Positions 1-64,000 of a stretch of DNA of 64,000 nt are shown here, in pieces. The DNA comes from Octopus sinensis (taxonomy: Eukaryota). The stretch is taken from positions 22,196,001 through 22,260,000 of the forward strand of contig NC_043005.1 of the NCBI RefSeq assembly GCF_006345805.1, written 5' to 3'. Both the position numbers and the translations under genes were made by a program. Every line of letters starts with the position of its first letter. Within the stretch, counting starts at the first letter, position 1. The notes beneath the pieces were generated by a model, which saw nothing but the letters and a program-made list of their open reading frames with translations, made no database searches and was not told the DNA's origin.

Positions 1-80
1 TATCAAATGAGACTTGTCTGATTTAAGTTGTAGATCCTAGTATGTTGTCATACTGACTTAAATAATTCTCAGTTCCAGTC

Positions 81-140
81 AACTTAATAAACACCCAAGA
101 CCACCCTGGCAACTTAATAAACACTCAAGACCACCCTGGA
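81..140. repeat. 30-bp tandem duplication (2 copies)
   Basis: aacttaataaacac(c/t)caagaccaccctgg occurs twice back to back. Confidence 0.85.
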
Positions 141-432
141 TTTATGATGCAAACTTCCTATCTTAAAGTGATCTAAATTATAACTTCCATCAAAATTCCA
201 TGTTAACCTACATTCCAAACATCAGTTTCATAATAAAGTTTTATTACTACATACTTCATTATTTTCAGAATTGAAACAAAGGCAGTGTATTTCAAAATAG
301 ATTTGGTAACAAAAGGGTTAATGGGATAAAAAATAGTTTATTAAGATCTTCAAAATGAGGGAATCATTTCATGTATTCAATGATAGTCAGAGAATGGCAT
401 TCAGTTAATTGACTGCAATGAGAAATCCTGAT

Positions 433-572
433 TCAAAGAATGGAACACTTTAGGTCAACAGAATGTTTCTTCTCCTTTTTACTAGTTCGAAGTCTTTTTT
501 CCATGGAACGTAAGGAAATATCTTTTCTGTTGAATGCATTTCTTTTAGTTGAATACCAGCATTTTGGTAAAG
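433..572 (-). CDS. RAB23: Rab23 terminal coding exon (140 nt), polybasic tail and CaaX
   Basis: Poly-T tract and ag acceptor, then LPKCWYSTKRNAFNRKDISLRSMEKRLRTSKKEKKHSVDLKCSIL-TGA. Total spliced CDS is 708 nt, or 235 aa. Confidence 0.9.
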
Positions 573-2561
573 CTAAAAAAAAAAAAGGCCAACAAAATAA
601 AGTATTGTCTATTGTTAAAGAATAATGTTTATTTGGTGTATTGGATTAGAAGAGATGGTAAAGCATTGAACAAAATGCCTTTCAGCCTTTAGTTACATTC
701 TGAGATCAAATCCCACTTGGGTCAACTTTGTCTTTCCATCCAGGGTTGATAAAGTAACATTTAAAGACTGAATTAATTTAATGAACTTCCTTGCCCCTAA
801 GTTGCTAGCCTTATGCCTACATTAGAAATTGTTATCTGAGAGTAAAGTATTAAGCTCATAGCCTTAAGAGATCTTCCTAGACTAGTGGAGCCAATGTAAT
901 TACTGCTGTGTGTGTTATTTATTTGTAAAGTGTGGACAAGTGGCTAGAGTTGGCTGGTTTGGATGTTAAAAGCTTAGAGAACAAGTGGATGTTCTAATTA
1001 CTCAAGTGAAGTAAATTACTCCACAGTTATGAGAGATGCAGTAATGTAAGTCTTGAAGCATTCTTGGATGTATAAAGGTTTTAGATTTGAATTTAAACAT
1101 GGTGTTTTCTGACATACAGTCTCCAAAAAACCTTGAGCATTTAGATAGATATAATGAGAATGTAGTTAACTTATGTAAGCTACAACTGGTATGTGCAACT
1201 AAATCATCCCTTGATAAAATCTGTTACAGATTAGTTAGTGAGGAACCTTGCGACCAATGTAGACACCATAACTCCTGCAATAAGTTCTATATCATTTTAA
1301 AATGAAGCAGACCTGATGGGCTAAATATTCTCAGTACTATTACATGTAAAGGCTTGGTAAACAACCCAGCAAGAGAGATATTTCAACCTTTAATACCAGA
1401 AAAATTTGGATAAGCATATCATTCTATAATATTTCTTTTATCTGGTGCATGAGAGATACTGTGCAGTTACTTGACCAGCAAAAAATAACCAAATTTCCCA
1501 AATCACATCCCTTTAACATTCAGATTACATTATCAAATGTAATACTTATTTATTCCATTGTTTTTGAATTAATCATGCATTATTTTGTTTCCAGATTTCA
1601 ATGATGTGGCTGTTTATTTTTAGAATGACATTATAGAGTAGGTGTGTCAGGCCAGACCCAGCCAGTTTGAACATAAAACAGGAAGTGGTCAGTTTAAATG
1701 CTAAAGGGTTAAAGGAAAAAACATTAGATAATACAGTGATACAGTATAACTAGTGCTATGTCATGTATTGCTCACCTCCATATATGAACAACCAACAAAC
1801 AGGACCTCAAAACTGCTACAAATACTATATCATCATAAAGGATCTGTACTGGCCACCTTATGTCCAAAACATAGCTTAAAATAAAAACAACTTTTACTGT
1901 GTCACAAAGACTAGCCATCATCTTCATGAAAGAAATTACTTCACTTCCTAACAAATAACTCTTAATAAAGCTAAGTAAACTACAACAAAAAGAGGTCCCT
2001 CAACCAATTAGCATGAATAGCTTCCACAGTAATGCTATCTTTTCTCTGACTTTTCTGCAAGTGTGACCTCTGCTCCTTAGAAATAGATGGTCTCAGAACA
2101 CTCCTACTCAGGATCTCCTGTCCTCCTCTCGTCATCCATCTGGTGCTTATTGCATGGTCTGAGGACCATACAATAAGCACTACACCTAATCCTTTTTTCC
2201 CAGAACCTCATTGCACTAGACTCCCTATCTGCCATAATTTTCCTGCAGCTGTTTAAGAAATATTAACCGTGTTGATTTCACTGGTCTTGGAGGGTTTGTG
2301 AGGGCCATGGAGTATAGCCTCATCTTCCAGTAAGATGAGACAGTCACAGCTGTAATGTCTTTAATCATAAATTTGCTTATTTGGGTTGACCTAAGGCTAA
2401 ATAATCTTTTTGTACTTTTAGATATTCAGGGAAGGCAGGATAAAGCCCAGGATCCTTGCAAGCTTTCCAACATTGGTAAGATTAGCAAGAGATAAAATGA
2501 GACAATGTAAGAATTCTTACCAAAAAAAAAGAAAAAAGAAAAAAAAGAAATGAAACCTTAC

Positions 2562-2648
2562 TGGAACCAATTATTTTCTGGAAGGGAACATCTCCAGTTA
2601 GATGGAAATTCATTTCAGTGATATATTTCTCAGCTAAATACCTAAAAA
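2562..2648 (-). CDS. RAB23: Rab23 coding exon 6 (87 nt)
   Basis: Acceptor ttcctttag, then VFRYLAEKYITEMNFHLTGDVPFQKIIGS, then donor gtaagg. VFRYLAEKY matches the Rab23 VFKYLAEKY motif. Confidence 0.92.
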
Positions 2649-3389
2649 CTAAAGGAAAAAAAATAAACTCAATGTATCAAATAAATGCTTATTAGATTTG
2701 TTGTGAGAAGAAATATGGTCAATTTTTGGAAGGACCAATTTCTTCATTGGATATTGAAGAGAATAGAACTGAAAGAGTACACAAATGGAAGAATATGGGT
2801 GGTTATTATTATTAGAGCCACTGCATAGGTTTTTGGATTAACTGGTGTTACATTTCTTACAATAATGTCTTAATTGAAAGCTTTTTTTTAAAGTTACAAA
2901 GCACACAAGGCCTAAAATTGGGATGGGACAGAGGATGCATATCAGTTTCTAGACTTAATAACTTCCAGTTCCTGATTGGCACAACTTAGTTTTGAAAAAA
3001 AAAAAAAAATAACTATAGGTAGATATTAATATGGTGATCCATGTATTTAGAACATTGCTTTCACTTTTGTCATTCTACATTTAATACCATTTTATCTTAT
3101 TTAGCTGGTGAAGAACTTTCAGAACTTTTTGTACAGTATGAATTATTTTATGTTATAGGTTTTTGCTGCTGTTACATATAGACATACATGTATGTATGTG
3201 TGTGTGTGCACAGGTGCAGATATAACTGTGTTAAGTAGTTCATTTCCCAAGCAAGGGTTTCAGGTTCAGTCCCACAGGCAGCAGCTTGAGCAACTGTCCT
3301 GGCCTATCAAAGCTTTGTGAATGAATCTGGTACATGGAAACTGAAAGAAGCTATATGTGTGTGTGTGTGTGTGTGTATTCCTCAAGAAA

Positions 3390-3700
3390 AATGAAATAGT
3401 ATGCTCCAATGGATGTGCATCATCAGTATGCATGTACAACATAGTGCAAATGTTTTTGAGAGAAAAGTTGGGCATAAGAAGAATCAGATGTAGCTTCAAG
3501 AGAGAAGACTGTTGGTTTGGATATGTAATGCATATGAATGAAGACATCTGTATAAAGAATTTCCAAACACTTAAAGTGGATGGCACTTGTGGAAGAAGGA
3601 AACCAGGAAGACTTGGGAGTGACAGCAGATGTCAAATGTTGGGACTCACAGAAGAGATGACAATGGACTAAGATGTTAGGTGATAGAGAAGACCTGCCCC
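3390..3700 (+). mobile_element. RTE-clade LINE 3' fragment (degenerate)
   Basis: LREKLGIRRI...WFGYVMHMNEDICIK...VDGTCGRRKP resembles the RTE ORF2 C-terminus (LRWxGHVxRM..GxRxRGRP). Confidence 0.7.
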
Positions 3701-4582
3701 CACCCCCTCAGTGAAACTGAGTTCTGGGAGTGCTGTGTCACATTAACTTACACAGCTTATCTCAAAGAACCAAACTGCATCTATTTTTCTCCTCTTCTTC
3801 ATGCACTATGCTAACCTCTCCATCCCCACTCCTGTCCTCTTCACAGCCAACTGTATCATTGCTGTCTTGTTGTCCCCCACTACCTCATATATCTGTTTCA
3901 TCTCTCACAGTATATCCCCCTTTCCTTTCTCCCCTTTTTTGCACCTTGTGAACTCTCTACTCACACACTCTGGGCAATCTTCTACCATTCCATTTATATT
4001 CACATCCTTTGACCTACAGAATATGCACCAGTACATTGCTAACATCTCCCATTCTCACTCACTTCCTCCAACTGTGGTAACCATGCGTCTCCTCTACAGC
4101 AAGACACCTGTTACTGTCCCTCTGCCATACTCTAATCTCTCATCAACTGGCACAAAGCCACCCCCTCTCACTTGGTGATCTTGCTGGTGTTGGCACTATG
4201 TAAAAAGCACCCTGTCTGCTCTGCAAAATCGTTGGTGTTAGGAAGGGATTCCAGCCATAGAAACCGTATCAAAGCATACAGTGGAACTTGGCAGTCTTCT
4301 GGCTTACCAGCTCCAATCACACCGACCAACCAATTCCAACATGGAAGACAGATGTTAAACGATGATGATGAGATATATTCACACACACACACATCATACA
4401 TATATCTGTATGCACATGTGGGTGTACATTTTATTTTATTTTATTTTGCCCCACTAGTGTGTTTGATCAAAATTTACTTTTGCTTTTGTGAAAGAGATAT
4501 CTATAGAATAAGTACAAATTCTGAATTACTTCCTGAAACATCAGTCCTAGTTTTTAGTCAAAATAAACCATTTTACACTTAC

Positions 4583-4665
4583 CTTCATTAACATTTAAAT
4601 TATCTTTCACCGAAATTCTATAGAATCTCAGCTGTAACTTCTGTGACAAAGCTTCAGCTTCTTGT
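4583..4665 (-). CDS. RAB23: Rab23 coding exon 5 (83 nt)
   Basis: Acceptor ctctcaag, then QEAEALSQKLQLRFYRISVKDNLNVNE (G5 region), then donor gtaagt. Confidence 0.95.
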
Positions 4666-4919
4666 CTTGAGAGAATCAAATGATAAAATAATAATAATAA
4701 CATCAGTTTCTAAGCTTATTTACAATTTTTTCTAGAAATAAATTCAATAATCAATTTTTAAGTATGGTGATACATAGAAATCTTATGAAATTTCTAAATA
4801 AGATAATTAAAGAGGTACAAGTGGAGTACGCTTATTGTACAATTTAACTTTTCCACCTACAACCTAGTCATATATTGTATGTTGATATATTTTTGCCCAT
4901 ACATTGTGTATATACTTAT

Positions 4920-5120
4920 TTCAAATTTTGGCACAAAGCCAGCAATTTTGGGGGAGTGGGTAAGTCAATTACATCGACCCCAGTGCTCAACTGGTGCTTA
5001 TTTTATCAACCCCAAATGTATGAAAGACAAAGTCAACCATAGTATAATTTGAACTCAACAAAGGCAGACGAAATGCTGATAATGCCCAGTATGCTAACAA
5101 CTCTGCCAGCTTTCCACCTT
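4920..5120 (-). mobile_element. SINE, tRNA-derived, with conserved central domain
   Basis: On the minus strand it has a GAGTTCAAAT B-box and GTCTTTCATAC..GGGGTTGATAAAATAAGCACCAG. The family recurs many times in the window. Confidence 0.75.
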
Positions 5121-6129
5121 ACATTGTGTATATATTAAAATTATAGTGATTACATTGCCATCACTGGAATATTACTGTTATTTGCTTTTGCAGCAAGTTA
5201 TTGAAAGGCAAACAAAAATTCTAAGTATGAAAACAAAACATGAATAACAGTTACAAATAAAACACATTGTACTTGAATTATGCCAATTTTCATTCAAGAA
5301 ATTATTCACCAATTGTGTACTTCATTTCCTGAGAAATACAAAGTGTTCTGTTTATCACTTAAGCATTATGGGGGCAATATGTGAGATAATCAGTAGAGTT
5401 TTATGATTTTTACCTATGTTCCTTTGCTGAGTTTGCCTGCAAAAGTCACCAATAAAGCAAGTACCAATCAAGTACTAAGGTTGATCTAATCAACTACATC
5501 CTCCCTCAAAATTTGCTTGTGCTCATATTACATATAAATTTTAGGAGCAACATCTAGAAATCTCTAGTATGAAAGTGATACTAGATAACATTGCCAGTTC
5601 ACTTAGCAGGCACAGAAGTGCTGGCTGTCATGCCTCTCCAAGATGCATAGGTGATGAAATTATTCTTCATAAATTCATTTCATGTCTGAATATCACTGAT
5701 ATGTAGCAGTGTATGTCAGATGGCTGTTACTTGATGTAAAAACTAACCAACCACATTTGTTTAGTAAAGGGAACAGACAGTAGTTTTTCTCTGTCTGGTG
5801 GGTCTGAGATAAGTTGTTGTACAATGGGCACATTCAAAAGATTATCTTTCTGACTATGCCCTCATACACTTCGCTTGAAGCAGAAGATAAGGATGAAGAA
5901 CGAGGTTCTGTCCTGAGTAAATTTCATGAAAAGTGAATGCAAGTCATGAAAAAAACAGTATTTGAATTTTGTCTGGAGTATGTATCAGTATAGGGCAAGT
6001 GCCCAGAGATGGCATTCAGAGTTTTGTGGTACCTTAACATGTTTGTAATCCTGGTGTATTTTCTTATGGTGCCCCTTTAACAAAAAAAAACCCCAATTAC
6101 TATTGTCATTATTATTATTATCTTTAAAA

Positions 6130-6550
6130 CAGTGAGCTGGCAGAATTGTTAGCATGTTAGACAAAATGTTTACTATTTCTTCCAACTCTTTACATTCTGA
6201 ATTCAAATTCTGCTGAGAGTAAACATTGCCTTTTATCATTTCTGGAGTGATAAAACAAGTACTAGTTGAGTACTGGGGTCAATGTAATCAAATCCCTCTT
6301 GCCTGAAATTGCTATTAATATTATTAGTAGTAGTAGTAAGGCAGCAAGCTGGTAGAATTGGTAGCATACCAGGCAAAATGCTTAGTGGGTGTTTTGTCTG
6401 TCTTTACATTCTGAGTTCAATGTCTGCTGTGGCTAACTTTGCCTTTCACTCTTTTGGGGTCAATAAAATAAGTACTAGTTGATTACTGGGATCAATGCAA
6501 TTCATTTACCTCCTCCCCCGAAATTACTGGCTTTGTGCTACAATTTGAAA
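6130..6550 (+). mobile_element. Two tandem SINE copies (same family)
   Basis: Each copy has AGCTGGYAGAAT (A-box), CTGARTTCAA (B-box) and TTGCCTTT..GGRGTSAATAAAATAAGTACTAG, and ends in (TAT)n. Other copies lie near 650-830, 9110-9490, 19590-19810, 20075-20300, 28800-29090, 43400-43510, 48975-49180, 51810-51955 and 61270-61650. Confidence 0.8.
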
Positions 6551-6590
6551 CTATTATTATTATTGGGAGGCACGCAGTGACCAACAACAG

Positions 6591-7830
6591 AATGAGGTTA
6601 GCATGGTCAGTTACTGGCTTTTATTCACTTGAGATTGTGTCAACTGTTTGAATCTACACAACAGAGTACACCTTTTGGACACATGAACGTGGTTGTCTTT
6701 GGTGATTTGTTTCAATTATCACCTGTTAAAGAAAAAGTGGTGTCTAAAAGAATCAGTTGCCATGATGCCCAAAGAGCATGCTTAGGCATTAGCAGCCACT
6801 ACTTGTTGAGATTCTTTGATTATGATGAGTTGACAGTTAACATGTATCAGAAAGGCAATATGAAGAATTACGTTAACATGCTCAGCTGAATCAGATTGGG
6901 TTTACTGCTTGACTCTGACATCCAAATTCTTAATGAGCATAGAATTGAATCCAACGGCAAAGCTGCTCTCAAACAGGTTGCTTACAAAATGTGTGAGCTG
7001 ACTCAGACAACTGATTTGAGTATCATTTGCATTATACCTATGAACGACTCGGTAACAGCATTTAGCAACCTTATGCTTGTTAAATTTGGCATTAGTGCTG
7101 TCGAGATTGCTGCCACTGATTCCAGCATGTGGCAAACCAAAGGTCAAAAAAAGAAAACTAAAAGTAAGAAGTTGACCACCCAGGCAAAAAAAAAAAAAAA
7201 GTGTGATACTGCTGGCCTTGAAACTGTCCTTAAAGTTGGTATTAATGCTTGAGTAATGCTTAAGCACAACATGGATGCAGACAGTGGTTTGTGCAATGGT
7301 GAGATGGGAACTGTCAAGACTCAACTACGAATTTGGAAAGATTACTTCCATTGACGTTCTCTTTGATAGTTTAAACAAAGTCTTTTTCCATCAAAACTAT
7401 CAAAGCCAACTACGAATTGTCACCTGGTGTGTTCATCACTAGAGATCAATTTCCCTTGTGTATTGCATATGCAATTTCTATCCACAAATCACAGGGAATA
7501 AGTGTCAATAGTGTCATTGTTGATTTGGGGACCGGCGTTTTCTCCGACAGTATGGCTTATGTGGCCTTGTTCAGAGCTCGCAAACTGTGCAATGTTCACT
7601 TGATTGATCTTGATCCATCGAGTTTGATCATGTGTGATTCCAATGCTTGGAAAGAATATAACTATTTGAGAGAGTGCATTAATGTGGAACCACTTCCATT
7701 GTGTAACGTGAGGCTTAAAATTATTAAACAAGCTAAAAAGGCAACTAAGGAGAGTAAAGTTGCCATAAATATGGATAGTGAAATCATCAACTTGCTGAAA
7801 TTGAAAAAGGCTAGATTTGACAACAACAGT
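6591..7830 (+). pseudogene. PIF1-family (SF1B) DNA helicase, 5'-truncated and frameshifted; Helentron/Helitron-like RepHel remnant
   Basis: Ordered motifs across frames: NEVSMV (Walker B remnant), PFGHMNVVVFGDLFQLSPV, ELTVNMYQ, LKVGINA*VMLKHNMDADSGLCNGEMGTV, QFPLCIAYAISIHKSQG, VDLGTGVFSDSMAYVALFRAR. Intronless, with internal stops. Confidence 0.92.
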
Positions 7831-7837
7831 TGCAAAG

Positions 7838-8470
7838 CCGTACAATGAGAGGAACACTTGTTTTGTGAACAGCATGATACAGGTTATCTGTCAGCTACCT
7901 TTGTAGGCCAAATATATGCAGTCCAGTAATGATATTGTCAATATTACATCTTCATCTGGAACTAATTGGTAGCCAACTTGAGAAATATTATTGGCAGCAG
8001 GTTTAACAATGGTACTCAGCAGTGTGCGCATGATTTTTGGAAGCACATTTATTATTCACTGCCTGAAAATGTGAAACAAACATTCATGTTTGAGGAGAAT
8101 ACCTTGCTCAGGTGCACTAGAAAATACGAGGCCAATTGCCCCAAATTACACAATAACGAGTGTGATTGCGTATTGACCAATGGGTGTGGCACTTCCATGA
8201 ATACGGCCAACCTCAAGTCTGATCTGAAGATGCATCCTATTAGTGACAGTTTAAAAGCTTGCTCAAAAATGAGACTTCAATTATCAAGAGGTGCAGTCTG
8301 TGTGGCATTGACACCGAGCACACTGGTATAGTGAGCCGTGTGTTCCCAAACACTATGTATTACTTGGTTGTTTATTTGAACAGATTCAAATATATAGACA
8401 ATCAGATGGTCAGGATTAATTCAGAGTTGATGAATTATTCTGTTGACAATAGGGATAACCTTTATGTTTG
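7838..8470 (+). pseudogene. Ubiquitin-specific protease (peptidase C19/UCH) domain remnant directly after the helicase
   Basis: Cys-box YNERNTCFVNSMIQVI (Cys codon 7859-7861), FNNGTQQCAHDFW (QQDAHEF box), KRCSLC zinc pair, and FPNTMYYLVVYLNRF (LxIxLKRF box). The His-box is absent because of truncation at about 8470. Confidence 0.8.
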
Positions 8471-9060
8471 ACTCATAGCCGCCACATCTTAGTGATTTCA
8501 ATTCTCAGGTTTCCATATTTATCAACATTTTTCTCTTTCTTTCATGATGATATGTTGATCTCCAGGCACTGCCATGTCAATTATTAGGCACTCTTGTTTG
8601 TCCCTCCTAAAGGTTACTATATCTAGCCTTTGGTGCTCTAACACCCTGTATCTGGAAATCAAAATCCCAGAGGATTTTTGCCTTCCCCTTTTCCATACTT
8701 ATGGCATAATAGCCAGTTGAGGTTTTGGGCTACCTTGTCATGTCTAGACTTGTACTCTTTCTGTGCAAGACTTTCACGAGCACTAACAATGTGAGTCACG
8801 CTTTCGACACTCTGCCGACACATTCTGCTGAGGTCTGTTGCACTTGTGTGATATATATTCTTTTTCATGGAGTTGGTATTCAATGCCTGGCCCTGGGCAG
8901 CAATGATTAGGCTTTCAGTATTCTTTTTTAGGTTACCCTTGTTGAGCTACCTCCATGATGCTTCCTAGTCTTTTAATTTGTTGGTTTCACGGTGGAACTG
9001 ACCATGTAATTCCATATGGAGTAGGATTTCTTCTCTCTCGTTGGCTGTTCTTGATCGAAA
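8470..9060 (-). mobile_element. R4/Dong-like RLE-type non-LTR retrotransposon fragment
   Basis: RMCRQSVESVTHIVSA..SLAQKEYKSRHDKVA (CCHC plus RHD), then LWDFDFQ..LEHQRLDIV..ECLIIDMAVPGD (PD-D/ExK endonuclease). Confidence 0.85.
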
Positions 9061-9599
9061 TTCACGAGCACTCTCAAGTCCATTTTTGTTTATTGTGGTG
9101 GTGATGGGTGATGGTGAACTGACAAAGCTGTTAACATATCAGACAATACTAAGATCAAATTCTGCCATGGTTGATTTTGCCTTTCATCCTTTCAGGGTCA
9201 ATAAAATAAGCATCAGTCATGTACTGAGGGTTGATGTAATTGAGTATTCCTCTCCCAAAATTTCAGACCTTGTGTCTATAATAGAAAGGATTATTATAAT
9301 GGTGACTATGTAGAGCACTGGAAAAAAGGCCATACAGTATTTCTTCTGGCCCTTTATGTTCTGAGCTCAAATCCTGCTGAGGTCAACTTTGCTTTTCATT
9401 CCTCCAAAGTCAGTAAAATAATGTACTAGTTGAGATTGGGACTGATTTAATCAACCCCTTCCCCACGAATTTTTGGCCTTGTGCTTATATTCAAAACAAG
9501 AGTGGTAGATAAAATACTTTGTAGCATTTAATTTTAGCTCTTTAAGTTTTGAGTTCAAACAAGGAAGTTAAGAGGATCTCCAAAAATTGGGTGTTAATT

Positions 9600-10290
9600 A
9601 TTTTGGAAGATATTCAATACCCAAGTACCAATCTCAAAATCTTAGCTGTTTCCAGCGGAGCTGTTTCCAGCGGAGCTGTTTTATGAGCCTGCTCCCATGT
9701 CAATTCCGATTTTTCTGACATATTTCTCATACTTGGTTGTTAGCACTCTGAGTGCCCCTACAACTGCTGGGATAACAGACACTCTCTTCTTGGCCCACAT
9801 TCTTGCAATTTCGTCTTTTAGTAGTCTGTACTTTTCCATCTTTTCTAGTTCTTTGTCACTTATGCATGCATCCCTAGATATTGTAATATCTATAGTCTTG
9901 GTTTCCTTTTTTCTTTTATCTTCCATAACAATGCCTGGTCTCCGTGCATTGATTAGGGAGTCACATTGGATTGTAAAATTCCAGAGTATCTTATATTTAT
10001 TGTTCTCGGTGACTCCTGGTTCATGTTTGTACCATTTCTGTGCTTTGTTCAAGCCATACTTTTCACATAGCTTCAAGTGGATGAACTTAGCCACATTATA
10101 ATGCCTCCTTCTGTAGTGCTTTTGGGCCAGCTTGCTACACTCAGTCACTTTTGCTGCCACACATGCTACAAAGGGGCAATTCACTGTTCTTATCTATTTA
10201 GAACTTGATGTAATTAGTTCTCAGAGTTTGTTCTTGGGTGCTGCATGCCAATGCCTCAGTGCATCCTTTCAGATCACTTTTTCTTTGTCA
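9600..10290 (-). mobile_element. Second R4/Dong-like RLE LINE 3' fragment
   Basis: CSKLAQKHYRRRHYNVA, ILWNFTIQCDSLINARRPGIV, IDITISRD, VIPAVVGAL, and terminal TAKILRLVLG. Confidence 0.85.
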
Positions 10291-10301
10291 TCACCAATAA
10301 T

Positions 10302-10360
10302 TGCTGCTGCTGCTACTGCTACTACTACTACTACAACTACTGCTGCTGCTACTGCTACTA

Positions 10361-10392
<32 letters not shown>

Positions 10393-10406
10393 ACTACAAC
10401 AACAAC
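10302..10406. repeat. Compound (GCT)n/(ACT)n/(ACA)n microsatellite
   Basis: Read directly from the sequence. Confidence 0.95.
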
Positions 10407-11402
10407 AGATAGACATAGATGTTAAGAGATGAGATGATATTTGGATTGTCCAGTTCAGAAATAATGTGTAATATAATATCCTTTGCATATATTTAGTCAT
10501 TTGATTTAGAACTACCATTTCAACTGCTCGTGCTCTTTTATCATTATTAGTATTATAAATACTAAAGGGTTAAATTCTAGAATATACACTCCACTATGTG
10601 AATCAACATATTTGACACCATTTGTGTAATGAATACTTTCTAGAATGGTGTATCTTGTCAAAGATTTCACTCTTTAGCATCCATAATACAAATGGTGTTA
10701 CATATGTTAATGTACTCACATACAGTAGCTTAGTTGTACCTTGTCCAAAGTTTAATCTTTTAGCATTCATAAGACAGACAGCTATTGCTGAAACAGCAAA
10801 TTTTTTATAAAAGCTGTCCCAGCAGTAACCATTGTTTCTTATTGACTATAGTGTATCTAGGAGATTTTTACGATAGTACAGAATGCTCTAGTAGAGATTT
10901 GGTTGTTATTTTTAGCAATTGTGAAAGTTCACTTGTACTGATAACTCTGACAGCATTAGATATATTGATGTATAGCTATTGCAGTTTGATGATCAGCAAT
11001 ATGGAAATTCATGTAATTAGAGATGAGGAACTTGTGACAATAACCATAAACAGCTCTCATTCCTTGGCACTGAATACTGTTTTAAACTTCCCCCTGGTAC
11101 ATACATATGCTATACACAGATATATTGAAATATTCAGATAAATTAAGACAATCTCTCTTGCATCCTTTGTGACATTTAATGTTTATAACTTTAGACAGGC
11201 AGTTTTCTCATAAAGTACAGTTATGAATATTAAAGGGTTTAACTTTAGATGCACAATTGTAGATAGTTAGTTTTACTTTTATTTCTAAAATATTAAATGA
11301 ACAAATACCTCTTTTAAAATATTTAAAGAAGAAAAAAGATTAACTAAAATAAAAGTAAAAAGATTTTTGAAGGACAAAATTGATAAATGAAATCCAATTT
11401 AC

Positions 11403-11482
11403 ATTTGTACAACTGCTTCGTCTATCAAGTCAATTTTGTTCTGTACAATAACAGTTATAATACTGCCAACTTCCTCTTCGAC
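11403..11482 (-). CDS. RAB23: Rab23 coding exon 4 (80 nt)
   Basis: Acceptor tctcatag, then VEEEVGSIITVIVQNKIDLIDEAVVQ (G4 NKID), then donor gtaaat. Confidence 0.96.
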
Positions 11483-12339
11483 CTATGAGAGAAAAGGAGA
11501 TATGGGAAGGAAGTAATTAAAAAAGAATAAAAAGATGGAATAAATATAAAAACTATAAATTGTTTCATATATTAAACTGCTAGGATGAATTATTTTAAAA
11601 ATAATTGTTAATTCCCAGACCACTAATCTCATCTTTTCTAATTCATTGCTCTGTTGTAATTCTGATTGACATCAGGAACCCTGTTCCAACATAGTTATCT
11701 GGGCCCATTTTGAACTCAGAATCTTATTTCAAATACAAAATTTCAATTCTATTAACAATGGTATTACAGTTTCTCAGAATCTACGTAAATAATGATTTCA
11801 ATTCAGAAATCAGCTCTGAAAATGTGTCTTTATATTTAGGAATACAATAGCTAAAGATGATTAGATTAGAGAAAGGGTCAATCAAAAAATTATGTAGAAT
11901 ATAAGAACAAGAAAGATACAGTTGAAATTTTGTATTATGATTTCAATTTTATAGTTTTTTTTTTAATTTGATATTTTTATAAATATTAATTTCTTATTCA
12001 TTAGACTCAAGGTTACAAATTTAGAGGTGAGGATTTCTCAATGGCTTTAATACACATAGATAATTTTCAGTATTTCAGATAATATGCCAAAACAGTTACA
12101 GAAGTCTAGTGCAGGCTTCTGCCTGGCCAGCTCCTGTCAAACCGTCCCACCCATGCCAGCATGGAAGGTGGATGTTAAACGATGATGATGATGATACATA
12201 GATCATTTTCAGATATCAGTGTACACACATACATGTATGAATATGTGTTCAGAAACTGTCGGCCTATGAACTCTGTCTCACTTTATTTGAATGAATGGAT
12301 TCCTGTCAGATCACACCATAGCAGTATGAACTGATGAGT

Positions 12340-13140
12340 CTCTACTAACCAGGCTTGATATGTAGAAAAGGAGTCAGTAATAGTTATGTATGGTACCAAA
12401 ACAGCTCTTGTACAGATGATGAGATATAATGGTAACATGCTGTTACAGACAGGCTGATAGAAAGGTACACTTCATATGTAGCAGATGCACAGGAGTAGTC
12501 AACAGTAACTTAGATTCTTTCAAATACCAGGAAGGTTTCCTAGAAATAATTGATAGCCTTTGTTTCCAATGTGATCTAATTAGCAGTAGAAGTAGGTGTC
12601 CTGAAAGTATAGTAGCAAAATGAAGAATGGGGCTGAAATTTTCAGGGAGTGAGAGGTAGATTATATATTTGTGTATGAAGCGTGATGTATGGCAGTGAGA
12701 CACAGGCTTTGAATGCAGAGGATTTGCAAAGGTTAGAAAGAAATGACACTATGCATCTAGTGGGGCAAACATGATCTACTAGATATGCAATGTTGGGTAT
12801 AAAAATAACAGAGTACAAATGAGCTGAGGGAAAAGCTGAATACATGAGGGATCAGATGTGATGAACAGAACGAGAAGGCTGCGCTGGTTATGGTTATATG
12901 ATACACATGGAGGGTATCAGTTGCATAAAGAAATCAGAAGTGTCAAGCAGTCAAAATAAATGGAGCCTTTGGACAAAGGAGATCTAAAAAGGCAGGAGAT
13001 AAAGTAGATAGTGAAGAGTAACTTAAAGAGACTGAACTTCACAATGCAAATGATAAAAAAAAAACATGGGAAATAGCAACACATGGTCCTGGAGAAGGCC
13101 CACCCAAGCAGGCAAGCATGGCAAAACAAGATAGTGATGG
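12340..13140 (+). mobile_element. RTE-clade LINE fragment (degenerate)
   Basis: LEIIDSLCFQCDLIS..CPESIVA, GSETQALNAEDLQRLERND and LRW-type motifs across frames. Confidence 0.7.
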
Positions 13141-13399
13141 AGACTGGGATGCATAATATTTCTATATGTTCCTGTTCTGTCTCCCTCTATTACTCACCCA
13201 ATCTCTTAACTTTCCTATTATTACTGTACCATACCATTAGTATAACAAGGGATGACACTGGATCTGTCTATATTCAGTCATTGCTACCATCCTCCTCCAT
13301 CGTGGTGCTGATGCAACAAAGGATGGCATTGATTTGTCGGTATTCAGTCCTTCAACTGTCACTCTTCTTTATTGCTAGTTATCTTCCTTTATCACTCAT

Positions 13400-14440
13400 A
13401 ATAATAATAATGAAATTATTGTGTATAGTGCTCAGGTGCACTACAACTCATCAAAGGTACATGTACAGTACATAGAATTATGTACAAAAGACAGGAAAGT
13501 GAACAGTGTAAGAGTCAGGGTATACATGTGTGCATGCGTACGGAGGTAGGGATATCAGGTGTAGTATTGGGGATTTTCAGGAACCATGGAGGTTTTAGAG
13601 GATGGAATGTCTTGGCAACTAACAACTGATGCAGTTAGTTTGTTCCATGCTTCAGCAACACTGAAGTGTGAAAAAATGTTTCCGAAAGTCATGGGAGCTG
13701 TGTTGTTTTCTGACTTTGTAGGCATGTCCATGTGTGTTAGACACATGGAGCTAAAAAAAGTGTTCAAGGTGGTTGTTGGTGCAAAGGTTAATAATTTTGT
13801 AGGTGTTTACTAAGTCAGTTGCCAGATATTGGAGCTTCAATGTATCTCTGCCCAGGGAAGCAAGGCGTTCAGAGTATGGTAAATGCCTGATGGAGGGTAT
13901 TCACTTGGTTGCATGTCTCTGAAAAGTTTCCAGGAGGTCAATGTTCTGAGCAAGATAGGGGTTCCAGACTGGTGATGCAAATTCCAAGTGTGACCACACC
14001 ATAGCCATATACAGCTTTAAATAAATAGCTGGAGAGTGGCTGACAAAGATCTTACTGAGTGATGCCAAGACACCCTCAGCCTTCTTGACAATTTTAGAGA
14101 TGTGCTTTGTCCAGTGCAAATTGCTGCTGACAGTAATACCCAGTTCACATTCACAAGAAGACTTCTTGACATTAGTATTGTGGAGAGAGTATGTGGATGC
14201 TGGGTTTTTCCTCCCAAAATGCATGGTGGTACACTTGTTCACAGCCAGCTCGAGTTGCGAGTCCGTGATCCATTGCTGCATTGCATCCAGGTCTGATTGC
14301 AGGAAAGATCTATAGTGTTCAGGAGCTGTCCTTTTTAGCTCAAGGTACAGCTTAATGTCATCTGCATATTTCAGCACTTTCTTTAAGTTGGCATCTATGT
14401 CATTAATGTATGCGACAAACATGGATATCCATCTCTTACA
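13400..14440 (-). mobile_element. CR1/L2-type LINE, 3' part with RT domain end
   Basis: VLKYADDIKLY (YADD), KCTTMHFGRKN, LYMAMVWSHLEFASPVWNPY..LETFQRHATK, with a (TTA)n tail near 13400. Confidence 0.9.
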
Positions 14441-15304
14441 ATCATCCATATTTATTGCCACTCATATCATCATCTATCACCCTGACCCCCTCATATCATT
14501 CTTTCTTTCCCCATAATGCCATGCTTGCTGTTTTCATTTTAATCTCCTTAACAATTTGCATGTGATTGTTTATTACTGATTCTTCTGTCTATCATTGTTT
14601 AATCTCACTATGTGATTTATCACTCTCTCTTTCTCTTCTAACTCTGGTTATCAGTCATTGCTCTCTCTCACTGTCTCCTCTAACCCTGCTTATCTCTCAG
14701 TATTCCCTCTTTTCTATTCATGCTGTTATAGTCTGTTTTCTTTGTCTCTTATCACTCTCTATTTTCCCTATTTTCTCCAGTCAACTGTATTGAACAGAGA
14801 TGATATAGGCTAAAGAGAACACTTTACTTATGCTGAGAACAAGCCAAGTTCTCTTGTGTTGGTGTCATAATAAAATGCCCTCAGTACACACCATAAAGTT
14901 GGCTGCCCTTGAAAGGGCATCAAGCTGTAGGAACTATGCCATAAATGTTAGGTACAGGGAAGACATGGTTCCTGAGCTGTCTAGGAGGGCAATTATTCCA
15001 AATAAGAGCTAACTTGGACCATGATGACCAATCCAACCAATGCCAGCATGGAAAGTGGATTCAGAATGTTGATGATGATGCACTCTTATTCCTGTGTACT
15101 TACCATATATAAAAATCAGCTAGCCTGTGGTCCCACTCCACTGTAAAACCTGTCCAACCCACACCATTATAGAAAGTGGATGTAAAGGACATACATACAC
15201 ACACTCATATATGTCACTATCACCATTGCTCTTCAATAATGATATAGAATAGAAAAAAAATATATAAAACACGAAAGTGGGGAGAAGAGTACTGAAAGAC
15301 TTAC

Positions 15305-15381
15305 TTTTTGTTTCCATCCTTCAATAGCCTCAAAAGATTCCCTGTCCACAGTGGAAAATACCAGAATACATATTTGAGCAC
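15305..15381 (-). CDS. RAB23: Rab23 coding exon 3 (77 nt)
   Basis: Acceptor cttctgtag, then GAQICILVFSTVDRESFEAIEGWKQK, then donor gtaagt. Confidence 0.96.
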
Positions 15382-16075
15382 CTACAGAAGAAATTCGAAA
15401 AACAAATAGAATGTTTTTTGCTCCTTGTGTGTGTGTGTAGTCCAAGGGCATAAAATTGAGAACAGAATTTGTAAACTGGAACTACAACATATGTATTTAT
15501 TATTTACTCTACAAAAGGTATAGTGTATATTTTTACTTTGTGTGTTTTTGCGTGTATGCATGAGTGTTTGCATGTATATTTTAATAGTAGTGTGTTTGCA
15601 AGTAATTATGAATACAGTAATATAATGAAGACATACACATATGATGTACCTGTAGATATGAATTGTGGATAAGCAATTTGGATTTTAAGAGGTTCAGATG
15701 ACAAGGAACTGTTATTCAATTGTTTAGCCCTAAGTCAGCCCAAATTTAGCAGATAGATGCTCAAAAACGTTTCAACTACAAACATGCCTCTTCTATACAA
15801 CAATACATTGTCCAAATGGTCTTTCCTTTTCTGTATGTAGATAAGGGATTAACCTTTTGGTTTAAATATCAGGAATTCAAATCCATAGTAACCATTTTGT
15901 TCAATCTGTAGACAGAGTTAATAGGAAGGGTTACAAGATCATCTGAGAGTGCTATTTCCAATAGATTGGTGTCTTATCTAGAGGAAAAGTTATTTCACTC
16001 TTAAAGACCACCACCACTAAATTTAGATGTTTACATTTATTTTACATTGTGTTCATAGCCCAGGATAGATCAGTC

Positions 16076-16310
16076 CACTTAGATGTAAATAGGTATCCCA
16101 CAGAGGTGTAGTTCATTACTGTACCCACTCCATCTAGCTGTATGCAGGTACCATACAGAGGGACAGTTCACCGATGCACTCTGTCTGTGTGGCTGCATCT
16201 AAGTACCATATAATGGTATACTTTACTACTGTACCAGTCCACCTAGCTGTCTGTAGTTATCATACAAAGGTGCCTTTTTCCCATTATACCCAACCTATCT
16301 AGTTGCAACA
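16076..16310. repeat. Degenerate minisatellite of about 55 bp, about 4 copies
   Basis: Recurring ccayytagctgt..aggtaccatacagagg..agttca..actgtacc units at 54-55 nt spacing. Confidence 0.65.
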
Positions 16311-17051
16311 AGGTTGTTTGTGGATGTTAAACTTTACTATTGTAGTCAGAGAGTATTGTGTAATTTGTGAATGTTCAACTGATTTGCAGTGTTGGGTTAC
16401 CTGATGACGTATCTTGGCTAAACTCTCTTGGAGTCCAATAAGAATACTCATCCATTGATGGATATATCTGATTAGAAATAATGAAGCACCTGATTCTATT
16501 GGTCATAATAAAGTGACAATAAATTATGATTTATTTGATCAAACATAAAGCCATATTTTACTTGGAAGTGTATATAGTGGAGTGATTGAGTCTCCAATAT
16601 AAAAGCATATTGTAATTTGCTTAAGAATTACAAATGTGTAAATGATATAAATGCTTGAAAAAACATTGAGCAATACAAGTAAAAAGTTAGGCAAAATATG
16701 TAAAGTGATGCTAATAAATAAAAACAAAAAGAAAAGATATATTGTCATACATAGGTTGTTTAATGATCCTTCAAAATTTTGAGAAAGGTTCTCATTTTCA
16801 AGTAAAAGAAAGAAAACATATATCAGTATATTGCTAGTGGTTAAGCTCTTGATTCCAGAAGAATGACAAAGCTCATTAATCCAATTAAGATTTGAACTCA
16901 TAATGCAGAGAGATAAAACTAAAAAGTGTAAGACATGCATTGTACATTTATTAGTAACTCATCCAACTCAGAAAAACAAATGCGAACTAATAAGGGCACC
17001 TCAATATAGTCACTTAACCTGTTAGAAATAACAGCCAAATCACACACTGGA

Positions 17052-17082
<31 letters not shown>

Positions 17083-17177
17083 GGTATGGTGATGCAAACA
17101 GGAAAAATAGAACTTATACACACACACATACATACTAATAGGTTTGACCCTAGAGTCACTCTTGCTTCTGAGACATC

Positions 17178-18314
17178 TATGAGGGAGAGTCAAAAATTAT
17201 AAATTATACACACTCTTGTTTTTTCAATGTATTTATACAAATGCAGGGGATAAACAAGTATATCATTTTTCTATATAGTCTCCTACCTTTCCAATGCATT
17301 TGGTCCAGTGGTCCACAAGCTTGCATATTCCCTCCAAGAAGGTTTTCAGTTGATCATGCAACCATTTATGCACCACTTCCTATGTGAACATCATCCATAG
17401 GAAATCGACAATCAAGTAAACCATCTTTGAGTGGTCCAAAAGATATGATAGTTAGAAGGGTCAAAATCTGGGCTGTAGGCAGGGTGTTCCAGCACCTCAA
17501 AACCCAGTTCATTAATGGTTTCAACAGTTTGGGTGACCATGTGTGGGCATGCATTGTAATGAAACAACAAAACTTTCTTTGACAATAGGCTTTGGCATTT
17601 GGTGCAAATTGCTGGCTTCAGTTTGTTGGCCAGGAAGGCACTATATCTTGCACTGTTGATCATAAACCCCTTTTCCAGGTAGTCTTCAAGTATAGGCCCT
17701 TTTGAGTCCCCAAAAGAGTTAGTCTCAACTTTCCCATGGAAAACTGAGTCTTGAATTTCTTCATTGCTGACGAGCCAGGATGTTTCAACTCCATACTCTG
17801 TCTTTTAGATTCTGCCTCATAATGATGGACCCATGCTTCATTTGTGGCTAAAAATTCCTCATTGTTGTAGCAATCAAGTAAACATTTGCAGACCTCAAGA
17901 CATTTGCACTTGTGCTCTACAGTAAGCTCTCTTGGCACCCATCTTGCACAGACTTTATGGAATCTGAGCTCATTGTGGACGATTTGATTGGCAGAACCAT
18001 GACAATCTGCAGAGAATGAGCTACCTCATCATATGGTAACTTGCTGGTTCACCATTACCATCTCTAAAGCTTGCAGAATCTTCTCATCAATGGTGGAGGT
18101 TGACAGGCATCCCCATATTGTGGTAAAAGCCTCTTATGAATTCCAGCACCTGACAGACCTTCCAACCATAGAAATTGGAACATGATTAGGCTCAAACTTC
18201 AATCATGTGGCCACAATAGTACCAACTATAAGCACACATGCACAGAAGGCAGAGTGACAATAATAAAGATATGTTATGGTGAAAGTGTGGATAATTTTTT
18301 TACTTCCCTTCGTG
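17178..18314 (-). mobile_element. Mariner (D,D34D) transposon, degenerate, with both TIRs
   Basis: WVPRELT, EAWVHHYEAESKRQSME and HPAYSPDFDPSNY motifs. TIRs are tatgagggagagtcaaaaattat and ataattttttacttcccttcgtg. Confidence 0.92.
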
Positions 18315-18360
<46 letters not shown>

Positions 18361-18827
18361 CACACACATATATATAACCGAGCAATTATAGATTACAATG
18401 TACAAACCATTATTGCTTGCTAATTGATAGATAAATAACAGCTTGATTTACTGCTTGACCTGATTAAAAATAGAATACCAATGAATGTCATACACCCAAA
18501 CAAGAATTTGAACACAGCACTGCTAGCATGCGAAACACATTCCAAATTCACAGCAATTATTACTAACAACACTAAGTTCCTATTGTCTTATACCTAATTG
18601 AAAGTTATATATCTTAAGCATAGATGAATATATTGTCAGTGACAGAATGTGAATTATTGATTTCTTAGGTGATTGTCAAGGACTGACTTAAACAGCTACA
18701 TTCTCCATGGACACGAAACATCTTGATCATGAGAAGAAGAAAAAAACAAAACTTCAATTGTATTTGGGAAGTAATGAGGTGTTTGAGAGAAAAATACATG
18801 TTAGAAATTTAATGAAATATATTATAC

Positions 18828-18913
18828 CTCGATAATATGCCTTAGTGATGGCATCAAATTCTTCTTGGCCAGCTGTGTCCCACAGCATTAAATGTATATT
18901 CTGGGTACCCACT
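18828..18913 (-). CDS. RAB23: Rab23 coding exon 2 (86 nt)
   Basis: Acceptor tttag, then [28 protein letters not shown] (G3 WDTAGQE), then donor gtataa. Phase matches exons 1 and 3. Confidence 0.97.
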
Positions 18914-20954
18914 CTAAATATAATAAAACAACTTAATAATCAATGTCTTCTTTTTTTAAGAAAGCTATTTGAGAAAAAAAAAGATGTTAATATGATGTTT
19001 GACTATTTCAGGACTATTTTCTTCCTCTTAAATGTTCATCATTGTAAATGATTCAAGGTTTCAGTCAATTTTCTCCAATTGCCTTCAGGTGATATGTTCC
19101 TAAACAAGGCTTGGCTAGAATTTAAATCAGGAAACTATAATTATTACTGCTGACTATTCGCTCTGCTATTTTAACCAGTATTATTTGTCCAGATGAACTA
19201 TTAACATGACTACTACACCATGCTCTGACCCAGCTCAGAAATGAACATATATAGTATTCAAAGAAACAGCAAAACATTTTAAAATCATACCAACATGAGT
19301 GATAATGAACATCAAAGATTAGGAAAATAGTGTTATTAAAAATATAATTTGAAATATTTTTGAAGTGAAGCAAAGATAATGTAATTTCAATGACTAATAT
19401 TTTAATTATTTTATCAGTTCAACAAATATGGGAGAAACTCTGGTTATAATTTGACCTAATAAGACTTCAGCAGAACACAGAACTCACTGTGTGAACCAAA
19501 GTATTGATGAGAGAATCACAAAGTGGATATGTATTTTACATGAGCAGATATTAAAAATCAATAGTAGTAATAATGATGATGATGATTGTTTCTGATTTAG
19601 GCACAAGGTCAACAATTTTGAAAAGTGGTAGTGGGCAGGACAAGCCAATTCCATTGACAAAAGTATTTGACTGGTGCCTCATTTTATCAACCCTGGAGGA
19701 ATAAAAGCAATGCTGACTTTAGCATGACTTGAACTCAGAAAAGAAAGAGCCAAAAGATATATTGCAAGGCATTTTCTCTGATGCTCTAATGATTCTGACA
19801 ATCCACCATGCTGATAACAATAATTGTTTCTAATCAAAGTACAAACCTGAACTTTGGGGATAGAGAATGGTATTTACAGAGAACTTCAATGAAGGATTGG
19901 GTAGATATCAAGTGGGAGAGGGCATTAAATATGAGAAATGGTAGGGAGGTAGACTTGGGTGGAGAGCATGTGTCATGAACTGTCAATGGAACAGGAAATT
20001 ATTATTATTGATTTCTTATATTGGCATTAAAGTTTAAAGCAAAGATGTGGCAAATTAAACTGACTGGTACTATTCAAGGCAGTGAGCTGACAGAATCATT
20101 AGCATGCCAGGCAAAATGCTTAGCAGCATCTCATCTATCTTCAAGTTCAAGTTCCACTGAGGTCAACTTTACGTTTTATCCTTTTGGTGGTTGGAGAGGG
20201 AGGGGGGATAAAATAAGTACCAGTTGAACACTGGGGCTGATGCAATTGATTTGCTCCTTTCCCAAAATTGCAGGCCTTGTGCCAAAATTTGAAATCAATA
20301 TGACTGGTATTATTTTATAGAACATGGAAAAATAAAAAGCAAAATTAAATCAGACTGTCATTGAAGTTCTCAGTACTAAGGAGAATGTTTTGCAAGATGA
20401 CAGCTAAATCACAGAACATATGACAAGTGTACAAAGCATGTAGAGAAACTAAGAAGAATGTAAATAAATGAGTGAAATGATTTAGGTTAAATATTGTGTG
20501 GTGTATGATTTAAACACATTCATTCACAACATAAATCAAAATTTGTGAACCTTCTCCAACAATAACATGATTTCTAAGATAAGCACACAATGTTGCAAAT
20601 TTTAGAGAAAAGCTGTGGCTGATTTAATTCTCAATGTTCCCAATCAACTACAACCTTATATATCCTGTTCTACCATTAGTGTCTTGAGTTTGTCAGCAAT
20701 TACTGCATCACTGTTTCCAACAAGATTCCCAGAATTTATTGTTTCATGGGTCAGCTCCCAAATGATGATTTGGTGATTTAATTGATTCCAATATCTGATT
20801 GTTGCTGATTACATGCATCCAACAATAAACAAATGACAAATTCTATGTTATAACTATTTCAGCTGTATCTCAATCAATCTTTCATCTTAGAATCAAGTCA
20901 CTGCACTAATAACATGACTATACAAACAAGCAATAAATCCAAGGATAAACTCAC

Positions 20955-21109
20955 ATTATTTGTTTCTCCAAGAAATCAACACCAATTGTCTTCTTATATT
21001 CTTGTGTAAATATGCCTTTGCAGTAACGCTGGATCATGCTAGACTTACCAACACCACCGTTACCAACAACTACAATCTTTATAGAAGTCTCAAAGTCTTC
21101 TCCATACAT
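20955..21109 (-). CDS. RAB23: Rab23 small GTPase, coding exon 1 (155 nt)
   Basis: Translates MYGEDFETSIKIVVVGNGGVGKSSMIQRYCKGIFTQEYKKTIGVDFLEKQI, with the G1 P-loop and the Rab23-typical QRYCKGIFT..YKKTIGVDFLE. Followed by donor gtgagt. Confidence 0.97.
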
Positions 21110-21414
21110 TTTCTAAAATTTCAATCTGGTAATATAAAAAAAAAATTTAAATACCTGAGATGAGCTGTATTTAATAATTATATTTGTATTTCTCAGATCA
21201 TTTTCATCAGCCTTAACAAAAAACATTTTATTTTTTCAATTTATCAAATTATTATTAAATTTATTTAAAAAATAATTGTCTCATAAATTTTAATCATTTT
21301 TGTAAGACATTCCTTGATTTGAAGAGCTGACAGCTTACACTCATTAGTTTCTAACATTGGCACAAATTTTGAAAAATGTAAGAGAGAAACACTGATTCCA
21401 GTACGTGTCTGGGC

Positions 21415-21845
21415 CAAATCAGTTCAAATGAGGACTGAACTTGCAACAGAAAGGGAATTATTCTGCAACATGATAATACAAGGCCATATTCAGTGATGAT
21501 AACCCAAGCAAAGATAAATTCATTAGGCTGTGAATCTCTACCTCACCTTCCTTATTCACCGAACCTAGCACCATCAGATTTTCACTTATTCAAGTTACTT
21601 GAACACTTCACAAGTGGAAAAACATTCAGAAGCAGGGACTGTTGAAACGGCACTCCAAACGCTTTTATCTTCAAAAGAACTTGACTTTTTTGCCCAAAGT
21701 ATAAGAAACTGGTTTTGACGAGGGGAAAATGTTATTGCTTTTGATAGCAATTATACTTTGACTGAATAAATATATTTAAGATATGTTTTATGATGATTTG
21801 AACTCGTTACATGAAATAGAACATTACTTTCCAGAACCCTTAATA
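21415..21845 (+). mobile_element. Mariner transposase 3' fragment with right TIR
   Basis: LQHDNTRPYS and PHLPYSPNLAPSDFHLF; ends in gaacattactttccagaacccttaata. Confidence 0.85.
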
Positions 21846-22252
21846 TATGTGTGTGCATATGCCAAGCTAAAGGATATTTTTAAAAGCATAGAAAACTGTG
21901 AACACTGACTGAAGGAAATGCAGAGTGAAATATTTTAAATAAACCAACAGGACTTTGAAGTTTCATCAATAGTTGGCCTCTGTGTGTGTGTGCATGTTAA
22001 TGGTGATTTACTGGCAATTTACTGATTGTTGTGTGCAAAATAATCCTATTTTACTGAAATTTCTCACTGAGCTGGAAAAAGAAAACAAAGATCTAGTGGC
22101 AATAGTTTGGGACTCTCAAAAAGAAACAATATTAAGAAATTAAAAATCAATTTTTCATACAAATTTAGATGCTTAAGAAAAGGATCATTTTATTTTTATC
22201 TACATGCACGGGACAACTATAGGCATGCTTGTCAGTCAAACCTTATCAGCAT

Positions 22253-22275
22253 TGTGTGTGTGTGTGTGTGCGTGC

Positions 22276-22317
<42 letters not shown>

Positions 22318-22336
22318 ATGCGTGTGTGTGTGTGTG
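22253..22336. repeat. (TG)n microsatellite
   Basis: Read directly from the sequence. Confidence 0.95.
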
Positions 22337-23384
22337 TTTATGTATGTATATAATTTTTTATGTCCAATTTCTAAACTGGCATAGTTGGATCTATGCCAAT
22401 TCTGACTGGGAGCTACTACCTGCATAGATTGATGCTTACATTTCATTTTTGTCTTGATTTCAGTAGTTGGATGCCCTTCTTATCTCCAACAATTTTTTAG
22501 AGTGTATTAAGAACATTTTATCACAGTACCAGTACTAGTAAGGCTATCACATCCTAAGCAAGACAAGACTAAATGTTTTCCCTTTATGTTATACAATCAA
22601 CTTTATTGTCAGCTGTTGAATCGCTTCAATACAGTGGTGATTTCCAACCATAATGTTAATGGTATAAAACTTATAGTTCAGGACCTGTAAACTTTTTTGC
22701 CTTAAATCTCTCTCTCTCACACACACACCAATAAGGAAAAGTCCACATGTTTGCATGACCTGGATAGAAGATAAATCTCTCTGATTACATCTTATTATCG
22801 TAAAGAAAAGACAGACACATCGAAAACTGTGAAAACTGTTTGATTGAAAAAAAAAAATGAGATGGTCACAACAAGTACACTTTCCACCATAGCTCTGGTG
22901 GCTAAATGTGGAAAATGAACAACACATATATACATACATATAATTGTCAACTTGATGCAACAAAATGCCCAGAATGCTATGCAATAGGATCAAACTCAGA
23001 ACCACATAGTTGTAAAATGAAATTCTTAAATACACAGCTATCTCCATTTGTATGTAGATGTGTTGGATGGCATATACATAGACTGGAGACAACTTAATCT
23101 ATGGATAAACAAAGAGGATAAATCTGTCTGAATATATCAAGAACAGCACTTAATAGTGCTACACATCAACAAGAAATGCAGGCAACTCAACTACTATTAA
23201 AAATTATCTTAAAATATATGATGTACATCTATGCTATTATCGACCAACAGAGAAACCATTTTATCTGATAACTAGCACTATGACCCAGTATGCTAGTGCA
23301 TGCATATACAGCTGCATGCGTGCATACATACACACGAGTACTGTCCAAATATCCGACCAATCACATACAGCTAGCTGCCATTCA

Positions 23385-23630
23385 ATTGGCGTATCAAGTT
23401 TTGGGCATTTTGATTGGTTTTGGATAGAAAATTCACAAAAAAGTCACTTCTATTGATTTTTTAATGGCTTTGCGGGGTGACTGGGGAAATGTAAAGATGT
23501 GCACGACCACTCTTGGATGGTTTTGAATGACCATAGAAAGTGCGAGCCCTCTAACTGAAAAATTGTGGATTTGTATAAAGGATACGTGCACACACACAGA
23601 CATTTTGCCGTTTATATATATATAGAGAGA
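23385..23630 (-). mobile_element. Non-autonomous Helitron-like element fragment
   Basis: Minus-strand start TCTCTATATATATATAAACGGCAAAATGTCTGTGTGTG. The same terminal architecture occurs at 30220-30290 and 55820-56380. Confidence 0.5.
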
Positions 23631-25460
23631 GATGAGTGCATGCAATATCTCGGTTAATGCACCAGTACACTTTTTAGTGAATTGACCCAATTGCTTTTCA
23701 GTTTGCCATTTAATGAAATGACTCTCCGAACAGAAAGAAGCCAAGATACAAATTCAGCTGTCTGAGAAAATTGGTACTCCCCTCTCTACAATAATTACAA
23801 ATGTCTACATGGAGCCTATATTGAAGAAACTGAATACTTTTCTATGCAGCTATAGAGTTGAACAACAAATTTACACTGTATTACCAAAAAAAAACTTCAA
23901 AAATATCATTCATTTATGTCAGTAGTTCTATAAAATATTACCGTAATTTTTAAAAAAAGTGATTTAATAATTCGTGTAAACATTCTTACACATATAAAGA
24001 CATTTTTTGATTTCTGTGATTATCTGCTGGGGTAGTTTATAATTAAATCTGTGGTAAGTGTATGTGATATTATTGAGTATAGCATTCACTATTAATGATG
24101 TAGAATATCAGTTTTAGGTGGGGGGAAAAATCAATATAAAACCTGATAATTTTTTTAAAAATCATTTATTTATTGTACATGTATTAAGAAACAAGTACTA
24201 GTTGATTGTGGTACTTTCCCACCCAGGTCAGTGCACTATTTCTTGCAGAACAGTTAAGAACCCAAACAACCGAAGAAAGTTTCCAGGGAGATAGCCATGG
24301 CAGCAGAAATCAGCTCAAGGTGGTTGACATGACATCACAGAACCTTTTTACAGGCAAATGCTATTTTGGCCCCTGCTGTCGAAAGAGTAAAAAGCTGACC
24401 TTTAGATATTTGCTGAAGTTACAGAAAAGTCCCTGACAATGCAAATGCCTTAATGAAAAGAAACAGGTTGCAACATCTTTAAATAGCTCCCACACTTTCC
24501 ATTTGGTGAGAATCATCTCATGTTTATTCCATCCATTTACCATGTTGTGTAACTGGATTTATGTTTGTTTATATAACTACGTAAGTACAACCTACTCAGC
24601 TTTTTGGGTACCCCAGACTTTACATATGAAATAGAAAAATCTTCCAAAATACTTGACAGACCACTTTATTTTGGTTTCTGTGCACACACTAAGAATGTAG
24701 TGGTTGGTATGTGCAAAGAAATTTCAACATAATACCATTACAACTGTGACCAACCCATCATTTTTAAGGAATCAAAACTGTTTTTCAAATTAGTACCAAC
24801 AAAAGTGATGGGCATACCATCTTTTTAAGGCAGCTTAAATCATGCTTAGTGTCCTTTGGGTATGGGGAGAATCCACTAGTAAAGATACAACATCAATCTG
24901 TCTCATGACAACTCGACCCCACAAAGATGGTGGGTGACTCAACGAAAAAAAGTCTACAAGGACCAATCACGCAACAATGGTCTCCAGTAAACAATAATAC
25001 AAAGCTCGTGACTGTGGTGACTAACGCTAACGGCGAAATTGTCAGTTCACATCCTTATACAGCCTGAGATCGATGTTGCCAAATGAACTTCGCTTTTACT
25101 GAAGTCGTAGATCAAAAGGACTGTATCAATCCTGACCCCTTAATCCAACCTTATCCTTCTAACCAATAATCCATATAAACTGAATTAAATTTCTTTGAAT
25201 ATTACTTGAATTTCAGTGCCTGTGCAAGAACCAAAATTAACCAGAGCGTCAAATATTTATGAGAGTTTCGGTGATCCAAATTGTTTTCAAAACGAAAGAT
25301 CGCCAGAAATTCTTGTTTAGAACTGTAACCATTTTTTTTTAAAGCTCAGGGAAAGTATTTACCATTTTAAACTATGTATATACGTGTCTATAACCACAGC
25401 ACCCTGAACATAGTCTTTTTATAATAGTTTACAAGTTTTGTGCGATGTCACTCTGGCTTA

Positions 25461-25743
25461 CAGGTTCCCAACAGTGTCACGGCACACTTGTATATCACGA
25501 GATAAAGCTAGGGGCATTGCAGAAATTAAATATTTTAAGAAAACAGATAACTATAAGCTTAAAGTCTAACTATAAAGTTATGGTAACTGTGCTTCCTTTA
25601 TTGAATAAAAAGAACTAAATAGTTACGAAAATATATAACTTTATTTTAAATACATTTTTTTAATTTTAGGATGAACGAATTAAGTCAAAATGTTTTTAGC
25701 TTGCTTACGGTGCGTCACAAGTAAAACAAGTTTGGAAATCATG
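25461..25743. mobile_element. hAT-like MITE (degenerate)
   Basis: Termini caggttcccaaca and gtttggaaatcatg resemble CAGGGGTTCCCAAAC-type TIRs. Confidence 0.4.
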
Positions 25744-28700
25744 GACTTGCTGTTGCTAAAGAAACATTACGGTTGTTTATAACTTGATACTATTATAGAG
25801 ATATGTTTTTCTTTTCTTTGTTATTGTAGTTCGTTGTTGACTACAGTTGTTATTCTTGTTTTTTATCGTTTGTTATCTCTTATCGTCTACTTTTGTTGTC
25901 ACTTATTGTCTGTTGACGCGTGTACTATTGTGTATTATTATTATAGCCTGGCCAACTGTCAGGACATTGTTCACCAGTTAACAACAGGCTCCAGTACATG
26001 GTTACTACCATTGAAAACAAATATCTTAAATGTCATTCTAATGATTGTCTATAATTTAATATAATTATTATTACTTTGTTTTTCTGAATTTTTTTCCACA
26101 AAGAAATCCCCTTCACCACAATCACTATTATTATTATTAGCATTGTCGTCATTAAAATAAAATTAAGGAGAACAATTTACCTTGAATCATATTTGCAATA
26201 CAGACTCCAGAATTTTCACAGTCGCTCCCCAGGAATAAATGTTTTCATACACAACAGATTACGATGTTTCAGGAGTTAATAGTGTAGACGATAACGTCGC
26301 AGTGCTATGTATTCAAGAGAGTACCGCAAAAAAAGGTTAACCACACTGACAAACCATTGTTATATAGCTCGACATGTCAACACAAGTCTTGTCTAACACA
26401 TCTTTTACTCTCAGCATGGTTTCTTGTTTTATACTGGTCTTCTTTCATTGCCTTACTTGGCGAGTCTTGTCTTTTCTTTCGTAAAATATTTCGTTTTTTA
26501 CTTCTTGTTACTCTCTTCTTATTTCCATATCGCCCTTTTTAGATTTATTTGTTATGTTTTCTTCCTACTTCTTATCGGTTACCATAGAAAAAAATCGTGT
26601 TTTATTCATGCATGTATTCATGTATTCTCCAGGTGGACTTGGTTTCCTTGTATTAAGATTATTTTTGGCTTCAAGTAATTACAACATTTATAAAATGTGT
26701 ATATGCCTGTATCTATGTAAGGTTGTTTTTTAGTCTTGAAATGTGTCCAACCAAGAAGCAGCTGGTCTACAGTAAATAAAGAAAAACAAAAGGACCCTAA
26801 TTTGAATTTAAGCAATTAATTATCTGTAAGCAAGTACTACAGTATGATATAGTTCAACAGACTGCAGCCATGGCTAAGAAACTTATCTTTCATCAGCACA
26901 GTCTATCAAGTTGCGAGCAGGTACCACAGGTACCTGCTTCTGTATCCATTACTGGCGAGCCAGTTACGTCATAGTGGGCAATGCTAAACCTGAGCCTAGA
27001 AAGTAATTTGCATAATCAGCACATTGTCTCTTCTACAATGACACAAGAAATGCTCAGTTTGCGACACGTTTTGTGGATACTGCAGCTGACCAACATAGTC
27101 GCAGAAGTTAAATCTGGTAAATAATCGTACTCGAACTTGAGATTTTACCGGTGACGATACAACAATGACCAATGTCATCGTTGTGTATTTCGTTAACTGA
27201 TAAGTTTAACTCCCTTTTTCTTTCTGTCGTTCCCAAGTCAGCATTGAATAAGTAGATCTATGATGAAAACATTCAAATTGTGATCATTCAGTCATGTTGC
27301 GGACTATATACTGCTAAGACCATATTATGCAGTATGTCCTTCCCTTTTCAGGCAATAGGGTGTTGTTACTTGAAGGAAATATCAATTATTTTTAGCATGT
27401 TAAAAATAGTCTATTCTTAGAGGGTAAGTAGTTAGAGCAGAGAGTTATGAGTTCTGCCCAACTGATTGGCCATCATTACATCATAGCAGAGACTGCAGTT
27501 GGGTTTCAACAACCCAGTGAGTTATAGCGACTCACTTATACCTCGTAATAAATTGAGGTTAAAGTGGAATGTAGTGGACTCGAGAGAATAAAATAAGTGC
27601 AGAATTGAGTGGTACCTATCTACAGCTATGTAGACTAGGCTGTTGAGAGTCTAGTATCTTGGCTACAGACAAAGAATATGGATCACCAGCTCTTCAACTA
27701 TGAGCACTAGCACTATCAACTATGCTAGAGTCAATCTCATATTCTCTATCTCTCCTTTTCCAATGTCTCTAATTATTGCAGATCCAGCGACTACGTAAGA
27801 GGCTACCTCATAGTGATAGTCAGCACCCTATTCAAATATGGGCTTTAAGGGCCGTTGTAAATGGAAATATCACTGCCGACCTAACAGTAGTTACATTCCA
27901 GAGGCCTACAAAGTCTTATTTTGGCTCTAGTGATAGTAATGATGGTTAAGTAAGTAATTTTGGAAAAGAAGTCAATGATGTCACTGTTTGCCTTGTTATT
28001 ATTAGATTGGTTAAGCAAACATCAGCCAACGAGGGGACCTCACCCTGTTAGAAATAGCAACCAACATTTCCACCAAGCCACTCTAAACAGACCTATTGTA
28101 TAATATATCCAATTGAAACAATATCTGAAAAATAAGTCATAGCTCTAACATCTTTAATCAGGAGTCTATGATTGACCTGGAACTAAACAACAATAACTTG
28201 TCTACGACTCTATAATAGACAAGAACGCCGTCTCCTTTGTATTAAGAGCAATGCCACAAATAATAGAGTTCCCATTATATGAAGAGAAAAGGGGGTACCA
28301 TTGTTAGAGTATAAACATGGAAATAGAACATAATATAGAATCAAACGAAATATTCTCTAGTTACAGTTAGTATTTATATAAGATGACGAAAACAGAAATT
28401 ATAATTAGTATCCAAAGTTAATAATAACAGTGGAGGGATTTGTTCTTGACATATTTGCAAACTGTTGCTTTTGAAGGTATGAAAGAATGAATGTAGAGCG
28501 GTGGGAATGGGATTATAAATAGTTGGCAGGGCGGCTTAGCTTTGAGATATGTCAGTAGAGTTCTTATACAACAGGAGGTAATTCAGTTCAGTAGAGGGTT
28601 TTTTTCCTCTTCTTTTTTTTTTATGATATTCATTTAATGAATGGCAGGTGTATTATGAATAGGCGGTACATAGAAATATGGGAAAATATTTCATTTATTG

Positions 28701-29411
28701 GAATTTTTATATCAAATCATAACATGTGTTCATTTTCTGACTGTAATAATCATCACAATAACGACAACGGCAACAATAACCTGAACAACAATAATTTCTA
28801 AAATAAGCATAAGGACAAATTTTGTGGGTGAAGTTAGTTGATTAAATCGACTTCCATTATTTGGCTGGAACTTTATTTTCGACTTCGAAAGGATGGAAGG
28901 TAAAGCTGACCTCGAAAATTTCCCTAATTGGTTAATGATTGTAATAATTGCTATAATTCAGACACTAAACCAACAATTTTAGGAGGAGGGTGTTAGTCGA
29001 TACCATCAACCCTAGTACTTACTCGAGCGGGATTTAAACCCAGAAAGAGTAAGGCATTTTTCTTTGATGCTCTAACGAGCTAGCCGCTCTTATGGAATTA
29101 ATAAAAATAAATTATCGTCTACCATACCTGTAGAATTTTTTTCAGGATATGTCAACAATAAATTTATGAATATTATTTATAATACTTAGAGTTTCATGGC
29201 CCTACAATTGATATTTCCATTAATATAGTCGAGGACATTTTGAAAAAAAATTGCAAGCGTATTTTTCTTAAATTATGTGTAGCGTACAAGCAACGATTAA
29301 ACCAAATTGCTTGACTGAAGTCATGGGACGTCAGTTACACAAAATTTATGTTTGGATTAATTTATGTAGCTGTATATCTAATTGTTATCCTTAAACTGAA
29401 AGAACACATTC

Positions 29412-30216
29412 GGATCTTTTCCTTTTGAACGGCACTTTGTAACATAATTTCTAGGTAACTAAAAAGTTTTAAACTTCGTATACTGGTAGAATGTGTTTAT
29501 AAAACATCATTTTCTCTTGACTTTATCGAGAAAATTCTATAGTTTGTAAGATATTTCGTCCGAAATTACTCGCATTTCGGCAATTTTAACCAATCACTGG
29601 AGTCCATTTAGGTAAATAACATTCTGTGCATAATGAATATGTCCCTCCTTTAAGAAACAGATTGGGTTTATTTACATTTGTGAAGAAAAAAAGATACCCT
29701 TCCCCAACCCCTAACCCTAACCAACTCTAACCCTAAATCTAAAATAGATTGAAATGCAATAGATCGATATTAGGACCATAATTAAGGGTGACATTTTCAT
29801 TTGACACCAGTAGAAAAAGATCCCATTTTCCGTAGCGGTGTCGTATGAAATTGTCACCCATAATTATAACCCTAGTATCGATCTATTGCATTTCAATCTA
29901 TTTTAGATTTAGGGTTAGGGGTGGAGAAAGGGTATCTTTTTTCTTCACAAATGTAAATAAACCCAATCTGTTTCTTAAAGGAGGGACATATTCATTATGC
30001 ACAGAATGTTATTTACCTAAATGGACTCCAGTGATTGGTTAAAATTGCCGAAATGCAAGTAATTTCAGACGAAATATCTTACAAACTATAGAATTTTCTC
30101 AATAAAGCCAAGAGAAAATGATGTTTTATAAACACATTCTACCAGTATACGAAGTTTAAAACTTTTTAGTTACCTAGAAATTATGTTACAAAGTGTCGTT
30201 CAAAAGGAACAGATCC
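29412..30216. mobile_element. Inverted dimer of a MITE of about 410 bp with GGATCTTTT termini, forming an 800-bp palindrome
   Basis: 29412-29823 and about 29824-30216 are reverse complements with scattered mismatches. An internal terminus AAAAAGATCC lies at 29814-29823. Confidence 0.9.
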
Positions 30217-30299
30217 GAAATCGGTTGGGTAGTTCTTGAGTTTTAGGGATTCACACACACATTCTCATCTTTATATATATATAGAAGATACGTGCATTC

Positions 30300-31050
30300 G
30301 AACGTAGCAGGGAACAGCTAGCCTTTGGCCGCTATTTGGGTCCCGTTGTGTCCACTACTCTGGTTGGTATTGGCGCAATTTGTCTCTTACTCTGTCGTGC
30401 CAACTCGCCGTGTATAACCAGTCGGACTAATCCCACGAGCACGTGGGATTAGTCTGTTTACCACCCTGTGGTAAGCCTACTGCTCCTTATAAAAACCCAA
30501 CTTCTCGTTCCGAAGTCTTTGGTTCCAGACCATTTAAGGTCTAACCACTGACCACAAAGACACAGCCAGTTCCAGCGATAATGTCAGACGACCCCAACAC
30601 CACCACAGCAACAGTTACGTTGAGATTCACCAGGTTCGTCCAACAGCATTACGGTAAACTCCGTCGTCGCCACCCATATCCTTCTTAACGTTGTCAACAT
30701 CATCTCTCCACGTACACAGCTCAGCAAGCAATTCACCCAGGTTCTAACACTTCACTGTTCGTGAATTACTTCACCGTGGATCAACAGCGAATATACAACC
30801 TGCATGAATTCCTGTACCAAGTGACCCAGGCAGCAGCATCACTGCCACGACCTCACATACGACATGTACCCGTAACCGGCTCAGCATCATGGCTGCAACC
30901 TCTTGATTCAGTATTTCAACTACCGTGTACTATTGACTACGAACAGGTATTCATCTTTCTTGTGTCTATGAACTTACTTCTCACTTCGATGGCTATAGAC
31001 TTTTGCACTGTCTCTTCTTCGTTGCCATCCTTATATGTTCTTAACACGCG
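30300..31050 (+). mobile_element. Possible LTR-retrotransposon remnant (LTR plus gag start)
   Basis: GC-richer block with TATAAAA near 30488 and ATG at 30581 (MSDDPNTTTATVTLR), reminiscent of Gypsy gag N-termini; heavily degenerate. Confidence 0.3.
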
Positions 31051-31635
31051 CATACATCTATGCTTACATGCACACATACATGACGGCCTGTCTATTATTC
31101 TGTATACATGACGCACACACATGTTAACATATCAATAAATCTTTTCTTAATCATTCTGCGCGGTTGTGCCTCTCTTTTTCCAGCTGGCAAGTAAATGATT
31201 CTATCAATTTTTCTCTTTATTATATCGGCCGTGTGATGTACAAAAGTGCCATTCTCGTTACTCCACATCGCACGGCCCCTTACATGTTTCAACCCAGGTC
31301 AACGTTGATTGAGCCGACCTAAAATGAAAGCCGTTCCAGCAGTGACCATCCCTAACGTGTATCCTTCCCATTTTAAAGATCATTTAGTATGATTTGAAGG
31401 AAATTTGGCTATAGCTCGAGCGACCACGCGAACAATGATAATTGGCTCCCTACTTTAGAGTATCTATTTGTCACTAGATGGAATGAATTATTTCAGAGTA
31501 AAGCATTTAGCGATCTTTCGAACTTTGCTCAGACATATAAGATGAAGGACAAAGTAAAACAAATGCACTGAATCAAAGTGACCGGTTAACAAATAATCGT
31601 TAACTATCGAAAATGCGTTTGCTTAAACATACACA

Positions 31636-32015
31636 GGCTGATTTGACCGGCAGATTTTTAAAATAATTTCTAAATACTTTTAAACTTCGTATACTGGTAG
31701 AATGTGTTACATAAAACATCTTTTTCTCTTGGCTTTCTTGAGAAAATTCTGTAGTTTGTAAGCTATTTGTTGTTTAATTTCTTGCATTTCGGCAATTTCA
31801 ACCAATCAATGACGTCTATTGAGGTGAATACAATTTCTCCGGTTCTTTGTCAACAACATTTAAACAACAAATAGCTTACAAACTACAGAATTTTCTCAAG
31901 AAAGCCAAGAGAAAAAGATGTTTTATGTAACACATTCTACCAGTATACGGAGTTTAAAAGTGTTTAGTTACAAAGAAATTATTTTAAAAATCTACCGGTC
32001 AAAGCGAAAAGATCC
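31636..32015. mobile_element. Palindromic MITE, GGATCTTTT family, 8-bp TSD CATACACA
   Basis: Inverted arms of about 135 bp share aaacttcgtatactggtagaatgtg with the 29.4-kb element. TSD copies are at 31628-31635 and 32016-32023. Confidence 0.85.
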
Positions 32016-33144
32016 CATACACAACTACACACAACCACATACACACATACACACACACACACATGCGTTAATTACCTTGTGGTAATTATTCCGTCTCACT
32101 GCGCTCTGAGTTCAAATTCCGGTTTCGACGATTAATATTCAGTTGTTCGATCAGTTGAAATCTCTTGTAGAAGAAATTAACTGTAGTCAGATACGCAGCT
32201 TCGTCAGGTAAATTGCCCACTGTACGCACTATGTCACGCCAGTACCTCTTCTACTTCATGAAGGAGTTAAAGACACAAGGCGAAGATATTGTAGACAGAA
32301 TCAGAAGTTTCATTAAAGGAAGTAATAATTCATTGATTTGTTTTGTTTGTGTAACAAATCATTGGTATCATGTAAACATGTCTTAGTCAGAAGAGAAAGA
32401 TGATGATCAAGAATCTTTTGAGGCTTCTGTGACTGGTTGAAAGAAGGGAGGAAGTTAGTCTCCAATTAGTGACCTGACCCAAATGCTCCGATAATGACGG
32501 ACTAGATGTTGGTGGTAGATTGGGTGATGGTTTAAGTAGACTAGTTTTCTACTACGCAAAATAAATAAATAAAAATCTTTCTGCAATGGAGCCCATTAAT
32601 AAAATTAACATATTCTCAAGTATTACACTCGACCATCCACTCAACTAAATGTATTTATGCTTTAGGAAGAAATTGTTAATTAAATGGATGAAATTTCAGA
32701 TGGTCTTAATTACCTCTTGAGAAAATGATTGTTATTTGAATACTGTAAGTAAAGTAAGTAAATAGATATACGTCAGTTTCGACGATGAATATTCAGTTGT
32801 TCGATCAATTGAAATCTCTGCTCATTGAATTAGTGGATATTCCACAAGGTGTGAGATGAAGTGTATGACAAAGCAGGATCTTTGAATAACAGGCTTCCAA
32901 ATAATTCCCACCTACTCGTACACGTATGTGTGTGTGTGCGCGCGCGTGTAGTATAGTACAGAAAAAAAAACCACAAATGAGTTCTGAATATTCGTGTTGG
33001 ATAGAGTAGATATATTTGTTATCAAAAGGCTTGATGGAGAGCTCATTTCGTTTCAGCGACTTTACACACACACGCGGTCTTCGGGTTGAATTTGACAGTT
33101 TGCATAAAAAAAGAAAAGAAAACACAATATCCCATCCAAAACTC

Positions 33145-33385
33145 TTTTACTCTTTTACTTGTTTCTGTCATTTGACTGTGGCCATGCTGGAGCACCGCCT
33201 TTAGTCGAGCAAATCGACCCCAGGACTTATTCTTTTAAGCCTAGTACTTATTCTATCGGTCTTTTACCGAACCGCTAAGTTACAGGGACGTAAACACACC
33301 AGCATCGGTTGTCAAGTTTCCGTCTACCAAATCCACTCACAAGGCTTTGGTCGGCCCGAAGCTATAGTAGAAGACACTTTCCCAC
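33145..33385 (-). mobile_element. SINE (abundant octopus-type family), internally deleted
   Basis: catttgactgtggccatgctggagcaccgcctttagtcg...ccgaaccgctaagttac...ctaccaaatccactcacaaggc; near-identical to 46100-46460. Confidence 0.85.
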
Positions 33386-33389
33386 TTTA

Positions 33390-34117
33390 AAAATAAAATA
33401 ACATCAACTAGATTATGGCTGGGAGATAACAGTTTACTCAAAGTTGCCACCTTCATATTCCATCACAGCCTCAAGACAGCTCTGGAGCCTGGTGCGTGCG
33501 TTCCTCACTGTGCCCCTGGGACAATCTTCGAATACGTCGATCTTGGCCTCCAGCTTGGCCTTGGTGTTGCAAATAGAGCGGTTGGTGTCTTTCTCAACAC
33601 ATTGTAACCCATGGGATTACAATCGGGAAAATTAGGATACTAGACGACCACCGTTGACGCTTTCCGAAGGCTTGGCAAGGAGCTGAATTCTGCTGCTACA
33701 CATTTCCTTCTGAAATCAACCTTCATCCATAGTTTGATTATAGACTCCTGTAGCTTCACATAGCCGTCTGAATTGAGCCTAAAGCCCTGTTCAAAGATAC
33801 GTAACGGTTTGACATTACCATTACAAGAGTACTCCCCAAAGATCATCCCAGTTTGGGGTAGCTTGGTTTTCATGATACATGGGACATCACATGGATTGTA
33901 GGCAAAGCTACCTGTCGTTCTGAGTGTTGTGCAACTGGCCCTGGCAGAAGTTTTTGTTTTTATCATTTGAGAAGAACCAGATCATCCCTGGCGTAATCGG
34001 ACGCTTTAGATTGTTCAGGAGCTTCTTTGCCTTCGTCAAGTGGTTCTCCTTGGCCTTGGCTCTCAGATTTTGTCCCTTGTGTTTCTTGTACGAGCGGTAG
34101 CGAAGGTTCTTATTCAA
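33390..34117 (-). mobile_element. maT/DD37D-like Tc1-mariner transposase fragment
   Basis: IWFFSNDK.NFCQ.QLHNTQNDR, MKTKLPQTGMIFG, IFEQGFRLNSDGYV and PNFPDCNPMGY motifs. Confidence 0.8.
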
Positions 34118-34773
34118 CGTTTGCAGTTCTTTTGTCTCATGAAAACTATTTTTTCTTTAATGGAATGCTAATTCATTATTTTACCTTTATTTGTCTTTGA
34201 TGTTGAAATACATGCCACCGGCCACTGAGTTATTTCTGTTATCTAATTCTTGTTACAGACACACACATGCACACACGCACGCACGCACGCACGCATACAG
34301 TCATTGTTGTAGACTTGATTGTTCTCTCATAGGTGTGCGAAGAAAAGGATTCTTCGATTACATTAAAACTTTGATCAAAACATTTTCAATATTTGGGCAT
34401 CGTAGAAACCTCTCGTGTATACATAACTAATCAGTATAAATAAGTCAATAAATAAATATTTATGAAAATAGCCTTTTCTTCTCTTCTATGTGAACAGGGA
34501 GGGTCAGTGCGTCAATAATATACGCGTTTCCCACGGATAATTGGCGATAAAAAACAAAAACAAAAAAACCACAAAACATAACTTTTACTCTACTCTGAGC
34601 GGTCATATTAATGAAGCCGAATGACATTTGACTGATTTTTTTTTATTTATATTTTGATGTGAGTTTTTTTTTATGCCGTTTTACTTTACTTCAATCACTG
34701 TTTGATCAATCGGAACGCTATAAAATAGACGTGAAGTCTATTTCATAGCGCGCCTTGCCATTAATGTAATGTA

Positions 34774-36000
34774 TACGAGGGTAATTAAAAAATCAAACGT
34801 ACTCTTATTTCTGTATTTTAGTAAAACAAAAGCAGGGTCATTTTCGACACAGTCTCCTTGCTTTTCGATGCATTTCTTCTAGCGGTCCACAAGTTTGCTT
34901 ATTCCATCGGAGAAGGAGGTTTTCGGCTGATCGCGAAGTCATTTATGCACCACTTCCTGCGCTTCTTCGTCTGTACCAAATCGACGACTTCGTAAAAAGA
35001 TGTTTGAGCGGTCTAAAGTGTTGATAGTAAGAAGGGGCGAGATCTGGACTGTATGCAGATGTTCCAGCAACTCGAAACCCGATTTTTCAGGGATATCAAC
35101 GATGTGGATGGCATTATGCGGGCATGCAACAATAACATTTGCGTTGACAACAGAAGTGTGTATGAGTGGATCGAGATGAGCAATATTTACGTTAACAATA
35201 GACCTCGGCGTTTGATGCCAATTGTTGGTTTCAGTTTGTTGGCCAGCATTTCACGGTAGCCTACGCTGGCGACTGTAGACTCTTTTCCCAGGCAGTGTTC
35301 AAGTACAAGCCTTTTTGCATCCCAAAATACAATTACCATCACCTTATCTGTAGAAGGCTGAGTCTTGAATTTCGTTTTTGCTAGCGATTCTCGGTTCTTC
35401 TACTCCATACTTCACCTTTTGGATTCAAGCTCAAAGTGACACACCTAGGTCTCATCTCCTGTGGCTATCCGTCCCCAAAACACTTCGCTATCATCGTTGT
35501 AGCGGTCGAGTAAGCGTTGACAGATCGCCTCACGACTGTGTTTATTACCCTTCGTTAAGCTTTCTTGGCATCCATCTCGCAAAGACTTTACAGAAGCGAA
35601 GCTTGTCGTAGATGATTTCGTATGTAGAACTATGACTAATTTGCAGAGAGCATTCTACCGCATCGATGGTCATTTATCGGTTCACCAAAACCATCTCTCA
35701 AGATTGTTGAATCTTCGCATCCGTGCTGGAGGTTGATGGGCGTCCTGTTCCCTATTCGTGCTTCACGCTTGTCCGGCCATTTTGAAACTTCTCAATCCAC
35801 TCATACACATTGTCTTTGTACTATACTGAAAGCCTGCGATGGATTTCAGCTCCTGACATACCTTCAGACCATAGAGGATCACTAACCTCTGTCTTCCTTG
35901 GTGCGTATTGCCAGAAGAGCGGCCTTGTTTACTTTATCACAAGAAAGAAAACTGCAGCGGTTAAGGTGAAACCGCGGTTACGCAACCACAAGAATGCCAC
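34774..36000 (-). mobile_element. Mariner transposon, degenerate, related to the 17.2-18.3 kb copy
   Basis: TIR tacgagggtaattaaaaaat, with WMPRKL and AYSPDLAPS motifs. Colinear similarity with the 17-kb element. Confidence 0.88.
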
Positions 36001-36128
36001 TATATATATATATATATATATATATAGTAAAAGTGAGGATATATAAACCTCAGAGGGATAAAAATATCCAAGATTAGACTGGTTGAATTCCTAATAATAT
36101 AAGCACACACATATATATTATTATTATA

Positions 36129-36576
36129 AAAACCAAGAGAGAAGATGGAGATAAGGTTAATAAAAATTTATTAATACATTGACAAGACCTACAATTGTTT
36201 CAATTCATCGCTTATAGTATAAAATCAATCAAATTTAATTTAATTTAATGTAATCAATTTGGTTAATTATTACAAACCAGAATATCACCAGGGAAGAACG
36301 TACAAAGAATTTATATATATCATATTTAAAACATAATGAAAACATTAAATGATCAAACAGGAAAAATACAGTGCACCATTAAAATTAATACATAATATAA
36401 AATATATAAAGTTATAAAAATAGATACAGTTATAAAAATAGCTATTGCAATAAATTAATATAAAGAACAAATTAAATTGATTGATTTTATACTATAATCG
36501 ATGAAATGAAACAATTGTAGGTCTTATCAATGTATTAATAATTTTTTATTTATCTTATCTCCATCTTCTCTCTTGG

Positions 36577-36579
<3 letters not shown>
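36129..36579. mobile_element. AT-rich element with inverted arms of about 110 bp (Penelope-like inverted pseudo-LTR or foldback)
   Basis: aaaccaagagagaagatggagataag...atcaatcaaatttaattt is mirrored at 36469-36579. Confidence 0.75.
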
Positions 36580-36580
<1 letters not shown>

Positions 36581-36655
<75 letters not shown>

Positions 36656-36874
36656 CGGCACATGTGCTTTTCTCAGACTATTCTTTTCCTTCTTTCCTTT
36701 CCGGAATTTTTCCCTCTATCTGACGAAGGACTATGCACGAAACGTCGCACCCGTTCCATTTTTACATCTTAAACTTTCTCTGAGTGTCAGTCTAATGCAT
36801 TCACTGTGTACGTCTTTTTGACTTTTGTTGCTTTTCCAGTTTTCTTTTAAAATTTGCACGCACACATACGCTCG

Positions 36875-36949
<75 letters not shown>
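36581..36949. repeat. Two long (CA)n microsatellites flanking a short hammerhead-like element
   Basis: (CA)n at 36581-36650 and 36880-36949. Confidence 0.9.
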
Positions 36950-36955
<6 letters not shown>

Positions 36956-37257
36956 CTGAAGGGATTATAAGCCAAGCTGTGTCTTCGTGCACGACTGCGT
37001 ATTCCAGTTATCAAATACATGTAGATGTTTTATTCGAAATGAAAACATTCATGCATGTAAATTTAGTTGGTGAATTATACTTGCTGAGTAGGAATGTACT
37101 AAGACAATGATTAGTGTACGTATTACGTTTTTGATTCTGTTACACGTGTTTAATTACAATACGGGAAATACATTTTATGAATATAGATATTAATATTAAT
37201 AATCCTTTCTGCTATAGTGAGCTGGAGTGAACTACTGCTCTCTCTAGCGGATGAGTA

Positions 37258-37309
37258 TCCACCACTGAAGATAACAACAAAGAGATCGAAACCGTACGGT
37301 CAGGGTGGA
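37258..37309 (+). ncRNA. Degenerate minimal hammerhead ribozyme-like motif
   Basis: tccacca-CTGAAGA-(16 nt)-GAAA-CCGTACGG-TC-agggtgga: intact core boxes and palindromic stem III, imperfect stems I and II. Confidence 0.5.
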
Positions 37310-37519
37310 GGATGGTAGGGATCCACTCCCCTGATTGCAATATATATCGGGTGCAGATTGCATCGAATAACCATCTGGTAGAGGCGTCCTCCTGGAGTTA
37401 AAAATAGCAGTAACGGCGGTTCCTATGGAACAGCTCTATTTAAGTAGTGACAAACATTACTTCTCAGTATAGTTACTGCTTTCATCTCCTACAGAGATTT
37501 TCTAACTGGCTAATTTGCT

Positions 37520-37551
<32 letters not shown>

Positions 37552-37638
37552 ATCCAAACATGAAAGCACAAAAAAAACACAACAAAGCGAGGACGTGGAA
37601 CAAATATAGTATTATTGGACGCTCATGAAAGAAGGAGG

Positions 37639-37673
37639 GTTTAACGTTTCGAGCGGAGCTCTTCGTCGGAAAC
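37639..37673 (-). ncRNA. Minimal type I hammerhead ribozyme-like motif (U4C variant)
   Basis: gttt-CCGACGA-A-GAGC-tcc-GCTC-GAAA-CG-TT-aaac: stem I gttt/aaac, stem II GAGC/GCTC, palindromic stem III AACGTT. Confidence 0.6.
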
Positions 37674-37754
37674 ATAGGAGAAGGAAAGATCCAGAGAAGG
37701 GAAGACAGAGGAAAAAAAATCGCCAACGGTACACACGCGGTCGCATATATATAT

Positions 37755-38006
37755 ATCTGTAAATATAATATGTGACGATTATTCGGTAGCCATGATAAAA
37801 CTCCGAGTTTCGGATGTCGAGGCGGAAACCCACGCCGGCATCACTTCAGTTATCGGGCCATCGAAAAAAAAAACGAAAAAACAATTCAATTTTTCATAGA
37901 TTTTTCATAGCATTTTTTTCGATGGCTCGATAACTGAGCCCCGACATCCGAAACTCGGAATTTTATCATGGCTACCGAATAATTGTCACATACCATGTTT
38001 ACAGAT
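37755..38006. mobile_element. Palindromic non-autonomous element
   Basis: atctgtaaa..tgtgacgattattcggtagccatgataaaa.tccgagtttcggatgtcg is mirrored at 37940-38006, with a second inner arm cagttatcgggccatcgaaaaaa. Confidence 0.85.
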
Positions 38007-38143
38007 AAATTCCTCTATTTACATAATATCGAGGTCTCATTCTTTTGTTGTCTTGCCATTTCCATCAATATATATATATGTATGTGTGTGTGTGTGAGTG
38101 TGTGTGTATGTATGTATATGTATGTGTGTATGTATGTATGTAT

Positions 38144-38266
38144 GCGTAGCCGGGGGGGGGAGGGTCCGCCTCGGGCGACATTTTTAAAGGGGCGGCACTT
38201 TGGGGTCTGCTGTAGGCAATATGTGTTTTTTCGTGGGGTCCGGGGACGGCACACACTCTAGCTACG
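38144..38266. mobile_element. GC-rich hAT-type MITE remnant inside (TATG)n
   Basis: gcgtagc...gctacg ends, typical of CAGTGGCGTAGC-type TIRs. Confidence 0.45.
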
Positions 38267-38290
38267 TATGTATGTATATATACACAGGGG

Positions 38291-38337
<47 letters not shown>

Positions 38338-39886
38338 TGGAATATTTTCGTTATATACAACGAATGAATGTTGAGTAAGTTATCTTGCAAATTTAATTGA
38401 CTAGGTTTCTATGTATGCACAAAGTTCTAACACTGGTATTTCAAGTTATGTTCACATCCCAATACAAGAGTGACGAAATATTCATGCCTTGCGTCATGAA
38501 GAGAAAACCGAATTCCTAAAAGAATGAACGGAGACATGTTAATGGATACCATGTCTGTATGTTAAGTTCGCTTCACATGTAGTTATGAAGCAAACTTCTT
38601 AAGTAAGTGGTTTGGGGTTTGGATTCCTCTGAATAGCACCTTTCGCAAGTGCCTTTTGCCATAGCTTCTAGTCGACAAAAGCCTTATGTGCATAATTTGG
38701 TAGATAGAATCTATGTGGAAGCTTGTCCCAGTCCTTAGGTGGTAAACTTAATTTTATCGTTCATCATATCTCCGGTCTGAGGGCAACATTTTCCTTGCAG
38801 TCACGAAGACTATGACAAAGGTCATAGATGTTATCTTGTCACTTCTGACTATTCCTTTAATAAAAACGCACCGACGTTTGGTGCAATCGTCTGATTTAGA
38901 GACCATGTGTAGTTCTAATTCATAGGTAACCAATGAAACCTAGTTTGATCGAAATTGTGTTTCTTCAAATGTCAGATCTGTGTGTTTCCCTTACAGGACT
39001 TTGACCCCCCAAATTATCGTTGTTGTTTAGTCCCATAACAGCTCTTATCGAGCAAGACCTATAATGAAAGACGTCCCTGTTGTGATAATGTCATCTTTTC
39101 AAGTATAGCATATCTAGGATGTAATTCACCATATTTCCACCAATCGGACGGCCGCATAGAAACTCCAAAGCAAAACTAGAAATACTTTCTTGCATATAAC
39201 TAATTTATTATTCAAATATTCTGTTGTTACTGACAAGAAACAGTTCAACAAAATGTTTCAGCTAAAGAAAAAAAAACAAACACCATTAGCCAAGTGAACA
39301 CGCACGCGCGTGCGTGGTTGTGTGTGCCCTTAATAGTTTTTCCAGTCACTCGAATCATGTCTTTTACCACTTAAAGTTTACCAAAATTACTACTTAAACC
39401 AGCAAAAAAAAAAAAAAATCGCCCCTAAGAAGCAAAAAACAATAGTAAAAAGAATAGCTGCCAAATCTCCCTCCAATTATGCACAGCTGTGTTAAGTAAT
39501 GAGAAGGTACATTTGATAATGTAGTCCTTGGTACATTCTTTCTGAATAAAAGATGGGATGGTCATTGTTAAAACGTCTTTGATTATAGAAGCTTGGAACA
39601 GAGCTAACCAAAAAAGCGAAGGGTAAAAAAATTGTTGTCCTAGATCAGGGCTGCCCAACCTGAAGCCCACTGGCGGCTGGCGGTTCGCTTGATACTTTCT
39701 TGAAATGGCTTGATTTAAACAAACATTAAAAATTTTTTATCAAAAATTAAAGATTGTAATGAAAAGTAAGAAAAAAAAAAAGGTACTACTGTTTTTGCAA
39801 CGATAATATTTCATGTTGAATCAACGATCATTCATTTATTATTGTAATAAAAGCAAAATGCTTACAATTCTGTCAACAGTGCTCTG

Positions 39887-40089
39887 GGATCTTTTCATTT
39901 TGAAGGCCAGATTTTCCTAGTTAACTAAACAATTTGAAACTTCGTATACTGGTAGATTGTGTCAAAAGAAAACATTATTGTAAACCAAAATGAAAACGGA
40001 ATTGTAATTTCTAAGTTTAATTTCTAATTTCAAATTATTTAGTTAACTAGAAAAATCTGAAAAATATGGCCTTCAGAATGAAAAGATCC
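39887..40089. mobile_element. MITE of the GGATCTTTT family with 8-bp TSD
   Basis: GGATCTTTTCATTTTGAAGGCCA at the left and TGGCCTTCAGAATGAAAAGATCC at the right. Flanks are gtgctctg and gtgctcta. Contains the shared aaacttcgtatactggtaga motif. Confidence 0.85.
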
Positions 40090-43000
40090 GTGCTCTATTC
40101 TCGAAGCACGCGTATGTAGTTTGCAAGTGTTAATTGAACATCTTTTTCGCTATCTTTTAAAATTCATAAGTGGTAATAAAGTAATAGCCTACAATTTTAT
40201 AATTTTAAACAAACGACAAGTATGAAAAATTCTTGATTCTGTAATTTGATTATTTGACTATAAGTGCATAAAGTATACAAGCAACCCTCAGAAAACTTTC
40301 TGTGATTAAAGTGGTCCACAATGTAATTCCAGTTGGCCAGGCCTGTCCCAGATACATTATGTCTATATGAAAGATAGGATGGGCACGGCCGAAACACGTG
40401 TTGATAGGTTTGTTTGATTAAGAGTGACTACGGGCTAGCTGTGAAAAACAAGGACAAATTAGTTGATATAGTCTTAAATATATTGTGTGAATAAAAGACG
40501 AGATGGTTATCTCTTGGTACATCTGTCATTATAGAGATAGAATCGGAGAAAATAGATGATTCTGCACACTGGGGGGGGGTTATTCACAGCCCCCCCCCCA
40601 ACAAAACATTTTCATTGGAAGGGCCCCGAGCGAAACGTCAGAAATCACCTCTCCATGAATGTTATTAGTTATAAACTTTAGGTATGTACATGTATATTCA
40701 TGGTGATTGACAATCTACGGCCGCAATGCTTCACTTCAGTAGCAGTACTGGACGATGTCACTGGCGGCAAAACACGAAAAATATTGGAAACACAATGGGG
40801 TACGGTAAACACCGAAGCCGAAAAGCATTCACATTTTAATCGCGTACTAAAATAACAACACAAACCCAAAGGCCAAATAAAGGCAGCATGTAACCTTATA
40901 ACCAAAGACTGGCTAAAGGTAATATTAGTAGAGACCAGCAGGCCTTTGAATACGACCCCCTCTACAAAGCCCTAAAGTATAGGAGTTAAAACTTAGTTGA
41001 CAGTAAAAACATACATGCATACGATGAAAATGGAACTATAATTGATGAAACAACAAAGCTAAAAGCGAGAACTTAGTAGTTATGTCTAGACTTAAACTGC
41101 AGGTTGTTACATATCTACTACTACTATTACTAATACAACTACTACTTCCTAATGATGCGTCACACAGTTGCATTCCAACTCTAGTAAACTTCTCAGGGCT
41201 ATTGTCTCACTCTCGTCACTCCTACACTCGCCCACTCACTATAACCTCACTTCTATCCTCTCACGCGCTCTCTCCCTCTGAATACGCCCGCGCACACTCT
41301 CACACACACGCGCGCTCGCGCGCGTATGTATGTACACACAATACCTTGTCGTCCTCTCATCTCCCTCCCTTCGTCTTTACCCAGCTCATTTCTCCTCATC
41401 ACTGAAAAACCATCTCCATCCTTGTTTATCTTTTAATCGTCTCTCTTTTCCCTCTCTCTATACTTTTCTTGCTATATCTATTTTTGGTTGCTTGCCCGTC
41501 ATTATTTTTAATTGTCTGTCTCTACCTCATACCTCAACTTTCTCTTTTCTCAAAGCTTTTTTGATCTGCCTCCTCTATTACAATTTTCTTTCTCTCTCAC
41601 TATTTTCTCTCCCCACTCTTTCCGTCTCCCTCTGTGTCAATTTTTACCTCTCTTTCTTTCCCTCTCTGCTTCTGTCTCAACTTCTTTCTCTAGTTTATCT
41701 CCCCCCACTAACTCTATTACACTGTTAATATAGACAATTGTTAGATTTAGTCATCTCCCTTTACGTAACTTCTATATTTTACTCTGTATCTCTTCCTTAT
41801 CCTCTTTCATTCAAACATTCACTGTTGTTTCTTTCTCTCTCTCTCTCTCTTCCGCTATATATACATAAACCAATCACTCTATCAAACGTTTCTTCGTCAT
41901 ACGCTTTTTCTTTCATTCTCTCATTACTTCATCAACTGCTTCTTTCGTGCGGGATACTCCACAACTTCAAGGCATAAAAATACATAATTCTGTATATATT
42001 ATATGTGCATTTGTATGTTGTAGTATGTTAAATAAGTGAAACAATTTATACAAAAAAAAAAAGGAAAAAAAAAGATAATATAAATTATATATTGTCGACC
42101 GCCTGCTGCTGAAGCACGGGTGACCAAAATTTATGACAACAGAGATTAGTCATTTATCAAAAATTTCACTGCAGAACTATAGAACTCGGACCACCTTGCC
42201 GAGAGAATTTTGTTTCTCGCAATTATTACATCTTCCGAACTTCATAACTGAATGCCGTGATGCCAATACCCGTAATTAATGAGGGATAATTTACAATAAT
42301 AATTATTATATAGTATTATCATATGCCTTTAGTAGAAGGCATGAAACTCACTACTTCCAATCACTCCCACTCTCCTTTGAATTCAAGAGCGGAACCATCT
42401 ATCTTACCAAAAGAAAACACGTGTGTGTAGATCGAACATAACTATTGACAAGAAAAGAGATCCCTTATTTATGTTTATAGATAATTCTATTTACTCGGAT
42501 TTGTACTTTTAAACAAGGAAGCTAAACTAGATTGTTTAATCAGTGGTAGTACACGGGATATGAAAACATTACGAAGAAATATTTAAGTACTGTGAAAGTA
42601 TACTGCTCACGTAAGTTTTTTTCCTCTTAATATTACCAATTAAATCGGTACACATTAAGTTTTTTGCACTAAACTTAAGTATATTAAGTATAAGATAAAT
42701 GTTTAGATAAATAAGAAACATTATTTTATTATGATACATATAATTATGTATAATATTTTGCTCAACTTCCGAACCTCTGAATTATCAATATTTTCACCAA
42801 TTTTCTAATTTACAAGGCGAAGTATTTTCCCTTACTTTAATCCCGGCCCTTGTTCAAGTTTGGTGTCCCAAACCAAAATATTGACTTCAAAATCATCATC
42901 TGGTGGTTTGCATCTCGTAATTGTATCTTCACTTATCTTATCCTTTATTCTTTCTCTTTGTCTCTTATTCCTAATATAGCCACCTCGGTTGCGCGTGTGT

Positions 43001-46000
43001 ATATGATTTCTTTGAATCGCCATTTAAAGGGGAGGGGGTATAAACGAGATTATGTGACATTCGTGCCTTTCTCACTGCTTCTTCGTAGAGTAGTGATTGA
43101 GAGAGTTGCCTTAGTCGACAAGCAAAAGATCAGCAGTTCGATTTTCGTGAGAGCGCAAGTTTTGATTTTCCAAAAATTTAATATTCATGATTTCTAGTTA
43201 TAGCACAAGTGTCACATTTTGGAAGAATAGTGTGGATTCTGTATGTGACATAAGTACATAGTTGCTTTGGGGCCGTACCATTCTCCGTTCTGCTACTACT
43301 GTATAGTAGTAGTAGTAGTAATAATAATTCTTTCTTTAATTGCCTTATGTGAAAAGACGGAAAACATTACAATTTGTTTACAATGCTATACGAATGAAAG
43401 GGATTTAGTTTTGGCCTTTAATACGTTCTGAATTCAAATTCCTCCTAACTCAATTTTGCCTTTCATCCTTCCGGAGGTCGATAAAAATAAGGTATCAGTC
43501 AAGTACTATGATGAATTTATTATTCTTGTAAAGAATCCTAAAGGCGAATGGAATTATAAAAGCAGACGCTTGGTGCAGTAAGAAGTTTTCTATCGACAAG
43601 CCAAGTTTTCGTTTCGATCCGCAACAAAAGTATTTCACTTACGTCTGTAATTCAATCGAGGAAATACAACACAACTTCCTTTTCCAAAATCAATAAGACT
43701 GGTATTTTCTCGTCTCAAAACATTAATTAGGGAAATTAACAACAGTGGGAATTGAACAAGGATTGGAGTAAGACCAACAAAATACTGTAATTGCTTTTAT
43801 TCTAGTATCCTCCGTTTCTAATTAACTATCTACGACGGATAAACTAATCTGCGGTATTTAGTTAAACAGACTCTGATTTTGAATCCTGCCAAAATCGACT
43901 TCATTTTTCGTCCCTCTTGGCTAAGTAAAATAATTACTGGGTTCCATAAAAAATCGACTGTTCTTTTCCTCAGTTTGTGGCCGTGTGCCAATCTTGCAAA
44001 CTATTACTATTATTATTCGAGCGTTATCAAATTAGGCATTCGTTACACCAAAAACTTTTCTTATTCGAGTTAGGTTTTTTTTTTAATTTCTCAAATGGAC
44101 TTTTTGCAAAAAGTTTTATCAAAATACCATTATTAATTGGTACTATTCTTTGGGTTAACCTGTCTTAATTCCGTATGTGGCGTTGTTTAGCATTAGTTAA
44201 TTAGACAACGCATGTTAAAGTAAACAACGCAGGTTAGAATTTTTTTCCCCTTCAGGAATACGATGTTATCAACGAAGTGTCGCCTATAGCAAATTATCAA
44301 ATTGAGACGGATAAATGAAAGGTTAAATTAAATTCAAAATAAAACATCTAAACGTAAATATCGGCACAAGACCACAAAATTTCAAGTTAACGATTATTTA
44401 TTCCATTCAGATTGGAAGAAGGAATGCGATCTCTGTGTACTTTAAACTCAGAACGTGGATAGATGAGAATGTTATTAATCTTTGGCATTTATTCTATCGT
44501 CCACCCACCCCACCGACAGTGATTTTTAACTGTGGGACTGGGTCATTTCGAAGGGGAGGGAAGAGTACAGCCAGCTGAATTCTCCATATAAAAGTAGACT
44601 ACTAGATGCGAGGAAGAAATGGTGGGCTGTTTTGGTAAAATAATTTTTAAAAATAAATGTGTGCTTCGTGAAAGGAATTCCAAAATTCAAAAGATGGAAA
44701 TGTGAAAGACAGACTGATGACCGAAAATGTTTCAGCTCTGACCATCCAGTCTTATTTTTAGGCATAATATATCTAGGAATATATTATTCTGTGCTTTTGG
44801 TTGCTATTTATTGCTAGTGGTTCACTTAACGTAGAAGTTTTTTTTCTTTTGCTCTATTCCTTTACATTATTTATACTTATTGAGCCCAGAGGTGTGGTAT
44901 ATTTAGAGAGAAGTAAATAGTCTTTCACATTCTACAGTTTCAGCTATTGCATTGCTTTTTCTTTCTTTTTTCTTAAACGCAAATTTACAATTACGTGAAG
45001 AATTCAATGATAAAACTCGACAGACGGTAGCAAGAATTATTTTCCGTCTACTGACGTGGTATTTTGAGAATTTCTTTGATAGAAGCAGGCAAGGCAATAG
45101 ACATTCTTTAATCTTTACCCTACCTATCATAAACAGATGCTACACGAACAAATGAAGGAGTTAATATAGTCGGGCGTAGAAGTAGTAGTCAAATCTATAA
45201 ATTCAATCCTTATTATCCCGAAAACGGGAAGGACACATGGTAGTTCGCGATACCATTAAAAATCAAAATCAATTTTGATTGAAACGTCTTTAAACATAGC
45301 CTGCTCAATCTGAGATGATCTGGGACTAAACAATAAATGTTTTTATTTCATTATGATTGCTTTTTTTTCTTATATATATTGACATCCATTTATAGATATC
45401 TATACGTATGAAAGTAAATTATTTATCCATTTCCTAACGGCACTTTGTTTATTCTCCAGATCAGGCCGAAAGATCGCCATCAGGCCTTGGTTGAGCAGAC
45501 CTATGATTAAAGGCACTTCAGCTGTGGCCATCCCGTCTATTTCTGCTAGAACTACGTTGATCAATATATTCCTTCATTTTAAGACGCAAAGTTGTGATTT
45601 GAGGGAGTTTAGCTATTATTTCTAGCATATTGAGTGACCGTGTAGACACTCGGCTGCTTACATTTATGCTTGCATCTATTTCTATTTTGGTAACTCTCTT
45701 TTATAGATTTTATGGATTCCATATTTTAATTGATTTCTATTTTGTTTCTGCCTCCTCACTTGATACGTGTATATGTACTCTTGTGTGTGTATACAAACTG
45801 ATAAGAAAACACGTGCGCGACACGCACGCCAGACACGAAAACTCACATACGTCATCATCATAGTCATTAGATAATATTCTTTTATTCGTTTCAGTCATTT
45901 GACTGCGGCTATGCTGGAGTACCGCAACAAAAACTCAGATGGATCCCCAAGGGCTATATGGGCCTCAGGTTGAGAAACACTAGTTTAAACTGATACAAAT

Positions 46001-46099
46001 TTCACACCACATCTAGGTTGAAAGATCACAGAGTAAGAAATTCAACTCAAACAGTAGCCAAATATTTAGTTTAAATATATGCATGTGTGTATGCATATT

Positions 46100-46460
46100 C
46101 TTTTATTTGTTTCAGTCATTTGACTGTGGCCATACTGGAGCACCGCCTTTAGTCGCAGAAATCGACCCCAGGATTTGTTCTTTGTAAGTCTAGTACTTAT
46201 TCTATCGGTCTTTTTGCCGAACCACTAAGTTACGGGTATGTAAACACACCAACACCAGTTGTCAAGCGAGGGTGGGGGGACAAACACACACACACACAGA
46301 CAGACACACACACACACATACATATATACGACGGGCTTCTTTCAGTTTCTGTCTACCAAATCCACTCACAAGGCTTTGGTTGGCTCGAGACTAAAGTAGA
46401 AGACACTTGCCCAAGGTGCCACACCGTGGGACTGAACCCGGAACCATGTTGTTGGTAAGC
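46100..46460 (-). mobile_element. Near full-length tRNA-derived SINE with internal (CA)n
   Basis: Minus-strand head GCTTACCAAC..GGTTCCGGGTTCAGTCCCAC (B-box). Body is nearly identical to 33145-33385. Confidence 0.88.
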
Positions 46461-47689
46461 GAGGAGAATTGGAAATTCTTTCGTTTTGTGATCACAAAAG
46501 AAAGTGTTAAAATATCGTAAGCAATTGGCATTAAAAAGATTTTTGAGAATCATAATCTCTGTATTTTTAAATGTGAATTTGAAAGAATAACGAGGAAAAT
46601 AAAAGTCAAAAGCAAAAAATAAGGAAAGGGAAAATTTAAAATTTTGTAACATTTTTGGAGGTTGGAAATCATAATTTCTTGGATCCAAAGAAATTTCCGA
46701 AGAAAGAAAGAAAAAAACCCAAAAAGTCAGGTGGCTGGCTGTTTAATGCATCTGCTTGGAGATCGCTAAATAGTGCCGGTATTCCCACTTTCATTTTGTG
46801 ATAATAAAACGAAAGAATACTGTAGCAAAGTTTTCAAAATTTCTATGGGAAGTTGCCTACTGAATAGAATATGCTTACTGAAGAAGTCTAATAAGATCGA
46901 AGTATGATCATTACTTTTAGCGTTAAAGATATCCTCTCCTACATGTATTTATTTTCCAAATATTTCAATTAGCCAGTCTTATTGGAGTTATTTTCCTAGT
47001 ATATTTTCAGATTTTAAACACCTGTAGAGAGGGATTTTTTCTACTAATTGCATGGATAATATCTGTTAAATGACGTTTTTCAGCTGACGTTACACATGCA
47101 ACACTCTATGTGCATATAGTATACAGATGTTCACTGAAAGTATTATTCCCTGGCCATATTGCTGATACAAAAATAACTGCTGTCAGATCTTTGAAAACAA
47201 GAAAACAAAATAAAACTCACATTACCCTCCAAAAATACTGTTCTTATTAGGAAAAGCAGAAACAACACAGCTTTCAATTTTTTTTTTCGTAAAAATTCCC
47301 AACTCCATGCTTTTGTTAGAAGATTAAATAAGCTGTTATGAAAAGATAATTATTTTCAAACATTTGACTAATTTGTTAAAGTGAATAGAGCTGTCAGTTT
47401 TGTCTATGCACTTTAAATCATCTAACTTAATTTACATCAGTCTCTCACTAAAATTGATAAAATGAGACTGTAGCTTTATAACACATTTCCTCATCTGATA
47501 ATTTTCATTAATAAATAAAATACATTACACTAAAGAACTTTGTTTTTCTTTTGACCTAGAGAAAAGAGAATTCATGGTCTTCACAGGCTGTCTGATATCA
47601 GAGATTGATGCGTCTAACATTCTTGTAATATTGCAAGTTGACAAACGCATTATATATAGGAAAGGAATTGTAGAGGGTTGATGTTCAGA

Positions 47690-48950
47690 GGTGGAAGGAC
47701 TAAGTATAGTGGTTTGTGTGCAATAATGGTATTGGTAGAAAGAGGAAGAGAAATGAATGAACTGACCAGTTCTGAGAAAGTAGAGGCTTCTAGTTGTGGT
47801 AGGAAAGGCAGAGAGGAGAAACAGTATATCTCTGGGTCAGAAGTTAGTGTTTGAGTGATCTCATGTTAATTCAGTAGGCTTTTTTTTTTTTTAGTGTAGT
47901 CTAGAATGCCTGTATGTGCAATAGCATACCATCCCAGAGGAAGGAGCACTATTCCATTATGAAGTACTTCTGAGTTTTATATGTTGTTTAATAGTTGTTG
48001 GGAATGTTATGCAATTTTCTAGCTCTGAAGAGAAAGGTTTGCCTTTGTATGCAGTTTTTGCTATGTTAAGAACATGCATTTGCCAAGTGAAATTCTCAGT
48101 GATAGTGAAGCATAGATTTGAAACTATTGTGAGGATTCTAGTTACATGCTATTCATATTTAGGGAAGGTGAAGTGTTATGTTTCCTTTATATGTACAGTA
48201 ATTGTATCACTTTGTGGTTGAGAGAGACAATATTGGTATGCCCCACTGGAAAATGCTTCTATGGTCTCTATCCACAGTCAGTTTAGGTTTGGCATGAGAT
48301 GTTTAGGTTGCAAGTGGATGACACTTGGATGTGGAAAATTACAGAAGAATGTAGAGATGTAAATTTGATGCAGTTGTGAGCATTGTTGAAGGAGATAGCA
48401 AATAGGTTATTAGTGTATAAGAAGAGTATAGAGAACAAATGCTGAACTGTGGGGATACTAGAGTTGATAGTGTGGCTCAGATAGAACTCTAAAAGCACAA
48501 ATTGTGATAATTTGATCTGAAAGGATTTGATGTAAAAGAAAGCACCTAAGATATGAAAGACTTAGTTATGTGCAGCACAAGGATGGCAACGTACAGTGCT
48601 TTCAGTAGAATGGAATGTGATAGGTTTAAATCCACAATGTTACACTAGTAATTCACAAACTGCAAAGGGGAAGCATAGGAAGCTTTATCATGAATATGGT
48701 AGAGATGTGTTAGAGAAAGAATCAAAGCTGAGAGCAAAAAACAAATCCTCAGCAAATAGTAAAACAGTTGAAGTTTTATTAATTGCTTTCAGCTTTGGCA
48801 CAATCTTTGCAACCACTGCAGCTTTCCCTAGTTTAGTGTTTACATACCTGAACATTTTCTAGAAGCATCATTGTTACTTAGCACTAAGTAGTTGTAATTT
48901 CCAATCAGCAGTTGACAAAGGGAATACCCTGCATTGTAAGCTGTGTATCT
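47690..48950 (-). mobile_element. Highly degenerate L2/CR1-like LINE RT fragment
   Basis: SIPTVQHLFSILFLYTNNL resembles the GVPQGS.L.PxLFxxYxND box; no intact frame. Confidence 0.45.
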
Positions 48951-49379
48951 AATGTTTTATATATATAATTATTTCTACTTTAGGCACAAGACCTGAAATT
49001 TTGGGGTTGTGTGGTAAGTCAATCAATCAACTGTAGTGCTCAGTTGGTACTTATTTTGTCAACCCCAAATAGATGAAAGTCAAAGTCAGCCTTAGTGGAA
49101 TTTGAACTCAGAATGTAAAGCTGGAAGAAATATCACTTAGCATTTTGTCCAGTGTCTTAATGATTATGCCAGCTCACCACCCTATGTTGTATATACATAA
49201 TTGTAGCAATAAAAATATGATAGTGCTAATCATGATCCTTAACTAGATTGAGCTAATAAGTATAGTACTCTGACTTTTCATGGAGGCTTCTGAGACTTGT
49301 AGGAGAAATGGAGAGGAAGGTTTCCTCATACCAAAGGTTCTGCCTGAATACTTGAAATAGAGTGGACTCAACTGAAGAC

Positions 49380-50270
49380 ATCCAATGTGTCAAGTGATGG
49401 TTTTAAACTGAGTGATGGATTAAGTCTACTATCCATGTAGTACTCTTGATGACAAAATCTATGTTAGAATATCTAAGGCTACAAATGCTTTTGGAAAATT
49501 TCCCCATCATTTGTACAATGAACACAGTGTCAGTCTGAAAGCTAAAATGAGTGTATACAAATCTTATATTTTGAGCACACTTTTGTACGGAGCAGAAACA
49601 TGGACTCTCTTTTACTACAGACGTATAAAAAACCATGAAACCCCTCACATGTGCTGTCTGTGTAATATCTGCAACATAAAATGGCAAGATAAGATATCAA
49701 ATGTCAGAATCTTACAAAAATGTGATATCTTCAGTATCCAAAGCATACTGCTTAGAATTCAGTGCAGATGGATAGGACATGTTGTTCAAATGAAAGACGA
49801 CTGCTTTCCAAAAATTCTTTTGTATAGCCAACAAGTGGAGGGATACTGTGGTAAAGGAAGACCTGTCCTTAGGTATAAGGATAAGTTGAAGTAATCACTA
49901 TGATCTCTACATCTTGGGAAAGTCATTGTCTCGATGGATCTACAAAGCATAAAATGTGTCATGATGCATCAAAACAATTTGAGTTGAAGAAACAGAACAT
50001 TAAAAGAATTATATCTACCATCAAGATACATTTGCCCAATCCCAGGCAAAATCAAAATCATCAGTGTCCTCATTGTGACTTCATAGCAAAATCTATACCT
50101 GGACTCAAATTACACTCATGCATCCATCACAAAAAGATGCAGCTTCTTTTGTTCTTTTCTTTTTAAGGTTGTTTTCTCTTTTTCCCACTTTTTCTTTTCT
50201 TTTTTCTTTAAGTCGTCTCTTTCAAACATTCATATGTAAAAATCAATGGGAGCGACCATCATTATTATTA
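49380..50270 (+). mobile_element. RTE (BovB-like) LINE 3' end with C2H2 finger
   Basis: KMSVYKSYILSTLLYGAETWT, RWIGHVVQMKDDCFPKILLY, GRPVLRYKDKLK and CPHCDFIAKSIPGLKLHSCIH, with an (ATT)n tail. Confidence 0.9.
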
Positions 50271-50329
50271 TTAATGTAAAAGATATGTATTAGCTGGCTT
50301 GGTAGGATGTCCTACAAAATGACCTCTCT

Positions 50330-51500
50330 TGATGGCACATCTGTTCATGGCTGCATGGCTCTCACTATCCATTCATCTCTATCTAGTTTTCTCTGTGACC
50401 AACCGAATACAGGGTATTTACTGTACCTTGTTAAAAACCTCCAGACTGATAAATGCTAGTTATGGCAGTACTCTTAATTAAGAACTTCTATAGTTGTCGC
50501 ATTAAGAAAAAGGCATCATTGATGCCCTTCTGGCAGTTGATGATGAGACTGCTACACCAATCATTGGATATGACACCTGATGTACTACCTGTTTAACTAT
50601 GCAAAGAATTAGCATTTACATGTCGTACTTCATTGGATATTTTCAGTATTCTCATTTATTATCCTTGATAGCCTAACTGCTTTCCCTGCCTTTATATTTT
50701 TAATCATGCTTTTCATCATATAGATGTCAATATTAAGTGCTGCTCCCTCTGTTGAATATATGTGGGGTAAGCCCTTTTCTCTCTCATGCATTTCATTCAC
50801 CAGTCTCTTATAGTAACACTTCCAAACCTGTATCTTTTTGGTGTCTATGAGACTAAGTTTGCTACTATTATTCAGTACCCATTTTTGTTTCATCAAAATG
50901 TCTTGATGTGCATTGACACTATTTTACAGTACAGAATACCTCATATCTCTGATCTTCTTCTTGCAGAACCTTAGAAAATCTTTTACTTTGTATATTGAAT
51001 ATTGAGCTTATTTGCTATGTATACCTGATATCAATTTTGTTTTCTATCTGTCTGATAGTGTTTTTGCTTACTCTTTCTACCATTCTTTCCAGTTTTATCT
51101 CTTAACTTTTCTGATTCTATTTAAGATTTCATTCATTCTGTCACCATATTATGTTCTGTTTTATTGGAACTTTGCTTTTCCTACAGCATCCATTTACTCA
51201 TCTCTGCTCCATCATCTCTGCAATCTGGCAAGATCTATCTTTTATTATGCTAGCACTGATGATGACAGCCTTGAAGTTTTGTATCTGACCAGAGGAAAGG
51301 GGTTTCCAGTGGTTTGTGAGTTGTTTTCCTTGCTTCAGAAAGGAAGAGTGTTGTGCAATCATTTGATGATAGTTGATTCTCACAATTGGTCAACCCATGA
51401 TTGTGTGTCATACAAATATAAGTGTTAGTGTTATGTACACATTTAGGGTTTTTCATTGTATTTGTAACTATCATGATTTTGGCATAGTTTTATTGGCTTT
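50330..51500 (-). mobile_element. Degenerate RTE-like LINE internal fragment
   Basis: WKCYYKRLVN and KNIKAGKAVRLSRI (KAxGxxxI box), followed by a WCSSL..CxKG remnant. Confidence 0.55.
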
Positions 51501-52552
51501 TTGCCTTTCCTGTTGTGAACCACTTTACAATATAGATTAGATACATCTTATTGTGCTTCAAGCACTAGAGAGGTTGTCAAGTCAACCTAAAGTATTTTCT
51601 CTATACTATTAGTTTTTTTATTTGTTTTCATTCAGCGTTACTGTTCTCTTAGTGTACAGTCTTCATCTACTCCATCTAGAATTTCATTCAGTCATTGCTC
51701 TCCTAGTTAGATAGGGAGAATGCTATAAGAGAGGTCTGTACATAGAGGAGGTAACATGTTTGTAGACAAAAATAGATACTAATAAATAAGATGATGATGA
51801 GGATAATTGTTTTTAATTTAGGAACAAGGCCAGTAGTTTTGAGGAGATGGAATAGTTGATACCATTATACTCTAGTACTTGACCGGCACTTTGTTTTATC
51901 AATCCTAAAAGGATGAAAAGCAAATAATTATCTTAGCAGGATTTGAGCTCAGCGTATGACCTTGCAAGTTGGGCCCAGTTAGAATTTTCTTTAAGTCAAG
52001 TAGCCAATCCCGTTCAAAAGGTCCCTGAATAAGGGTTGTTTAAGGATGTTGAACGAAACACTTATGTTTCCAGAGATGAATTATTCAAACCCCATAGAAT
52101 CCCTCTCAACACATGGCTATGATGCTCCCCCACTACTTCTGCTCATGATCAGAAATGCACATATTGTCAGCAACCAAGGGACATGCTGAACTGGTTAAGG
52201 TCAAATAACTGACAAGCAAATTTGTTGTATTGAACAGAATATTTACTGTAGCCCATTATTATTATTTGTAATCCCTACTAGAAGGATTACAAAGATATGA
52301 CAAAACAAAATCTGTCAAGAGTGAGTCACTCACAGCTGATTTAAAGTTATATTTGTTTTATTAGTCAGCTGGTGGTGGTGTTTACATCCTCATGTGTTCT
52401 CAGTCATCGGTCAACCACGTCCATAACCCAGTTTCAAAGATTTCATTTAATTCATTTAGGCAGGACATGTTTCTTTCTTCACTTAACTAAATTTGTTTTC
52501 TAGACAACTGTCAGTGGGCTTGTTGGTTTTTTCTTTCTCAGATTGGTACTTT

Positions 52553-52554
<2 letters not shown>

Positions 52555-52630
<76 letters not shown>
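52555..52630. repeat. (CT)n(AT)n compound microsatellite
   Basis: Read directly from the sequence. Confidence 0.95.
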
Positions 52631-52635
<5 letters not shown>

Positions 52636-53309
52636 CATAGACACACACACATAAATAGACAAACATGCATACACACACACACATACATAACACATATACT
52701 AAAGCTTACTATTTTTTATTATCATTATTATTATTACATTCCTCATGTTCTCTTAGCACAACAAAGTACATGTATGAGTGTTTATGTCATCATTGTCTTA
52801 TATGCATATTTTAGCAATATCTGAAAATTATTATAAAAATTAAGCTACTTGTGAACAAACATGGAAGATGCCCTGACTTTTTGATGTGCCACCTTTTGAC
52901 TTTCCCCATTTTTCTTTTTGATATACTGACACCAACAACACTTTCAATTTAACAGGAAAAGAAAAGGTTCACTGTACTTGTAATTCTAGCCTCTAACTAC
53001 AACAATTCAACTTCTTGAATGAGGTTGGGAAGAACATATCTGTGGCCAAGAGAAGGAAATATTTTCAGTGATTAGATGTCAAGATGGTCATGTTCATCCT
53101 GTGAGTCCAGAACAGCATCAATGACAAACTATGATGGGTTGATGTGGTCCATTGGCAAAACAACTCAAGATGGCTGAGTATAAACATGTGAAACATGAGA
53201 ATATTACATCCAAGGGCTACATGATGAGAGGAGGGTATTTCATATATATATATATATCATCATCATCATCATCATCGTTTAACGTCCGCTTTCCATGCTA
53301 GCAATATAT

Positions 53310-53785
53310 ACATTTCATTTTTCATTTTCATTTCATCTAGTTTCAGCTCACGAGCTGTGACCATGCTAGGGCACTGCCATTCGGTGTTGCTACATGATTT
53401 TACTTCACGAATGCTTTTTAGCAATTGACATTTGGTGCATGAGAGAGTTTGTTGCAGCTGCCCTCATCTGCACCTCCTGCCGTGAAGTTGGTTCATCTGG
53501 GACACCTGACAAGTAGAGGTCCAACTTTACTTTGAAGACATCTGCATCCACCCCATGCAGGTCTCTCAGGTCCTTCGGGAGGATATTGAAGAGTTGTGGA
53601 CCTCTGAAGCCCAGGCTATCGCAGTATCTTGTCCTACATCTTGATGGCAAATTTGGAGTTCTTGGTACTATGCAGTGACGCCCAGTTCTAGTATTTGTGT
53701 AACTCTCAATGCCAAAGTTTGGGACAAGTCCTTCCAGGATCTTCCAGATGTATATTATGGCACATCTTTCTTGCCTACGCTCTAT
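53310..53785 (-). mobile_element. CR1/Jockey-group LINE 3' end
   Basis: ERRQERCAIIYIWKILEGLVPN..SLGFRGPQLFNILPKDLR..FKVKLDLYLSGVPDEP, with an (ATGAAA)n tail. Confidence 0.85.
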
Positions 53786-54026
53786 TATATATATATATAT
53801 ATAATTATTATTTGAGGGAATAAAATCCAAACTTACAAGGAAAAAAATTCAATTTAGAAATACTAAATCAAATTTCACACAATATAATATATATATAAAA
53901 AATTAGAAAAAAAAACCCTTTTATCAATTCAAAATGAACAATTAAATTACACCATCTCATATAATGTGTAATATAATTATACATTATATTGTGTGAAATT
54001 TGATTTAGTATTTCTAAATTTTTTTT

Positions 54027-54259
54027 CCAGGACGTCCTACGTCCCAGATATAAAGGTAAAGATAAAATATTTCCACATTACAAGTTCGAGTCAAGTACTC
54101 CCTTGCACGCTCCGTTGACTCGAACCTTGCTTCTATTGTGGCGAATTTACCGCCTCTGATTAGATATCTTTCGTAGTCGCACCAAGACACTTTTCGAAGG
54201 TGCTTTCCTCCATGTAATTTCTTTATTACCCACCAGGGGCTACGAAGAATGGCGGACAT
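54027..54259 (-). pseudogene. Second ORF1-like fragment
   Basis: FATIEARFESTERAREY..EIFYLY then, after a frameshift, YLGRR. This parallels YGTITVQFKSEKAAK..EKFYLFPSYLNRR of the upstream ORF. Confidence 0.55.
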
Positions 54260-54363
54260 AACAAAACATGGGGGACATAGAACAATATGATTAAATTTAT
54301 GAGCAAATGAAAATGAAAAAATGATAATATGAAAGCGATGCTAACGGCCCCCCTCCGCCAGCA

Positions 54364-55710
54364 TCACTTACCTGTCCTTTTGTTTTCACTGTCACCTGAA
54401 TGTTCATTCCCAATACGAAGACCATCCATATCCATTCTTACTCCGAAACTGTCCTCCATATATTCCACGAATTCATCGCTCATTCTTGTATCTTTCACCT
54501 CCCAATTCTCCCTTTCACACCTCAACACAAACTCATCTATATTCTTCTTTTCCAGCACTGTATATCTGGTCCCAACCATTTCATACCATTCATACTCCTC
54601 CATTACCCTTTTAACTTCTTTCTGTTCAGTCACGATATAAATGTTCGGCCTGGGTTCGTTTTCAAACTCTTGTCTGTCTGTATTATTATTTTTCTTTTGT
54701 TTTCTTGTTGGAGGGGAGCGGGTGGGTTCACTGTCTGCAGGGGAAGGGTGGGATTCAGAGGGTGCGGGTGGTGTTGGGGTGGGTTGGGGCTTCGCACAGT
54801 TTTTCTTTTTCTTTCTTTTTCTCTTTTTTCTTCCTTCTTCCCACTCTTGTTGCATCTCCTCTTCTTCTGTCGTTTCTTTTTCCGTTTGGTTCTCTTTGGT
54901 TTCTTCCTCTTTTGGGGCTTCCGCGACAATTTCCTTTTCTTTTTCCTTTGGTGGGGGAGGGCAGTAGGCTCTTATGTGACCCCTCAGGCCACACTTGTAG
55001 CACCTGGGCGCCCTACCCTCCACCCACACTCTCATAATAATATTTCCAGTTTTTATACTGTCCGTAAGCTTTTCTATAACTTCCGCCTCCGTCTGTATGT
55101 TCATTACTAGTGTGGCACCTCTCACGCCTTCATATTTCATAATGGCGTGGAGGATGTCCACTTTATCTTCATTTCCTTTGATAACCACAGCCGTTATTAA
55201 TTCGCCCTCTAGGTGTGGAGGTATTCCTTCCACCCTAATTCTGGTGGTCCTTCTATTCAAATACGAGGGGAACAAGTAAAACTTTTCTGTACTCACCACC
55301 TTGGCTGCTTTCTCACTTTTAAATTGTACCGTTATGGTTCCATATTCTAATCCTTTTGTCATGTACACAATTTCTTCTGTCTGTTTGAGAGCCTCTTCAA
55401 TTGCTTCCATGTTAATCACTTCCATTTTTCTACCTCCATTCATAACTACTTTATATTTAATGGTTCTACGATGGAACCAGTCTCCGCGCCCTGCTGGAGG
55501 CAGCAGCTCGACCTCTCCGTTCTCGACCTCCTTCATGAACTCCTGGAAGCCCGTCAACTTAGCCAGGTCTATCTCTTTTTCTGTTGACTTCTTCGTTACA
55601 CCTGCGTAGGTGCTTTCCATTTTTTTCACCGCCAACTCCTCCTCAGATGTCGACGAATTTTCAGAGAAATTTCTCCCTTCCATCTCATCCGTTTGGTAGA
55701 GGCGGCTCAT
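54364..55710 (-). CDS. L1/Tx1-type ORF1 (gag-like) protein, 448 aa, uninterrupted
   Basis: First ATG at 55710. RRM-like region GTITVQFKSEKAAK..FYLFPSYLNRRTTRIRVEGIPP, then CCHC knuckle VEGRAPRCYKCGLRGHIRAYCP and a Glu/Lys/Pro-rich tail. Confidence 0.85.
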   Translation of the reverse strand: MSRLYQTDEMEGRNFSENSSTSEEELAVKKMESTYAGVTKKSTEKEIDLAKLTGFQEFMKEVENGEVELLPPAGRGDWFHRRTIKYKVVMNGGRKMEVINMEAIEEALKQTEEIVYMTKGLEYGTITVQFKSEKAAKVVSTEKFYLFPSYLNRRTTRIRVEGIPPHLEGELITAVVIKGNEDKVDILHAIMKYEGVRGATLVMNIQTEAEVIEKLTDSIKTGNIIMRVWVEGRAPRCYKCGLRGHIRAYCPPPPKEKEKEIVAEAPKEEETKENQTEKETTEEEEMQQEWEEGRKKRKRKKKKNCAKPQPTPTPPAPSESHPSPADSEPTRSPPTRKQKKNNNTDRQEFENEPRPNIYIVTEQKEVKRVMEEYEWYEMVGTRYTVLEKKNIDEFVLRCERENWEVKDTRMSDEFVEYMEDSFGVRMDMDGLRIGNEHSGDSENKRTGK

Positions 55711-55819
55711 AGTCGCCTCAGACCGAAAAACGGCCTCCCGAACAGAAAACGTGCGACGCGAAACCGCACCAACCGACGTTCCAATTCCGCAACCACAATT
55801 CACTTTTTGTTCTTTTTTC

Positions 55820-56380
55820 TTTTTTAACCGAATTTTACAGAGCGCAAGAAAAAACGCGACCTTTTTTCTCTACATTGTATACTTTATAGACAATAGTTTT
55901 TTCTTTAATTTAATTTTTTATTATCCATCTGGACTATTCCATTTCTGCACGCTAATTTTATTTTAAATTTATTCCCATTCATGTGAAACCACTTATTCAA
56001 GTTTAAATCATTGATGCAATTTTATACCAATTGCTATTTTTACTTTTGTTATGTTACGATTATATTATACTTTAGTTTGATTTTAATTATTACTTACTAC
56101 ATATAATTCAATTGTTATTATTTTTATTGTTAAAGTGAAATAGAGAAATATTTTTGTTTCACTTTTAACACGTAATACTGAAATAGTGGAGAAGATATGA
56201 TATTGCTATGGGCTCGCTCTAGGCAAGAAGTTGAACATTTTTTTTTGCCCATGAAACTACATGGACCCTAAGTAAGGCATGTGTTAAATTTGAATGAAAT
56301 TGGTTGTGTAGTTCTCAAGTTTTAGGGAAACACACAGACAGACAGACAGACACACATTCACAGTTTTATATATATAAAGA
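55820..56380 (-). mobile_element. Non-autonomous Helitron-like element
   Basis: Minus-strand start ATCTTTATATATATAAAACTGTGAATGTGTG(TCTG)n followed by CCAATTTCATTCAAATTT. Confidence 0.55.
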
Positions 56381-56418
56381 TATATATATACATACACATA
56401 CACACACATACATTCACA

Positions 56419-58516
56419 GAGGTGGACACTGTTAATTGAAAAGTTAACTTTGTTAATTGTTAATCTGTTAACTGAAAAGTTAATTTTGTTAATCCATTAA
56501 ATCTTTGCAAATGTAATGGAAGTTAATGCTAATCCATTAACATTAACTTTTATTGAAAAACAGCATAACTACAGTTACCCCACCGACTTTGTTGCCTCAT
56601 AACTTCCAGAAAAATGCATACTTTTTAACGAAACCTTCACCAAACAATCGCTTATATCCTGTAGATTGAGTGTATGAAAAAATTTGTCGTAAAAAATTTT
56701 CTGAAGGGTTGGGAAGAGGAGTTTCTGAAAATTCACAGGACCCTACATTTTAGCTCCTCATAACTTACTGGAAAATAGGTCTTGTTTAATGAAATTTTAT
56801 ACAAATACCTTTTAGACAGTGTAGATTATGATTACAAAGAAATTTGTAGGCAAATTTTTTGGAAGGGGTGGGGGTGGAGTTTCTGGAAAATGGAGTTTTG
56901 GATGGGACAACCCACATAAGTTGGAATTTCTCTGTTTTGTTGGGGATTTTTCCAATGTTGTCTCCACCAGTCATCAGAATGATGAAAGGCATCTTTTCAT
57001 CTTTTCACAAAGAAAAAAAAAGGGAAAAAATTTGAATGTTTTTTTTGTTGTTGCTATGCACTTAAAACCCATGAGAGAAACATTTTCCGTTTTAAAAAAA
57101 ATTGTTAATAATTTCAGAGGAAAATGTATTAGTTAAGGGAGATCTGGCTCTTGTTTCTAGCACATCTCCAAACCTCCCTCCTCATTTCTTATTCTCACAT
57201 CTATTGATACTTTTCAATATTTTTCTCCCCATAAACAAATTTTATGGAATGATAATGTCAAAGTAACATACGTCTAGTCCCAACTGAGTGTTATGTGCGT
57301 GTGTGTGTGTGTAAGAAAAAACACCTAGACATCTTTAGTGTTCATATTAATCTGTCAAATGTAATACTAATTTGTTCATGTTATTTTTAATTATTCAGGT
57401 TCAAGAGGGGTTTCCACAATATTTGCTTATATCTTTCTAAATTTTTTACATAGAGATTTGAAATTTTGTCAGTGGGTGCTCACTGGTTTAGAGCTATGTA
57501 ATTTTAGTTGATCTTGCTGAGTAAATTTGACTTTTATGGACAGGTAAATTTAACTAACAGGTATAAAAGCAATAACATGATGGATAAACACTAACATTAA
57601 AATTCTTAATGAATCTTACTTGTTTGATTTGTTACTAAAATTATCCAGGATGGCAACCAACAAATATTTTGCCACTTTTCAAGATGAAGTACATTAATTT
57701 GAATCAATTAAAATACAGGTATAATTGGCACAAGATTTTATTCTTTTAGTAAATATTTTGTACCTCAGTGTGTAATCATTTTTTTCCACAATTTTTGCGG
57801 TGCATTCAATATATCTCAACCACCAAACCCACCACAAGCCACTTTTTTTTCCGGAAAAGAAAGGTGGGAGGGGAAGTTTTGTTTTGCAGGTCTTTTTTTC
57901 TTTTCTAAGTTATTTTGTATGCTTTCAACAAATGTGATATCGAAACCACATTTGAATGACTCCTTTTTCCAGAATAGGAAAGATTTGGCTGCTATTTCTA
58001 GAATGCCCTGCTACCACGTAATAGCTATTTGCTTTCACACTGAAATATTTACCAACTTTTTTTCTTCCATTTATTTTTTTCCACTTTATGGAAGTCAATA
58101 TTTTCTCAAACATCCACCTCAGCGAGGTCATGGATCAAGTGGAAACACATCAATCACTGCTCCCTCTTGACAAGACAAAGAAATTTCCTGCTGTCTTTGC
58201 AAGCAACAAGCGGGTGGATTTGGTTTCAAATCCAGGCAGGGCCAAACAAGGTCCTACAAGTTATTTATAATAATAAGTGGCATTATATTGGGGTTGAAAG
58301 AACAACGCGTACAATATTGAATGTGCTAAGACAATCTGAAAACAATAGAAACTTTTAAAGGAAATTTTTGGGTTAATGGACTTGAGTTAAAGGACGCTAA
58401 ATGTAATGGAAGTTAATTAGTCTGATAATGATTTTCAAAGTTAACTTTAAAAATTTAAATAGTTAATGAAAATGTTAACTTTGTTAATTAATGATTAATG
58501 GAATTACGCCCAGCTC

Positions 58517-58518
<2 letters not shown>
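56419..58518. mobile_element. Non-autonomous hAT-like element of about 2.1 kb with GTTAAC/TTAA-rich subterminal repeats
   Basis: Termini CAGAGGTGGAC and GCCCAGCTCTG. gttaactttgttaatt blocks at both ends (56430-56550 and 58400-58500). Confidence 0.6.
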
Positions 58519-58575
<57 letters not shown>

Positions 58576-61500
58576 CACACACCTCTGTGTGTGTAATGTG
58601 TATATTGAGGATATATGTTCAGATTTTCAAGTAAACAGCATAGGTAGTGGAAGAACCACTTTCAGACTGGTTAATGTTTGTTAATTTCAGCTTTTCTCTC
58701 CAGACATTCATTCTGTTGCAAGTCTATATTTTAAACATGTACATTATACAAATCTATAAAAAAAAAAAGATACTTCATCAGTTATCATGTAAAATAGTTT
58801 TTTCTTGTGTAAGCTAAGCAACATTAGGTCATGGTATAATTCTGAAACAACGCAAGGACAAAATCTTTTTGAAATATTTGATAAAATATAAAATGTTCAT
58901 GAATAAGTTATAGGCAAACAAATCAAAGGTTAAGGATTATTTTTCCCTAGGAAATGTGAAAATATGTTAAATGTGTTCCATTATTATTTTATTTGATATT
59001 AAAGAAGGGACAACGAGGATTATTGATTTGTCAAAATAGGTCATGGTGACAAATGATTAAGAACTGTAGCTTTTAGCTATTTGTCTGCAGTCTGGCAAGG
59101 TTTAGAAGAAATTTAACAAACAATAACTGGTCTGGAACTTATCTTTCTATACTCTTTAGCTGAGGATGTAAGATGTTTCTGTAAGATTCTCTTCATTGCA
59201 AAACTTACTTCTAAGATGATTTCTACCTTGTGGCCAATGAAGGTGTCTCTACAAAGTCACTTGACCTGACAGAAGTAGCTACCAAGTGTCCCTTAAGTCA
59301 CAGTGTGCTGTCTTAAGAAAAGAACAGCAAGGAAACAGACAATATTCTCTGTGATATACAAAATGACTGGAGGGTTATAACTGGAATACCTTTTGCTGTA
59401 TATCTGCTCAGTCAAAAGTGACTTAGGACTAAACAAGAATAATATACATGATATCATCATTGTTTCAATGCCTACTTTTCCATGCTCACATGGGTCAGAT
59501 GGAATATGTTGAAGTGGATTTTCTATGGCTGGATGCCCTTCCTGTCACCAACCCTCACTTCTTTCCAAGTATAGTAACATTTCCCTGTGCAGTACACTGA
59601 TGAACCTCAGTTATCACAAAAATCAAAGTAAGGAGACAGTAACATACACACACACACACACATGATGGGCTTCTTTCAGTTTCTTTTTACTAAATCCATT
59701 CACAAGGCTTTTTATGTCTGTTTTTCCATGTTGGTATGATTTACATGAAACTTATTGAAACAGATTTTCACAACTGAATGCTATTTCTTTTGCCAACCTA
59801 GATTGTTTTACAAGGTGTTTTTCATTCCACTCGTTCTCACTTGTCCACTTAATTCTAGGATGTTGTGTACTGAAGAGTGTAAACAATGTCACTGTATTTT
59901 TGCTCTGATGATGTTATATATGAAGACATAGAATTGACATTCACATACGTGTATGTGTGCTCACACACACCACACAAATACACAATAAACTTCCTACAGT
60001 TTCCATCTACCATTTGCACTCATGAAACATTGTTTGGCCCAAGGCTTATAATAGAAGACACCTACCCAAGATGGGACTGAACCTGAAATCGCATGGTTGT
60101 GAAGTGAACTTTCTAACCATACAGCTTTACCTGTGTGTATGTGTGTGTATATATCGTGATTACATGACTGACCAGACTATCATATGTTGTTACACATTGC
60201 TGATCACAATGCACTTCACATCATTTAAGCCATCAAATGATGCCACTCCACTGGCCAGGTGAGCAGACCAACATTCCCCCTTGATCGAAAGAGGACTGGA
60301 GCAGTGTGAAATGAAATGTTTTGCTCAAGAACACAATGCATGGCCCAATCTGGGAATTGAACTCGTAATCACTAGACCATGAATGCAACAGCCTAACCGC
60401 TAAGCCACTTGCAGCTCAGTATACTAATTGTTTAGTTTTCATGCTGTATTTCATTTATAGAAAACAAGAGTCAAGAAAGAGAATCAAAAGCAAGTAACTA
60501 TTGGGAATTGAACCAGCAACTGTTTTTTTCTTTTTTGTTTTGTCATCTGTTAATTGTATCTGCATAATGCTTTAAGCTCTGTATCCTAGATTATTCCTAA
60601 AGAAATAATTTACATTAGTTAAGCATGAATGTTTTACAGTCAGCATTTGTCTATTTTTCTGTGCTGGCATGTGTTGGGTAGGTCTTCTCCAGTATGATGT
60701 CTTGTTACTTGTGATCTGTCATCTACTTCATTTACTACATCTTCCCATATCTTATTTCATCTCCCTTCCCTGTAAACTCCTTTCAGTTGGTTTACATTTT
60801 CTTTTTACTGCTTTATGCATCACAAGTATGTACCAGTGAAGTCATTTCTATTATTGCATACTACAGCTAGTTTTTCTGATGTTCATTTTCTGTCACTTCA
60901 ACTATGTTTTATCATTCATGCACATTGACTTTTAACATCCAGAGGAGCATTCTTGTCTCCTAAAATAAAAATGAATGCCATATGTTTAGTGTCAGTATAG
61001 TGTCTATAATATAATAAATGTAAAACAGAGTTGTTTCATTTCTACCCTTCACTAATACTCCATTAGTTCAAATTCCACCAAGGCTGAGTTTACTTGATGC
61101 AGTCTTCTGGCTTGCCAGTTCCTGTCAAACTATCCAATCCATACCAGCATGGAAAACAGACATTAAATGATGATGATGATGATGATGTCAGTAAACTAAA
61201 GTCAAATTCTAAGGATTAATTTAATCAACTGATTCTGATATATCTTAGACATCTCCTAGTAATAATAATAGTTTATAACATGGGCACAAGGCCACACACA
61301 ATTCAAGAGTGATAGTCAATTAAATACATGTTTTCCTTGACTGATACTTTATCAACCCCAGAAACCCAGAATGATGAGTCATAGATGACCTTATTAGAGT
61401 TTGAACCCAAAGTGTAAAAGCCAGAAAAATAACACAAAGCATTGTTTGACACTACAATGTTTCTGCCTATTCAAATAATACTGATTTCTAATATAGGTAC

Positions 61501-62054
61501 AAGACCAGAAATTAAGTGGAAGGGAAATGCTTGATTATATTATACTAGGTGCTTTATTTTATTGACCCAGTTAGAATGAAAGCAAAGTTGAAGTCAACAA
61601 GATTTGAACTCAGAATGTAAAGAATTTTGTATGAGACTTAAAATTCTGCCAATTTTTATAATATGCAATTGTGTATGTAATTGTATTTACCAAATAAAAA
61701 AAAAAAAGCAAACATTTTATGTACATGCTTGTAACTTGTGTTTTTTTTTCTTCTAGCTTGAAGATGCCCCCTCTTCTTTGAGGACACAAATTGACATGCA
61801 GAATACCATAGCCGAGCATTGTTATAATCATCAACTTTGGAGATTACCTTATCTACCAGAATTGGGAACTAAAAGTTCTTTCCAGAGACGCAAACATTCC
61901 TACATAATTCTTTAAACTAACATGACCAGAATAGTTATTATTCTGTTTAAATTATAATTAAATTATTTAAGTTCTAATTATGACAATGCAAATATTTAAA
62001 GAAGCTTAAGCAATTCCTACTACTTTCGAGGGAAAATACTATTAGAGAATAAAA

Positions 62055-63505
62055 ATGGAGAAAAGTGACTTAGATGAGAATTTTACATACCAAGATGATA
62101 TCATTCGTCGCACACGGAAAGCAATCCGTGATTTGCATACACTTCGTAATGAACACCTCAGCATCATCAATAATATCAAAATGAATTTCAAAAGCAATGT
62201 AGTTGATACAAATGATATAACAGTAGAAAAACTTGATGTTTTGAAACATTCCCAAGAAGCAATAGACTTGGCTTTGGAAGAAGCAGAAATAACAATGCTT
62301 TTGACAAAACATTTGCAGTATCTTGAAGGAGAGAACTTGAAACTGCGTACTGAGGTGTCACTTCTGAGAAAAGAGAATGATTGGTTAAGAAGTGAATTGT
62401 TAGATGCTCAGACCAAATTGCAAAACTGTCAAGAATCTCTTGTAGTTGCTGAGGAGAAAATAAAGCACTTTGAGTTCATGAAAGAGTTAAATTTTGATGA
62501 GAATGAAGAAAAAACTGATTATGATAGTGAGGGCAAATGCCGCCCTTCATCTTTTGATTTGAGTTTCTTGGATGACATTGTAGAAGATGCAGAAAGTCCT
62601 GGCTATGAAATTCCTGCTCGATTCCGATCGTTGTATGACTTAATAACACAGTATGTTATGCAAGGTCGACATCAGGTGGCATTAACTTTATGTAAGCAAA
62701 CAATACAGAATTTAGAAAAAACTAGTCGGTTTAACCCTGAAGAAGCTATAGTCCTACATATGCAGGCTCGCATCTATAAAGATATGGGCAACATGCAAGA
62801 AGCTGTCAGAGTGTTAAAAGCTGCTCTTTTAATAAGAGAAAACACTGTAGGTCATGAACATCCTTCTGTGGCAGCAGTTCTAAATAACCTTGCTGTGATA
62901 TATGGAAAAAGTGGTAATTTCAAAGATGCTGAAAAAATGTGTAAGAGAGCTCTGGAAATAAAAGAGAAAATTCATGGTACTTATCATCCTTCGGTGGCAA
63001 AATTATTCAATAATCTGGCACTTCTCTGTCAAAATCAAAACAAATATGAACAAGCAGAGTACTATTACAATCAGTCTTTGGAAATATATAAATCTATGTT
63101 TGGAAATGATCATATGTCGGTAATGAAAAGTAAAAATAACCATGCTTCTTTATATCTTCGGCAAGGAAAGTATCGGCAAGCTCAGGATATCTACAGAGAG
63201 TTCTTATACAGTTTTGTGAAAAGAAATACGGTAGCATCGATGATGACAGTGGGCATACTTTAACTCCTCAGGAACAAGAAAATGGTGGCTTGTTAATCTA
63301 TTATATAAAAAAAATATGCGAACGGAGTAAAATGGGTTTGAACGTTTTTAAGAATCCTGCATTGATCACAACTTTGGTGAACATGGGTATACTTCATAGA
63401 CTTATTGGTAAAAACAAAGAAGCTTCTCTCTTTGAAGAGAGTGTCTTTAGAATGAAAAAGACTAACAGCCGCTATAAACTAGTAGCAGTTCCTGAAGAAA
63501 ATTGA
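62055..63505 (+). CDS. KLC: Kinesin light chain-like, intronless, with one frameshift at about 63198 (retrogene or processed pseudogene)
   Basis: Heptad region LEGENLKLRTEVSLLRKENDWLRSEL, then GYEIPAR and TPRs (HPSVAAVLNNLAVIYGK, LFNNLALLCQNQ). After the frameshift: CEKKYGSIDDD and TPR6 TTLVNMGILHRLIGK. Confidence 0.92.
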
Positions 63506-64000
63506 TTTATACTGTATACATACATACACACATACTGTTCTACACTACTACAACTCAGTTTATCACATCACAATAAATTATTGTGTAATTAAGGTGCTGC
63601 ACTCATAATGAATGCCTATACACACTGTTCAAATCATACAACATAAATTCTACTGCATCATTTATGGATCACATGCACTTCAATCTTTGTATTTCAAACT
63701 CAAATAGAAAGTACAAGACTCTTAATGTTTGATATATAATTGTAGTCAAGCAGGCACGTTACTCTGCACACTCTATTGGGAATAAATTTCACTTTGCATG
63801 TAAGCTGCATTGATGTTTACTCAGAGTGGAATTAAGGTACTGTTTACATTTTTTTTCACCTGACACTCTACTTTCCTTGGTGTCTACCACTTCCACTGTT
63901 TAAGATAAAGGGCAATAAAATTTAAGACTCCAACTCCACCAAGTGAAAATTTATAAACTTCCATACCCGTCCAAACCTGAAAGTCAAAAATAAAATACAG

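Follow-up and report, generated by a model that had tools for sequence, protein, structure and literature searches.

A decayed Helitron-like remnant with helicase and ubiquitin-specific protease sequence in a Rab23-like gene of Octopus sinensis, and its relatives

The remnant and its surroundings

The window analysed here is a 64,000-nt stretch of the Octopus sinensis genome (contig NC_043005.1, positions 22,196,001 to 22,260,000), the minus strand of which carries coding exons of a Rab23-like gene at about 21108, 18913, 15400, 11482, 4665 and 550; the gene is presumably Rab23, judging by its G-box sequence. Coding exon 4 (11402-11482, -), upstream of the host intron, and coding exon 5 (4585-4665, -, bounds approximate) flank a remnant that lies antisense to the gene in coding intron 4, where a preliminary description had placed a decayed reading frame. 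Two other frames were observed in the window. An uninterrupted frame of 405 codons at 62046-63505 (+), which opens with a coiled-coil-like segment and has TPR repeats (TPR_12, 4.5e-55), continues in another frame, and we take it to resemble an intron-poor kinesin light chain copy. A 501-codon open frame at 54364-55869 (-), with a CCHC knuckle and a Lys/Glu-rich tail, gave no Pfam match at 0.001 and is likely a retroelement ORF1/gag.

The remnant spans 6568-8441 (+), its start having been moved from the originally proposed 6591 by the match of its 5' tip to other copies. It is a decayed, internally deleted and 3'-truncated copy of an octopus Helitron-like family, in which a 27-nt 5' tip, the latter half of a PIF1 helicase and a ubiquitin-specific protease (USP) domain lacking the His box are preserved. 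Six-frame translation bore out the PIF1 and USP motifs on the plus strand, in the order and at the positions first reported, and showed that the frame changes five times and is hit by at least three stops (6887, 7250 and 7904). The 5'-terminal tip (6568-6594, +), of which the first ~7 nt are missing, matches 14 other copies at their 5' ends, 12 of them with 93-100% identity over 23-31 nt. A large internal deletion joins this tip to Walker B at a 3-nt microhomology; in the DEVSMV-like motif noted earlier, the N of 'NEVSMV' derives from the 5' tip fused to Walker B by the deletion. The helicase comprises Walker B to the 2B region (6592-7321, +), with the first two stops, a single frame change near 6655 and 85% identity to copy L030, and the C-terminal motifs V (IHK form) and VI (7375-7659, +). 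A Lys-rich linker (7660-7837, +), frameshifted near 7825, precedes the USP Cys box (7838-7960, +), in which the Asn and catalytic Cys are retained ahead of the third stop, as evidenced in translation and Pfam analysis; the Cys box was found at 7838-7903 and in copy L013. The Gln box and fingers region (7966-8262, +) and the CxxC with the next strands (8257-8441, +), the latter recognised from copies and profiles, follow before the similarity to the family ends at 8441, short of the His box. His box and Asp are both absent, and the window copy itself cannot work.

Pfam matches to window fragments all fell below the curated cut-offs (PIF1 E 0.0014, UvrD_C_2 2.5e-5, UCH Cys box 0.0018); of the USP segment, the Cys box gave this weak match to UCH, and the two later USP pieces gave no Pfam UCH match. 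Profiles of non-octopus relatives matched the helicase at 7e-57 (6611-7321) and 5e-32 (7375-7659), and the USP at 1.3e-6 (7969-8169) and 0.075 (8244-8423), the 7969-8169 piece scoring 16.5 bits compared with a top of 4.6 bits in 200 shuffles. P0003, an annotated Octopus bimaculoides protein with a Pfam UCH match above cut-off (3.4e-7), aligns to window positions 7552-8465 with 63-82% identity. No further parts of the element were found in the window and 10 kb upstream, apart from a 69-nt opposite-strand match at 18183-18251.

The octopus family and its chimeric copies

Searches of the genome gave 21 matches for the USP piece, 49 for the helicase end and at least 40 each for the 5' end and the 3' piece of the family (family 1), the copies of which are 80-87% identical to the window copy. 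The longer copies looked for were present: the helicase adjoins the USP in six others (L013, L014, L030, L033, L036 and L038), ruling out a chance juxtaposition of the two. The proposed run of the helicase through the linker into the USP holds in L033, where a single 182-codon open frame extends from motif V to the Cys-box region across the junction, and in L038, where helicase, linker and USP share one frame, but not in the window copy; the junction is frameshifted in three of six copies (window, L014 and L030). In L013 the end of the linker is in frame, but an insertion ahead of it interrupts the junction, and L033 has lost the catalytic Cys. L028 carries the upstream HUH Rep (Helitron_like_N 3.9e-6) whose existence had been left to be checked, and the intact USP His box, likewise sought, was found in L014 and L030, where, as in P0003, the Asp is present too. 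P0003 is 88% identical to L033, and its gene model may cover what is left of that same insertion. With dispersed copies that carry Rep and Helitron ends, the proposal of a mobile-element remnant is substantiated as a rolling-circle transposon; a viral origin, the other option raised initially, is ruled out by the same features and by the lack of viral genes in the copies read.

The ends of the family are those of canonical Helitrons (HLE1), with 5' TC, 3' CTRR and an A/T target. The 5' ends read A/TC in 16 of 22 cases and are accompanied by a long predicted hairpin (-19 kcal/mol), and the 3' ends read CTAG/T in 10 of 15 (8 at the position given by the alignment, the other 2 behind short deletions). 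The Helentron-type termini first anticipated (subTIRs, TT target) are absent, the family showing no TT target, short terminal inverted repeats or 3' stem-loop of Helentron/HLE2 type, and no strong hairpin was found at its 3' end. Empty sites were recovered in TA-repeat contexts only, with no clean one outside them, so that A/T insertion is not distinguishable from TA duplication. A comparison of the two ends for short asymmetric repeats gave one 11-nt internal match and none that was terminal. Many copies are non-autonomous derivatives of 1-2 kb. Inverted repeats of ~150 nt bound the last ~760 nt, and their left arm is a reverse-complemented copy of the 3' end. Such a structure may be explained if the element inserted into itself in opposite orientation, a mechanism proposed for FoHeli in the accessible text of PMC5148889. 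This terminal unit was seen at L033 7505-8271, L154, L158 and L170, with an exact start at the left arm in 2 of 20 loci and with longer repeats extending into the flanks in L170; it may also move alone.

Where DUF6570 would be expected, the long octopus copies contain 1.75 kb from a separate family, an HLE1 one that bears an OTU. Their bases 234-1842 are 80-85% identical in BLAST to the 5' part of that family, comprising the OTU and a Lys-rich and Cys-rich stretch, and are followed by ~140 nt from behind the donor helicase and then by the HLE2-type Rep. None of five long copies has DUF6570 upstream of the Rep (controls 6e-17 and 1e-14). The donor, represented by L131-L146, is an HLE1 Helitron family of the octopus that has classic ends and encodes an N-terminal OTU; 15 of the 16 donor-type loci fetched gave no HLE2 match, and the sixteenth, L136, is a family 1 copy itself. 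Neither chimera junction coincides with a donor terminus, ruling out a nested HLE1 insertion. The captured part is 87.4% identical to the donors, equal to the identity of copies within either family (87.7%, one pair, and 87.9%), so that the capture would have occurred within the bursts of both families; it has four private shared bases in 1337. A microsatellite between the captured OTU and the Rep shifts the frame between copies, and the chimeric copies, lacking DUF6570, were probably moved in trans.

HLE1 transposase frames that run for 1720-1846 codons uninterrupted by a stop were also seen at L104, L106, L107 and L111, and the octopus genome therefore contains recently active Helitrons. In an unsystematic look, most octopus HLE1 Helitrons with long open frames showed no isopeptidase domain. 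L147 (2139-3020) and L148 (2410-3294, both oriented) contain DUF6570 and, directly after it, an OTU-like stretch, downstream of which no Rep-helicase match was obtained.

HLE1-like ends on an HLE2-type core raise the question of whose ends these are. The family could have arisen when a non-autonomous HLE1 shell took up the Rep-helicase-USP core of an HLE2 element, the TC and CTAG ends then being foreign to the USP lineage, and the HLE1 sequence in long copies without DUF6570 and the abundance of HLE1 transposases in the octopus genome would fit such an origin. Nevertheless, we consider it rather unlikely, given a second octopus USP-bearing family with ~40% protein identity to family 1 and no BLAST DNA match to it: the last ~65 nt of the two families are alignable, whereas the donor HLE1 end is different and classic. 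This common stretch favours, without proving, ends native to the USP lineage. The second family was seen as 3' fragments (L016, L019, L020, L022, L027 and L040, also L024, L026, L031 and L039), several of them within a block of 8-10 kb, the duplicates of which are 93-99% identical; L032 may represent a third family. A word-based protein search with the USP of the second family gave no match.

Relatives and their C-terminal isopeptidases

A profile of the octopus USP identified 76 proteins, including P0025, a protein of 2245 aa on a 7852-nt contig that contains DUF6570, Rep, PIF1 and UCH in one chain. The same order in one predicted chain was found in P0092, P0123, P0094 and others, and such intact predicted single proteins occur in insects and metagenome contigs; together with the sister copies, they confirm the suggested position of the deubiquitinase C-terminal to the helicase. 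DUF6570 is present in the nearest intact relatives of the octopus family. A scan of metagenomes for DNA around the intact P0092 found none.

A search with the last 1446 residues of P0025 gave 177 proteins, 120 of which were listed; the query included the USP and consequently enriched for USP-bearing matches. Named hosts among the matches listed are Rhodnius, Linepithema, Nasonia, Cyamophila, Diaphorina, Parnassius, Ephydatia and Mnemiopsis. The last domain, assigned with profiles seeded from relatives and confirmed in position by Pfam for 22 proteins, was USP in 32 of the 120 matches listed (one without a helicase end found), OTU in 52, Ulp1/C48 in 6 and USP followed by OTU in 4. An isopeptidase was counted as the last domain in 95 of these 120. 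Two others have only an N-terminal OTU and 24 have no isopeptidase, many of the latter being cut short. Some of these 24 end just after the helicase; P0182, P0187 and P0189, within the C48 clade, have tails of ~230-245 residues after it that gave no match to USP, OTU or C48 profiles. No AP endonuclease was present in the domain lists of the 120 matches listed or in the 22 rescanned, and in the octopus family it is the USP that comes after the helicase, not the C-terminal AP endonuclease of Helentrons (subgroup b).

The Rep-helicase tree contained 125 rows (114 of the 120 listed relatives, the other 6 being too short, 5 octopus rows filled to 29-47%, and 6 HLE1 rows as root), Repbase references being absent. 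Octopus family 1 joins P0123 and P0145, two USP-ended, DUF6570-bearing proteins (99), apart from the octopus HLE1 rows (100), and a 30-row IQ-TREE analysis gave the same placement, with one OTU clade unresolved at the base of the tree. The octopus core matches HLE2 proteins only and not the HLE1 type, so that the earlier impression of a Helentron-leaning helicase is upheld by tree and core matches alike. P0145 (Rep-PIF1-USP), which adjoins the octopus family, is labelled as coming from a gammaproteobacterial MAG and probably stems from eukaryotic DNA binned with it. Each of the four subclades of the 125-row tree contains USP-ended rows, and AU tests (LG+G4), with groups chosen after the first tree was known, reject a single clade of OTU-ended (p 1e-69) or USP-bearing proteins (p 7e-4), a result that supports several swaps of USP, OTU and Ulp1 in the same slot. 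USP is likely the ancestral state of the slot.

The catalytic Cys, His and Asp are kept in 23 of the 38 USP domains in the matches listed, 9 being gapped or cut and 6 changed. Of the changed domains, four are followed by an intact OTU and one by another intact USP, while the sixth, in P0171, stands alone, with no replacement found; the four proteins with a dead USP and an intact OTU form one clade and count as one event. His, Asp and Cys are present in all six C48 domains. A model of P0003 from 35 sequences reached a pLDDT of 77 (38 from the single sequence) and matched USP12, USP21 and USP2 in Foldseek at E 5e-12 to 2e-11, the USP fold being supported by the Atlas too; a sequence search of the PDB gave weak PIF1 matches only. 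Helitrons do capture gene pieces, as family 1 did with 1.75 kb of another Helitron, and the USP could accordingly be a functionless passenger of host origin. This is highly improbable, since 23 of the 29 complete domains, with identities of 25-50% across insects and other hosts, have retained the catalytic residues, and since the domains lie in frame and at the same position.

Known systems and a possible role of the protease

The architecture was at first put forward as a candidate new one. However, the accessible text of HELIANO (Li et al. 2024, PMC11417382) already lists UCH, OTU and Peptidase_C48 among 20 stable domains, with UCH nearly confined to HLE2, where subgroups c and d are enriched for it, and the helicase-USP combination itself is not new, albeit UCH is counted there among domains in different ORFs and named by the text supplement in the domain table only. 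The octopus family shares with HLE2 c/d the HLE2 Rep and PIF1, a UCH domain (PF00443) beside RepHel and the lack of an AP endonuclease. According to the same text, UCH, OTU and Peptidase_C48 lie in separate ORFs, with OTU upstream of RepHel, and hosts are mostly lungfish and axolotl, whereas in the present elements, the hosts of which include octopus and insects, the UCH follows in frame at the C-terminus, OTU and C48 of the relatives occupy the same slot, and the octopus ends are not of the TT/short TIR type.

Compared by described features, the proto-Helentron of Phytophthora (Thomas et al. 2014, PMC4067079, in its accessible part; PMC11417382) is alike in its Helentron-like Rep/helicase without endonuclease, 3' CTAG, A/T insertion and 5' stem-loop. 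It starts with TT instead of TC and has SET/TIR cargo and 12-nt repeats in place of the USP, the ~150-nt inverted 3'-end copy and the animal host. Helentrons with OTU/VTD, as far as described in the available text of Erven et al. 2022 (PMC9741609), likewise have a deubiquitinase inside the rolling-circle transposase ORF, with classes substituting for one another; their VTD domains are active deubiquitinases, and different classes were suggested to serve one need, but the C-terminal position is taken by an AP endonuclease where the present proteins have an isopeptidase (of USP class in the octopus). In non-canonical FoHeli elements (Chellapan et al. 2016, PMC5148889, accessible text), a TC start and a 5' hairpin go with HLE2 proteins, and composites form by self-insertion, opposite orientation included, but these elements end in ATTTT or CTCCTGT with short asymmetric repeats, and the chimeras described for them are within one group rather than between HLE1 and HLE2. 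The cellular C19 proteases USP12, USP21 and USP2 have the same fold (Foldseek E 5e-12) and Cys, His and Asp boxes at 13-18% identity, the domain here being compact and fused to a transposase. No report of an in-frame C-terminal USP fusion was found in the mainly open-access literature searched, although Figure 7 of HELIANO (PMC11417382, seen through its accessible text) may show UCH downstream. The same literature likewise gave no report of an interchangeable USP/OTU/Ulp1 slot, an HLE1-HLE2 chimera or an HLE2-type transposase between Helitron-type ends. The fused exchangeable slot and the mixed anatomy of the octopus family appear not to be catalogued there.

The HUH Rep nicks DNA and keeps a covalent tyrosine link to it during strand displacement by the PIF1 helicase, and hosts mark such protein-DNA adducts with SUMO and ubiquitin for removal. 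An isopeptidase tethered to the helicase could strip ubiquitin or SUMO in cis from the covalently DNA-linked transposase; the removal of these tags would prolong the transposase-DNA intermediate, and a SUMO protease or a deubiquitinase would each suffice. Such tag stripping in cis is a serious candidate for the role of the enzyme, though we stop just short of calling it probable; it would explain why ubiquitin and SUMO proteases are interchangeable and why one active enzyme per chain seems to suffice. The USP might instead act on host chromatin or defence proteins, such as ubiquitylated H2A/H2B or silencing factors, since chromatin deubiquitinases are among its fold neighbours and since the accessible text of PMC9741609 proposes the protection of 'proteins required for transposition', none of which it names. 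We regard this as unlikely, the shared position of ubiquitin and SUMO enzymes right behind the helicase pointing to a local job of low specificity. Self-processing of the transposase, with ubiquitin incidental, would be in line with an ORF of >2000 aa and with viral deubiquitinases, which often process polyproteins (PMC9741609, accessible text), but three unrelated folds of different specificities would all need to cut the same chain, and this account is quite improbable. Returning to the locus, it very probably holds a dead fragment of an HLE2-type Helitron-like element, the RepHel of which was fused in frame to a C-terminal USP likely to deubiquitinate the DNA-bound transposase.

A wider joint reading is offered tentatively, as possible rather than probable. 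The relatives would form a widespread animal HLE2 clade with a dedicated C-terminal isopeptidase slot, in which the removal of ubiquitin or SUMO in cis is a core step of transposition; USP would be ancestral, with several replacements by OTU and one by a SUMO protease, the old enzyme decaying once a new one was added. The octopus family would be an animal proto-Helentron-like lineage and a recombinant of two major Helitron groups that nevertheless kept multiplying. The locus is a fossil, but the pattern in its relatives makes it testable why rolling-circle transposons keep gaining deubiquitinases, and the intact multi-copy proteins, such as the Rhodnius and Linepithema models, permit a test with catalytic mutants. 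The C-terminal fusions of the relatives correct the published picture of separate ORFs with OTU upstream only, and the octopus family indicates that in animals the type of transposase need not go with a particular end structure, a point of concern for annotation tools based on ends.
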